This document shows positions 1 to 64,000 of a stretch of 64,000 nucleotides of DNA, one piece after another (position 1 is the first letter of the stretch; each line of letters opens with the position of its first letter). A program made the position numbers and the translations under genes. Under the pieces are notes generated by a model. That model was not told where the DNA came from. It made no database searches and saw only the letters and a list, made by a program, of their open reading frames with translations. This DNA comes from Somniosus microcephalus. Lineage: Eukaryota. The stretch covers positions 40,362,001-40,426,000 of the forward strand of contig JBMRGM010000038.1 of the NCBI GenBank assembly GCA_052327205.1. The letters are read 5' to 3'.

Positions 1-240
1 CACCCAGAGAGTGGTGAACCTGTGGAATTCTCTACCACAGAAGGCAGTAGAGGCCAATTCATTAAATATATTCAAGAAGGAGTTGGATATATTTCTCAAG
101 GCTAAAGGGATCAAGGGGTATGGGGAGAAAGCAGGGACCGGGTACTGAATTTGGATGATCAGCCATGATCGCATTGAATGGCGGAGCAGGCTCGAGGGGC
201 TGAATGGCCTACTCCTGCTCCTATCCTCTATGTTTCTATG
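1..240 (+). mobile_element. CR1 LINE 3' end (young subfamily)
   Basis: Encodes ...TQRVVNLWNSLPQKAVEANSLNIFKKELD...GY*, then the 3' UTR and TATGTTTC tail; near-identical to copies at 2001-2536 and 30715-31665. Confidence 0.85.
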
Positions 241-560
241 TGCCAAGTCCCGTTCACCCATCAGCCCCTGTGCTCGCTGACCTACACTGGCTCCCGGTCC
301 GGCAACTCCTTGATTTTAAAAATTCTCATCCTCGTGTTCAAATCGCTCCATGGCCTCGGTGCGCCGGTGGTGGAGGGAATGAATGTTTAAGGTGGTGGAT
401 GGGGTGCCGATCACGCGGGCTGCTTTGTCCTGGATGGCGTCGAGCTTCTTGAGTGTTGTTGGAGCTACACCCATCCAGGCAAGTGGAAAATTCCATCACA
501 CTCCTTACTTGTGCCTTGTAGATGGTGGAAAGGCTTTGGGGAGTCAGGAGATGAGACACT
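241..560. mobile_element. Abutting L2-like LINE fragments (+ 241-357, - 358-560)
   Basis: 241-357 matches 11845-11930; 358-560 is the reverse complement of the LINE at 14500-14710. Confidence 0.65.
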
Positions 561-837
561 GCTGAAGACGATGGCCTTAGCTTTCTCAGTGTTGAGCTGG
601 ACTAACCAGGTAGAGAAGGCGTGACCGGTGGTGGACTGGTAGAGTTGGGTGTTATTGGCATACATATGGAGGTTGACCCCCATGTCTGTGAATGAGTCGC
701 CAAGGGACAGTAAGGAAGATGAATTGGGGAACTCCACAGTTGTGCATGGGTGGGAAGAGAAGCCATTGCTGGAGAGCAATCCCACGGAGCTGGACATCAG
801 AGGAATGTTGGAGGAGGAAGGTGTGGTCAGTGTTTAT

Positions 838-1593
838 GGCCCAGAAATTCGGGTCGGGGGCTTCCCGCGGATGCAAGCCCCCGACCTGCACTTACCTAGC
901 GCGCCGGCCATTGTTCTGTGGGCCCGCGTGGGATTGCGATCCTGGGCCTCCTCCAGCTGCCGGTGCGCAGTGCTTGCGTATCCCAGGGGCGCAGTTAGTT
1001 CGATGCGTCCCCTGGGATCACGTGGGCCATGGAGAGCCAATGGTAGCAGGGAATGCTTCATTCATAAGTTTGACAGGACTGTCAAACCTATAAATACTAT
1101 AAGCCCCAAAACATCACTAAAACTTCAAATAATTTTTTTTTTTAATCACATTTTTAAAATAAACTATAAATTACATGAAATAACTATTTTAAACAATAAT
1201 TTAAATTTTTGAAAAAATTAATTACATTTTCTAACAGGGCTAAAAATAAACTTACCTTTCTTTAAAGTATTTAAAAATAATAAACCTGTGGAAAAAATGT
1301 TTTAATTTTAATTAATTCACCTTGTAAAAAGCAAGCCTTGCGACTGCTTTTTACATGTCTAACTTCTGGAGACTTACCCTCCCGGGAAAACCTGCAAAAA
1401 AAAACGTAAGTTCGATGCGCCCGCGCTGCCTCTCCCGCGCACGCATTCGACTTCTGAACCCCTTCGTTCAGGGGAACGGAAGTGCCGGTTTCCCCGCGCA
1501 TGCGCAGTGCATGCACGAAACCGGCACTTCCATTGGGCTTACGGGTGAGTACCCCCGTGCGTACTCACCCGTGGAGACCCGAATTTCTGGGCC
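838..1593. mobile_element. Non-autonomous TIR element (PIF/Harbinger-like MITE)
   Basis: Perfect terminal inverted repeats GGCCCAGAAATTCGGGTC ... GACCCGAATTTCTGGGCC, AT-rich core, no transposase; TSD not clean. Confidence 0.7.
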
Positions 1594-1689
1594 AAATGTC
1601 GTTAAACAAGTTTGCTGAAAGCACACAGGTTCTGCTTCTTACCTTGTTATAGGGCAATCTCCTAATCTTGGCTGAGTCACCTGACAGAA

Positions 1690-1981
1690 AGAAAGAAAGA
1701 CTTGCATTTATATAGTGCCGCCAATGAAGTGTAGTCACTGTTGTAATGTAGGAAACGCAACAGACAATTTGCGCACAGCAAGGTCCCACAAACGACAGTG
1801 AGATACTGACCAGATCATTTGTTTTAGTGATGTTGGTAGAGGGATAACAGTGCAGCGCTCCCTCAGTACTGCACTGGAGTGTCAGCCTAGATTTTTGCAC
1901 TCAAGCCTCAGGAGTGGGATTTGAACCCACGACCTTCTGACTCAGAGGTGAGAGTGCGACCCACTGAGCCACAGCTGACAC
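1690..1981 (-). mobile_element. tRNA-derived Deu-domain-type SINE, internally deleted
   Basis: Reverse complement of the head (TGTCAGCTGTGGCTCAGTGG...GGTTCAAATCCC) and tail of the full copy at 44152-44620. Confidence 0.75.
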
Positions 1982-2000
1982 TAATGTCTAATAAGTTCTT

Positions 2001-2536
2001 ATCTGAGGAAGGACGTTCTTGCCATGGAAGGAGTTCAGCGAAGATTCACCAGGCTGATACCTGGGATGGCAGGAATGACGTATGAGGAGAGATTGGGTCG
2101 ATTGGGCTTATACTCGCTGGAGTTTAGAAGAATGAGAGGGGATCTCATTAAAACTTATAAAATTCTGACAGGACTAGACAGACTAGATGCAGGAAGGATG
2201 TTCCTGATGGTCGGGGAGTCCAGAACCAGGGGTCACAGTCTAAGGATAAGGGGTAGGCCATTTAGGACAGAAATTAGGAGGAATTTCTTCACCCAGAGAG
2301 TGGTGAACCTGTGGAATTCTCTACCACAGAAGGCAGTAGAGGCCAATTCATTAAATATATTCAAGAAGGAGTTGGATATATTTCTTAAGGCTAAAGGGAT
2401 CAAGGGGTATGGGGAGAAAGCAGGGACAGGGTACTGAATTTGGATGATCAGCCATGATCTAATGGCGGAGCAGGCTCGAGGGGCCGAATGGCCTACTCCT
2501 ACTCCTATCTTCTATGTTTCTATGTTTCTATGTTCT
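2001..2536 (+). mobile_element. CR1 LINE, 5'-truncated
   Basis: ORF 2024-2437 is a CR1 ORF2 C-terminus (EGVQRRFTRLIPG...RRMRGDLI...FFTQRVVNLWNSLP); (TATGTTTC)n tail. Confidence 0.9.
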
Positions 2537-2677
2537 CTGTTTTATTTTCAGGTGCCAATGATAAATCAGCTCCCCCATGGTCAGATTTATTGTGCTCCAA
2601 TATAGATAACCTCAACAAGCAGAACACAACCCATATCAATATTAAGTGCATGATTGAACCAATGCAAGGTACAGCAG

Positions 2678-5600
2678 ATGGACCATTCAGATTTGGGCAA
2701 GTGTGGTCCAAAACACCAGCGGGTGAATTATGACTCCAGAAGTCGAACAAAAGCAGGTGCCACACTACAGGTCTCAGAAGATAGCCATCAAAGGCCAGTC
2801 CTCGATTCTCAAAGACTTGGCTTTGCAACGAATTCATGTGCGGCCTTGGACAAATTTCGACAGAGGATGGATTCAGGAATGGCAAGACTAAGGCAGAATC
2901 ATAGCAAACCATCTTCAAGTCCTCAGAGCCGAGAAGCTATAACAAGGAAGCATGGTCCACATGGAAAGAAAGAGCCGATAAGGAAAGCAGGGAATGTTTG
3001 TAAACAGAAATTCCAACTCAACTCTGGCCCTGCGTGTGATATTGAAAACCCCAAATTACTGGCGGACTCAACTCCCCGGATTGCAAACTCCCATCCTCGT
3101 TCAGGATTCATATGTACTTCTGAAGGTTTCCAAAAATCTGATGCGATTTCACATGCTAACACTTCTGAACCTCTTCGACCGAAAGATCCAGTAAGATATC
3201 GTCGTGCACATAAAGTATCATTTTCTGACGCACTTCTGTCATACTCTACCCCTTGTCCAAGAAGGAATGTTAAAACATCTCAGCCCCACCCTATATCTGG
3301 TTCATTAAGGCACACTGAAATTTCTCAGTACCGCCCTACCTCTGGTTCAATGAGGCATGCTAAACCATCTCAGTCTCACACTACTTCTGATTCAATGAGA
3401 CGTGCTAAGCCATCTCCGTCTCACTCTATCTCTGGTTTAGTGAAGCATGCTAAAACTTTTCAATATCCCTCTAGCCTTGGTCCAATAAACGCTGCAACAC
3501 CTCAGTCTCACTCTATCCCTGGTCCACTAAGGCACACTGAAACACCCCAGGCTCAGTCTAGCCTTGGTCCACTAAGGCGTACTGAAACATCTCATTCTCC
3601 CTCTAGCGCTGGTCCAGTAAGGCACACTGAAACATCTCGGTCCCACTCTAGCACTGGTCCAGAGAGGCATGCTGAAACATCTCAGTTTCATTCTAAGCCT
3701 GGTCTAATAAGGCATGTAGAAACCCCTCAGTCTCGCTCTACCTCTGGTACAATGAGGCGTGCTATACCATCGCAGTCTCACTCTATCCCTGGTTTAGTGA
3801 AGCATACAAAAACATCTCCTCACTCTAACACTGGTCCAACAAGGCACACTGAAACATCTCACTCTCACTCTAGCTCTGGTCCAGTAAAGCATGGTGACAC
3901 ATCTCATTCTCACTCGAGCCCAAGTCCAATAAAGCAAGCTAACCCATCTCATTTTCACTCGAAACCTAATCCAATAAAGCAAGCTAACACTTTTCATTTT
4001 CACTCTAACGCTGGTCCAATAAAGCAAGCTAACCCATCTCATTTTCACTCAAGGTCTAGTCCAATAAAGAAGGCTGACCCATCACATTCTCACTCTAGCG
4101 CTAGTCCAATAAAGCATGGTGACACATCTCATTCCCACTCTAGCCCTGGTCCAATAAAGCATGGTGAGACATCTCATTCCCACTCTAGCCCTGGTCCAAC
4201 AAAGCATGCTAACATGTCTCATTCTCACTCTAGCACTGGTCCAATAAAGCATGCTAAAACATCTCATTCTCACCCTAGCCCAGGCCCAATAAAGCATGGT
4301 GACACATCTTATTCTCACTCTAGCACTGGTCCAATAAAGAAGGCTGACACATCTCATTCTCACTCTAACCCTTGTCCAATAAAGAATGCTGAAACATCTC
4401 ATTCTCACTCTAACCCTTGTCCAATAAAGAATGCTGAAACATCTCATTCTCACTCTCGCACTGGTCCAATAAAGAATGCTGAAACATCTCATTCTCACTC
4501 TCGCACTGGTCCAATAAAGAATGCTGAAACATCTGATTCTCACTCTCGCACTGGTCCAATAAAGAATGCTGAAACATCTCATTCTCACTCTCGCACTGGT
4601 CCAATAAAGAATGCTGAAACATCTCATTCTCACTCTTGCACTGGTCCAATAAAGAATGCTGAAACATCTGATTCTCACTCTAGCCCTGGTCCAATAAAGC
4701 ATGGTGACACATCTCATTCTCACTCTAGCCCTGGTCCAATAAAGCATGCTGAAACATCTCATTCTCACTCTCGCCCTGGTCCAATAAAGAAGGCTGACAC
4801 ATCTCCTTCTCACTCTAGCCCTGGTCCAATAAAGAATGCTGAAACATCTCATTCTCACTCTAGCCCTGGTCTAATAAAGAATGCTGAAACATCTCATTCT
4901 CACTCTAGCCCTGGTCAAATAAAGAATGCTGAAACATCTCATTCTCACTCTAGCCCTGGTCTAATAAAGAATGCTGAAACATCTCCTTCTCACTCTAGCC
5001 CTGGTCTAATAAAGAATGCTGAAACATCTCCTTCTCACTCTAGCCCTGGTCTAATCAAGAATGCTGAAACATCTCCTTCTCACTCTAGCCCTGGTCTAAT
5101 AAAGAATGCTGAAACATCTCCTTCTCACTCTAGCCCTGGTCTAATAAAGAATGCTGAAACATCTCCTTCTCACTCTAGCCCTGGTCTAATCAAGAATGCT
5201 GAAACATCTCCTTCTCACTCTAGCCCTGGTCTAATAAAGAATGCTGAAACATCTCCTTCTCACTCTAGCCCTGGTCTAATAACGAATGCTGAAACATCTC
5301 CTTCTCACTCTAGCCCTGGTCTAATCAAGAATGTTGAAACATCTCCTTCTCACACTAGCCCTGGTCCAATAAAGAATGCTGAAACATCTCATTCTCGCTC
5401 TAGCCCTGGTCCAATAAAACATGGTGACACATTTCACTCTCAACTTAGCCCTGATACAACAAGACACACTGAACTATCTTGGTCTCATATTACACCTGAT
5501 CCTGTCAGATGTGCTAACACATCGCATTCTCACTCATGCCCTGGTCCAATAAGGCACACTGAAACACCTCCGTCTCCCTCTAGCCCTGGTCCAATAAAGC

Positions 5601-6958
5601 ATGCTAACACATCTCATTCTCCCTCTAGCCCTGATCCATTAAAGCATGCTAGCACATCTCATTCTCACTCATGTCCTGGTCCAGTAAGGCACACTGAAAC
5701 ACTTCTGTCTCACTCTAGCCCAGGCCCAATAAGACACACTGAAACACCTCAGCCACAATTTACCCCTGATCCTGTCAGATGTGCTAACACAGCTCATTCT
5801 CACTCTAGCCCTGGCCCAATAAGAGACACTGAAACATCTCGGTCTCCCTCTAGCCCTGGCCTACTAAGGCACACTGAAACATCTTGGCCTCATTTTTCCC
5901 CTGATCCTGTCAGATGTGCTAACGCAGCTCATTCTCACTCTAGCCCTAGTCCAATAAAGCACATTGAACCACCTCCGTCTCCCTCTAGCCTTGGTCCAAT
6001 AAGGCTCACTGAAACATCTCAGCCTCATTTTACCCCTGATCCTGTCAGATGTGCTAACGCAGCTCATTCTCCCTCTAGCCCTGATCCATTAAAGCATGCT
6101 AGCACATCTCATTCTCACTCATGTCCTGGTCCAGTAAGGCACACTGAAACACCTCTGTCTCACTCTAGCCCCGGCCCAATAAGACACACTAAAACACCTC
6201 AGCCACAATTTACCCCTGATCCTGTCAGATGTGCTAACACAGCTCATTCTCACTCTAGCCCTGGCCCAATAAGAGACACTCAAACATCTCGGTCTCCCTC
6301 TAGCCCTGGCCTACTAAGACACACTGAAACATCTCGGCCTCATTTTTCCCCTGATCCTGTCAGATGTGCTAATGCAGCTCATTCTCACTCTAGCCCTAGT
6401 CCAATAAAGCACATTGAACCTCCTCCGTCTCCCTCTAGCATTGGTCCAATAAGGCGCACTGAAACATCTCAGCCTCATTTTACCTCTGATCCTGTCAGAT
6501 GTGCTAACGCAGCTCATTCTCACTCTAGCCCTAGTCCAATAAAACACATTGAACCTCCTCCGTCTCCCTCTAGCATTGGTCCAATAAGGCTCACTGAAAC
6601 ATCTCAGCCTCATTTTACCCCTGATCCTGTCAGATGTGCTAACGCAGCTCATTCTCACTCTTGTCTTGGACCAGCAACAGCTCGGCCTCCCTCTGTCCCT
6701 GGTCCAATGAGGAGTGCTGTAATATCTCAGTCTCATTCTAAGCCAGGTCCAGTAAGATGCGCCAACACATCTCATTCTCACTCTAGCTCAAGTCTAATAA
6801 AGCAAACTCAAGCACATCAATCTAATTTTAGCCATGATGCAATAAAGCATGCGCACAAACCTCAGACTGCTCTTAGCCTAGTTCCAATGAGGGATGCTAA
6901 TACTGCTGACCGCTTTCCAAACTCAGGAGTATTAACAGAACTAGTTGCCCAATGCTGA
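2678..6958 (+). CDS. Uncharacterised ~1426-aa His/Ser/Pro-rich tandem-repeat protein (large, probably terminal exon)
   Basis: 4.3 kb without a stop; first in-frame ATG 2678; ~190 aa unique N-terminus then ~80 diverged 15-aa units; acceptor-like ttttattttcag ending 2551; AATAAA at 7515-7520. No homology recognised. Confidence 0.55.
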   Translation: MDHSDLGKCGPKHQRVNYDSRSRTKAGATLQVSEDSHQRPVLDSQRLGFATNSCAALDKFRQRMDSGMARLRQNHSKPSSSPQSREAITRKHGPHGKKEPIRKAGNVCKQKFQLNSGPACDIENPKLLADSTPRIANSHPRSGFICTSEGFQKSDAISHANTSEPLRPKDPVRYRRAHKVSFSDALLSYSTPCPRRNVKTSQPHPISGSLRHTEISQYRPTSGSMRHAKPSQSHTTSDSMRRAKPSPSHSISGLVKHAKTFQYPSSLGPINAATPQSHSIPGPLRHTETPQAQSSLGPLRRTETSHSPSSAGPVRHTETSRSHSSTGPERHAETSQFHSKPGLIRHVETPQSRSTSGTMRRAIPSQSHSIPGLVKHTKTSPHSNTGPTRHTETSHSHSSSGPVKHGDTSHSHSSPSPIKQANPSHFHSKPNPIKQANTFHFHSNAGPIKQANPSHFHSRSSPIKKADPSHSHSSASPIKHGDTSHSHSSPGPIKHGETSHSHSSPGPTKHANMSHSHSSTGPIKHAKTSHSHPSPGPIKHGDTSYSHSSTGPIKKADTSHSHSNPCPIKNAETSHSHSNPCPIKNAETSHSHSRTGPIKNAETSHSHSRTGPIKNAETSDSHSRTGPIKNAETSHSHSRTGPIKNAETSHSHSCTGPIKNAETSDSHSSPGPIKHGDTSHSHSSPGPIKHAETSHSHSRPGPIKKADTSPSHSSPGPIKNAETSHSHSSPGLIKNAETSHSHSSPGQIKNAETSHSHSSPGLIKNAETSPSHSSPGLIKNAETSPSHSSPGLIKNAETSPSHSSPGLIKNAETSPSHSSPGLIKNAETSPSHSSPGLIKNAETSPSHSSPGLIKNAETSPSHSSPGLITNAETSPSHSSPGLIKNVETSPSHTSPGPIKNAETSHSRSSPGPIKHGDTFHSQLSPDTTRHTELSWSHITPDPVRCANTSHSHSCPGPIRHTETPPSPSSPGPIKHANTSHSPSSPDPLKHASTSHSHSCPGPVRHTETLLSHSSPGPIRHTETPQPQFTPDPVRCANTAHSHSSPGPIRDTETSRSPSSPGLLRHTETSWPHFSPDPVRCANAAHSHSSPSPIKHIEPPPSPSSLGPIRLTETSQPHFTPDPVRCANAAHSPSSPDPLKHASTSHSHSCPGPVRHTETPLSHSSPGPIRHTKTPQPQFTPDPVRCANTAHSHSSPGPIRDTQTSRSPSSPGLLRHTETSRPHFSPDPVRCANAAHSHSSPSPIKHIEPPPSPSSIGPIRRTETSQPHFTSDPVRCANAAHSHSSPSPIKHIEPPPSPSSIGPIRLTETSQPHFTPDPVRCANAAHSHSCLGPATARPPSVPGPMRSAVISQSHSKPGPVRCANTSHSHSSSSLIKQTQAHQSNFSHDAIKHAHKPQTALSLVPMRDANTADRFPNSGVLTELVAQC
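3250..6900 (+). repeat. 45-bp coding minisatellite (GAAACATCTCATTCTCACTCTAGCCCTGGTCCAATAAAGAATGCT = ETSHSHSSPGPIKNA)
   Basis: Period 45 directly visible (TAGCCCTGGT at 4861 and 4906); homogeneous centre, diverged flanks. Confidence 0.95.
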
Positions 6959-7740
6959 AATTTTGGAAAACTTGACTTCAAACCTCTGAAAGGTGCCAAA
7001 TTCCTGGCCCAGTATTAAGCACTCACAGGACACAAATCTTAAAGCCAATATTCAACGGGTCATACGACTGATGTCAGTCTTACTCAACTTGGCCAATTTC
7101 ATTGCTGACCTTCCAAATTCAGGGCTTGATTCGGTTCAACGTCTTCCCTGCTGGCTTATTCCAGAAAATCTTCAGCTGAGAGGGCAACAAAAAAAAAAAT
7201 GAAATGCAGGCCACATCACATACTTCAATAAGGTCGAGGGTCAGTGTGTGAGGACCACTCCACCAGCAATGGGAGTCGGAGGTCAGGAAGAATGGACAAG
7301 TAAAGAGCTGACCAGGACCACCTTCAATTACTTCACGATTGAAGAGCTGGCTGGGGACTGTTAGCCTTTGCTGAACATTTTCCGACATCGAAGTCTTCAG
7401 TACCTTCACTGTTCATCGTCTGTCAAAAAAAAGAATTGGAGATGCTCTACCTCTTTAATTCCCCATGGGGTACTTTATCAGCTATTTTACTGTAACAGGA
7501 AATGTAGTCAGGCCAATAAAGACAGAGCGGAAAACATTATTTTGCTTTCTGTTGTTATTAATGTCGAGTCCAGAATATCAACAACAACTTGCACTTCTAG
7601 AGCGCCATTAACATAGAAAAATAGACCCAAGGCACTTCACAGAGGTGTAGTCAGAGGAAAAATGGACGTCAAGATATTAGAAGGGCTGACCAAAGGCTTG
7701 ATGAAAGAGGTGGGTTTTAAGGAGGGCCTACATAAGAACA

Positions 7741-9029
7741 CTAGCTGGGGAGCCCCGCGTTGCGAGGGCAATTTTGGGGCGCTTGGTCTCCCTGCCCCTG
7801 TGTGTCCCCCCTCTCCCTGTCATGTCCTCTCCCTGTCCTATCCCTCCCTCCCCTCCGCTCCTCTCCCTCCCCTCCCCTCCCCTCCCCTCCTCTCCCTCCC
7901 CTCCCCTCCTCTCCCTCCCTCCCCTCCCCTGTCTCCCTCCCTCCCTCCCCTCGCCCACCCCCACCCCTCCACTCCCCCGCTCCCCCACTCCCCTCTGTCC
8001 CTCTCTCCGGCCCCTCCCCCTGCCTAGCGCCTGAGGTCCGGAGCTGAGGTCCCCCGCGTATCGCGCGGCTGATGGACGGCCGCTGTGGGCGGGCGGGCGG
8101 CGCATGCGCGGTCAGTGCGGGCGGCGCATGCGCGGTCAGTGCGGGCGGCGCATGCGCGGTCAGTGCGGGCGGCGCATGCGCGGTCAGTGCGGGCGGCGCA
8201 TGCGCGGTCAGTGCGGGCGGCGCATGCGCGGTCAGTGCGGGCGGCGCGAGCCCCCCGCGATTTCCCGAGGCTCGCCCCCCCCCTGCGATTTCCCGAGGCT
8301 CTCCCCCCCCTCCCCCCCCGTGATTTCCCGAGGCTCTCCCCCCCCCCCGCGATTTCCCGAGGCTCTCCCCCCCCTGCGATTTCCCGAGGCTCCCCCCCGC
8401 GATTTCCCGAGGCTCTCCCCCCCCCGCGATTTCCCGAGGCTCTCCCCCCCCCCCGCGATTTCCCGAGGCTCTCCCCCCCCCGCAATTTCCCGAGGCTCTC
8501 CCCCCCCGCGATTTCCCGAGGCTCTCCCCCCCCCTATTAAATTGTTATTTAATTCCCTAACACATCATTAAAATATTTACCTTAGTTCCCTAACACACAG
8601 AAAGTGTGGGGGAAAAAATTGTGAAAAATCAAGATGGCGGCCACTCACCTCGGTTCAGAAGGATAAGGCCCGCCCACACACGCACCGATTGGTCGACCGG
8701 TCAGGTCACCGAAGCGTCGGATTGGTCAATCGTCGAGTCACTCGACACTCAACTGTAGGAAGGAACCCGCCATCCGATTGGTGGACCTCGACGTCACACG
8801 GTCGCTAATGAGATGCTAATGAGCGGAACGCTGAACGTTTTTGGGATACCGCGGGCGGGATTTTTGTCCGGCCGAAACGTAAATACGCCTATGACCGGTC
8901 CGGAATCGCAAGCTTTCTTTTGAGGCGACGCGCACGTCGGTACGCTCTGTAACTTTCAAACGTATAGAGAACGGACAGACATCGGGACAGACATCAGGAC
9001 AGACAGAAGAGCCGCTTTATATATATAGA
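7741..9029 (-). mobile_element. Complete non-autonomous Helitron (1289 bp)
   Basis: Minus strand starts TCTATATATATAAAG and ends with hairpin GCCCTCGC-AAC-GCGGGGC then TCCCCAGCTAG; inserted between A and T with no TSD; flanks rejoin to cataagaaca|taagaaataggagcagg, a reverse-strand CR1 tail. Confidence 0.9.
8093..8535. repeat. Two GC-rich tandem arrays inside the Helitron
   Basis: 6 x 24-bp GCGGGCGGCGCATGCGCGGTCAGT, then 10 x ~26-bp GCGATTTCCCGAGGCTCT(C)n. Confidence 0.9.
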
Positions 9030-9439
9030 TAAGAAATAGGAGCAGGAGTAGGCCAATCGGCCCCTCGAGCCTGCTCCACCATTCAATAAGATCATGGCTG
9101 ATCTGATCCTAACCTCAAATCTTCTTTCACTCTCCATCCCACCCAAACCCATGTGATCCCCCGGGAGAGGCGAAAAACCAGATAGAAAGTCTTGCATTTC
9201 TGTCACGATTTTCACGACCACCGGATGTCCCAAAGCGCTTTACAGCCAATGAAGTACTTTTTGAAGTGTTGTCACTGTTGTAATGTAGGAAGCGCGGCAG
9301 CCTATTTGCGCACAGCAAGCTCCCACAAACAGCAACGTGATAATGACCCGGATAATCTATTTTTAGTGATGTTGATTGAGGGGTAGAACTCTTCTCCTGC
9401 TCTTCTTCGAAATAGTGCCATGGGATCTTTTCCGTCCAC

Positions 9440-9875
9440 CTAATTGCCCTTGAGAAGATGGTGGTGAGCCACCTTCTTGAATTGCTGCAGTCCTTGTGGC
9501 GAAGGTACTCCCACAGTGCTGACTTTGTCGTAGCAATTTGTTACAACCGAGTGACTTGTTGGGCCATTTCAGAGGGGAAGTTAAGAGTCAACCACATTGC
9601 TGTGGGTCTGGAGTCACATATAGGCCAGACCGGGTAAGGGCGGCAGATTTCCTTCCCTAAAGGACATTAGTAAACCAGATGGGTTTTTACGACAATCCGA
9701 TAGTTTCATGGTCAACCATTACTGATACTAGCTTTTTATTCCAGATTTATTTAATTAACTGAATTTAAATTTCCCAGCTGCCGTGGTGGGATTTGAACTC
9801 ACGCTTCACGGATCATTAATCCAGGCCTCTGGATTGCTGGTCCAGTAACATAACCACTGTGCTACCGTACCCCAT
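9440..9875 (-). mobile_element. Second tRNA-headed SINE family with an L2-like tail
   Basis: Minus strand GGGTACGGTAGCACAGTGGTTATGTTACTGG...GAGTTCAAATCCC (A and B boxes); another copy at 28280-28525. Confidence 0.65.
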
Positions 9876-10255
9876 AACTTCTCAGCTGAAGTTCTTTCTT
9901 TCTTTGAGGTAAGTTAAAATTGGAATGAGCAACAATTTTAAACCAAAATGAGTAGGCCGCCTAATTTCAGAAGTTAATCCTATTAATTGCCCTACGATCG
10001 ATGAGTTGCACAATTCTAACTAAAACCCGAAGACAACAACCGTCTTCAAGCCGAACAGAATTATAATTTAAAAAGACTCCGCCCTCTCTCCATTCCCCCC
10101 GCTATAGGAGGACTCATCTTATGCAATGTGCCCTTCCCTTTTACAAAGCAATTCCCACTCATTGGCTAAGTTGAGGGCACTGTTTATTTTCTGATTTGCT
10201 GTGATTCACCAAATAAACTCAAAAGCTTCTGATTACGAACACCGTGTTAATTTTT

Positions 10256-11640
10256 GAACATAGAAGATAGGAGCAGGAGTAGGCCATTCGGCCCCTCGAG
10301 CCTGCTCCGCCATTCAATGAGATCATGGCTGATCATCCAAATTCAGTACCCTGTCCCTGCCTTCTCCCCATATCCCTTGATCCCTTTAGCCTCAAGAAAC
10401 ATATCCAACTCTTTCTTGAATATATTTAATGAACTGGCCTCCACCGCCCTCTGTGGCAGAGAATTCCACAGGTTCACCACTCTCTGGGTGAAGAAATTCC
10501 TCCTCATCTCAGTCCTAAATGGCTTACCCCTTATCCTTAGACTATGACCCCTGGTTCTGGACTCCCCAGCCATCAGAAACATCCTTCCTGCATCTAGTCT
10601 GTCCAGGCCCGACAGAATTTTATAGGTTTCGATGAGATCCCCTCTCAATCTTCTAAACTCCAGTGAGTATAAGCCCAATTGACACAATCTCTCCTCGTAC
10701 GTCATTCCTGCCATCCCAGGTATCAGCCTGGTGAATCTTCGCTGCACTCCCTCCATGGCAAGAACGTCCTTCCTCAGGTAAGGTGACCAAAACAGCACAC
10801 AATACTCAAGGTGCGGTCTCACCAAGGCCCTGTACAACTGTAGCAAGACATCCTTGTTCCTGTACTCGAACCCTCTTGCTACGAAGGCCAACATACCATT
10901 TGCCTTCTTAACCGCCTGCTGCACCTGCATGCTTACCTTCAGCGACTGGTGCACAAGGACACCTAGGTCTCTTTGCACTTCCCCTTCTCCCAATCTATTG
11001 CCATTCAAATAATAATCTGCCTTCCTGTTTTTGCCACCAAAGTGGATAACCTCACATTTATCCACATTATAGTGCATTTGCCATGTTTCTGCCCAATCAC
11101 CCAACCTGTCCAAATCGTACTGGAGTTTCATGACATCCTCCTCACAGCATACCCTCCCACCCAGCTTTGTGTCATCTGCAAATTTGGAGATATTACATCC
11201 AATTCCCTCATCCAGATCATTAATATATATTGTGAACAGCTGGGGTCCTAGGACCGATCCTTGCGGTACCCCACTAGTCACTGCCTGCCACTCGGAAAAC
11301 GACCCGTTTATTCCAACTCTTTGCTTTCTGTCCGCCAACCAGTTCTCTATCCAAGTCAACACCTTGCCCCCAATCCCATGTGCCTTAATTTTACACGCTA
11401 ACCTCTTATGCGGGACCTTATCGAAAGCCTTCTGAAAGTCCAAATACACCACATCCACTGGTTCTCCCTTATCTATTCTACCAGTTACATCCTCAAAAAA
11501 TTGCAGTAGATTAGTCAAGCACGATTTACCTTTTGTAAATCCATGTTGACTTTGTCCGATCCTGTCACTGCTTTCCAAGTGCTCTGCTATTACATCTTTT
11601 ATAATGGACTCTAGCATTTTCCCCACTACCGATGTCAGAC
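10256..11640 (-). mobile_element. CR1 LINE, 5'-truncated, RT domain still open
   Basis: ORF 10343-11686 carries QHGF, YLDFQKAFDKV, GVPQGSVLGP and FADD reverse-transcriptase motifs. Confidence 0.95.
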
Positions 11641-11689
11641 TGAAGAGGCACGAAACTGCTGATTCCACCTGATCGTCAACCCCCAAAAA

Positions 11690-12550
11690 TCAAACTGGAT
11701 AAAAATCCACTGCTGAAACCCTCATCCATGCCTTTGTTACCTCTAGACTTGACTATTCCAACGCACTCCTGGCTGGCCTCCCACATTCCACCCTACGTAA
11801 ACTTGAGGTCATCCAAAACTCGGCTGCCCGTGTCCTAACTCGCACCAAGTCCCGTTCACCCATCACTCCTGTGCTCGCTGACCTACATTGGCTCCCGGTT
11901 AAGCAGCGCCTCGATTTCAAAATTCTCACCCTTGTTTTATTCTTGTGGAATTCTCTACCACAGAAGGCAGTGGAGGCCAATTCATTAAATATATTCAAGA
12001 ATGAGTTAGATATATTTCTTAAGGCTAAAGGGATCAAGGGATATGGGGAGAAGGCAGGAACAGGGTACTGAATTTGGATGATCAGCCATGATCTCATTGA
12101 ATGGCGGAGCAGGCTCAAGGGGCCGAATGGCCTACTCCTGCTCCTATCTTCTGTGTTTCTGTGTTTTCAGATCCCTCCATGGTCTCGCCCCTTCCTATCT
12201 CTGTAATCTCCTTCAGCCCCACAACCCCCCGAGATATCTGCGCTCCTCTAATTCTGCCCTCTTGAGGATCCCTGATTATAATCGCTCAACATTTGATGAC
12301 CGTGCCTGCTGTTGCCTAGGCCCCAAGCTCTGGAATTCCCTGCCTAAACCTGTCCGCCTCGCTACCTCTCTTTCCTCCTTTAAGACTCTCCTTAAAACCT
12401 ACCTCTTTGACCAAGCTTTTGGTCACCTGCCCTAATTTATCCTTATGTGGATCGCTGTCAAATTTTTTGTCTTATAATACTCCTGTGCAGCGCCTTGGGA
12501 TGTTTTACTACGTTAAAGGTGCTATATAAATACAAGTTGTTGTTGTTGTT
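11690..12550 (+). mobile_element. L2 LINE 3' portion interrupted by a CR1 3' fragment (~11943-12160)
   Basis: Translates as LIHAFVTSRLDYSNALLAGLP...LHWLPVKQR...LWNSLP...FKTLLKTYLF; (GTT)n tail at ~12536-12550. Confidence 0.8.
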
Positions 12551-12886
12551 GGCTAGCTCCAAAATAATGGAATCATAGAATCTTACAGCACAGAAGGAGG
12601 CCATTCGGCCCATCGTGCCTGTGCCGGCTCTTTGAATGAGCTATGCAATTGGTACCACTCCCCTGCTCTCTCCCAATAACCCTGCATTTTTTTTTCGTTT
12701 TTCAAGTATTTATCCAATTCCCCTTTTGAAAGTTACTATTGAATCTGCCCTTCCAGGCAGCGCATTCCAGATCATAACAGCTCACAGCGTAAAAAAAATT
12801 CTCCTCATCTTCCCCCTCTGGTTCTTTTGCAAATCACCTTAAATCTGTGTCTTCTGGTTACCGACCCACCTGCCAGTGGAAACAGT

Positions 12887-13733
12887 GGGGTAGATTTTCC
12901 TGAACCTGTTGGGAAGAAGGCGGGACTTCCCCTTTCGGGTTTTTGACCCGCCTACTTCGACGTCCGGCCAATCCGCGCGATTTTCCTTTGATTGACCTTG
13001 CTGAGTCCGCCCAGCGGGCTCAGCAGGCCAATTAAGGGCCACCCGGCAACAGGTGACGTCACAGACTGCAATTTCATCTGTCAAGAGTTTTTGACAGATG
13101 AAATATCAGCGTTTGACAGCTGTTTGAAGCTGTGAAACACTGACAGTCTGAGTTCTAACATGAGTCCTTCTGCACAGACTCAGTTAGAACTCTCACCGGC
13201 ACTCAAAGCTGAAAGCTGTCACTTTTGACAGATCGCAGCCGTTCAGCTTTCAGTTCCGGCTGAGTGATGCGCGACCGACGGCTACAGGAAGAAAGGCTGT
13301 TAAGGTAAGTGCCGGTAAGTAAAAGTTCTTTACACACTTTAGACACACCAAACACACTTACCTTTGCACTCATGCACCCATCACTCACCTGAGCACCGAC
13401 ATCTCGACCCCTCCAAGTCCTTCAACCCGACGGCCCGCCTGCTCTAACCTGGCGCGGTATGGAGCCGTCGGGAAACCCACACGAAACCCCTCAAAATAGG
13501 GATTAGGCTAAAAACTGCCTGTTAACTACCTGCTAACAGGCAGTTAATTGGCACTAATCCCTTCCCGCCTCGGGTCGGCAGGTCCCAGTGCGGAGCGGGC
13601 ACCCACCGCCCCTGAAACTTACGTGGGGCGGGGTTTTGGGCAGGATGGTGTCGGGACCCCCAAATTCGGGATTCCCCCCCGCCCCCCTCACACGCCTGAA
13701 ACCCCGCCTGACGGCTCCAGGAAAATCTAGCCC
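12887..13733. mobile_element. PIF/Harbinger-like MITE
   Basis: TIRs GGGGTAGATTTTCCTG ... CAGGAAAATCTAGCCC; 3-bp TSD AGT (12884-12886 and 13734-13736); interrupts a minus-strand CR1 fragment. Confidence 0.85.
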
Positions 13734-14494
13734 AGTATCTCCTTATTTACTCTCAAAAGTGCTCGATAAAAGGGGAAAGATGTGACTGCTGGAAACCTGA
13801 AATAAAAAGAGAAAATGGTGGAAACAGAAGGTTAGTTCTTTATCAGACTGGGTTCTGATTCCTGATGGATGGTACACACTCAAAATGTCATAATCTGTCT
13901 TTTCTCTTACAGATGCTGAATCATAGATGTTTATAACACAGAAACCTAGGAACAGGAGGAGGCCCTTCAGCCCCTCGAGCCTGTTCTGCCATTCAATGAG
14001 ATCACGGCTGATCTGTATCTGAACTCCATCTACCTGTCTTGGTTCCATAACCCTTAATACCCTTGCCTAACAAAAATCTATCGATCTCGGTTTTAAAATA
14101 TTAAATTGAAGGCCATTTGGTGGTGGCTCTTTGCTAGGCCAATCGAAAAACTGACTCGCGCTCTCCCCATAGACCTATATTATCCTCAGCTTCCTATTCT
14201 TATCTAATTTTACAATGGTCTCTGTTTCAACCACTCCCTCGAGCGAAGCAATCCATGCACTAACAACCCTCTAGGTGGTGAAGTTTCTCCGAATCACTCT
14301 CAAGGTACTTACGAATGAGGAGGGTCATTGAGCCCATTTTAATACAACCGCCCAGAGCAACCCTACATTCCTCCCAGCGCTGCATCAGGTTGTTTCCAGG
14401 GTTTTCGCCTTCACCGCTCTGCTCAGAAGCCCATTCTAAGTGTTGATCACTCTTTGTGTGATATCAGTTCTAACATTTTAGTGGTTTCTACTCT

Positions 14495-15010
14495 CAGAGT
14501 GTCTCACCTCCTCCTGACTCCCCAAAGCCTTTCCACCATCTAAAGGGCACAAGTCAGGAATGTGATGGAATAGTCTCCACTTGCCTGGATGAGTGCAGCT
14601 CCAACAACACTCAAGAAACCCGACACCATCCAGGACAAAGCAGCCCACTTGATTGGCACCCCGTCCACCACCTTAAACATTCACTCCCTCCACCACCGGC
14701 GCACCGTGGCTGCAGTGTGTACCCTCTACAAGGTGCACTGCAGCAACTCGCCAAGGCTTCTTCGGCAGCACCTCCCAAACCCGCGACCTCTTCCACATAG
14801 AAGGACAAGGGCAGAAGGCACATGGGAACACCACCACCTCCAAGATCCCCTCCAAGTCACACACCATCCTGACTTGGAAATATATCGGCCGTTCCTTCAT
14901 CGTCGCTGGGTCAAAATCCTGGAACTCCCTCCCTAACAGCACTGTGGGAGCACCTTCACCACATGGGACTGCAGCAGTTCAAGAAGGCAGCTCACCACCA
15001 TCTTCTCAAG
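14495..15010 (+). mobile_element. L2/Crack-like LINE 3' end, split by the LTR; tail resumes at 16487-16540
   Basis: Matches 50966-51425; ...ttctcaag|ggcaattagggatgggcaataa is rejoined across the LTR. Confidence 0.75.
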
Positions 15011-16486
15011 TGTAGGATTCACAAAATTCCCACATTTCCCAAGTTATTCAACAAGGGACCCTGAAGGACAAGTTATGAAATAAGGGAACCCTGAAGGACA
15101 ATGGCTTTTGGACTTTATGGCAAAGACTGCAAGGTTAAAAGCAGGGCCCTGCGCAGCATGTCAAGTTCAAAACTCAAAACTGGGCCTGTGGGAGACAGCT
15201 TTAATTTGTGATTTCAAACCAGACAGCTAAAAGAGACAGAACACGCATTCTTCCCTTTAAAACAAATCAACTCAGGAAGAGGTTTAATCTTGCTCAAAGT
15301 TAAAGCCATCAAGACTATGCATATATAATCGCCTACAGTTCAAACTAGCTACCAAGCCAGGAAGACACCGATTTACATTATGCGTAAACAAACACCAAGA
15401 CATTAAAAACCATTTAACAATGGGACAACCGCCCAAAAACCAGTTAAGGTGAACGACCATAATCACCTTAATGAGCCCGCCAAAAATCAAACAAAGAACT
15501 AGCCCTGATTTGGCGCACTGATAACAAACTCGGAAATAGTATAATTGTAGGCCCACCGGTAACCAAAGGAGCGTTGGGGACAAGCAGGCACATGCTCAGG
15601 GCCAGGTTACTCGAAACTCAAAGAAGCAGATGGAACATCACGGCGAGGAGGCACGGTGGGGCAGGCTCGACCAAAGACGACTAGGCCGCAACCGCAGCCT
15701 TACACAGAGACCGACCACGAGCACCGCAGTAACAAAGGGCCGGGCAAACCATACCTTCAGATCATTACCACTACACAGGTAATGATCTAGGCCACTGCGA
15801 CCGAGCCGACACCGAAGACCGCCAGCCGAACCCCAACCGCAACAAAACTCGACGACCAGACCACCACTAAAAGAACAAAACCCAAAGTTTTCCACTCTAC
15901 AAGATAAAGTACCCAACAAAGACTTTACTCCCTATCTCTAACGGAGAAAAGAAGGTACTCACCCAGATAAATCCACAACCGCGCCCTTACCGCATCTGTG
16001 GACTCCACCCAACTGAAGAATCTTCGCAGATCCTAAGGCTGAGACCACGTGGCGACGGCAGGCCCCAAAGGACACAAAGAGCGAACCCCAAAAACGCAAC
16101 CAGCTTAATTGACAGGATTTGAACTGTCAAGAAACCCCTATTGGTGAGCATAATCCCTGGCTCTTGTAGTGCAATCTAGTTAGGTATTGGGGGTGGGACA
16201 AGGGTAGGGGGATTATTAATGTGATTTTCCCTCATTGTGCCGTGTGTTCCCCATTCTTAATTAATTGTACTTTGTATGCCTGTAATCACTCCAGTAATTT
16301 AAGTGTGTAATTTTAAGTGTGACTTTAAATAAAATACAGTTTTCTTGCACCAAACCAGTTGTCTACTCCAATTCTGTATCGCCACCTGTACCTAAGTCCG
16401 GTGTCTAGAACCCAGGGGTGTGGGAGCGATTTGAACTGCTCAAAAACAGTCAGGGGCAAAGCTGACTGCACACACCGCCCCCTACA
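15011..16486 (+). mobile_element. Solo LTR, 1476 bp
   Basis: Termini TGTAGG...CCTACA; 4-bp TSD CAAG on both sides; AATAAA near 16328; no coding remnant. Confidence 0.85.
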
Positions 16487-17007
16487 CAAGGGCAATTAGG
16501 GATGGGCAATAAGACGCCCACATTCCGTGAACGAGTAAAAACAGTTTAATATAAAGTATTCCAGATTAAGGACACATTTATACAGCGCCTTTCATGCCCT
16601 TAGCACGTCCCAAAGCGCTTCACAACCAATGAAGTACTTTTGAAGTGTAGTCACTGCTGTACTTTGGCAAACACGGCAGCCAATTTGTGCACAGCAAGCG
16701 CCCACAAACAGTAATGAGATAAACGACCAGTTAATCTGCTTTGGTGGTGTTGGTTCAGGGAGGAATGTTAGCCAGGACAGAGTCATATATCCAAATTTGC
16801 CAATGACACAAAGATCGGCGGCACTGTAGGCAGTGTAGATGGAAGCATAACATTACAAAGGGATATCGACAGATTAAGCGAATGGGCAAAACTGTGGCAA
16901 ATGGATTTCAATGTAGGCAAATGTGAGGTCATCCACTTTGGACTTAAAACGGATAGAACAGGGTACCTTCTAAATGGTGAAAGGCTAAAAACAGTGGATG
17001 TCCAAAG

Positions 17008-17633
17008 TGTAGTGATCAATAGCATGTCATTCTATAGTGGACACTAGGTGGAGCTGTGTAGAGCTGTATATAGCTGTACTAGCTGGGGAGCCCCACGTTG
17101 CGAGGGCAATTTAGGGGCGCTTGGTCTCCCTGCCCCTGTGTGTCCCCCCCTCTCCCTGTCATGTCCTCTCCCTGTCCTATCCCTCCCTCCCCTCCCCTCC
17201 CCTCTCTCCCTCCCCTCCCCTGTCTCCTCCCCTCCCCTCGCTCCCCTGCTCCCCTCTGTCCCTCTCTCCGGCCCCTCCCCCTGCCTAGCGCCTGAGGTCC
17301 GGTGCCGTTGCGATAGCGGGAATGCTGAGCGGCGGCCGGCGCCGGGAGCGGGCTCTCGCGGGCGGCGCATGCGCGGTCAGTGCGGGCGGCGCGAGGGGAG
17401 CAGGCAAGACCGGCATATAAGACTACACTACCCAGCTGTATGATATTAAGACTACATTACCCATGAGGCACTAGGCTACCCACAAGGCAACAGTCAAGAT
17501 GGCAGCCTGCACACAGGAGCACACATGGAAGCCTCTGCAGATACTGTACCTAGAGAACGTGTACTGAATAAATGACTAGCTAGAAGCTAGCTGTGTTCAT
17601 AATAAGAATGTCTAGTTATTAATGAACATAACA
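17008..17633 (+). mobile_element. Solo LTR containing a Helitron 3' fragment
   Basis: TGTAGT...ATAACA termini; 5-bp TSD CAAAG (17003-17007 and 17634-17638); AATAAA near 17568. Confidence 0.8.
17079..17395 (-). mobile_element. Helitron 3'-end fragment, same family as 7741-9029
   Basis: A|CTAGCTGGGGAGCCCCACGTTGCGAGGGC... matches 7741 onward; one copy of the 24-bp unit; no 5' TC end seen. Confidence 0.85.
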
Positions 17634-18547
17634 CAAAGAGACTTGGGGGTTCAGGTACATAGATCATTAAAATGTCATGAACAGGTACAGAAAATAATCA
17701 AAAAGGCTAATGGAATGCTGGCCTTTATATCTAGAGGACTGGAATACAAGGGGGTAGAAGTTATGCTGCAGCTACACAAAACCCTGGTTAGACCACACCT
17801 GGAGCACTGTGAGCAGTTCTGGGCACCACACCTCAGGAAGGATATATTGGCCTTGGAGGGAGTGCAGCGTAGGTTTACCAGAATGATACCCGGACTCCAA
17901 GGGTTAAGTTACGAGGAGAGATTACACAAACTAGGGTTATATTCCCTCGAATTTAGAAGGTTAAGGGGTGATTTGATCAAAGTTTTCAAGATATTAAGGG
18001 GAACAGAGAGGGTAGATAGAAACTATTTCTGCTGGTTGGGGATCCTAGGACTAAGGGGGGGGCATCGTCTAAAAATTAGAGCCAGACCTTTCAGGAGTGA
18101 AATTAGGAAACACGTCTACACACAAAGGGCGGTAGAAGTTTGGAACTCTCTTCTGCAAACGGCAGTTGATGCTGGATCAATTGTTAATTTTAAATCGGAG
18201 ATTGATAGCTTTCTGTTAACCAAAGGTATTAAGGGATATGGGCCAAAGACGGGTATAAGAAGTTAAATCGCTGATCAGCCATGATCTCATTGAATGGCGG
18301 AACAGGCTCGAGGGGCTGAATGGCCTCCTCCTGTTCCTATGTCCCTATGTTCTTAGAACTCACCGGGCCTTCTTCGAATAGTGCCATGGGATCTTTCATT
18401 AGGTTTTTCATTTGTGTTAACAGACAGGGCCTCGTTTTAACATTTCATCAAAATAAAAACACCTCTGACAGTGCAGCACTCCCTCACGATTATGCTGAAG
18501 TGTCAACCTAGATTACATGCTTAAATTTCTGGATTGGAACTTAAACC

Positions 18548-19221
18548 TGGCACTAAGCTCATGGTCTACAGGGCAGCAGTGATACCCACCCTCCTGTGTG
18601 CCTCAGAGACATGGACCATGTACAGCAGGCACCTCAAAGCACTGGAGAGGTACCACCAACGCTGCCTCCGCAAGATCCTGCAAATCCATTGGCAGGATAG
18701 GCGCACCAACGTCAGTGTTCTCGCTCAGGCCAACATCCCCAGCATCGAAGCTTTGACCACGCTCGATCAGCTCCGATGGACGAGTCATATTGTCCGCATG
18801 CCCGATACGAGACTCCCAAAACAAGCGCTCTACTCGGAGTTCCGACACGGCAAGAGAGCCCCAGGTGGGCAGAGGAAACGCTTCAAGGACACCCTCAAAG
18901 CCTCCTTGAAAAAGTGTAACATCCCCACCGACACCTGGGAATCCCTGGCCCAAGACCGCACAAAGTGGAGGAGAAGCATCCGGGAAGGCGCCGAACACCT
19001 CGAGTCTCTTCGCCGGGAGCAAGCGGAAACCAAGCGCAAGCAGCGCAAGGAGCGCACGTCAACCCAAGCACCCCACCCACCCGCCCCTTCAACCACCGTC
19101 TGCCCCACCTGTGACAGAGACTGTAGGTCCCACATTGGACTCATCAGTCACCTGCGAACTCATTTTTAATGTGGAAGCAAGTCATCCTCGGTTCCCGAGG
19201 GACCGCCTAAGAGAGAAGAGA
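18548..19221 (+). mobile_element. RTE-clade LINE, 5'-truncated, recent
   Basis: Open frame with LDQLRWTSHIVRMPDTRLPKQALY...GGQRKRFKDTLK and C-terminal CPTCDRDCRSHIGLISHLRTH; 12-bp TSD GGAACTTAAACC (18536-18547 and 19222-19233); inserted in a SINE. Confidence 0.9.
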
Positions 19222-20134
19222 GGAACTTAAACCCACACAACCTTCTGGCTCGGAGACGATCGTGCTACCTCAGAACCAAGGCTGACACAACTTTTCCATG
19301 CCATTCCTCGCTCCCTTAGTGACAATTTTAAATTGATAACCCTTCGTTACTAACTCGTTCATTGTGTCAGCTTGGCTCAGATGCTGTAACTTGCCTCTGA
19401 GTCAGAAGGTTGTGGATTCAAGCCTCACTTCAGGAAGCGGGCATATATTACAGGCTGCAGTCCTGAGAGAGTGCTGCATTGTTGGGAGCTTCTTTCCTTT
19501 TAAGGGCCCTTGTGAGTAGGGTTTCCAACTCTGGTTAGACAGATTCTTGGAGGTTGCACCGCATGACCGACACCCAGTCAAACAGCCCCAACCATCATCT
19601 CTAATATTTTTAGAACTAAGAGACAAAACTGTTCAAAGAAAATGATTTTTTTTTTTAATGCTCCAATGATTTTTCACCTGGGTTGCTCACGGCAGTGTCC
19701 AAGGAGATTAATCTTTAATTCCTGGATACTCCAGGGTAATCTTGGAGGGTTGGCAATGCTACCGGTGAAGACTTGTTGCAGCAATGCCAACTGTCGCAAA
19801 TTCATCGCGAGGCACGCGATTCTTAAAGAAAATTTACCCCAACTCGCGAAGGGTGGTGATAACGGGTAGGACCTTTAAAAAAGTTCTTTGTAAAGCATTT
19901 TCAGATGCAGTAATATAGTTTTTGTAAAGAGCTGTGTGCCCTGTTGGAGATTAAATAAAGCCACTTAATGAGGTTTATAAACCCATAAAATACCAACTCA
20001 TCAAGATTTCTTACCAAATCTCATGATTTTTAAGAGTTTGAAATGGTGGGGTTGCCATTACTGTTGTTGTGCATTTCCAGCACTTGTCTTGGTTGAGTCA
20101 GCAGATGCAGTCTAGCTGTACTCTGCCAACTTTG

Positions 20135-20850
20135 AGTGAAGTACTTTTTGAAGTGCAGTCACTGTTGTAATGTAGGAAACACAGTGGGATCTTTTACATC
20201 CACCCGAGAGAGCAGATGGGGCCTCGGTTTAACGGCTCATCCGAAAGACAGCACCTCCGACAGTGCAGCACTCCCTCAGTACTGCGCTGGCGTGTCAGCC
20301 TGGATTTTGTGCTCAAGCCTCTGGAATGGGGCTCGAACCCACAACCTTCTGACTCAGAGGCGAGAGAGAGAGTGCTACCCACTGAGCCACTGGCTGACAC
20401 CCTCTTGCTGTTTTTAGGCCCAAAATGGCAGCCACTTTGGGCAAGGCGCGGGAGAGCAGCTGCTGGAGGCCGTAACCCAACATAGAACACCGCCTTCAGT
20501 TACAGGGGGGCAAGTGTTGATCTGATAGTGTCAGCTGGTTATGGCTCAGTTGGTAGCACCCTCACCTGTGAGTCAGAAGGTTATGGGTTCTAAGGTGGAC
20601 ATAAAAGATCCCATGGCACTATTTCGAAGAAGAGTTCTCCCCAGTGTAGTGGCCAATATTTAATCCCTCAATCGGCATCACTAAAAAGAGATTATCTGGT
20701 CAGTATCACATTGCGGTTTGTGGGAGCTTGCTGTGCGCAAATTGGCTGCCACGTTTCCTACATTACAACAGTGACCATACTTCATTGGCTGGAAAGCGCT
20801 TTGGGACATGCGGTGGTTGTGAAAGACGCTGTATAAATGCAAGAATTTCT
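20135..20850. mobile_element. Two Deu-type SINE copies (- 20135-20400, + 20528-20850)
   Basis: Similarity to 44152-44620. Confidence 0.75.
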
Positions 20851-20874
20851 TCTTTTTCTAACTAATTGCAGCAA

Positions 20875-21420
20875 TCAAACTCCCAGAGTAAGTCTTGCCA
20901 GACATAGAGAGAGAGTCTCTTTAACTGGAAGGAAAACTTTTCTTTAAGGACTACAACTCCCAGAGAGCCTGGCGCACCAACCAAGGTGTTTTTTGCAAAT
21001 GAGAAACTTTTTTTTTCTTGCTTCTTTTCTCCTCAGCGGCGTTTTCCGCCCCACATCTAATTTCAATATCAGCATATTTGAAGCATGCGGCCTACCATTT
21101 TGGAAAAGCCTGGTGAAGCCATCCCTCCGCGACTACAACTCCCAGAAGCCTTCAGCGCAGTGCGCGTGCGCAGTAGCGCGGCACCATTTTAAGTCAATTT
21201 TCTCATTTTTATTTTCACCGCCGAGTCACCGGCGGCTGTTAGGTGACTGGTGAGAACAGTGTTTGACCGCCTCCAGCTAATAATAAATTCGATTTTTTTT
21301 TCCATGGATGAGGCGGCCAGCAGACTACATTTCCCAGCGTGCCCCTGCGGCAGGGGTGAGGCCCGGCGCATGCGCAGTGGTGGTGGGCCGGACCGGACCG
21401 GGGTGTCCATGGCAATGGCG
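20875..21420 (+). promoter_or_regulatory. CpG-rich promoter, probably of the MB21D2-like gene
   Basis: GACTACAACTCCCAG at 20949 and 21131 and GACTACATTTCCCAG at 21323 (ZNF143/THAP11-type motif); GCGCATGCGCA at 21366 (NRF1); donor-like CTG|GTGAGA near 21249. Confidence 0.7.
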
Positions 21421-21844
21421 ACCTGTGGAATTTAAAGCTTCGGGGGAGGGCCCAGGGAAGGAGGTGTCTGCTCCTGGAAACACCGAGCTGGGCCTGTGTA
21501 AGGGGAGGAAGAGGGTTGCAAGGGGAGGGAGGATGAGGATGGAAGCAGGTGTGTGTCTCTTTTAGCCATTGTCCAGGGTGAGATCTGGCTGGCTGAGCTC
21601 TATCCCTTTCCCCTTGGCTGCTGTTTATTTTCTTCTTTCCTTCCCCTCTTCCCACACCCTCAACTCCTTGCTGGGGTGACTTGGCCAAGTGGTCTTTTTC
21701 CCCCCAAGATTTGAGGGCAGGCAATTCAACTGTGGGAGGCATCGCACTCCCATCCTCTCTCTCTTCCCTCCCCCCCGCCGCAGAGCACCCCATCCCATGC
21801 CGGCAGCGAGGGATGCTCTTGTCTTGTCCCGGCCTAGGCAAGAA

Positions 21845-22410
21845 AGAAAGGCTGGCATTTCGACAGCGCCTTCCGCCACCGGACGTCCCAAATTGCTTCG
21901 CGGCCAATGAAATACTTTTTTTTTGAAGCGTGGTCGCTGTTGTAATGCAGGGAAACGCGGCAGACACTTTGCGCACGGGAAGCTCCCACAGACAGCCAAA
22001 ATGACCGTGTAATCTGTTTTTGTGATTTTGGTTGAGGGATGAATAGTGGCCCAGGACACCGGGGGAGAGCTCCCCTGCTCTTCCAGTAGTGCCGTGGGAT
22101 CTTTTACGTCCACCTGAGAGGGCTGACATGCAGTCTAGCTGTACTCCACCAACTTTGTGAGGGAATGGCCAAGGACACTGGGGATAACTCACCCCTGCTC
22201 TTCTTCCAGTAGTGCCGTGGGATCTTTTACATCCACCTGAGAGACTAGACGGGACCTCGGTTTAACGTCTCATCTGAAAGACGGTACCTCCGACAGTGCA
22301 GCGCTCCCTCAGCACTGGCACTGGGAGTGTCAGCCTAGATTCTTGTGCTCAAGGCTCTGGAGGAGGACTTGAACCCACAACCTTCTGATTCGGAGGTGAG
22401 GGTGCTACCA
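21845..22410 (-). mobile_element. Deu-type SINE pieces
   Basis: Reverse complement of the family at 44152-44620, with a duplicated middle segment. Confidence 0.7.
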
Positions 22411-23435
22411 CGACTGCCGTGGCAATAGTGGTTGGGAGCCCTCCCCACCCCACTGAGATCACCAAACCCGGCACAGTTTGGAGAATTTCAGCCCAGCACC
22501 TTCCTAAGCTGTTTAAGCCTGGGCCCGGTTGCTGAGTCAATCGGGGTTCAAGTGTTTTTGAAGGAAAGCTCTTTTGGATGGAGCTAAGGGGATAATGGCC
22601 TCTTCAGCACCGCAGGATAAGGAGGGGGTAAAATGAGCCAGGGGCCTCCTTCCTGATTGTTAGTCAGTAACTGCTGCTGGAAAGTGCATGTTTATGACGA
22701 GGAGACGATCAGGCTTGAGTGCGATGCCCGTCGCGGTTGAATAGAGCCTCAGAAGCTGCAGCTTAAAAGCAGGCTCCTGTCAAATTGATGCAATATGCTT
22801 GTGCTAACACCTGTTGCAATGCATCCATGCTCACCAAAAGTAGGGGATTGCTTAAATTTAAAGTATGCCTAACTTAAACAGCTGTGGCAACACCATGTGA
22901 TGCAGCTGTTCTTTTACTTTGTATTGTGTGAAGTTTCTCTAATTCCACTCGGATGGAGCGACCCAAGTCTGAGGCTGAGATTTATCTGGTTCTCTGCTCA
23001 CCAGCTGTGATTTGTGAGTTGGTCTGCCTGGGACTGAAGCACTTATTTTGCAATGCAGTGTGTGAGTAATCTGTGGCATGAATTCTGTTAAGCGTGGTAT
23101 GTTTTGCAAGGAACTGGTGACTTTGAACCTATGGTTGCAAAAGCTTTTCACCGCTATCGCCTCTGAGTCAGATGGTCGTGTGGGTTTAAGTTCCAATCCA
23201 GAGATTTAAGCATGTAATTTAGGCTGACACGTCGGTATAGTAGTGAGGGAGTACTGCACTGTTAAGAGCTGGTGAGATATTAATCAGATGTGGCTTTCGT
23301 TGCCTCATGTCGGAGCCCGTTTTAGTACTAATTAGAGATTGATTGCCATGACTAGTCATCGACTCCACTATGATTGTATCACACGATTACCAGGATGGTA
23401 GGAGGTAAACTAGTTGGACCTTGTTCTTTAGTCTA

Positions 23436-23895
23436 AGATGAGAGGGTTGTCCTATGAGGAGAGGCTGAGTAGATTGGACCTATACTCTCTGGCGATTAGA
23501 AGAATGAGAGGTGATCTCATTGAAATGTTTCAGATTCTGAGGGGGATTGACAGGGTAGATGCTGAGAGGCTGTTTCCCCTGGCTGGAGTGTCTAGAACTA
23601 GGGGGCATAGTCTCAGGATAAAGGGTCGGCCATTTAAGACTGAGATGAGGAGGAATTTCTTCACTCAGAGGGTTGTGAATCTTTGGAATTCTCTACCCCA
23701 GAGGGCTGTGGATGCTCAGTCTTTGAGCATATCCAAGACTGAGATCGATCGATTTTTGGACTCTAGGGGAATGAAGGGATATAGGGAATAGAGCAGGAAA
23801 GTGGAGTTGAGGTCGAAGATCAGCCATGATCTGACTGAATGGTGGAGCGGGCTCGAGGGGCCAAATGGCCTACTCCTGCTCTTAATTCTTATCTT
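23436..23895 (+). mobile_element. CR1 LINE 3' end
   Basis: ORF 23438-23791 is a CR1 ORF2 C-terminus. Confidence 0.85.
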
Positions 23896-24533
23896 CTAGC
23901 AATTCCTTTGTTCCGAACCCCAGCATAAATCTCTGCCTCGATTTGACAAAGTCGTCGAATGATGATTTGAAGTTGTTGCTTGCGCTGGCAAAAGTTGAAC
24001 TTTAAGCATCTTTTGAAGTAAGAGGAATCGACTTGCATGCATTCACCCAGTGGATCCTGTTTGGCTGGTTGAAGGGATCTAATTTCTGCCTTGCTCAGAA
24101 CTACCAGCGGAGATAATTATGGTCTAAAATATGCTGCTACTCTAGACTGAGAAGAGTATTTGGGAGGGGGAATGGGGAAAAAAAAGTACAAAAATGAAGC
24201 TTTAAAAGTAATGTTTTTCTTCCTAATCCTTTGGTAGGACGTGTTTGTTCTGGGTGTTTATGGTGATGGGTGTAACAAAGTGCTGTGACATAGAGGTAGA
24301 TTGTGATTTGCTTTTTCCCCCCCCCCCCCACCTCCACACACACCTTTCCGTGAGTAACAGGAAGTGAGAGAAAAAAAACTGGATGAATCAGTCAGTCACC
24401 ACCCTATGTTTTTATTGTTAACACCACCTAGCTTCACTGGCAAGGCCGGCATTTATTGCCCATCCCTAGCTGCTGGTTACTAAGCAACGCTCTTGCGACC
24501 TGGAAGCGGATTACTTGCAGTCAAAAGTCAGGC

Positions 24534-24555
24534 ATGAAGGCCAGAGGAAGGAAAG
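24534..24555 (+). CDS. Candidate upstream coding micro-exon (MKARGRK, phase 1) of the MB21D2-like gene
   Basis: ATG at 24534; strong donor AAG|GTAAGG after 24555; joining to the acceptor at 26378 gives G+AC (Asp) in frame with ATG 26381. Confidence 0.35.
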
Positions 24556-25449
24556 GTAAGGGATAAACTGTGGGGAGGTTCGAAGCTCTTCTGGAAAGCC
24601 CAGGGGGGCTGTATGAAAGAGATTGCTCGCTCTTTTAAACTGTTTTTGAGTTTACTTGCAAATGTTTGCATTACTTTTTGTTATTAAACCATGTCGAACC
24701 CCTCCAGCCAAGGAAAACTGGTCCTCTGGCCAGTGGTCACTGTTGCAACAGCTACAAAGGTGGTGGGGTGGGGTGGGGGGGGAGAAAGAAAGAAATTGGA
24801 TTTATATAGCTCGAAACGTCCCAAAGCGCTTCACAGCCAATGAAGTACTTTTGAAGCGTGGCCACTGTTATAATGTAGGGAAATGCGGCAGCCAATTTGC
24901 GCACAGCAAGCTCCCACAGAGCAAGAACAATAACTGGTATTTATATAGTGGCTTTAATGTAATAAAACGTTCCAAGGCCCTTCACGGGAGCTTTACAAAA
25001 CAAAGTTTGACACCGAGCCACATAAGGAGATATTGGGACAGGACACCGAAGAGAACTCCCCTGCTCCTCTTTGAATAGTGTCAGGGGATCTTTTACGTCC
25101 ACCCGAGAGGGCAGACGGAATCTCGGTTTAATGTTTCAGCTGAAAAACTGCACCTCCAACAGTGCGGCGCTCCCTCAGTACTGCACAGAAGTGTCAGCTG
25201 AGATTCTGTGCTCGGGTCCTGCTCCAGATTGGTATCCAGGGACCCCCCACTTGACAATGCATTTATGTGGACATCTGGTGAGAATTGGAATTGTCGTTTT
25301 TCTCCCCCTCCCACCACTCAAACAACCTGCCAATACTCGCCATCAGGGCTCACTCCTGAATAAAGGCAATGAAGACAATTGGTGTTTGTACCTCTTCAAG
25401 AAGCCAATGGCATCAGGAGAGGAGTGTTCCAAAGCAAGCAACCTCTTGT

Positions 25450-25870
25450 AAAAGCAGAGAATGCTGGGCAACACTCGGCAGGTCAGGCAGCATCTGCGGA
25501 GAGAGAAACAGAGCTAACGCCTCGGGCCAATGATCCTTCGTCAGAACTGGATAAAGTTCGAGATGTAACCGGTATTAAGCAAAGATGCGGAGGCTGGGAA
25601 AGGGGGGGGTGGAGGGGAGAAAGAACAAAAAGGAAGGTCTGAGGTAGGTTGGAAGGCAGGAGAGGTTTAAAAGATAGAAGGGGTGATGGTGCGAGGCAAA
25701 AAGGGGGTGGTAATGGGACAGGTAAAGGAACAAAAGATGGGTCTGGAGGAGGTGTAAATGGGAGCGGCTGAATCATCACCAACAGCTGCCGTCCGAAAAA
25801 AAAATGGGAGCCGTGGTTTCGATCTAAAATTGTTGAACTCGATGTTGAGCCTGGAAGGCTGTAAAGTACC
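25450..25870 (-). mobile_element. Penelope-like element 3' fragment / pLTR
   Basis: GTLQPSRLNIEFNNFRS terminus as in 32240-32350 and 34653-34883. Confidence 0.75.
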
Positions 25871-26380
25871 TGTTGTACTTCGCCCAGTCACACTCCAGAT
25901 TGCCCCTGCAGTGTTGCGGACTATAGCACTGGCTACGGTTTAGTGGGTGGGTGTTCACTGGGACTCCTGTAACCAGGACGATTGGGTAGGATTTTCTGAT
26001 TGGAGCTCAAATCGCTAAGTTCGACTTTTTGTTGTTGTTTGTTTTGCTCTCGCAGAACCTCGCAATGAAGAGCTTTGATTCTCCATACCTGTGTCACCCA
26101 GGGCGACAAAAAAGAGGCTCCTTCGCTCGCCCTGTAATTGTAGCATTCGCCTCAAATCTCAGGAAGTAAAATAGAAACCGAATTCACCTCAACTCTGACG
26201 CTTCGCGCTTCCTATTGTGGGTGCTGAATTCCTGAGATGATCGCAGGACTTTGAATGAGACTTGATTCCTTGATCCTGCTCCTGGCTTGTAAGGCTGCGT
26301 TGAAATCTCTTTTTTTTTTTTTTTCCTCCTGGGTGCGATTTTTATTTTGCCGCTACTCTTCGACCCGTCGGATTCCAGAC

Positions 26381-26588
26381 ATGACGTCTTTGGCCGGCAA
26401 GGACGCTGCGCCGGGCGCCAAGCCGGCCTTTGCCAAACCGTTGAACGACTTGGATTTCCACTCGGGGGCCCGGATCGAGGAGATTACCAAGCTGATCCAG
26501 GAGTTCGGCAAGCACGAGCTGAGGGACTTCGATGATCAGCGAGCGCTGGAGGTGCACACGGCCAAGGACTTCATCTTCTCCATGCTGG
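26381..26588 (+). CDS. MB21D2: MB21D2-like nucleotidyltransferase, first main coding exon
   Basis: MTSLAGKD...KPAFAKPLNDLDFHSGARIEEITKLIQEFGKHELRDFDDQRALEVHTAKDFIFSMLG resembles the MB21D2 N-terminus (LDFRSGARVEELNKLIQEF...QRALEIHTAKDFIFSMLG, recalled); acceptor ttccag ends 26378; phase-1 donor G|GTGAGT. Confidence 0.92.
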
Positions 26589-26627
26589 GTGAGTCAACAC
26601 CATCCAGAGAAAGAAAGGCTTGCATTA

Positions 26628-27400
26628 AACATAGAAATATAGAAGATGGGAGCAGGAGTAGGCCTTTCGGCCCCTCGAGCCTGCTCCACCATTCGATCAT
26701 GGCTGATCATCCAAATTCAGTACCCTGTCCCTGCCTTCTCCCCATATCCCTTGATCCCTTTAGCCTTAAGAAATATATCCAACTCCTTCTTGAATATATT
26801 TAATGAACTGGCCTCTACTGCCTTCTGTGGTCGAGAATTCCACAGGTTCACCACTCTCTGGGTGAAGAAATTCCTCCTCATCTCTGTCCTAAATGGCTTA
26901 CCCCTTATCCTTAGATTGTGACCCCTGGTTCTGGACTCCCCGACCATCGGGAACATCCTTCCTGCATCTAGTCTGTCCAGGCCTGACAGAATTTTATAAG
27001 TTTCAATGAGATCCCCTCATTCTTCTAAACTCCAGCGAGTATAAGCCCAATCGACCCAATCTCTCCTCATACGTCATTCCTGCCATCCCAGGTATCAGTC
27101 TGGTGAATCTTCGCTGCACTCCCTCCATGGCAAGAACATCCTTCCTCAGATAAGGCGACCAAAACTGCACACACTACTCAAGGTGTGGCCTCACCAAGGC
27201 CCTGTACAACTGCAGCAAGACATCCTTGTTCCTGTACTCGAGCCCCCTCGCTATGAAGGCCAACATACCATTTGCCTTCTTAACCGCCTGCTGCACCTGC
27301 ATGCTCACCTTCAGCGACTGGTGCACAAGGACACCCAGGTCTCGTTGTACTTCCCCTTCTCCCAATCTATTGCCATTCAAATAATAATCTGCCTTCCTGT
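26628..27400 (-). mobile_element. CR1 LINE, 5'-truncated, intronic
   Basis: Same young subfamily as 10256-11640; starts 40 bp after the exon donor. Confidence 0.9.
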
Positions 27401-27946
27401 TTACCTCCGGACGTCCCAAAGCACTTTGCAGCCAATGAGATACTTTTGAAGTGCAGTCGCTGTTGTAATGTAGGAAACGCAGCAGCCAAATTGCGCACCG
27501 CAAGCTCCCACAAACAGCAATGTGTTTTCGTGATGTTGATTGAGGGATAAATATTGGCCAGGACACCGGGGAGAACTCAGCTGCCCTTCTTCGAAAATTT
27601 TTTTAAAATTCGTTCTTGGGATGTGGGCATCGTTGGCAAGGCCGGCATTTATTGCCCGTCCCTAGTTGCGAAGGTGGTGGTGAGCCGCCCTTCTTGAACC
27701 GCAGAGGGCAGTTAAGAGTCAACCACATTGCTGTGGGTCTGGAGCCACACACGTCCCTGGTGTTGTTTCGTGAGTCATTTCCACGTGAATGGCAAGATTC
27801 ATGTCATATTTTAATTCACTTATTCCTTGGTGTTGCATCGGGTGGCCCCAGATTGGATCGCCGGGGGGGAAGGGGGTACAGTGTGGGGGTGGGGTGGTGG
27901 GGGCAATGAATACAGGTAGAAAGAAAAAGTTAACACCTGTCACACC

Positions 27947-28280
27947 TGATGTTCCCGATGGTCGGGGAGTCCAGAACCAGGGGTCACAGTTTAAGGATAA
28001 GGGGTAAGCCATTTAGGACAGAGATGAGGAGGAATTTCTTCACCCAGAGAGTGGTGAACCTGTGGAATTCTCTACCACACACGGCAGTAGAGACCAATAC
28101 ATTAAATATATTCAAGAAGGAGTTGGATATATTTCTTAAGGCTAAAGGGATCAAGGGGTATGGGAAGAAAGCAGGGACAGGGTACTGAATGTGGATGATC
28201 AGCCATGATCGCATTGAATGGCGGAGCAGGCTCGAGGGGCCGAATGGCCTACTCCTGCTCCTATCTTCTATGTTTCTATA
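27947..28280 (+). mobile_element. CR1 LINE 3' end
   Basis: ORF 27949-28188 and TATGTTTC tail. Confidence 0.9.
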
Positions 28281-28534
28281 CAGGCCAGACCAGGTAAGGA
28301 TGGCAGATCTCCTTCCCTAAAGGGACATTAGTGAACCAGATGGGTCTTTATGACAATCCAGTAGTTTCATGATGCTAGCTTTTTATTCCAGATTTATTTA
28401 ATTAATAATTGAATTTAAATTCCCCATCTGCCTGTGGTGGGATTTGAACTCACGTCGCCAGATCATTAATCTAGGCCTCTGGATTACCAGTCCAGTATCA
28501 TAACCACTATGCTACCGTACCCATTAGCGCCATG

Positions 28535-29260
28535 CGTCCACCTGAGAGAGCAGAGGGGGGCCTCAGTTTACCGTCTCATCCGAAAGACGGCCCCTCCGAC
28601 AGTGCAGCGCTCCCTCAGCACTGGCACTGGGAGCGTCGGCCTAGAGTTTTGTGCTCAAGTCTCTGGAGTGGGACTTGAACCCACGACCCTGTGACTCGGA
28701 GGTGAGAGGGTGCTGCTACCCACTGAGCAGCGGGTGACGCAATGTCAGTGCGTCTGTGGGAATGAAGTGGGGGGGGGGGTGGGGGGCACGTACGGCAGTG
28801 TTGTGGCTACGGCACCACACTAACATGAGCTCCTCTCCCAGTTGTACATCGAAATTACAAGATGGAAACAGGCCGGAGGATAAACACAGGTTGGTGTTTA
28901 TCTTCTGCGCGCGCAGTCGTGCTAATCCCCTGTGCCCGCCCTGTTCCCATATCCCTGCCGTCTTTCGGATGAGACATTAAACCGAGGCCCCGTCTGCGCG
29001 CTCAGGTGGACATATAAGATCCCATGGCCGCTATTTCGAAGAGGAGTCCTGGGGCCAATATTTATCCCTCAATCAACATCACTAAAACAGATGATCTGGT
29101 CATTATCACATTGCTGTTTGTGGGAGCTTGCTGTGTGCAAATTGGCTGCCGGGTTTCCCACATTACAACAGTGACTCCACTTCAAAAAGTACTTCATTGG
29201 CTGTAAAGTGCTTTGGGACGTCCTGAGATGGTGAAAGGCGCTATAGAAATGCAAGTCTTT
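28535..29260. mobile_element. Deu-type SINE fragments (- 28535-28740, + 28955-29260)
   Basis: Similarity to 44152-44620. Confidence 0.7.
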
Positions 29261-30714
29261 TAATGTTAGATGAAGAGGGGTGGGCGGAGGTGCGTGTGGA
29301 GCCTAAACACCGGCATGGACCAGTTAGACCGAACGGCCTGTTTCTGTGCTGTACATTCTCTGCAGGAATCTCGATGGGGAGCATGTGTTGGTAAGATTGC
29401 CACCCAAAGGGAGACCAGACTCTGGAGGAATTTCTCTTCTCTGCTTTCGAGCACCTTAACGGCGTCGGGTGAGATTCTGAGGCGTAAGTGCGGGAGGGAA
29501 TTCGGCCGCAGTCCCTGTGCCGTTCAGTTCAGAATTAAAACCTCCTTTCAACGCGGAGGCGCTCGTGTTTGCCAGCGGTTACTGTCACCGCTGAGAGAAA
29601 GGACTGCGTAGAAGAGACATGCCTCTGGGTGGGTGGTCACATACTTGAGAGGTGAGCAGTCTAAGGGAATTTTGCAGGCGGATTGTAGCTGAACCCTAGG
29701 GACAGTCACCAAATCACCTTTTGCTTGAATGGTGCATTGCTCCCAGCACACACACACAGCTGTACTGGAGGCGATGCCAGTGTACTCTCCGCCAAGTACT
29801 AGTGACATTACAAAAAAAAAATTATCGTAGCTTCCCTACTGTTTTGAGTTCAATATATTTATGGATTGTCCCTCTGACATTGACTGAGTTCAGTGAACTC
29901 TGCTTCGATCACGAATCGAACTTGGGAAGTGTTGCCCATCCCTAGTTGGCGTGAGAAGGCGGCAGTGGTAACTTAAGTGGCTTTTTAGGCCACTTCAAGG
30001 GGCAGGTCCGAGTCAACCCCGTTGGTGTGGGACTGGAGTCACGTGCAGGCCGCGCCGGGGTAAGGATGCCTGTTTTCCCTCCCTGAACGCCGTTCGTGAA
30101 CCAGTTGGGTTTTACGACAGCCCGCCAGATTCCCGGTCACACTTGCTGGAGGTGAATTTCCACGGAGGATGTTCCGTACGAACCACGTGAAAATGGCGGA
30201 TAGGAAAGGCCCACTGGATCGTGGAGCCTGTCCTGTAGAGTCGCGAGGCCTTATTCATCACTTCCCAGCCCAACCCCTCCAGGTAATCTCCTGGGAGAGG
30301 CGGAAAAAACATTTAAAAAACCCAGGCCAATTGGGGAGGGTGGGGGAAATCTGGACAATTCCTCTCCGCTCCCTCTCCCCAGGCGCTCGAAACTAGTCCA
30401 GGAGGTCACATTGACCCCGATTTTATAATATAGGATACCCACCTCTTGTATGAGGTGATCTCCGCCCCAGCCAGAAACGGGTTCAGCTCTCGCTTGCAGG
30501 AGTTGAGAGAGTCGGTGTCCATCGCACGAGCTGGCAGCCTGTTCCACAGGTTCACTATTCTCTGGGAAAAGAAGAACTGCCGAACATTCAACCTAGTTCT
30601 GCCCTTGCATGACCCCCCCCTTCCCCCTCCTCCCCACCCCCTGGCCCGCCCTCAACCTAACCAGTTGAAATAATTAGTTTGCACCCACACAATCCAGTCC
30701 CTTCATTATTTTCT

Positions 30715-31665
30715 AGACGAGGGAACTAGATGTAATATCTCCAAGTTTGCAGATGACACAAAGCTGGGTGGGCGTGTGTGCTGTGAGGAGGATGCAGAGA
30801 AACTCCAGTATGATTTGGACAGGTTCGGTCATTGGGCTGATGCATGGCAGATGCAATATAACGTGGATAAATGTGAGGTTATCCACTTTGGTGGCAAAAA
30901 CAGGAAGACAGATTATTATCTGAACGGCAATAGATTGGGAAAAGGGGAAGTGCAACGAGACCTGGGTGTCTTTGTGCGCCAGTCGCTGAAGGTAAGCATG
31001 CAGGTGCAGCAGGCGGTTAAGAAGGCAAATGGGTTGTTGGCCTTCATAGCGAGAGGATTCGAGTACAGGAACAAAGATGTCTTGCTGCAGTTGTGTGTGA
31101 GACCACACCTTGAGTATTATGTGCAGTTTTGGTCGCCTCATCTGAGGAAGGATGTTCTTGCCATGGAGGGAGTGCAGCGAAGATTCACCAGACTGATACC
31201 TGGGATGGCAGGAATGACGTATGAGGAGAGATTGGGTCCATTAGGCTTATATTCACTGGAGTTTAGAAGAATGAGAGGGGATCTCATTGAAACTTATAAA
31301 ATTCTAACAGGACTAGACAGACTAGATGCAGGAAGGATGTTCCCGATGGCGGGGGAGTCCAGAACCAGGGGTCACAGTCTAAGGATAAGGGGTAAGCCAT
31401 TTAGGACAGAAATGAGGAGGAATTTCTTCACCCAGAGAGTGGTGAACCTGTGGAATTCTCTACCACAGAAGGCAGTAGAGGCCAATTCATTAAATATATT
31501 CAAGAAGGAGTTGGATATATTTCTTAAGGCTAAAGGGATCAAGGGATATGGGGAGAAGGCAGGGACAGGGTACTGAATTTGGATGATCAGCCATAATCTC
31601 ATTGAATGGCGGAGCAGGCTCGAGGGGCCGAATGGCCTACTCCTGCTCCTATCTTCTATGTTTCT
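30715..31665 (+). mobile_element. CR1 LINE, 5'-truncated
   Basis: ISKFADDTKLGG followed by the 266-aa ORF 30776-31576 and tail. Confidence 0.9.
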
Positions 31666-31924
31666 CGCAACCTCAATCAAGTCACTCCCGAGACTAGGGC
31701 TTTTCTAAAGTATGCAACGACTTGCATTCATATAGCACCGCTAACGTAGCAGGACGTCCCGAGGTGCTTCACAGGAGAGTAATCAGACAACATTTGACAC
31801 CGAACCACGCAAGAAGACAGGTGACCTTGGCCAAAGAGCTAAGTTTTAAGGAGTGACTTAAAGGAGGAGAGATTTAGGGAGGGAATTCCAGAGCCTGGGG
31901 CCGAGACAGCTGAAGGCCAGTACA

Positions 31925-33590
31925 AACCCAGCTCAGCAGGTCGGGCAGCATCTGTGGGGAGAGAAACCGAGTTCACGTTTCAGGCCGATGAGCTTTCGTC
32001 AGAACTGGCAAAAGTTAGAGGTGTGACAGGTTTTAAGCAAGCGCAGGGGCCGGGAAGGAGAGGAGGGGAGGAAAGAACAAAAGGGAAGGTCTGTGATAGG
32101 GTGGGAGGCAGGAGAGATTAAATGACGAAAGGGATGGTTGTACAAAGCAAAAGGAGACGGTAATGGGACAAGTAAAGAAACAAAAGATGGGTCTAGAGGA
32201 GGTGTAACTGGGAATGGCAGAATCATCAACAGCTGCCATCTGATAAAATGGGGCCAGAGGTTTTGGTCTGAAATTGTTCAACTCGATGTCGAGCCCAGAA
32301 GGCTGTAAAGTGCCTAATCGAAAGATGAGGTGCTGTTCCTCGAGCTTACGTTCAGCTTCGTTGGAACAGTGCAAGAGGTCGAGGACGGAGAGGTGGGAGT
32401 GGAAGCTTATGGACTGAATGGAGGTGTTCCGCAAAGGAGACCGCATCGTGAGCAGCAAACACCGTACACTAAATTGCAAGAAGTACAAGTAAATTGCTGT
32501 TTCACCTGGAGGGAGTGTTTGGGGCCCTGGACGATGGGAAGGGAGGAGGTAAAAGGGCAGGTGTTGCATCTCCTGCAGTTGCATGGGAAGGTGCCGTGGG
32601 AAGGGGAGGGGTTGTTGGGGGTGATTGAGGAGTGGACCAGGATGTCGCGAAGGGAACGGTCCTTTCTGAATGCTGGGAGGGGAGGGGAAGATGTGTTTGG
32701 TGGTGGGATCATGCTGGAGATGATGGAGGATGATCCATTGAATGTGGAGGCTGGTGGGGTGAAAGGTGAGGACAAGGGGAACCTTATTGTGGTTTTGGGA
32801 GGGAGGGGAAGGGGTGAGAGCAGAGGTGCGGGAAATGGAACGGACACGGTCGAGGGCTATGCCAACCACGGTAGAGGGGAATCCTCAGTTGAGGAAAAAG
32901 GAAGAGACATATCGGAAACACTAGTATGGAAGGACGCATTGTCCGAACAGATGAGACAGAGAAACTGAGAGAATGGAATAGAGTCCTTACAGGAAGCGGG
33001 TTGGGAGGAAGTGTAGTCCAGGTAGCTGTGGGAGTCAGTGGGCTTTTAGTGGATGTTTGTCAATAGCCTATCCCCAGAAATGGAGACGGAGAAGTCAAGG
33101 AAGAGTCGGAGATGGACCATGTGAGGGAAAGGTGGAAATTGGAAGCGGAGTGAATGAAATTTTCTACAGGAAACTCTCGATTTACCAGCACCTAAATAAC
33201 CGGAAATCTCGGTTAACCGGCAAAATTCAGGAGTAGGTTCAGGTAAGTTTTACTTCATATTACTTGCCTTCCTTGATTTGTTGCTGTGCAATGGGTGTGG
33301 CTGCAGCTGTTGCTAAGTTACAGAGACGCTTGGAACTTGTGGCCATTGTTCTGCACCTGTTGCTAAGCAACAGGGTTTGTTGCTTTATACGGAGCTCTCA
33401 GCTCCGTATCTTTTACTATAGCTTTCGGTTATCCGGAATTTTTGATGAACCGGCACCACGTCGGCCCTGTCGGTGCCGGATAAAAAAGAGTTTCCTGTAG
33501 TTGAGGGCGCGAGCAGGAAACGGCACCGATCCAGTCGTCACTGTACCGGAATAAAAGGTGAGGGAGGGGACCCGAGTAGGACTGGACCTC
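31925..33590 (-). mobile_element. Penelope-like retroelement (RT C-terminus and GIY-YIG endonuclease), decayed
   Basis: VPLVLTFHP, FRKDRSLRDILVHS, CNCRRCNTC, FTCTSCNLVY, LEEQHLIFRLGTLQPSGLDIE across frameshifted ORFs. Confidence 0.85.
33167..33497. mobile_element. Tc1/mariner (Tigger/pogo-like) MITE nested in the Penelope element
   Basis: TA|CAGGAAACTCT...AGAGTTTCCTG|TA; flanking Penelope sequence rejoins. Confidence 0.85.
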
Positions 33591-34381
33591 TTTTTGAGCC
33601 TATCTGAGCAACTAAGGCGTTTTAAACTGGGGAATTAATCTTGTGGCCCTTCTCTGCTCCCTTTCCACAGTCTCGCTGTCCCCGCTTTTATTCCCAGGCA
33701 GAATCTCCCCCACACACAAGTGCTAACCAGGCCTGACTCTCTTTGTCTGTTTAGCTTGCGAGAACAGGCGTTTGCAGAGCAGCGTGGGTTTCTCCCGCTC
33801 GGTCGCTGTCGCAATGTTTACGCCGTTTTTCCGAGATTTCCGTGGCTCTTCCGCCAAAAAAATTCCGACGGATGAGCGGGAGAACCCCCCTCCCACCCCA
33901 GAGAAAATTCACAGCCCTCGCTCTTTGCCACCCTCCTGGTGGGAGAGTGCGAGTGCAGCAGGAAGCGATTAGAGTGTAACTCAGTAAATCACCCAAATCG
34001 TGGAGTGTTGCAGCAGTTTGGCCCATCGAGTGTGTGGCTGTTTTATTTTCTCCTCGCACGCCGCCAGTCTAATGCCACTCCTCCTGCTGGCTGTCCTATC
34101 CCCATTTTTCATGTTTTTTTAAAGAAATCCCAGTTCCTCAATGATTCGTGTTTATATAATGGCCTTTTATGGCAGGGAAAGTGTTCCAAGATGTTTACCA
34201 GAGAGCTGAAGAAAACGAGACAGCGAGCCAAAGAAGGAGAGATTAGGAGGGGCGACTAAAAAGCTGGGTCAAAGCTTGGTTTTAAGAAGGGCCTTAATTT
34301 AAAAAAAAAAGAAAGTCTTGCATTTATATAGCACCTTTCAGGACGTTCCAAAGCACTTTACAGCCAATGAAGTACTTTTTG

Positions 34382-35462
34382 AAATAACAACAGAAAATGC
34401 TGGAAGCACTCGGCAGCCCAGGCAGCCTCCGTGGAGAGAGAAACAGAGTTAACGTTTCAGGTCTGGGACCCTTCATCAGAACTGGAAAAAGCTGGAGATG
34501 TAACAGATATTAAGCAGGTGCAGAGACAGGGGGGGCGAGGGGAGGGAGGAATTGAAAGAACATCCAGTACTTTTGTAAGAGGCAGGAAAGATAAAATGTT
34601 GCAAATGGCAGTGGCAAAAATCACACTGCATGAAAAATGGGGGCAGGGATAATTAACTGAAATTGTTGAACTCGATGTTGAGTCCGGTAGACTGCAAAGT
34701 GCCCAATCGAAAGATGAGGTGCTGTTCCTTGAAATTACGTTGAGCTTCACTGGAACAATGCAATAGCCCGAGGACAGAGAGATCAGAGTGGGAGTGAAGC
34801 GGTGAATTAAAGTGACAGGCGACCGGAAGCTCAGGGTCACCCTTACGGACTGAATGGAGGTGTTCCGCAAAGCGGTCGCCCAATCTGCGTTTGGTCTCCC
34901 CAATGTAGAGGAGACCGCATCGTGAGCAGCGAATACAGTAATATTAAATTGCAAGAAGTACAAGTAAATCGCTGTTTCACCCGGAAGGGGTGTTTGGGGC
35001 CCTGGATAGTGGGAAGGGAGGAGGTAAAAGGGCATGTGTTGCATCTCCTGCGCTTGCACGGGAAGGTGCCAGGTGAAGGAGAAGGGCTGTTGGGGGTGAT
35101 TTGAGGAGTGGACCAGGGTGTCGCGGAGGGAGCGGTCCCTTCGGAATGCTGAAAGGGGAGGTGAGGGGAAGATGTGTTTGGTGGTGGGATCACGTTGGAG
35201 GTGGCGGAAATGGTGGAGGATGATCTGTTGAATGTGGAGGCTGGTGGGGTGAAAGGTGAGGACAAGGGAAACTCTATCGTGGTTCTGGGAGGGAGGGGCA
35301 GGGGTGAGGGCAGAAGTGCGGGAAATAGAACGGACACGGTCAAGGGCCGTGTCAACCACTGTAGAGGGGAATCCTCGGTTGAGGAAAAAGGAAGACATGT
35401 CGGAAGCACTGGTATGGAAGGTGGCATCGTCAGAACAGACGCGACGGAGAAACTGGGAGAAT
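34382..35462 (-). mobile_element. Penelope-like retroelement 3' part with pLTR, inserted in a SINE tail
   Basis: GDRFAEHLHSVRK...VACHFNS...EQHLIFRLGTLQSTGLNIEFNNF (GIY-YIG C-terminus); AGTACTTTTTGAA repeated on both flanks. Confidence 0.85.
34447..34483 (-). ncRNA. Minimal type I hammerhead ribozyme motif in the Penelope pLTR
   Basis: Minus strand AGTT-CTGATGA-AGGGTC-CCA-GACCT-GAAA-CG-TT-AACT: intact core, stems I and II, palindromic stem III. Confidence 0.65.
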
Positions 35463-36176
35463 TAGAGTACTTTTTGAAGAGTAGTCACTGTTGTAATGTA
35501 GGAAAAAATAAGTTGGTTTGGAGAGGCAGAAGGGTTTATGGAGATAATTCCAGAGAGGGGGGACATAGGCGGGTGGAGGTGCGGCCGCCAAATGTGGGGT
35601 GGAGTGGTGGTTGCCGAATGGGGATGAAAAAGCAGAGGAGTAGGGCTAATTGGATAGCTCTTTCAAAGAGCCGGCACAAACGCGATGGGCCGAATAGCCT
35701 CCTTCGGTGCTCTATGATTCTAAAGTTGATGTGAGAAATGAGTGCTGTATTGCCTAGTACTGAAAGGGTTAATCCATTGCATTTGCACATTTCCCCCCAC
35801 CCCTTCGATACCTTCTCTCCATATTGAAGTAGGGAGGTTGACTGTGTGCCCGTCCAGCCAGTTCCTCTACGTGGACCTGGCTGTGTGCCAACCAGTAAGT
35901 CTCCGGATTGGGGATGATTCCGCTGTACGCTGATTAGATTTTAGCCGTGGGGTCCCTGCAGGATTTGAAGGCCTCGGGGTGGTTACTGGGCGAATCGACC
36001 TTTCTAGTTCAAGTTAGAAGAATTCCAAGGATTTCTGCAGCGCCTTTCACGACCGCTGGACGCCCCAAAGCGCTTTACGGCCACTGAAGTACTTTTTGAA
36101 GTCGCTGTTGTAATGTAGGAAACACGGCAGCCAATTCGTGCACAGCAAGCTCCCACAAACAGCAATGTGATCATGA

Positions 36177-36490
36177 CATACGAACATAAGAAATAGGAGC
36201 AGGAGTAGGCCATTCTGCCCCTCGCGCCTGCTCCGCCATTCAATAAGATCATGGCTAATCTGGTCTTGGCCTTAACTCCACTTTTCCTGTTCCCCATGAT
36301 CCTTTACTCCCCTGTAGTTCAAAAATCTGTCAATCTCCGCCTTGAATATACTCAACGACTGAGCCTCCACAGCTCTGGGGTAGAGAATTTCAAAGATTCA
36401 CCACCCTCTCAGAGAAGAAATTCCTCCTCATCTCCGTCTTAAATGGGTGACCCCTAGTTCTAGATTCGCCCACGAGGGGTGACATCCTTT
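36177..36490 (-). mobile_element. CR1 3' end nested in a minus-strand SINE (36030-36890)
   Basis: Tail cataagaaataggagcagg; SINE sequence on both sides. Confidence 0.75.
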
Positions 36491-36627
36491 TTTTTTAGTG
36501 ATGTTGGTTGAGGGATAAATATTGGCCCCAGGACACCCCTGCTCTTCCTCCAGTGGTGCCATGGGATCTTTTACATCCACTTGAGAGACCAGACAGGGCC
36601 TCGGTTTAACGCCTCATCTGAAAGATT

Positions 36628-36860
36628 GCCCCTCCGACAGTGCAGCACTCCCTCAGTACTGCCCCTCCGACAGTGTGGCACTCCCTCAGTACTGCCCCTC
36701 CGACAGTGCCGCGCTCCCTCAGCACTGCCCCTCCGACAGTGCAGCGCTCCCTCAGTACTGCCCCTCCGACAGTGCAGCGCTCCCTCAGTACAGCCCCTCC
36801 GACAATGCAGCACTCCCTCAGTACTGCCCCTCCGACAGTGCAGCGCTCCCTCAGTACTGC
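36628..36860. repeat. 33-bp tandem repeat (7 copies) derived from the SINE core
   Basis: GCCCCTCCGACAGTGCAGCRCTCCCTCAGTACT repeated head to tail with no spacers. Confidence 0.9.
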
Positions 36861-36904
36861 ACCGGGAGTGTCGGCCTGCTTTTTATGCTGTAGAGTATCA
36901 GCGT

Positions 36905-37500
36905 CAGAGTCATAGAGTTATACAGCACAGAAAGAGGCCCTTCGGCCCATCGCGTCTGCGCCGGCCATCAAGCCCCGTCTATTCTAATCCCATTTTACAG
37001 CACTTGGTCCGTAGCCTTGTATGCTATGGTGTTTCAAGTGCTCATCTAAATGATTCTTGAATGTTGTGAGGGTTCCTGCCTCTACCACCCTTTCAGGCAG
37101 TGAGTTCCAGATTCCAACCACCCTCTGGGTGGAAAAAGTTTTTCCTCAAATCCCCTCTAAACCTCCTGCCCCTTACCTTGAATCTATGCCCCCTGGTTAT
37201 TGACCCCTCTACTAAGGGGAAAAGTTCCTTTCTATCTACCCTATCTATGCCCCTCATAATTTTGCACACCTCAATCAGGTCCCCCCTCAGCCTTCTCTGC
37301 TCCAAGGAAAACAACCCCAGCCTGTCTAGTCTTTCTTCATAGCTGAAGCGCTCCAGCCCAGGTAACATCCTGGTAAATCTCCTCTGCATGCTCTCCAATG
37401 CAATCGCATCCTTCCTATAGTGTGGCGCCCAGAACTGCGCACAGTACTCCAGCTGTGGCCTAACTAGCGTTTTGTACAGCTCCATCATAACCTCCCTGCT
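36905..37500 (-). mobile_element. CR1 LINE 3' part (different subfamily)
   Basis: ORF 37093-37518: LYKTLVRPQLEYCAQFWAP...LEQRRLRGDLIEV. Confidence 0.85.
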
Positions 37501-37509
37501 CCCTGCTGG

Positions 37510-37790
37510 TGGCAGCACGGTGGCATAGTGGTTAGCACTGTTGCCTCACAGCGCCAGGGACCCGGGTTCAAATCCGGCCTCGGGTGACTGTGTGGAGTTT
37601 GCACATTCTCCCCGTGTTTGCGTGGGTTTCCTCTGGGTGCTCCGGTTTCCTCCCACAGTCCAAAGATGTGCGGGTTAGGTTGATTGGCCATGATAAAAAT
37701 TGGCCCTTAGTGTTAGGGGGGATTAAATACGTGGGGTTACGGGGATAGGGCTTGGGTGGGATGGCTGTCGGTGTAGGGACCGGGTGCTAG
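37510..37790 (+). mobile_element. V-SINE (HE1-like)
   Basis: tRNA head GGTGGCATAGTGGTTAGC...GGTTCAAATCC and V-domain GGGTTTCCTCTGGGTGCTCCGGTTTCCTCCCACAGTCCAAAGA. Confidence 0.8.
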
Positions 37791-38286
37791 GGTTTGGATG
37801 ATCAGCCATGATCTCGTTGAATGGCGGAGCAGGCTCGAAGGGCCGAATGGCCAACTCCTGCTCCTATCTTCTATGTTTCTATATTCTCTTGATTGACGTA
37901 AGAAAACTACTAGGCACTTGGTCGGAGTATTAAACAAGGCTTTAATCAACTGTTTTTCAACATGGCGATCTAGTTGTGTCCTTCACTTATTCCTGTTAAA
38001 GAATGTCCTGCACAAGCTGGGCCCATGCCCGAGTATTTATACTCTCCCTGGACAGTGCCACCAGCAGGCCGCCCAGTATTATAACATAAGTCATTTTCAC
38101 ACGAATGACAGGATTCATGTCAATGACCATTCCTACTGGCACCAGCGACTAGTTATAAAGTACCGCATGTAGACGTCTGGGGTCAGGTCTCGACCCTCGG
38201 TCAAGGGGACAAGGCGTGGCTCGGGGGGGAGAACTTGAATGCCACGCAACCTAAACCTGAATGAGTTCCTCTCTCTGCTTCCGCAG

Positions 38287-39551
38287 GACTGGTGCAGAAA
38301 CTGGACCACAAGCTGCCCGTGTCGAACGAGTACCTGCTGCTCTCCGGGGGCGTCCGCGAAGGGGTGGTCGACATGAACCCCAACGAGCTGGGGGACTACG
38401 CCAGGGGCACGGACTACGACGTCGACTTCACGCTGCTGGTGCCGGCGCTGAAGCTGCACGACCGCAACCAGCCGGTCACCCTGGACATGCGCCACTCTGC
38501 CCCCTGCCACTCGTGGCTCAGCCTGCGCCTCTTCGACGAGGGCACCATGGGCAAGTGGAAGGACTGCTGCACGGAGACCGAGCCCGGCGACGGAGGAGGG
38601 GAGGGAGGCAGCTACTACTTCTCGCCCACCAAGGTGGCGGACTGGTTCTTCCGCTCCGTCTCCGCCGTGATCGAGGAGATCCGCCGCCACCCCCAGCGGG
38701 GCGTGCCCGGGGTGGCGGCGGTGGCGAAAAACGGCACGGTGGTCTCGGTCATCCTGAGCGTGGGCCGCAGCCGCCTGCTGTACGACATCGTGCCCGTGGT
38801 GTCCTTCAAGGGCTGGCCGGCCGTGGCCCAGAACTGGCTGATGGAGAACCACTTCTGGGACGGCAAGATCACGGAGGAGGAGGTGATCAGCGGCTTCTAC
38901 CTGGTGCCGGCCTGCTCCTGCCTGGGCAACCGGGACAACGAGTGGCGGCTGGCGTTCTCGCGGAGCGAGGTGCAGCTGAAAAAATGTATCTCCGTCCCCC
39001 TGATCCAGGCCTACCAAGCGTACAAGGCCGTGATCATCAAACTGCTCTCCCGGCCCCGAGCCATCAGTCCCTACCATCTGAGGAGCTTGATGCTGTGGGC
39101 CTGCGACCGGCTGCCGTCCAGCTTCCTGTGCCGGGACGAGAACACTGCCCACTTCCTCCTGGGCCTGCTGGATGACCTGGCCCACTGCCTGGTCAACAAG
39201 ACCTGCCCCAACTACTTCCTGCCCCAGTGCAACATGTTCGAGCAGCTGTCGGACAGCGCCGCGCTCCTCCTGGCCTGCCGGCTGTCCTCGGTGCGCTCCG
39301 ACCCGGCCGGCCACCTGCGCAGCGCCGTCGAGCACGCCAAGGCCGCCAACCGGCTGGCCCAGGAGCTGCGGCGGGCCGCACTGGGCCCAGCCTCCTCCTC
39401 CCAGTCGGACGGGGCCCCAGCCGGCGACGACCGCCTGGCCCGCAAGCTCCAACAGCTGGTGACTGAGAACCAGGGCAAGTCGATCTCGGTCTTCCTCAAC
39501 CCGGATGACGTCAGCAAGCCTCACTTCAGAATCGATGACAAATTTTTCTGA
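38287..39551 (+). CDS. MB21D2: MB21D2-like nucleotidyltransferase, large last coding exon
   Basis: Acceptor ctctctgcttccgcag ends 38286 and phase matches the upstream exon (G+GA); VQKLDHKLPVSNEYLLLSGGVREGVVD...YARGTDYDVDFTLLVP...HFRIDDKFF* matches MB21D2 as recalled; joined CDS 1473 nt = 490 aa. Confidence 0.95.
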
Positions 39552-39614
39552 GGAACAACGGATGCGCCGTCCAACAGATGTGACCGTTCCTCCTCATCCC
39601 CTTCGCACCCCCCC

Positions 39615-40315
39615 CCAACTGCATTGTGGGATACTGGTGGCTGCGCTGTCCCACTGCATTGTGGGATACTGGCAGTCACATTGCCCCCACTGCATTGTGG
39701 GATACCGGCGGCTGCACTGTCCCACTGCATTGTGGGAGGATACTGGCGGCCGCGCTGTCCCACTGCATTGTGGGATACTGGTGGCCGCGCTGTCCCACTG
39801 CATTGTGGGATACTGGCGGCCGCGCTGTCCCACTGCATTGTGGGATACTGGCGTCCGCGCTGTCCCACTGCATTGTGGGATACTGGCGTCCGCGCTGTCC
39901 CACTGCATTGTGGGATACTGGCGTCCGCGCTGTCCCACTGCATTGTGGGATACTGGCGGCCGCGCTGTCCCACTGCATTGTGGGATACTGGCGGCCGCGC
40001 TGTCCCACTGCATTGTGGGATACTGGCGGTCCCACTGCATTGTGGGATACTGGCGGTCACACTGTCCCACTGCATTATGGGATACTGGCGGCCACACTGT
40101 CCCACTGCATTTTGGGATACTGGCGGGCACACTGTCCTACTGCATTGTGGGACACTGGCGGCCGCGCTGTCCCACTGCATTGCATTGTGGGATACTGGCG
40201 GCCACACTGTCCCACTGCATTGTGGGATACTGGCGGTCACACTGTGCCACTGCATTGTAGGACACTGGCGGCTGCGCTATCCCACTGCATTGTGGGATAC
40301 TGGCGGTCACACTGT
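39615..40315 (+). repeat. 35-bp minisatellite (~20 copies) at the start of the 3' UTR
   Basis: CCCACTGCATTGTGGGATACTGGCGGCCGCGCTGT repeated in tandem. Confidence 0.95.
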
Positions 40316-43300
40316 TGAATGGACGTTCCAACACTACAGCCTTTTTTTTAATTGATCAGGCCTATTAATTTAGGAGGAGGGAGGCAGAAATGGCATAACT
40401 TGCATTAGTTATTGAGATTAACCAGCAAGTTAATAGCTGTCTAATCTCTATGACTAGCCTTACCAAAAACCCAACCCAGCGTCGCTGAGTCAGAACCCTG
40501 AAGGCGCACATCGTGTTTGGAGCGTCCCGGAATCTGTACGTCCTGCGCTGTCACCAGGACCAGATCGCAGCGGCGGATGCGCAAAATTTTCATACAGGAG
40601 TCGTGCAAAACGTCAGCTGTCCGTTCTTCCGAACTCGGTGGGGCCTAGCTGCTGATGTGGCAGTGGGCACCTCCGTGTACCCACTAGTTGCAAGTCACAC
40701 CACGCTAAAATGTATCGTCCCCTTTGTTTCTATACCACGTGCAGACTAATCATAGTGACCGCACTGGACGCACCCCTTTACTTCGTAGATTATGTCCTTT
40801 GTCAGAGTAAACTCGGTCCCAAATTAAATGGGTAAATGAAAGGGGGCGTGTAGCTGGGGATCCATTGACATAATCACAACAGCTCACCGGGGTTGTCATA
40901 TTTAATAAGGGATCCTGAACTTGCCACAACTTAACGCTGCGTTTTGGGATCTAGTGTTAAGCGGATTTTTATCCTTTATTTCCAAAAGCGGTTTGTTTTC
41001 GACAGCGGCGCGAGCAGGTCGGAAAACGCAAGCGAGTCGGTTAAGTGGGTGGTGGCACCTGTACGTCCAGTTTTTCTGGCAGTTCTATTGGTAACCGTTC
41101 GATCGGTCTCTCTCTCGCTCTCCAAACTGATCTTGTAAACGTTTATTGGGTGGGGAGGGAAACCCTGGAGTTTAATTTTGCTTTTTGGGGTCCGATTTGT
41201 AACAGTAACGAGTGAAAATGTTGACCAGTGGATTGGGGGTGGGGGCCAGCACAACCCCGGGGGAGATGGGGGTGGGCTGGGCGTTGTGTTGGGCAATAGC
41301 GTCGGGGAAATCTTGTCTCTGTTTTTCAGGCTGTTGGCTAGGGCGGGGACGGTGTGTGGATGGAGAGGAGCGGAGTCTTTCCGCTGTCTACTGTACAGTT
41401 ACTAGGGGTCAGGCAGCAGGAGCTCCTGCTCTCGAGGGAGTCTGGAAGGGAATGTGGGGGGCGGGGGAAGCGAGGCGTGCTCGCTCGCTCTCTGTGCCCG
41501 GCTGCAGAGTGCGTGTGGCGGGGGTGGGTGGTCTCGGCCCTGTTGCTAATGGCGCTTGGAGGTGGGGATTTGAGGATGGGTGGGGTAAGAGGGTGTCTTA
41601 GCCATGCTGCAGGTAAAAGTGCTGCCTGTGCGTCGCAACCCTGTTAGCAAGTGTGCATTGCGAGAAGTGGGTGTCTGAAACTGGGACATCCCTGTTCTGC
41701 CGGTTGAAGCTATTTATTATACCTATATATAAAGTATCCAAAGGTGAACTGTGGTCAGGATCTAAATGTTTATTGTGCACCGCATTGTTAGATGGTTGTA
41801 TGTTGAAACAATGAGGTGGGGCGTTTCTGTGGCCGCACCTGTGGGGCCTGTTTAAGCAACCTATGGTTCGAGGAGTGGCTGCAACCCGCAATGCCTGGAC
41901 GGTTGAGTCCCGGGGTTTAGCCTTTTACTAAACTCGCCCTCAGCTGGAATAAGGAGGCTCTTTTGGGGGTTCTCTGCCCTCCTTGCTGGGCTGTGTGGTG
42001 CCGACAAGGGGGTTGGGGTGTCTTATCCCCGGGAGGGGGGAAAACTGGCCGCTGTCTTGCGCTTGAGTCGTGTCTCTTGCGAGCCACTCGCAGAAACGGC
42101 ACTGACGCGGCAAGTGATTTTGAAACAGCCCACCACCCCCCGCCCTTTGCTTCTGGGAACGGTGGTGGAAGGCCACAGCAGAAGCACATGGGAAAGGGAG
42201 GGAGTTGTTAAACTTGACCATCCGTAAATTCAACTCTTGACTGCGTCGCTGACGGACTTGGTCGCTGCATGCTCGGCCCTTGGCGGTTTTCGCGGTGCCA
42301 ATCCGTCGCGGCGCTGAGGGCCGGAGGAGAGATGAGCCACCGATACGCTGCCTGGTGGCCAGTACCAGCAGTGGCGGATCAGTCTGCGGTGCATCTGACA
42401 GATAGACAGTGCCTGGCAATCAAACTTGGCGTGTTGGTGGCACTGCCATCCTGATGCATTAAACTCCTCCTGGCAGCCCGGTGGCAGGACTGCGACATGT
42501 ACTGAATACCAAGCTTGTCTTCTAGCTCCATGTTCTCTCCCGTTTTACTCCCCCGGGTGGTGCTATTCCAGGTGTGTAACTCGAGTGGGAGCGGGGCAGT
42601 GTTGGAGTAAGCCAGCTGATGTAATTCTGACTGTCCCTCTTGTAAATCCATTTTAATCTCTCTCTTCTGCCTTGCCAATATTGCGACAGGAAGGGTGCAG
42701 GCTTTATACTAAACCTATTACCCCATCAGAGAGAGATGCGAAAAAAGGGCAAGGATTCTTTGATCATTTCAGATGTGTTCGCTTCCAGATAAGTCTCAAG
42801 CGCGTGGCATTGTTGCTTTTACCCGAGAGGGTGACAAGATATCGACATCGGGGCAGTCACTGTTCAGCGGCGAGAGTAATGGGTGAAAATTTGCCCTGAA
42901 GTATCCTTTGGTGTTGAATTCCCAACCTCACCTGGGCTATTGGCTAAAGGAAATCTCACCCAGTGAGCCTATCTGTGTTGCTATCACATACTCCCCCCTC
43001 CTCTGTCTTTTTGGGGGTAATCCAGAGCCGGGTTGGGGGGCGGGCTTCTCTGATGGTTTGGTTGGTGTCGTACTACATACACTCCAGGAAGGTCTTGAGT
43101 CCCATCCCTGGACACGCTCGAACATGCACGTGCTCGTTGGGTGGGTCTGGATTGGGTTTGGCGGTGATGCACCCTGCAGTGGAATAGCCTGCCATCATTC
43201 ACTCCCTAGATTTGTGCGTGAAGGACGGCCTCGCGGGCAAGGTACCAGAGGGTGTCCAGCTGCCCGTGGAATTGCTGCCCGCTGCTAGTTGGCGCAGTAG

Positions 43301-44151
43301 TTACAAACTCCACCGATGATTGCTTGCCTTGTAAGCGCAGCCGTATTGGTTTACTAATACTCGACCCTCCCCAGGCATCCCACCTTTTATCCTTGCGCCA
43401 GACTGTTCATTGGCACGGCGTTCGCTGTTGATGCGACACACACACGACCTTGTGTGCCATCCCCTCCCATTGCCCTCGGGCGGCTGGTCTCCATGGCTGC
43501 CTGCGCTGAGATTGGGCTGGGGGTGGTGTCTCCCGGCCGCGGGCCCCACGCTGGAGGTGCCGGGCTGGCCCAAGGAATGCAGAGTTTTCAGCGCCAGTCG
43601 CACCTTGTGCTGCAAAGTGCGTGACAATCGTCTGCTCGAGTTGGAGCAGCACGCCGATTTTTTTTTTTTAATTTTATTTTCCCCCTGCCGCGCTGACCCT
43701 GTTGCGGTTTTAGATGTGCCCAAAGCCTCGGCAAACTCTGGCGTTAGAGGCTGTTGCTAGTTAATGGAGTAATGGTCCGAACATCGTCAAAGTGTAGATT
43801 TAGGAGGCGGCAATGTCACTGGAATCTTAGTATAGCAGGAAGGAGATAAAATTCCTCAAAATGATGATCAGATCTGTAGGAATTCTGATATTCTGGAGCG
43901 ATTATTTAAAAAAAAAAAGCCAATATCCAACAGTACTGGTAGTCATGACTTGTTGGATAACCCTAATGTGCACTGGAGCCAAGGCTGTTGATTTGGCATT
44001 GGGCGGGTGAAGTTGGGGGAAACCTCACTCCCCAAAAGCCAGGTTCAGGTAGGGCTGAGTGACGCACAGCTCTGGTCCAGCCCAGCTACATTACAGCCTT
44101 CCCAAATGTATTTTTAATCTTCTCTCTTTCCGCTTTCTCCCCCCGCCCCCA

Positions 44152-44620
44152 GTGTCTGCTGTGGCTCAGTGGGCCGCACTCTCTCTCGCCTCTGAGTCAG
44201 TAGGTTGTGGGTTCGAGTCCCACTCCAGAGACTTGAGCACAAAAGTCTAGGCTGACACTCCCAGTGCCAGTGCTGAGAGAGCGCTGCACTGTCGGAGGTG
44301 CCGTCTTTCGGATGAGACGTTAAACCGAGGCCCCGTCTGTGCTCTCAGTCGGACGTAAAAGATCCCACGGCCACTATTTCGAAGAAGAGCAGGGGAGTTC
44401 TCCCCGGTGTCCTGGGGCCAATATTTATCCCTCAACCAACATAACAAAAACAAAAGATCTAGTCATTAGCACATTGCTGTTTGTGGGAGCTTGCTGTGCG
44501 CAAATTGGCTGCCGCGTTTCCCACATTACAACAGTGACAAAAAGTACTTCATTGGCTGTAAAGCGCTTTGAGAAATCCGGTGGTCGTGAAAGGCGCTATA
44601 GAAATGCAAGTCTTTCTCTT
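44152..44620 (+). mobile_element. Full-length tRNA-derived Deu-domain-type SINE (SacSINE1-like)
   Basis: A box TGGCTCAGTGG, B box GGTTCGAGTCC, core GCTGCACTGTCGGAGGTGCCGTCTTTCGGATGAGACGTTAAACCGAGG, L2-like tail GGCGCTATAGAAATGCAAGTCTTTC. Confidence 0.8.
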
Positions 44621-46964
44621 CTTGTACGTTCTCTCCTTTTCCCTTTTTTTCTCTTCTCCCTTTTCCCTTTCACCTTTTTTAAATTCCCTTTCTCGCTCTC
44701 CTTTCTCGTTCTCTTTCCCCCCCCCCCCCCCCCAAATCAATCCTGGACAATGCCGATTTTTATTTCTGCCTCCTGACTTTGTCCAGATTATTGTGTGATT
44801 ATTCTTGACGTGCTGTCGGCTGAAAAAACAATTGCAGGGTATCTTACCGTAAGAAATGACTAGCCTTAACTATAGCACACTAAATGCTTGTGTGATTTTT
44901 TTTAAATAAGCAGGAGGGAGGGTGGCTAGTGCAGGACTTGAAAGTCCTGTGTGGTTTGCTTTTTAAAACAGCTTCTGTAAAATGGCTGTACTACTTGAAT
45001 TGGTGCTGTTCTGCCATGCCTTCTCGGTGCTTTCTCTGAGCGGCTTTGTGCAAGGTGACTCGTTGAGCCAGGGCCGATGGCCTGTTTCCCCCCCCCCCCC
45101 CCTCTCAGGCTAGCTGCCGCTTATTCAGCCGTGCAGTCCTAGCGCTGAGTGTGCGGGACATTCCGCCGCCCGTTTCAGCCCCTGCACCGCGAAGAAGCCT
45201 GGTGCGCCAACACGTTTTGGATCTTGGGACTTCCGCGTCTGACTTCAGCCACGGTGGGCGAAGTATTTTTGGTATAGATTCTGCCCCCACAGCTTGGGCG
45301 GTGTCCAGGGAAAGCATTTTGAGTTGCGTAATGCTGGTGGGGGGGGTGAGAGCACTGGGTGAGTGCGGGGGCTATCGTTGGCATTTGAGGGGATGGATTC
45401 AGAACGGCGCACACAGCATTAAAAGTAATTTGGCCAAAGTGCAATTTTTCCTTCACAACTTTGCACATGGACAGATAATGCAACGCTATTTCAAAGCGCC
45501 AACTAATGTAATTTATACTGTTTGATTGTCAGAAATTCTAACTCTTGCTTGTACTTGTACACATCAGGGATGTTGCCTATTGCGTGCAAAGCTATACAAT
45601 CCAACGCCGACACTAATTCTGCTGGGGCCACACAGGCCCCGGTGATTTGCACACGTGCGTCTGCTTATAGGGGTTGGTGTTTAGAGGGCGGTGTTTGTTC
45701 CCTTCTCGCACTTTGCCAGCTGAAGATTCATTCCGTTTCAGTCAGTCGGTGTCGCTGGGGAGCAATCCCCTGTTACTTCTGCTATCTTGTGGTGCGGTGC
45801 TTGGAAGATGCTGACCTCATTAGTGAGTAAAATGCAGGGAGAAACACCCCCAGCCCCCCCACTCTGCTCTCCCGCAGGTGAGGGCTAGAGTTGGGAGTAC
45901 AGTTTAATGAGCCCCTCGCTCTTTTTATAGGTTGCTCATCCAGCCCCTTTTTAGGCGGAGTGAATTCTGTCAGATATCTTTAGTTCCCGCCATGGATTGC
46001 TGGATGGGAATCGAGAGCTTCGAGAAGCCTGCTTGGCCTCTCGCCCCCCCCCCACCTTAAGCCCAGGGCCTTTCCTGACCTGAATGGCAATAGCCCATTA
46101 ACCTCACTCAACTCTGGCCTCCAACCCCAGGTGACTCTTTCCTAATTGTGCTTTATTATTTACTGGTTGGACCTCTTGAAAGTTTGGGAGAAGCATTTTA
46201 GCGCTGCTGCCTTAGTCGTGAATAAATCCCAAATTGGGAATGCCAAGCTCTGTTGGGTGCCCACGACTTGGGACGTCTGCCAATCGATTGGGGTGGGTGG
46301 GGGGTGGGTTTAAACTTTACACGTGGCCAATGAGACTCCATGGTGCGCACGTAAGGCATGGACCTCCCTGGCCTAGTGCCACACTGAGATCCCCAAACTC
46401 GTCACCAACTGAGCGTCGAACCCAGGGCTCAACGATCCGCGTTCGTTCACTGCCCGCACTAAGCGGCGTCTTTACTCGCCCAGCCACGGGGCGAGGGGAT
46501 ATTGTTTGAGCGGTTAACGTTCCACATTTACGCGACATCTCCTTCGCGACTGACACTTGGATTTTCAGCGTTGATCATCTCGCTGACGCTGGCCGCTGGA
46601 TGTTGGGTGACAACATGGCTTCAGCCTTGTTGAGAATACAGCCCCATGCAAAAAAAAATCTGTTTTTGTAGAGAAAAATAAATTGAGAAATTGATTATTT
46701 TTGGGGGGGGTGGGGGGAAGTGCCCATAACCTAATAGACTGGTCTCTGAAGGGCTGTGTTAGTGCAATTTTTCCGTGTGGGAACAATGAGACCAAGATAT
46801 ATGTGTGGACTTTCTTATACTTGATCATTACTGGCTAGTTCAAGGAAGTCTATCCCACCAATAAGTAAAGGACCATGTACTCAGGTAAGGGGGAAGGAGT
46901 AGACTGGAAATTATATCCCCCCAAAAAATGTCTCCTGATGAATTGAATGTCTATGATTTAAATC

Positions 46965-47077
46965 AATAAATATCGGTGTACATTTCAAGCTTTTTGTATA
47001 TTTTTGATCATGTACCAAAGTCTCCTTCGCTGCTGTTAAGGCTTAAAATGTGTGTTGTCTGTTTCATGGAAAATAAA
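46965..47077 (+). terminator. Probable polyadenylation signals of the MB21D2-like gene
   Basis: AATAAA at 46965-46970 and 47072-47077 with TGTA motifs and T/GT-rich downstream sequence; dense repeats resume immediately after. Confidence 0.55.
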
Positions 47078-47142
47078 CATGCTGTAAATACTCAAATCAT
47101 CACCTTTTCCGCATGGTTTTCTTTTGCATGTGTGTGCATGTC

Positions 47143-48090
47143 TCATAAGAACGTAAGAAATAGGAGCAGGAGTCGGCCATTCGGCCCCTCGAGCCTGCTC
47201 CACCATTCAATAAGATCATGGCTGATCTGATCTTGGCCTCAACTCCACTTCCCTGCCCGCTCCCCATAACCCTTGACTCCCCTGTAGTTCAAAAATCTGT
47301 CTATCTCCGCCTCGAATATATTCACTGACTCAGCTCTCTGGGGAAGAGAATTCCAAGATTCACGACCCTCTGAGAGAAGAAATTCCTCCTCATCTCCGTC
47401 TTAAATGGGCGACCCCTTATTCTGAAACTATGCCCCCTAGTTCTAGATTCCCCCACGAGGGGAAACATCCACTCAGCATTACCCGGTCGAGCTCCCTCAG
47501 AATCTTTTATATGTTTCAATAAGATCACCTCTCATTCTTCTAAACTCCAATGAGTATAGGCTCAACATTTCCTCATAAAATAACCCCTTCAACTCCGGAA
47601 TCAACCCAGTGAACCTTCTCTGAACCGCCTCCAATGCAATTATAGCCTTCCTTAAATAAGGAGACCAAAACTGTACGCAGTACTCCAGGTGTGGTCTCAC
47701 CAATGCCCTGTACAGTTGTAGCAAGACTTCCTTACTTTTATACTCCATCCCCCTTGCAATAAAGGTCAATATTCCATTTGCCTTCCTAATTACTTGCTGT
47801 ACCTGCATGCTAACTTTTTGAGTTTCATGTACAAGGACACCCAAATCCCTCTGTACCGCAGCATTCTGTAGTCTCTCCTGCCCGATCCCCATATCCCTTG
47901 ATTCCCTTAGTGCCCAACAATCTATCGATCTCTGTCTTGAATATACTCAACGCCTGAGCCTCCTCAGCCCTCTGGGTTAGGAGAATTCCAAAGATTCACC
48001 CCCCTCTGAGTGAAGACATTTCTCCTCATCTCAGTCCTAAATGGCCGATCCCTTATCCTGAGACTATTGCCCCCTAGTTCTAGATTCGCT
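47143..48090 (-). mobile_element. CR1 LINE fragments
   Basis: ORFs 47322-47528 and 47497-47892 are CR1 ORF2 C-terminal pieces. Confidence 0.85.
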
Positions 48091-48790
48091 AGGGGATTGG
48101 ATGAACAATATTTGCATTTTTTATGGTGCCCTTCTGCCATTGAAACATCTTAAAGCACTTTAGGCTGAATTACTTTTTAAACAGGCTGGGTAGACATTTC
48201 ACATCGGCAAACCGCAGCGACCCCCCCACCCCCCACCCCCAGCCAAAACCAGGGTGGAATGTAGACCAAAATCTTCTCTACGGATAGTGCCCATCGGATC
48301 TTAAACTGAGGCCTATTGGATGCTAAATGGCTCTTCCTAAAGAGCTATCTCTTGTCAATGCATCGCTCCTCTTAGGGGTCAACCGTGGCTCAATGGTCAC
48401 CACTCTCAGCTCTGAGTTCAGAGGGTTGTGGGTTCGTAGTCCTACTCCAAGAACCCGAGCAGCATAATCTAGGCTGACGCTCCCAGTGCCAGTACTGCCC
48501 TGTCGGAGGTGCCGTCTTTCGGGTGAGACGTTAAACCGGCCGCCCCGTCTGCCCTCTCAGGTGGACGTAAAAGATTTTCGAAGAAGAGCAGGAGAGTTTT
48601 CCTCTCAGCCAACACCTAAAGCAGATTATCAAGTGCAGGTTGTATCCTTTTGGTCTACTGTTCTGAACAAGGTGAAACAGTTTGTCATGGTTTACTCTAT
48701 CAGGTCCCTTTTAGAATCCCAAAAAACAGCAATCATAATCACCTCTCAGCCTTCTCTTTTTTTCCATTGAGAACACAGCCCAATTTACAT

Positions 48791-48823
<33 letters not shown>

Positions 48824-48889
48824 CTCAATCATTCTGGTTGCTCTCTCCTGCCTCCTTGCAACAGCTGCAATATCCTTTCTGTACTGTAG

Positions 48890-49520
48890 CAAAATACTGC
48901 AGATGTTGGAAATCCGAAATAACAACAGAAAATGCTGGAAAAACTCAGCAGGTCAGGGCAACATCCGTGGAGAGAAAATAGAGTCGACGTTTCAGGTCGA
49001 ATCCCTTTTTCAAAACTGGAAAGGAAATGAAATCGATCGAAGGCAGGGCTGGGACAGAACAAAAGAAGTGAAGAGACATTAAGAGGTATTCAAAACCAGA
49101 CGAGATGGTGATAGGACTAGTGGAGACAAAAGACGGCTCTAGATTAGGTGTGAAATGTTCTGGCAGAATGGGAGACAGCTGCCATGTGGGAGAGAGAAAA
49201 AAGGCGGTGGGGGGGGGAAGGCCAAAACCAAGATGTGGATAAAATATAAGCAAAAATGTAATGGGGGCCGAGGTTATGATCTGAAATTGCTGAACTCGAT
49301 ATTGAGTCCGGAAGGCTGTAAAGTGCCTAATCGGAAGATGAGGTGCTGCTCCTCGAGTTTACGTTGAGCTTCTGTGGAACAATGCAAGAGGCAGAGTACA
49401 GAGAGGTCTGTGTGGGAGTGGGGCGGTGAATTAAAGTGACATGGCAGCGAAACGTCGACTCTATTTTCTCTCCACGGATGTTGCCTGGCCTGCTGAGTTT
49501 TTCCAGCATTTTCTGTTATT
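48890..49520 (-). mobile_element. Penelope-like fragment with inverted terminal pLTR segment
   Basis: GIY-YIG C-terminus (LEEQHLIFRLGTLQPSGLNIEF); 48924-48992 is the inverted repeat of 49449-49517. Confidence 0.8.
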
Positions 49521-50048
49521 TCCTTTCTGTACTGTGGCGGCCAGAGCTGTACACCTAGATGTAAAATCCTGATGCGAGTCCGATTCAGCAAGCTTTTCAG
49601 TGTGTAAGGGTTGAACAGAATTTGCAGAGTGTTGATGCAAGCTGGTGCCCACAGAGTGGAGGTCACTGCTGAGCACGGTATAATGCGCTATTGGTAGGGA
49701 GAGTGTGACGACGACGACGACCGACACATGCTTGGGTTAATATATGCAGAGGCACTCTGGGAGCTATTAGTTGTCGTTTTTTGGCTGGCAGATTTAAAGG
49801 GATGATGCATGTCTCATTAACATTAACTCATTCGGTTGGCCATCAAGAAATAACTAATGAATAAGAAGCATTCTGCTTTCCAAAGAATAGGATAATAATA
49901 ACAGGCTAGAGGAGCAAAGGAATCTAAGGGTACACATTCACAAATTACTAAAAGTAGCAACGCAGGTTAATAAGGCCATTAAAAAAAAAGCACACCAATC
50001 ACTGGGGTTCATTTCTAGTGGGATAGAATTGAAAAGGAGAGAAGTTAT

Positions 50049-50738
50049 TATAATATTTGCATATTGAATTATCATTGGCCTGCAGGCATCTGTAAGGAAT
50101 ACCTATTATATTCACATGCTGAGTTGTCATTGGCCTGCAGGCATCTGTAAGGACTATTGTTTCGAAGACCCAGGCTAGGGGTCCTAATGCCAGGCTTTTG
50201 GCCTCAGGCGCTAGGCAGGGGGAGGGGCCGGAGAGAGGGACAGAGGGGGGAGGGAGGGGGGAGAGGAGGGGGGGGGGGTAGGGGAGGGAGGGATAGGAGA
50301 GGGAGAGGACATGACAAGGAGAGGGGGGACACACGGGCAGGGAGACCAAGCGCCCCAAAATTGCCCACTGACCGCGCATGCGCCGCCCGCCCGCCCACAG
50401 CGGCCGTCCATCAGCCGCGCCATACGCGGGGGACCTCAGCTCCGGACCTCAGGCGCTAGGCAGGGGGAGGGGCCGGAGAGAGGGACAGAGGGGAGTGGGG
50501 GTAGGGGAGGGAGGGAGACAGGGGAGGGGAGGGAGAGGAGGGGAGGGAGGGAGAGGACATGACAGGGAGAGGGGGGACACACGGGCAGGGAGACCAAGCG
50601 CCCCAAAATTGCCCTCGCGCCCCAAAATTGCCCTCGCAACGCGGGGCTCCCCAGCTAGTGCTTAATAAAAGAGTTAAACTGTAATGTTCTGTTGTCCTGC
50701 AATTTATTCTTTTTGTACAAAGTGTGCAAAACAAGACA
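50049..50738 (+). mobile_element. Probable solo LTR inside a CR1 copy (49860-50965), containing Helitron 3' sequence
   Basis: 5-bp TSD GTTAT (50044-50048 and 50739-50743); ends TATAAT (likely mutated TGTAAT)...AAGACA; AATAAA near 50664; CR1 frame rejoins. Confidence 0.65.
50202..50658 (+). mobile_element. Helitron 3' region with internal duplication
   Basis: Ends GCCCTCGCAACGCGGGGCTCCCCAGCTAG|T; the subterminal segment occurs twice (50202-50365 and 50447-50615). Confidence 0.85.
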
Positions 50739-50965
50739 GTTATGTTAAACTTGTGTCGAATCTCGGTTAGACTACACTGGAGTACTGTGAACAGTTCTGG
50801 TCTCCATAGTATAAAAAGGATATAGAGGCACTGGGGAAGGTGCAAAAAAGGTTCACAAGTATGATACCAGGAAGATTGAACAAGCTGGGGCTCTTTTTTC
50901 TCAAAGAGAAGGCTGAGGGGTGACCTGATAGAGGTCTTTAAAATTATGAAGGGGTTCGATAGGGT

Positions 50966-51750
50966 TGCCCGGATGAGTGCAGCTCCAACAACACTCGAGA
51001 AGCTCAACACCATCCAGGACAAAGCAGCCCGCTTGATTGGCACCCCATCCACCACCTTAAACATTCACTCCCTCCACCACCGGCGTACCGTGGCTGCAGT
51101 GTGTACCATCTACAAGTTGCACTGCAGCAACTCGCCAAGGCTTCTTCGGCAGCACCTCCCAAACCCACAACCTCTACCACCTAGAAGGACAAGGGCAGCA
51201 GACACATGGGAACACCACCACCTCCAAGTTCCCCTCCGAGTCACACATCATCCTGACTTAGAAGTATATCGCCGATCCTTCATCGTCGCAGGGTCCAAAT
51301 CCTGGAACTCCCTACCTAACAGTGCTGTGGGAGCACCTTCACCGTACGGACTGCAGCGGTTCAAGGGCAATTAGGGATGGGCAATAAATGCTGGCCTTGC
51401 CAGCGATGCCCACATCCCATAAAAATGAATTATAATAAAGATGTTTCCACTTGTGGGGAGACCAAAACCAGGGGCCATAAATATAAGATAGTCACTAATA
51501 AATCCAATCGGGAATTCAGAAGAAACTTCTTTACCCAGAGAGTGGTGAGTATATGGAACTCACTACCAAAAGGAGAAGTTGAGACAAATATAGATGCATT
51601 TAATGGGAAGCTAGATAAGCAGAAGAGGGAGAAAGGAATAGAAGGATATGTTGATAGACTGAGATGACGAGGGGTGGGAGGAGGCTCGTGTGGAGCATAA
51701 ACACTGGCAGAAACCAGTTGTACCAAATGGCCTGTTTCTGTGCTGTACAC
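50966..51750 (+). mobile_element. L2/Crack-like 3' end (50966-51425) followed by a CR1 3' end
   Basis: Matches 14585-15010; RRNFFTQRVVSIWNSLP in ORF 51377-51667. Confidence 0.75.
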
Positions 51751-52699
51751 TCGATTTAACTTGATGTAGTTCAATGAATTCTGGAAGTGGAATGCATTTT
51801 TACTTTCATTAGTGCCAATTAGCTTTGTGCTGAAGGCCCATGTTCACTAGGAACTAGATTGAGACTTGCAAACCCCATTTGCGTTATGTCCCACAGGTGA
51901 AAGGCAAGTGTCTAACTCACTTTCACCTCCGAGTCAGAACGTTGTGGGTTCAAGTCTCACGCCAGGACCGGAGCACAAAATCCAGGCCGACAGTCCACTG
52001 AAATACTCATCAGATGAGACGTTGGACCGAGGCCCCGTCTGCCTCTTCAGGCGGATGTAGCAAGAACATTCCCCCTGTCCTGGCCAACATTCATCTCTCA
52101 GCCAATCCCGTCAGAAAAAACAGGATAACTCCATCTCATTTGCTGCGTAATCACTGTTGTAATGTAGGAAAGGCGGCAGCTTCCACAAGACAGGGAGCAG
52201 TCCCCCTTGCTCTTCTTCGAAATAGTGGCCGTGGGATCTTTTATATCCACTTGAGAGGGCAGACGGGGCCTCAGTTTAACTGAAGGACAGCATTTCTGAC
52301 AGTGCAGCACTCCCTCAGCACTGCACTGGAGTGTCGGCCTAGATTTTTGTGCTCAAGTCCCTGGAGTGGGACTCAAACCACAACCTTCGGACTCAGAGGT
52401 GAGAGAGAGTGCGACCCACTGAGCCATGACATTTCTTTATTGTCGCTGGGTAAAAATAGCAGGACTCCCATCCCTGTGGAAGTTCCGACACCACATGGAC
52501 TGCAGTGGGTTCAAGGAGAAGGCACACCACCATCACCACCACCATCTCGAGGGCAACTGGGAGCAGGTCAATCAATGCCGGCCTCACCAGCGACACCCAC
52601 ATCCCGAGAATCCATTAAAAGAAAACTTTATGGAGCCACGAGCTCAATGGTCTTCCCGCTCTGTCCTCATGGTGGGAGGTTGTGGGAGGCAGAAGGTGG

Positions 52700-55600
52700 G
52701 CAGGGGTTACAAGGGGGCGGGCCTGGAGTACCAGGGGGCGGGGCTGGAGTATCAGGGGGTGGGGCTGGAGTACCAGGGGGTGGGGCTGGGGTTACCAGGG
52801 GGCGGGGCTGGGGTTACCAGGGGGCGGGGCTGGGGTTACCAGGGGGCGGGGCTGGGGTTACCAGGGGGCGGGGCTGGAGTACCAGGGGGTGGGGCTGGGG
52901 TTACCAGGGGGCGGGGCTGGGGTTACCAGGGGGCGGGGCTGGGGTTACCGGGGGTGGGGCTGAGGTTACCAGGGGGCGGGGCTGGGGAGGGTTACCAGGG
53001 AGCGGGGCTGAGGGTTACCAGTGGGCGGGGCTGGGGTTACCAGGGGGCGGGGCTGGGGAGGGTTACCAGGGGGCGGGGCGGGGCTGAGGGTTACCAGTGG
53101 GCGGGGCTGGGGTTACCACGGGGCGGGGCTGGGGTTACCAGGGGCGGGGCTGGGGTTACCAGGGGGCGGGGCTGAGGGTTACCAGGGGGCGGGGCTGAGG
53201 GTTTCCAGGGGGTGGGGCTGGGGTTACCAGGGGGGCGGGGCTGAGGGTTACCGGGGGCGGGGCTGGGGTTACCAGGGGCGGGGCTGGGGTTACCAGGGGG
53301 GCGGGGCTGGGGTTACAAGGGGGCGGGGCTGGGGTTACCAGGGGCCAGGGCTGAGGGTTACCAGGGGGCGGGGCTTGGGTTACCAGGGGGCGGGGCTGGG
53401 GTTACCAGCCGGCGGGGCTGAGGGTTACCAGGGGGCAGGGCTGGGGTTACCAGGGAGCGGGGTTGGAGTTACCAGGGAGCGGGGCTGGGGTTACGAGGGG
53501 GCGGGGCTGGGGTTACCAGGCGGCGGGGCTGGGGTTACCAGGGAGCGGAGCTGAGGGTTACCAGGGGGCGGGGCTGGGGTTACCAGGGGGCGGGGCTGGG
53601 GTTACCGGGGGCGGGGCTGGGGTTACCGGGGGCGGGGCTGGGGTTACCAGGGGGCGGGGCTGGGGAGGGTTACCAGGGGGCGGGGCTGGGTAGGGTTACC
53701 AGGGAGCGGGGCTGAGGGTTACCAGTGGGCAGGGCTGGGGTTACCAGGGGGCGGGGCTGGGGAGGGTTACCAGGGGGCGGGGCTGGGTAGGGTTACCAGG
53801 GAGCGGGGCTGAGGGTTACCAGTGGGCGGTGCTGGGGTTACTGGGGGCGGGGCTGAGGTTACCAGGGGTGGGGCTGGGGTTACCAGGGGGCGGGGCTGAG
53901 GGTTTCCAGGGGGTGGGGCTGGGGTTTCCAGGGGGGCGGGGCTGATGGTTACCGGGGGCGGGGCTGGGGTTACCGGGGCGGGGCTGGGGTTACCAGGGGG
54001 GCGGGGCTGGGGTTACCAGGGGGCGGGGCTGGGGTTACCAGGCGGCGGGGCTGAGGGTTACCAGGGGGCAGGGCTGGTGTTACCAGGGAGCGGGGCTGGG
54101 GTTACCAGGGGGCGGGGCTGGGGTTACCAGGGGGCGGGGCTGGGGTTACCGGGGGTGGGGCTGAGGTTACCAGGGGGCGGGGCTGGGGAGGGTTACCAGG
54201 GAGCGGGGCTGAGGGTTACCAGTGGGCGGGGCTGGGGTTACCAGGGGGCGGGGCTGGGGAGGGTTACCAGGGGGCGGGGCGGGGCTGAGGGTTACCAGTG
54301 GGCGGGGCTGGGGTTACCACGGGGCGGGGCTGGGGTTACCAGGGGCGGGGCTGGGGTTACCAGGGGGCGGGGCTGAGGGTTACCAGGGGGCGGGGCTGAG
54401 GGTTTCCAGGGGGTGGGGCTGGGGTTACCAGGGGGGCGGGGCTGAGGGTTACCGGGGGCGGGGCTGGGGTTACCAGGGGCGGGGCTGGGGTTACCAGGGG
54501 GGCGGGGCTGGGGTTACAAGGGGGCGGGGCTGGGGTTACCAGGGGCCAGGGCTGAGGGTTACCAGGGGGCGGGGCTTGGGTTACCAGGGGGCGGGGCTGG
54601 GGTTACCAGCCGGCGGGGCTGAGGGTTACCAGGGGGCAGGGCTGGGGTTACCAGGGAGCGGGGTTGGAGTTACCAGGGAGCGGGGCTGGGGTTACGAGGG
54701 GGCGGGGCTGGGGTTACCAGGCGGCGGGGCTGGGGTTACCAGGGAGCGGAGCTGAGGGTTACCAGGGGGCGGGGCTGGGGTTACCAGGGGGCGGGGCTGG
54801 GGTTACCGGGGGCGGGGCTGGGGTTACCAGGGGGCGGGGCTGGGGTTACCAGGGGGCGGGGCTGGGGTTACCGGGGGCGGGGCTGGGGTTACCGGGGGCG
54901 GGGCTGGGGTTACCAGGGGGCGGGGCTGAGGGTTTCCAGGGGGTGGGGCTGGGGTTTCCAGGGGGGCGGGGCTGATGGTTACCGGGGGCGGGGCTGGGGT
55001 TACCGGGGCGGGGCTGGGGTTACCAGGGGGGCGGGGCTGGGGTTACCAGGGGGCGGGGCTGGGGTTACCAGGCGGCGGGGCTGAGGGTTACCAGGGGGCA
55101 GGGCTGGTGTTACCAGGGAGCGGGGCTGGGGTTACCAGGGGGCGGGGCTGGGGTTACCAGGGGGCGGGGCTGGGGTTACCAGGGGGCAGGGCTGGGGTTA
55201 CCAGGCGGCGGGGTTGGAGTTACCAGGGAGCGGGGCTGGGGTTACCAGGGGGCGGGGCTGGGGTTACCAGGGGGCGGGGCTGGGGTTACCAGGCGGCGGG
55301 GCTGAGGGTCACCAGGGGGCGGGGCTGGGGTTACCAGGCGGCGGGGCTGAGGGTTACCAGGGGGCGGGGCTGGGGTTACCAGGGAGCGGACCTGAGGGTT
55401 ACCAGGGGGCGGGGCTGGGGTTACCAGGGGGCGGGGCTGGGGTTACCAGGGTGCGGGGCTGGGGTTACCAGGGGGCGGGGCTGGGGTTACCAGGGGGCGG
55501 GGTTGGGTTACAAGGGGGCGGGGTTACCGGGGGCGGGGCTGAGGTTACCGGGGGCGGGGCTGGGGTGACCAGGTGGCGGGGCTGGGGTTATCAGGGGGCA

Positions 55601-58600
55601 GGGCTGTAGGTTACCAGGGAGCGGGGCTGGGGTTACCAGGGGGCGGGGCTGAGGGTTTCCAGGGGGTGGGGCTGGGGTTACCAGGGGGCGGGGCGGGGCT
55701 GGGGTTACCAGGGGGCTGGGGTTGCCAGGGTGCGGGGCTGGGGTTACCAGGGGGCAGGGCTGGGGTTACCGGGGGCGGGGCTGGGGTTACCAGGGTGCGG
55801 GGCTGGGGTTACCAGGGAGCGGGGCTGGGGTTACCAGGGGGCAGGGCTGGGATTACCAGAGGGTGGGGCTGGGGTTACCGGGGGCGGGGCTGGGGTTACC
55901 AGGGGGCGGGGCTGGGGTTACCAGGGAGCGGGGCTGGGGTTACCAGGGGGCGGGGCTGAGGGTTACCAGGGGGCGGGGCTGAGGGTTACCAGGGGGCAGG
56001 GCTGGGGGTTACCAGGTGGCGGGGCTGGGGTTACCAGGGGGCAGGGCTGGGGTTACCAGGGGGCGGGGCTGGGGTTACCAGGGGGCGGGGCTGAGGGTTT
56101 CCAGGGGGTGGGGCTGGGGTTACCAGGGGGGCAGGGCTGATGGTTACCGGGGCGGGGCTGGGGTTACCAGGGGGGCGGGGCTGGGGTTACCAGGCGGCGG
56201 GGCTGAGGGTTACCAGGGGGCAGGGCTGGGGTTACCAGGGGGCGGGGCTGGGGTTACCAGGGGGCGGGGCTGGGGTTACCAGGGGGCGGGGCTGGGGTTA
56301 CCAGGGGGCGGGGCTGGGGTTACCAGGGGGCGGGGCTGGGGTTACCAGGGAGCGGGGCTGGGGTTACCAGGGGGGCGGGGCTGGGGTTACCAGGCGGCGG
56401 GGCTGAGGGTCACCAGGGGGCAGGGCTGGGGTTACCAGGCGGCGGGGCTGAGGGTTACCAGGGGGCGGGGCTGGGGTTACCAGGGAGCGGACCTGAGGGT
56501 TACCAGGGGGCGGGGCTGGGGTTACCAGGGGGCGGGGCTGGGGTTACCAGGGTGCGGGGCTGGGGTTACCAGGGTGCGGGGCTGGGGTTACCAGGGAGCG
56601 GGGCTGGGGTTACCAGGGGGCGGGGCTGGGGTTACAAGGGGGCGGGGCTGGGGTTACCGGGGGCGGGGCTGGGGTGACCAGGTGGCGGGGCTGGGGTTAT
56701 CAGGGGGCAGGGCTGTCGGTTACCAGGGGGCGGGGCTGGGGTTACCAGGGAGCGGGGCTGGGTTTACCAGGGGGCGGGGCTGAGGGTTTCCAGGGGGTGG
56801 GGCTGGGGTTACCAGGGGGCGGGGCGGGGCTGGGGTTACCAGGGGGCTGGGGTTGCCAGGGTGCGGGGCTGGGGTTACCAGGGGGCAGGGCTGGGGTTAC
56901 CGCGGCGGGGCTGGGGTTACCAGGGTGCGGGGCTGGGGTTACCAGGGAGCGGGGCTGGGGTTACCAGGGGGCAGGGCTGGGGTTACCAGGGAGCGGGGCT
57001 GGGGTTACCAGGGGGCGGGGCTGGGGTTACCAGGGGGCGGGCTGGGGTTACCAGGGGGCAGGGCTGGGGTTACCAGGGAGCGGGGCTGGGGTTACCAGGG
57101 GGCGGGGCTGAGGGTTACCAGGGGGCAGGGCTGGGGGTTACCAGGTGGCGGGGCTGGGGTTACCAGGGGGCAGGGCTGGGGTTACCAGGGGGCAGGGCTG
57201 GGGTTACCAGGGGGCGGGGCTGAGGGTTACCGGGGGGCGGGGCTGGGGTTTACCAGAGGACGGGGCTGGGGTTACCAGGGGGCAGGGCTGGTGTTACCAG
57301 GGGGGCAGGGCTGAGGGTTACCAGGGGCGGGGCTTGGGTTACCAGGGGGCGGGGCTGGGGTTACCAGGCGGCGGGGTTGAGGGTTACCAGGGGGCAGGGC
57401 TGGGGTTACCAGGGAGCGGGGTTGGAGTTACCAGGGAGCGGGGCTGGGGTTACCAGGGGGCGGGGCTGGGGTTACCAGGGGGCGGGGCTGTGGTTACCAG
57501 GGGGCGGGGCTGGGGTTACCAGGGAGCGGAGCTGAGGGTTACCAGGGGGCGGGGCTGGGGTTACCGGGGGTGGGGCTGGGGTTACCAGGGGGCGGGGCTG
57601 GCGTTACCAGGGGGCGGGGCTGGGGAGGGTTACCAGGGGGCGGGGCTGGGTAGGGTTACCAGGGAGCGGGGCTGAGGGTTACCAGGGGGCGGGGCTGGGG
57701 TTACCAGGGAGCGGGGCTGGGGTTACCAGGGGGCGGGGCTGGGGTTACCAGGGGGCGGGGCTGGGGTTACCAGGCGGCGGGGCTGAGGGTCACCAGGGGG
57801 CGGGGCTGGGGTTACCAGGCGGCGGGGCTGAGGGTTACCAGGGGGCGGGGCTGGGGTTACCAGGGAGCGGACCTGAGGGTTACCAGGGGGCGGGGCTGGG
57901 GTTACCAGGGGGCGGGGCTGGGGTTACCAGGGTGCGGGGCTGGGGTTACCAGGGGGCGGGGCTGGGGTTACCAGGGGGCGGGGCTGGGGTTACAAGGGGG
58001 CGGGGTTACCGGGGGCGGGGCTGAGGTTACCGGGGGCGGGGCTGGGGTGACCAGGTGGCGGGGCTGGGGTTATCAGGGGGCAGGGCTGTAGGTTACCAGG
58101 GAGCGGGGCTGGGGTTACCAGGGGGCGGGGCTGAGGGTTTCCAGGGGGTGGGGCTGGGGTTACCAGGGGGCGGGGCGGGGCTGGGGTTACCAGGGGGCTG
58201 GGGTTGCCAGGGTGCGGGGCTGGGGTTACCAGGGGGCAGGGCTGGGGTTACCGGGGGCGGGGCTGGGGTTACCAGGGTGCGGGGCTGGGGTTACCAGGGA
58301 GCGGGGCTGGGGTTACCAGGGGGCAGGGCTGGGGTTACCAGGGAGTGGGGCTGGGGTTACCGGGGGCGGGGCTGGGGTTACCAGGGGGCGGGGCTGGGGT
58401 TACCAGGGAGCGGGGCTGGGGTTACCAGGGGGCGGGGCTGAGGGTTACCAGGGGGCGGGGCTGAGGGTTACCAGGGGGCAGGGCTGGGGGTTACCAGGTG
58501 GCGGGGCTGGGGTTACCAGGGGGCAGGGCTGGGGTTACCAGGGGGCAGGGCTGGGGTTACCAGGGGGCGGGGCTGAGGGTTTCCAGGGGGTGGGGCTGGG

Positions 58601-61600
58601 GTTACCAGGGGGGCGGGGCTGATGGTTACCGGGGCGGGGCTGGGGTTACCAGGGGGGCGGGGCTGGGGTTACCAGGCGGCGGGGCTGAGGGTTACCAGGG
58701 GGCAGGGCTGGGGTTACCAGGGGGCGGGGCTGGGGTTACCAGGGGGCGGGGCTGGGGTTACCAGGGGGCGGGGCTGGGGTTACCAGGGGGCGGGGCTGGG
58801 GTTACCAGGGGGCGGGGCTGGGGTTACCAGGGAGCGGGGCTGGGGTTACCAGGGGGGCGGGGCTGGGGTTACCAGGCGGCGGGGCTGAGGGTCACCAGGG
58901 GGCAGGGCTGGGGTTACCAGGCGGCGGGGCTGAGGGTTACCAGGGGGCGGGGCTGGGGTTACCAGGGAGCGGACCTGAGGGTTACCAGGGGGGCGGGGCT
59001 GGGGTTACCAGGGGGCGGGGCTGGGGTTACCAGGGTGCGGGGCTGGGGTTACCAGGGTGCGGGGCTGGGGTTACCAGGGAGCGGGGCTGGGGTTACCAGG
59101 GGGCGGGGCTGGGGTTACAAGGGGGCGGGGCTGGGGTTACCGGGGGCGGGGCTGGGGTGACCAGGTGGCGGGGCTGGGGTTATCAGGGGGCAGGGCTGTC
59201 GGTTACCAGGGGGCGGGGCTGGGGTTACCAGGGAGCGGGGCTGGGTTTACCAGGGGGCGGGGCTGAGGGTTTCCAGGGGGTGGGGCTGGGGTTACCAGGG
59301 GGCGGGGCGGGGCTGGGGTTACCAGGGGGCTGGGGTTGCCAGGGTGCGGGGCTGGGGTTACCAGGGGGCAGGGCTGGGGTTACCGCGGCGGGGCTGGGGT
59401 TACCAGGGGGCGGGGCTGCGGTTACCAGGGTGCGGGGCTGGGGTTACCAGGGAGCGGGGCTGGGGTTACCAGGGGGCAGGGCTGGGGTTACCAGGGAGCG
59501 GGGCTGGGGTTACCAGGGGGCGGGGCTGGGGTTACCAGGGGGGCGGGGCTGGGGTTACCAGGGGGCGGGGCTGGGGTTACCAGGGGGCAGGGCTGATGTT
59601 ACCAGGGGGCGGGGCTGGGGTTACCAGGGAGCGGGGCTGGGGTTACCAGGGGGCGGGGCTGGGGTTACCAGGGGGGCGGGGCTGGGGTTACCAGGCGGCG
59701 GGGCTGAGGGCTGANNNNNNNNNNNNNNNNNNNNNNNNNNNNNNNNNNNNNNNNNNNNNNNNNNNNNNNNNNNNNNNNNNNNNNNNNNNNNNNNNNNNNN
59801 NNNNNNNNNNNNNNNNNNNNNNNNNNNNNNNNNNNNNNNNNNNNNNNNNNNNNNNNNNNNNNNNNNNNNNNNNNNNNNNNNNNNNNNNNNNNNNNNNNNN
59901 NNNNNNNNNNNNNNNNNNNNNNNNNNNNNNNNNNNNNNNNNNNNNNNNNNNNNNNNNNNNNNNNNNNNNNNNNNNNNNNNNNNNNNNNNNNNNNNNNNNN
60001 NNNNNNNNNNNNNNNNNNNNNNNNNNNNNNNNNNNNNNNNNNNNNNNNNNNNNNNNNNNNNNNNNNNNNNNNNNNNNNNNNNNNNNNNNNNNNNNNNNNN
60101 NNNNNNNNNNNNNNNNNNNNNNNNNNNNNNNNNNNNNNNNNNNNNNNNNNNNNNNNNNNNNNNNNNNNNNNNNNNNNNNNNNNNNNNNNNNNNNNNNNNN
60201 NNNNNNNNNNNNNNGGGCTGGGGTTACCGGGGGTGGGGCTGGGGAGGGTTACCAGGGGGCGGGGCTGGGGTTACCAGGGGGCGGGGCTGGGGAGGGTTAC
60301 CAGGGGGCGGGGCTGGGTAGGGTTACCAGGGAGCGGGGCTGAGGGTTACCAGGGGGCGGGGCTGGGGTTACCAGGGTGCGGGGCTGGGGTTACCAGGGAG
60401 CGGGGCTGGGGTTACCAGGGGGCGTGTCTAGGGTTACCGGGGGCGGGGCTGAGGTTACCGGGGGCGGGGCTGGGGTGACCAGGTGGCGGGGCTGGGGTTA
60501 TCAGGGGGCAGGGCTGTAGGTTACCAGGGGGCGGGGCTGGGGTTACCAGGGGGCGGGGCTGGGGTTACCAGGGGGCAGGGCTGGGGTTACCAGGGGGCGG
60601 GGCCGGGGTTACCAGGGAGCGGGGCTGGGGTTACCAGGGGGCGGGGCTGAGGGTTTCCAGGGAGCGGGGCTGGGGTTACCAGGGGGCGGGGCTGGGGTTA
60701 CAAGGGGGCGGGGCTGGGGTTACCGGGGGCGGGGCTGAGGTTACCGGGGGCGGGGCTGGGGTGACCAGGTGGCGGGGCTGGGGTTATCAGGGGGCAGGGC
60801 TGTAGGTTACCAGGGGGCGGGGCTGGGGTTACCAGGGAGCGGGGCTGGGGTTACCAGGGGGCGGGGCTGGGGTTGCCAGGGTGCGGGGCTGGGGTTACCA
60901 GGGGGCAGGGCTGGGGTTACCGGGGGCGGGGCTGGGGTTACCAGGTGGCGGGGCTGGGGTTACCAGGGTGCGAGGCTGGGGTTACCAGGGAGCGGGGCTG
61001 GGGTTACCAGGGGGCAGGGCTGGGGTTACCAGGGAGCGGGGCTGGGGTTACCAGGGGGCGGGGCTGGGGTTACCAGGGGGCAGGGCTGGGGTTACAAGGG
61101 AGCGGGGCTGGGGGTTACCAGGGGGCAGGGCTGGGGGTTACCAGGTGGCGGGGCTGGGGTTACCAGGGGGCAGGGCTGGGGTTACCAGGGGGCGGGGCCG
61201 GGGTTACCAGGGAGCGGGGCTGGGGTTACCAGGGGGCGGGGCTGAGGGTTTCCAGGGGGTGGGGCTGGGGTTACCAGGGGGCGGGGCTGGGTAGGGTTAC
61301 CAGGGAGCGGACCTGAGGGTTACCAGGGGGCGGGGCTGAGGGTTTCCAGCGGGTGGGGCTGGGTTTACCAGGGGGCGGGGCTGAGGGTTTCCAGGGAGCG
61401 GGGCTGGGGTTACCAGGGAGCGGACCTGAGGGTTACCAGGGGGCGGGGCTGGGGTTACAAGGGGGCGGGGCTGGGGAGGGTTACCAGGGGGCGGGGCTGG
61501 GTAGGGTTACCAGGGAGCGGGGCTGAGGGTTACCAGGGGGCGGGGCTGGGGTTACCAGGCGGCGGGGCTGAGGGTTACCAGGGGGCAGGGCTGGGGTTAC

Positions 61601-64000
61601 CAGGGGGCGGGGCTGGGGTTACCAGGGGGCGGGGCTGGGGTTACCAGGCGGCGGGGCTGAGGGTTACCAGGGGGCAGGGCTGGTGTTACCAGGGAGCGGG
61701 GCTGGGGTTACCAGGGGGCGGGGCTGGGGTTACCAGGGGGCGGGGCTGGGGTTACCAGGGGGCGGGGCTGGGGTTACCAGGGGGCAGGGCTGAGGTTACC
61801 AGGGGGCGGGGCTGGGGTTACCAGGGAGCGGGGCTGGGGTTACCAGGGGGCGGGGCTGGGGTTACCAGGGGGGCGGGGCTGGGGTTACCAGGCGGCGGGG
61901 CTGAGGGTCACCAGGGGGCAGGGCTGGGGTTACCAGGCGGCGGGGCTGAGGGTTACCAGGGGGCGGGGCTGGGGTTACCAGGGAGCGGACCTGAGGGTTA
62001 CCAGGGGGCGGGGCTGGGGTTACCAGGGGGCGGGGCTGGGGTTACCAGGGTGCGGGGCTGGGGTTACCAGGGTGCGGGGCTGGGGTTACCAGGGAGCGGG
62101 GCTGGGGTTACCAGGGGGCGGGGCTGGGGTTACAAGGGGGCGGGGCTGGGGTTACCGGGGGCGGGGCTGAGGTTACCGGGGGCGGGGCTGGGGTGACCAG
62201 GTGGCGGGGCTGGGGTTATCAGGGGGCAGGGCTGTAGGTTACCAGGGGGCGGGGCTGGGGTTACCAGGGAGCGGGGCTGGGGTTACCAGGGGGCGGGGCT
62301 GATGGTTTCCAGGGGGTGGGGCTGGGGTTACCAGGGGGCGGGGCGGGGCTGTGGTTACCAGGGGGCTGGGGTTGCCAGGGTGCGGGGCTGGGGTTACCAG
62401 GGGGCAGGGCTGGGGTTACCGGGGGCGGGGCTGGGGTTACCAGGGGGCGGGGCTGGGGTTACCAGGGTGCGAGGCTGGGGTTACCAGGGAGCGGGGCTGG
62501 GGTTACCAGGGGGCAGGGCTGGGGTTACCAGGGAGCGGGGCTGGGGTTACCAGGGGGCGGGGCTGGGGTTACCAGGGGGCAGGGCAGGGGTTACAAGGGA
62601 GCGGGGCTGGGGTTACCAGGGGGCGGGGCTGAGGGTTACCAGGGGGCAGGGCTGGGGGTTACCAGGTGGCGGGGCTGGGGTTACCAGGGGGCAGGGCTGG
62701 GGTTACCAGGGGGCAGGGCTGGGGTTGCCAGGGGGCGGGGCTGGGGTTACCAGGGGGCGTGGCTGGGGTTACCAGGGGGCGGGGCTGGGGGTACCAGGGG
62801 GCGGGGCTGGGGAGGGTTACCAGGGGGCGGGGCTGGGTAGGGTTACCACGGAGCGGGGCTGAGGGTTACCAGTGGGCGGGGCTGGGGAGGGTTACCAGGG
62901 GGCGGGGCTGGGTAGGGTTACCAGGGAGCGGGGCTGAGGGTTACCAGGGGGCGGGGCTGGGGTTACTGGGGGCGGGGCTGAGGTTACCAGTGGGCGGGGC
63001 TGGGGTTACCAGGGGGCAGGGCTGGTGTTACCAGGGAGCGGGGCTGGGGTTACCAGGGGGCGGGGCTGGGGTTACCAGGGGGCGGGGCTGGGGTTACCAG
63101 GGGGGTGGGGCTGGGGTTACCAGGCGGCGGGGCTGAGGGTTACCAGGGGGCGGGGCTGGGGTTACCAGGGGGCGGGGCTGGGGTTACCAGGGGGGCGGGG
63201 CTGGGGTTACCAGGGGGCGGGGCTGAGGGTTACCAGGCGGCGGGGTTGGAGTTACCAGGGAGCGGGGCTGGGGTTACCAGGGGGCGGGGCTGGGGTTACC
63301 AGGGGGCGGGGCTGGGGTTACCAGGGTGCGGGGCTGGGGTTACCAGGGAGCGGGGCTGGGGTTACCAGGGGGCGGGGCTGGGGTTACAAGGGGGCGGGGC
63401 TGGGGTTGCCAGGGGCGGGGCTGGGGTTACCAGGGGGCGGGGCTGGGGTTACCAGGGGGCGGGGCTGTGGTTACCAGGGGGCGAGGCTGGGGTTCCCAGG
63501 GAGCGGGGCTGGGGTTGCCTGGGGCGTGTCTAGGGTTACCGGGGGCGGGGCTGAGGTTACCAGGGGGCGAGGCTGGGGAGGGTTACCAGGGGGCGGGGCT
63601 GGGTAGGGTTACCAGGGAGCGGGGCTGAGGGTTACCAGGGGGCGGGGCTGGGGTTACCAGGCGGCGGGGCTGAGGGTTACCAGGGGGCAGGGCTGGGGTT
63701 ACCAGGGGGCGGGGCTGGGGTTACCAGGGAGCGGGGCTGGGGTTACCAGGGGGCGGGGCTGGGGTTACCAGGGGGCGGGGCTGAGGTTACCAGGGGGCGG
63801 GGCTGGGGTTACCAGGGAGCGGAGCTGAGGGTTACCAGGGGGAGGGGCTGGGGTTACCAAGGGGCTGGGCTCGGGTTACCAGGGGGCGGGGCTGGGGTTA
63901 CCAGGGGGCGGGGCTGGGGAGGGTTACCACGGAGCGGGGCTGAGGGTTACCAGTGGGCGGGGCTGGGGAGGGTTACCAGGGGGCGGGGCTGGGGTTACCA
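52700..64000 (+). repeat. G-rich 22-bp satellite (GGGGTTACCAGGGGGCGGGGCT)n, over 11 kb, running off the window
   Basis: Unit read directly; many variant monomers; extreme G-strand bias. Confidence 0.97.
59715..60214. other. Assembly gap (500 N)
   Basis: Run of N; the round length suggests a scaffolding gap of unknown true size. Confidence 0.97.

Follow-up and report, generated by a model that had tools for sequence, protein, structure and literature searches.

A stretch of 64,000 nucleotides from Somniosus microcephalus (contig JBMRGM010000038.1; the window) carries near its left end a giant open reading frame (ORF) built from tandem repeats. This locus raises the question of whether the ORF encodes a real protein and, if so, whether that protein is an orphan, as a first-pass annotation made from the sequence had proposed. 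The long in-frame ORF claimed there was indeed present at 2678-6958 (+ strand), encoding 1426 amino acids with a single, terminal stop codon, and its frame is open already from 2654. Stops number 89 and 159 in the remaining two + frames of this stretch, and on the minus strand no open run is longer than 262 amino acids. The stops closing the other + frames, which had been pointed out earlier, are real. However, they are worthless as coding evidence, because short non-coding arrays in the window likewise keep frames open.

We analyzed the repeat architecture of the ORF. TRF reported a period of 45 nt at 3411-6627 (71.6 copies, 77% matches, 1% indels). In a register-corrected alignment, the array extended from 3266 to 6892 and comprised 81 units (69 distinct) with 60-98% identity to the consensus, in agreement with the ~80 His/Ser/Pro 15-mers described initially. 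The unit length was 45 nt in 77 of the 81 units, 42 nt in two and 39 nt in two. Two extra, degenerate units at 3221 and 3152 scored 20.6 and 7.5 with the unit profile, compared to a background maximum of -9.7 across 88,755 positions. With these units the non-repetitive N-terminus, previously put at ~190 residues, shortens to ~158 codons (2678-3151, +). An apparent pair of 5-nt gaps proved to be an artefact of aligning two distant 45-nt units, with the gaps compensating each other.

From 5' to 3' on the + strand, the repeat region begins with degenerate units (3152-3844), among them two 3-nt deletions, followed by a homogenised His/Ser/Lys block (3845-5419) in which adjacent units are 92% identical and NAETSPSHSSPGLIK occurs seven times. 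Next is a higher-order repeat block (5420-6634) with periods of 3, 10 and 13 units and Cys-bearing units, where 5600-6049 and 6050-6499 share 96.7% identity. The ORF closes (6635-6958) with degenerate 3' units, which include a 12-nt deletion, followed by a short unique tail and the stop codon. Array growth may have proceeded through unequal exchange of complete 45-nt units. An S/T-P site is present in 51 of the 81 units (SSP in 31); the HSH motif, assigned to most units in the first-pass annotation, occurs in only 28, and together with S/T-P in 14.

The evidence for coding comes from frame preservation. On a spanning tree of the units we counted ~340 (338) substitutions and three indel events (3, 3 and 12 nt), each a multiple of 3. 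Frameshifts in the array numbered 0, compared to ~32 expected at the local transposon rate (337 frameshifting indels per 3575 mismatches in transposon pairs of the window) and ~11 expected at one third of this rate. Non-coding arrays in the window had frameshifting indels per mismatches of 13/61, 4/16, 2/3 and 0/2. Diverged units thus do stay in frame, as noted in the first-pass annotation. For the 158 open unique codons, the probability by chance is ~5e-4, while the absence of stops across the repeat (P 0.02-0.16) is weak evidence of coding.

Changes between units were distributed over the three codon positions as 121/121/96, with an omega of ~1.3 and 46 synonymous changes observed versus 62 expected. 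A preference for conservative residue changes between units was not found. Thus, the codon-position check among units that had been proposed earlier returned no purifying signal. This behavior, together with a lack of stops that is merely mildly unlikely, is what a non-coding minisatellite would display if its 45-nt unit left one frame open by chance. However, such an array should have accumulated frameshifts even at the reduced rate, and the 158 additional open codons as well as the acceptor and poly(A) signals described below speak against it; we consider this explanation hardly credible. In a single-sequence AlphaFold model, 553 of 600 residues had pLDDT values <50 (pLDDT ~40), and the product of the ORF is predicted to be disordered, except for a helix predicted at residues 52-73 in the unique N-terminal part. 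The ORF is real, with its frame constrained and its residue sequence free, like a disordered scaffold. Selection would purge frameshifts yet permit residue changes. The initial reading as a real, disordered protein that keeps its frame is supported.

The ORF had been read as a whole protein. It is preceded by a pyrimidine tract and a strong CAG splice acceptor (2531-2551, +), with a probable terminal exon start at 2552. Among all AG sites in 1600-3300, this acceptor ranks second by pyrimidine fraction and is the richest in T. The first AATAAA past the stop (7515-7520, +), at a distance of ~560 nt and followed by a T-rich element, is a probable poly(A) signal; the long ORF itself contains 36 AATAAA hexamers. 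Judging from these two signals, the long ORF probably forms just the last exon of a larger gene. Phase 1 entry from the acceptor opens a frame of 59 codons (frame A; 2551-2730, +), an openness with a chance of ~0.06 per frame. Frame A overlaps the long ORF at 2654-2730 in a different frame, and the remaining two acceptor frames close early. A small intron with its donor at 2669 or 2723 and its acceptor at 3104 would connect frame A and the ORF in phase; such models are unlikely, because they place 127-145 open codons in the intron.

Since frame A and the long ORF fail to join, the break at 2654-2730 may be a true mutation that ended translation of the repeat in a recently disabled gene. A young LINE 3' fragment that inserted shortly before the acceptor (1998-2527, +), with ~93-95% identity to three further copies in the window, would agree with such a history. 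However, loss of constraint at LINE arrival predicts 5-10 frameshifts in the ORF, assuming 1.25-2.5% divergence since then, and none is present. A loss later than the LINE could still fit; overall, we regard disablement as very unlikely. Alternatively, translation may start at ATG 2678, making 2552-2677 the 5' UTR of a lineage-specific orphan scaffold that perhaps arose de novo from a minisatellite. The frame open from 2654, the predicted helix and the lack of a named homologue are consistent with this origin, and the openness of frame A may, given its chance value, mean nothing. In contrast, the 126 nt ahead of 2678 contain four ATGs, two of them in frames overlapping the start, and the start context at 2678 is moderate only, arguing that an orphan of this kind is quite unlikely. 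Only one hydrophobic run was found in 1-2550 (+), overlapping the LINE tail. A unique island at 1595-1687 is a possible small exon.

The protein is basic (pI 9.9), with 142 His (10%), 23 Cys and 77 S/T-P sites, and Ser, Thr and Pro together make up 41% of the residues. Position 15 of the unit is basic in 75 of the 77 full units. With hydropathy reaching at most 0.18, neither the long ORF nor frame A contained a transmembrane segment. The earlier failure to assign a known family was confirmed by our searches. The ORF, taken from 2678 or from 2654, had no exact entry in the protein collection. In a word-indexed search with residues 1-200, 0 of 265 candidates passed, and no named homologue was found, though the library includes annotated shark proteins. 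When the first 200 residues, the query used for the large libraries, were run against all 1.84 billion representatives, one match emerged (E 1.2e-4, 35% identity). It consists of five stretches on query residues 137-191, in part degenerate repeat, and leads to a cluster of four unnamed members, from ENA only. Frame A had no candidate among longer proteins and no Pfam or Atlas match. The repeat region was searched via Pfam, ESM Atlas and PDB; nothing usable was returned by Pfam (ORF, pieces and frame A), PDB, ESM Atlas or, over 1-52700, Rfam. The Atlas leads, 'cell surface glycoprotein-like' and 'extensin-like' (each 0.76), were below lead quality.

We next considered the genomic neighborhood. 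By sequence, the first recognised gene downstream of the repeat ORF is the shark orthologue of TMEM102. Its first coding exon (26381-26588, +) has an ATG and a GT donor and encodes an N-terminus that presumably resembles MB21D2/TMEM102. The last coding exon (38287-39551, +) specifies a Mab-21 domain protein (PF03281 and PF20266) that groups with TMEM102 rather than with MB21D2. The neighbor shares 86-90% identity with five shark 'MB21D2-like' proteins, compared to <=74% with true MB21D2. In a 37-row tree, for which the orthology call assumes a lamprey root, a 100/100 branch separates its shark clade, together with TMEM102, from MB21D2 and lamprey, and the MB21D2 sequences of cartilaginous fishes form a clade of their own. 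Short of a full gene prediction, no further coding exons were recognised between the long ORF and TMEM102.

The human gene order is NLGN2, SPEM1, SPEM2, SPEM3, TMEM102, FGF11 (PMC11939864). The repeat ORF occupies the SPEM position directly upstream of TMEM102, with synteny resting on one neighbor. The human SPEM genes and TMEM102 presumably share the same strand. Neither NLGN2 nor FGF11 was recognised in the window, which begins 2.7 kb upstream of the ORF and ends in a minisatellite. The orphan reading had overlooked both this position and the appearance of a terminal exon.

In SPEM genes, a single long last exon encodes most of the protein, and human SPEM3 is likewise a long, repetitive protein. 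Frame A includes a short Cys-containing motif that may resemble a motif close to the beginning of the SPEM last exon. The genes are testis-enriched and SPEM2 has 3 exons; SPEM3, which has a transmembrane segment near its N-terminus (residues 26-48), builds the posterior ring of sperm. In mice, head-tail integrity of sperm and removal of cytoplasm depend on the family, which is a discussed contraceptive target. PF15670 (Spem1) is present in all three mouse SPEMs. In the literature consulted, the family is reported from mammals only, and one study found no Spem2 orthologue in zebrafish or chicken (PMC10904452). We tentatively interpret the long ORF as the positional counterpart of these spermatid-scaffold genes, a family kinship we can only infer. 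The reading we favor, at somewhat less than an even chance, is that a real shark gene occupies the SPEM position, that the ORF is its large last coding exon, and that the gene works like mammalian SPEM3. A membrane anchor would come from upstream exons beyond the window, and the repeat exon would contribute a ~150-kDa basic, disordered tail. Provided it is expressed in testis, the tail would be a multivalent scaffold of late spermatids, with Ser/Thr-Pro phosphorylation adjusting its charge and His/Cys clusters possibly cross-linking it via zinc or disulphides.

PF15670 had no match in the long ORF, its pieces or frame A (Pfam, E up to 1 and 10), in a scan that covered the window, with the upstream exons outside, and whose filters drop weak matches. 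SPEM proteins were likewise absent from the homology-search and ESM Atlas matches. It is conceivable, though less likely than not, that the SPEM locus dates to the last jawed-vertebrate ancestor and that the shark last exon independently amplified its giant His/Ser/Pro repeat. Such a locus would escape sequence searches, because nothing beyond its position, exon organisation, reading frame and one short motif would be conserved. The lack of a SPEM signal, the Ser/Thr/Pro content and the Atlas leads are consistent with a real last exon unrelated to SPEM, for example of a secreted or membrane protein, mucin-like or structural, from skin, egg case or gland, located beside TMEM102 by chance. However, unlike typical mucin PTS domains, the protein is basic, contains much His and has more Ser than Thr, neither a signal peptide nor a Cys-rich mucin domain was seen in the window, and the position agrees with SPEM. 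We consider an unrelated exon somewhat unlikely.

If the ORF is a SPEM counterpart, the family is much older than reported, and internally fertilising sharks would be an outgroup showing which regions of SPEM proteins are important. If unrelated, it would be a clean example of an undescribed 150-kDa repeat protein with selection on frame and residues free, of a kind missed by homology-based annotation.

Finally, we compared the ORF with known systems. With SPEM1, SPEM2 and SPEM3 it shares the position before TMEM102, probably a long domain-free last exon and, for SPEM3, repetitiveness. It differs in lacking a PF15670 match and, within the window, a transmembrane segment; the His/Ser/Pro 15-mer and the frame break set the shark locus apart. 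Filaggrin/hornerin-type (S100 fused-type) proteins have a giant last exon with Ser/His-rich tandem repeats and are basic, phosphorylatable and fast evolving. The shark ORF is likewise a probable giant, basic Ser/His-rich repeat exon but is Pro-rich, not Gly-rich, with a 15-residue unit and a different locus; Pfam found no S100/EF-hand domain within the window, the upstream exons where it would sit lying outside. Mucin PTS domains occupy one large exon with a variable tandem repeat whose frame is kept as residues drift. The ORF resembles them in its single large exon, tandem repeat and Ser/Thr/Pro content but differs in His content, pI and its excess of Ser over Thr, and ends in-exon without a Cys-rich domain; no mucin signal peptide or vWD, CysD, SEA or CK domain was found in the window by Pfam and hydropathy. 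Cylicins and ODF1, repetitive sperm cytoskeletal proteins, are basic and S/T-P-rich with Cys for cross-linking, features shared with the shark ORF, which differs in repeat unit and locus and has no detected similarity to them. The shark repeat ORF is not a new kind of system.

The long open reading frame (ORF) occupies positions 2678-6958 on the + strand, as the first-pass annotation had placed it, and encodes 1426 amino acids with a single stop codon. The remaining two + frames are indeed closed across this interval, by 89 and 159 stops. The predicted protein (152 kDa, pI 9.9) is composed of 19.8% Ser, 13.0% Pro, 10.0% His and 8.3% Thr, with 23 Cys and 77 S/T-P sites. After correction of the register, the array at 3266-6892 comprised 81 units, 69 of them distinct. 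Two further degenerate units start at 3221 and 3152; the unique N-terminal part is therefore ~158 residues long and not ~190 as first estimated. Of the motifs previously ascribed to most units, S/T-P is present in 51/81, but HSH in only 28/81. The ORF contains 32 His-x-His and 8 Cys-x4-His-x-His clusters. Both array ends are degenerate; adjacent units are 92% identical in a homogenised block (3845-5419, +), and a higher-order block (5420-6634, +) shows peaks at 3, 10 and 13 units. The region 2530-7000 has no match elsewhere in the window. Note that AATAAA occurs 36 times on the sense strand within the ORF (3484-6846), because the Pro-Ile-Lys codons of the repeat spell this hexamer, a possible source of stop-less, prematurely polyadenylated transcripts.

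Unit lengths were 45 nt (n=77), 42 nt (n=2) and 39 nt (n=2), corresponding to three indel events of 3, 3 and 12 nt, while a spanning tree of the units required 338 substitutions. In the interspersed repeats of the window, 337 of 359 indels were non-multiples of 3 (0.094 per substitution; 129 pairwise alignments, not mutually independent). This transposon-copy rate predicts ~32 frameshifts in the array, or 11 at one-third of the rate; none was seen. Four non-coding arrays of the window gave 13/61, 4/16, 2/3 and 0/2 frameshifts per substitutions. The indel pattern is strong evidence for coding, and the effect is large enough to survive the selection of the ORF for its openness. No stop codon had arisen among the unit substitutions, compared to 2.7-3.7 expected (P 0.02-0.06; 0.05-0.16 for single-hit codons only), which is weak evidence for coding. 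We consider it highly probable that the repeat ORF is coding now or was until very recently.

The codon-position bias that the first-pass annotation had proposed as a check showed no purifying signal, with 121, 121 and 96 changes at positions 1, 2 and 3 and an omega of ~1.3. Synonymous changes were fewer than expected (46 versus 62) and replacements no more conservative than random, against a null that disregards sequence context and with unit trees blurred by conversion. Frame-keeping indels without residue constraint indicate selection on the frame and not on individual residues. Absent residue constraint and the limited weight of the stop-free status would also fit an ORF open by chance, but the missing frameshifts make this highly improbable. 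An AlphaFold single-sequence model of residues 1-600 (mean pLDDT 39.6, one helix at 52-73) is compatible with disorder, short of proof. Of the earlier proposal of a real disordered protein, the coding frame is upheld and disorder is a fit.

Upstream, 1-2527 is for the most part transposon-derived, with LINE pieces and a SINE that have copies elsewhere in the window and an inverted-end element at ~838-1594, whose ends match over ~17 nt and whose core is AT-rich; this is likely to be a non-autonomous DNA transposon. A unique 92-nt island flanked by transposons (1595-1687) contains the top-scoring + strand acceptor (1652). Read in the minus direction, it also has what looks like a 38-nt exon bearing a consensus donor; the pyrimidine tract on that strand derives from a SINE tail. 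A T-rich tract followed by a CAG acceptor at 2551 (+) ranks second in pyrimidine content among all AG sites in 1600-3300, and the first AATAAA past the stop lies at 7515 (+), with a T-rich element next. This is a terminal-exon layout.

The sole frame staying open from this acceptor, frame A, runs for 59 codons to 2730; it differs from the long-ORF frame, which opens at 2654. Within frame A, a short motif containing Cys (~2632-2667) may resemble one found early in the last exon of SPEM genes. The frame mismatch may reflect a 1-nt indel within 2654-2730 (assembly error or mutation) or a small intron running from a weak donor (2669 or 2723) to a weak acceptor (3104). Translation could also start at ATG 2678, as in an orphan gene, but four upstream ATGs make this quite unlikely. 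The out-of-frame arrangement and a young LINE copy immediately upstream of the acceptor would suit a recent pseudogene; however, death caused by the LINE predicts 5-10 frameshifts (at an assumed age) in an array with none, leaving this a slim chance.

Pfam contained no family for the long ORF or frame A, PDB had no relative, and an exact look-up returned no record. Of the long ORF, residues 1-200 were queried against the two large protein libraries. Residues 1-200 matched none of 265 word-sharing candidates and one unnamed protein (E 1.2e-4) among 1.84 billion representatives; frame A had no match in the protein or Atlas searches. The Atlas gave two leads at 0.76, with low recognition. In these searches the protein had no assignable known family, as had been claimed. 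Since the protein library includes annotated shark proteins, an orthologue would there have escaped annotation, been lost or diverged strongly.

A Mab-21 gene follows farther downstream, also on the + strand (coding exons 26381-26588 and 38287-39551); inspection, short of formal gene prediction, recognised no further coding exon between it and the ORF. The last exon of the Mab-21 gene shares 86-90% identity with 'MB21D2-like' proteins from five sharks, 84-88% with those from two rays and 81% with that from Callorhinchus, compared to 70-74% for MB21D2 proper (chondrichthyan and tetrapod). In a tree of this exon and 36 of 120 listed matches, picked as named and taxonomically spread, it clusters with Pristiophorus (99/98), suggesting a squalomorph shark as the source. 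A 100/100 branch separates its clade from MB21D2 and lamprey, with all nine TMEM102-labelled rows on the near side. With lamprey taken as the root, the tree places the gene as the TMEM102 orthologue, which carries the database name 'MB21D2-like' in other sharks. It is slow-evolving, with a GC3 of 0.93 versus 0.28 in the repeat ORF. A 35-nt tandem array directly behind its stop codon (39618-40306) apparently lies in its 3' UTR. The promoter-like CpG-rich region at 20900-21450 contains repeated ACTACA motifs, presumably ZNF143-type sites, and probably comprises the promoter of TMEM102 together with a first exon that is non-coding.

Elsewhere, a GC-rich element with internal 24-nt and 27-nt tandem arrays recurs in at least 3 copies (7741-8550, 17080-17400, 50200-50660), and a unique 1.5-kb segment rich in A and C (15011-16450), which carries a 29-nt duplication, is possibly a solo LTR. 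A G-rich 22-nt minisatellite of >500 copies extends over 11 kb, assembly gaps included, from 52698 to the window end at 64000; it served as a control.

The human gene order is NLGN2, SPEM1, SPEM2, SPEM3, TMEM102, FGF11, according to PMC11939864. Mouse SPEM3 is testis-specific, contains a transmembrane segment spanning residues 26-48, builds the posterior ring fastening sperm head to tail and is conserved among mammals (PMC13711846), and mouse SPEM1 and SPEM2 are required for cytoplasm removal, with no Spem2 orthologue found in fly, zebrafish or chicken (PMC10904452). All three mouse SPEMs carry PF15670, and a naked mole-rat preprint recovered SPEM3 in the fewest species among 15 genes. A loose, listing-level survey with few subscription papers (SPEM genes, TMEM102/MB21D2, FGF11 synteny, elasmobranch sperm repeats) found no description of such a shark gene.

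The likeliest reading, at a little under even odds, is a SPEM-like spermatid scaffold. By analogy, upstream exons outside the window would supply a membrane anchor and the long-ORF exon a long basic tail, whose many S/T-P sites may switch its charge and whose His-x-His and Cys-x4-His-x-His clusters may form zinc or disulphide cross-links. Actual kinship with SPEM is possible at clearly less than even chances, and a last exon of a gene unrelated to SPEM is less likely than a SPEM-like scaffold. A real repeat-protein exon under frame selection, seemingly undescribed, occupies the SPEM position in this shark. Like the SPEM genes it lies upstream of TMEM102; the portion within the window has no PF15670 match. 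It is not classed here as belonging to the SPEM family. Human SPEM3 is probably likewise long and repetitive, and the shark protein may work like SPEM3 with or without descent from it.
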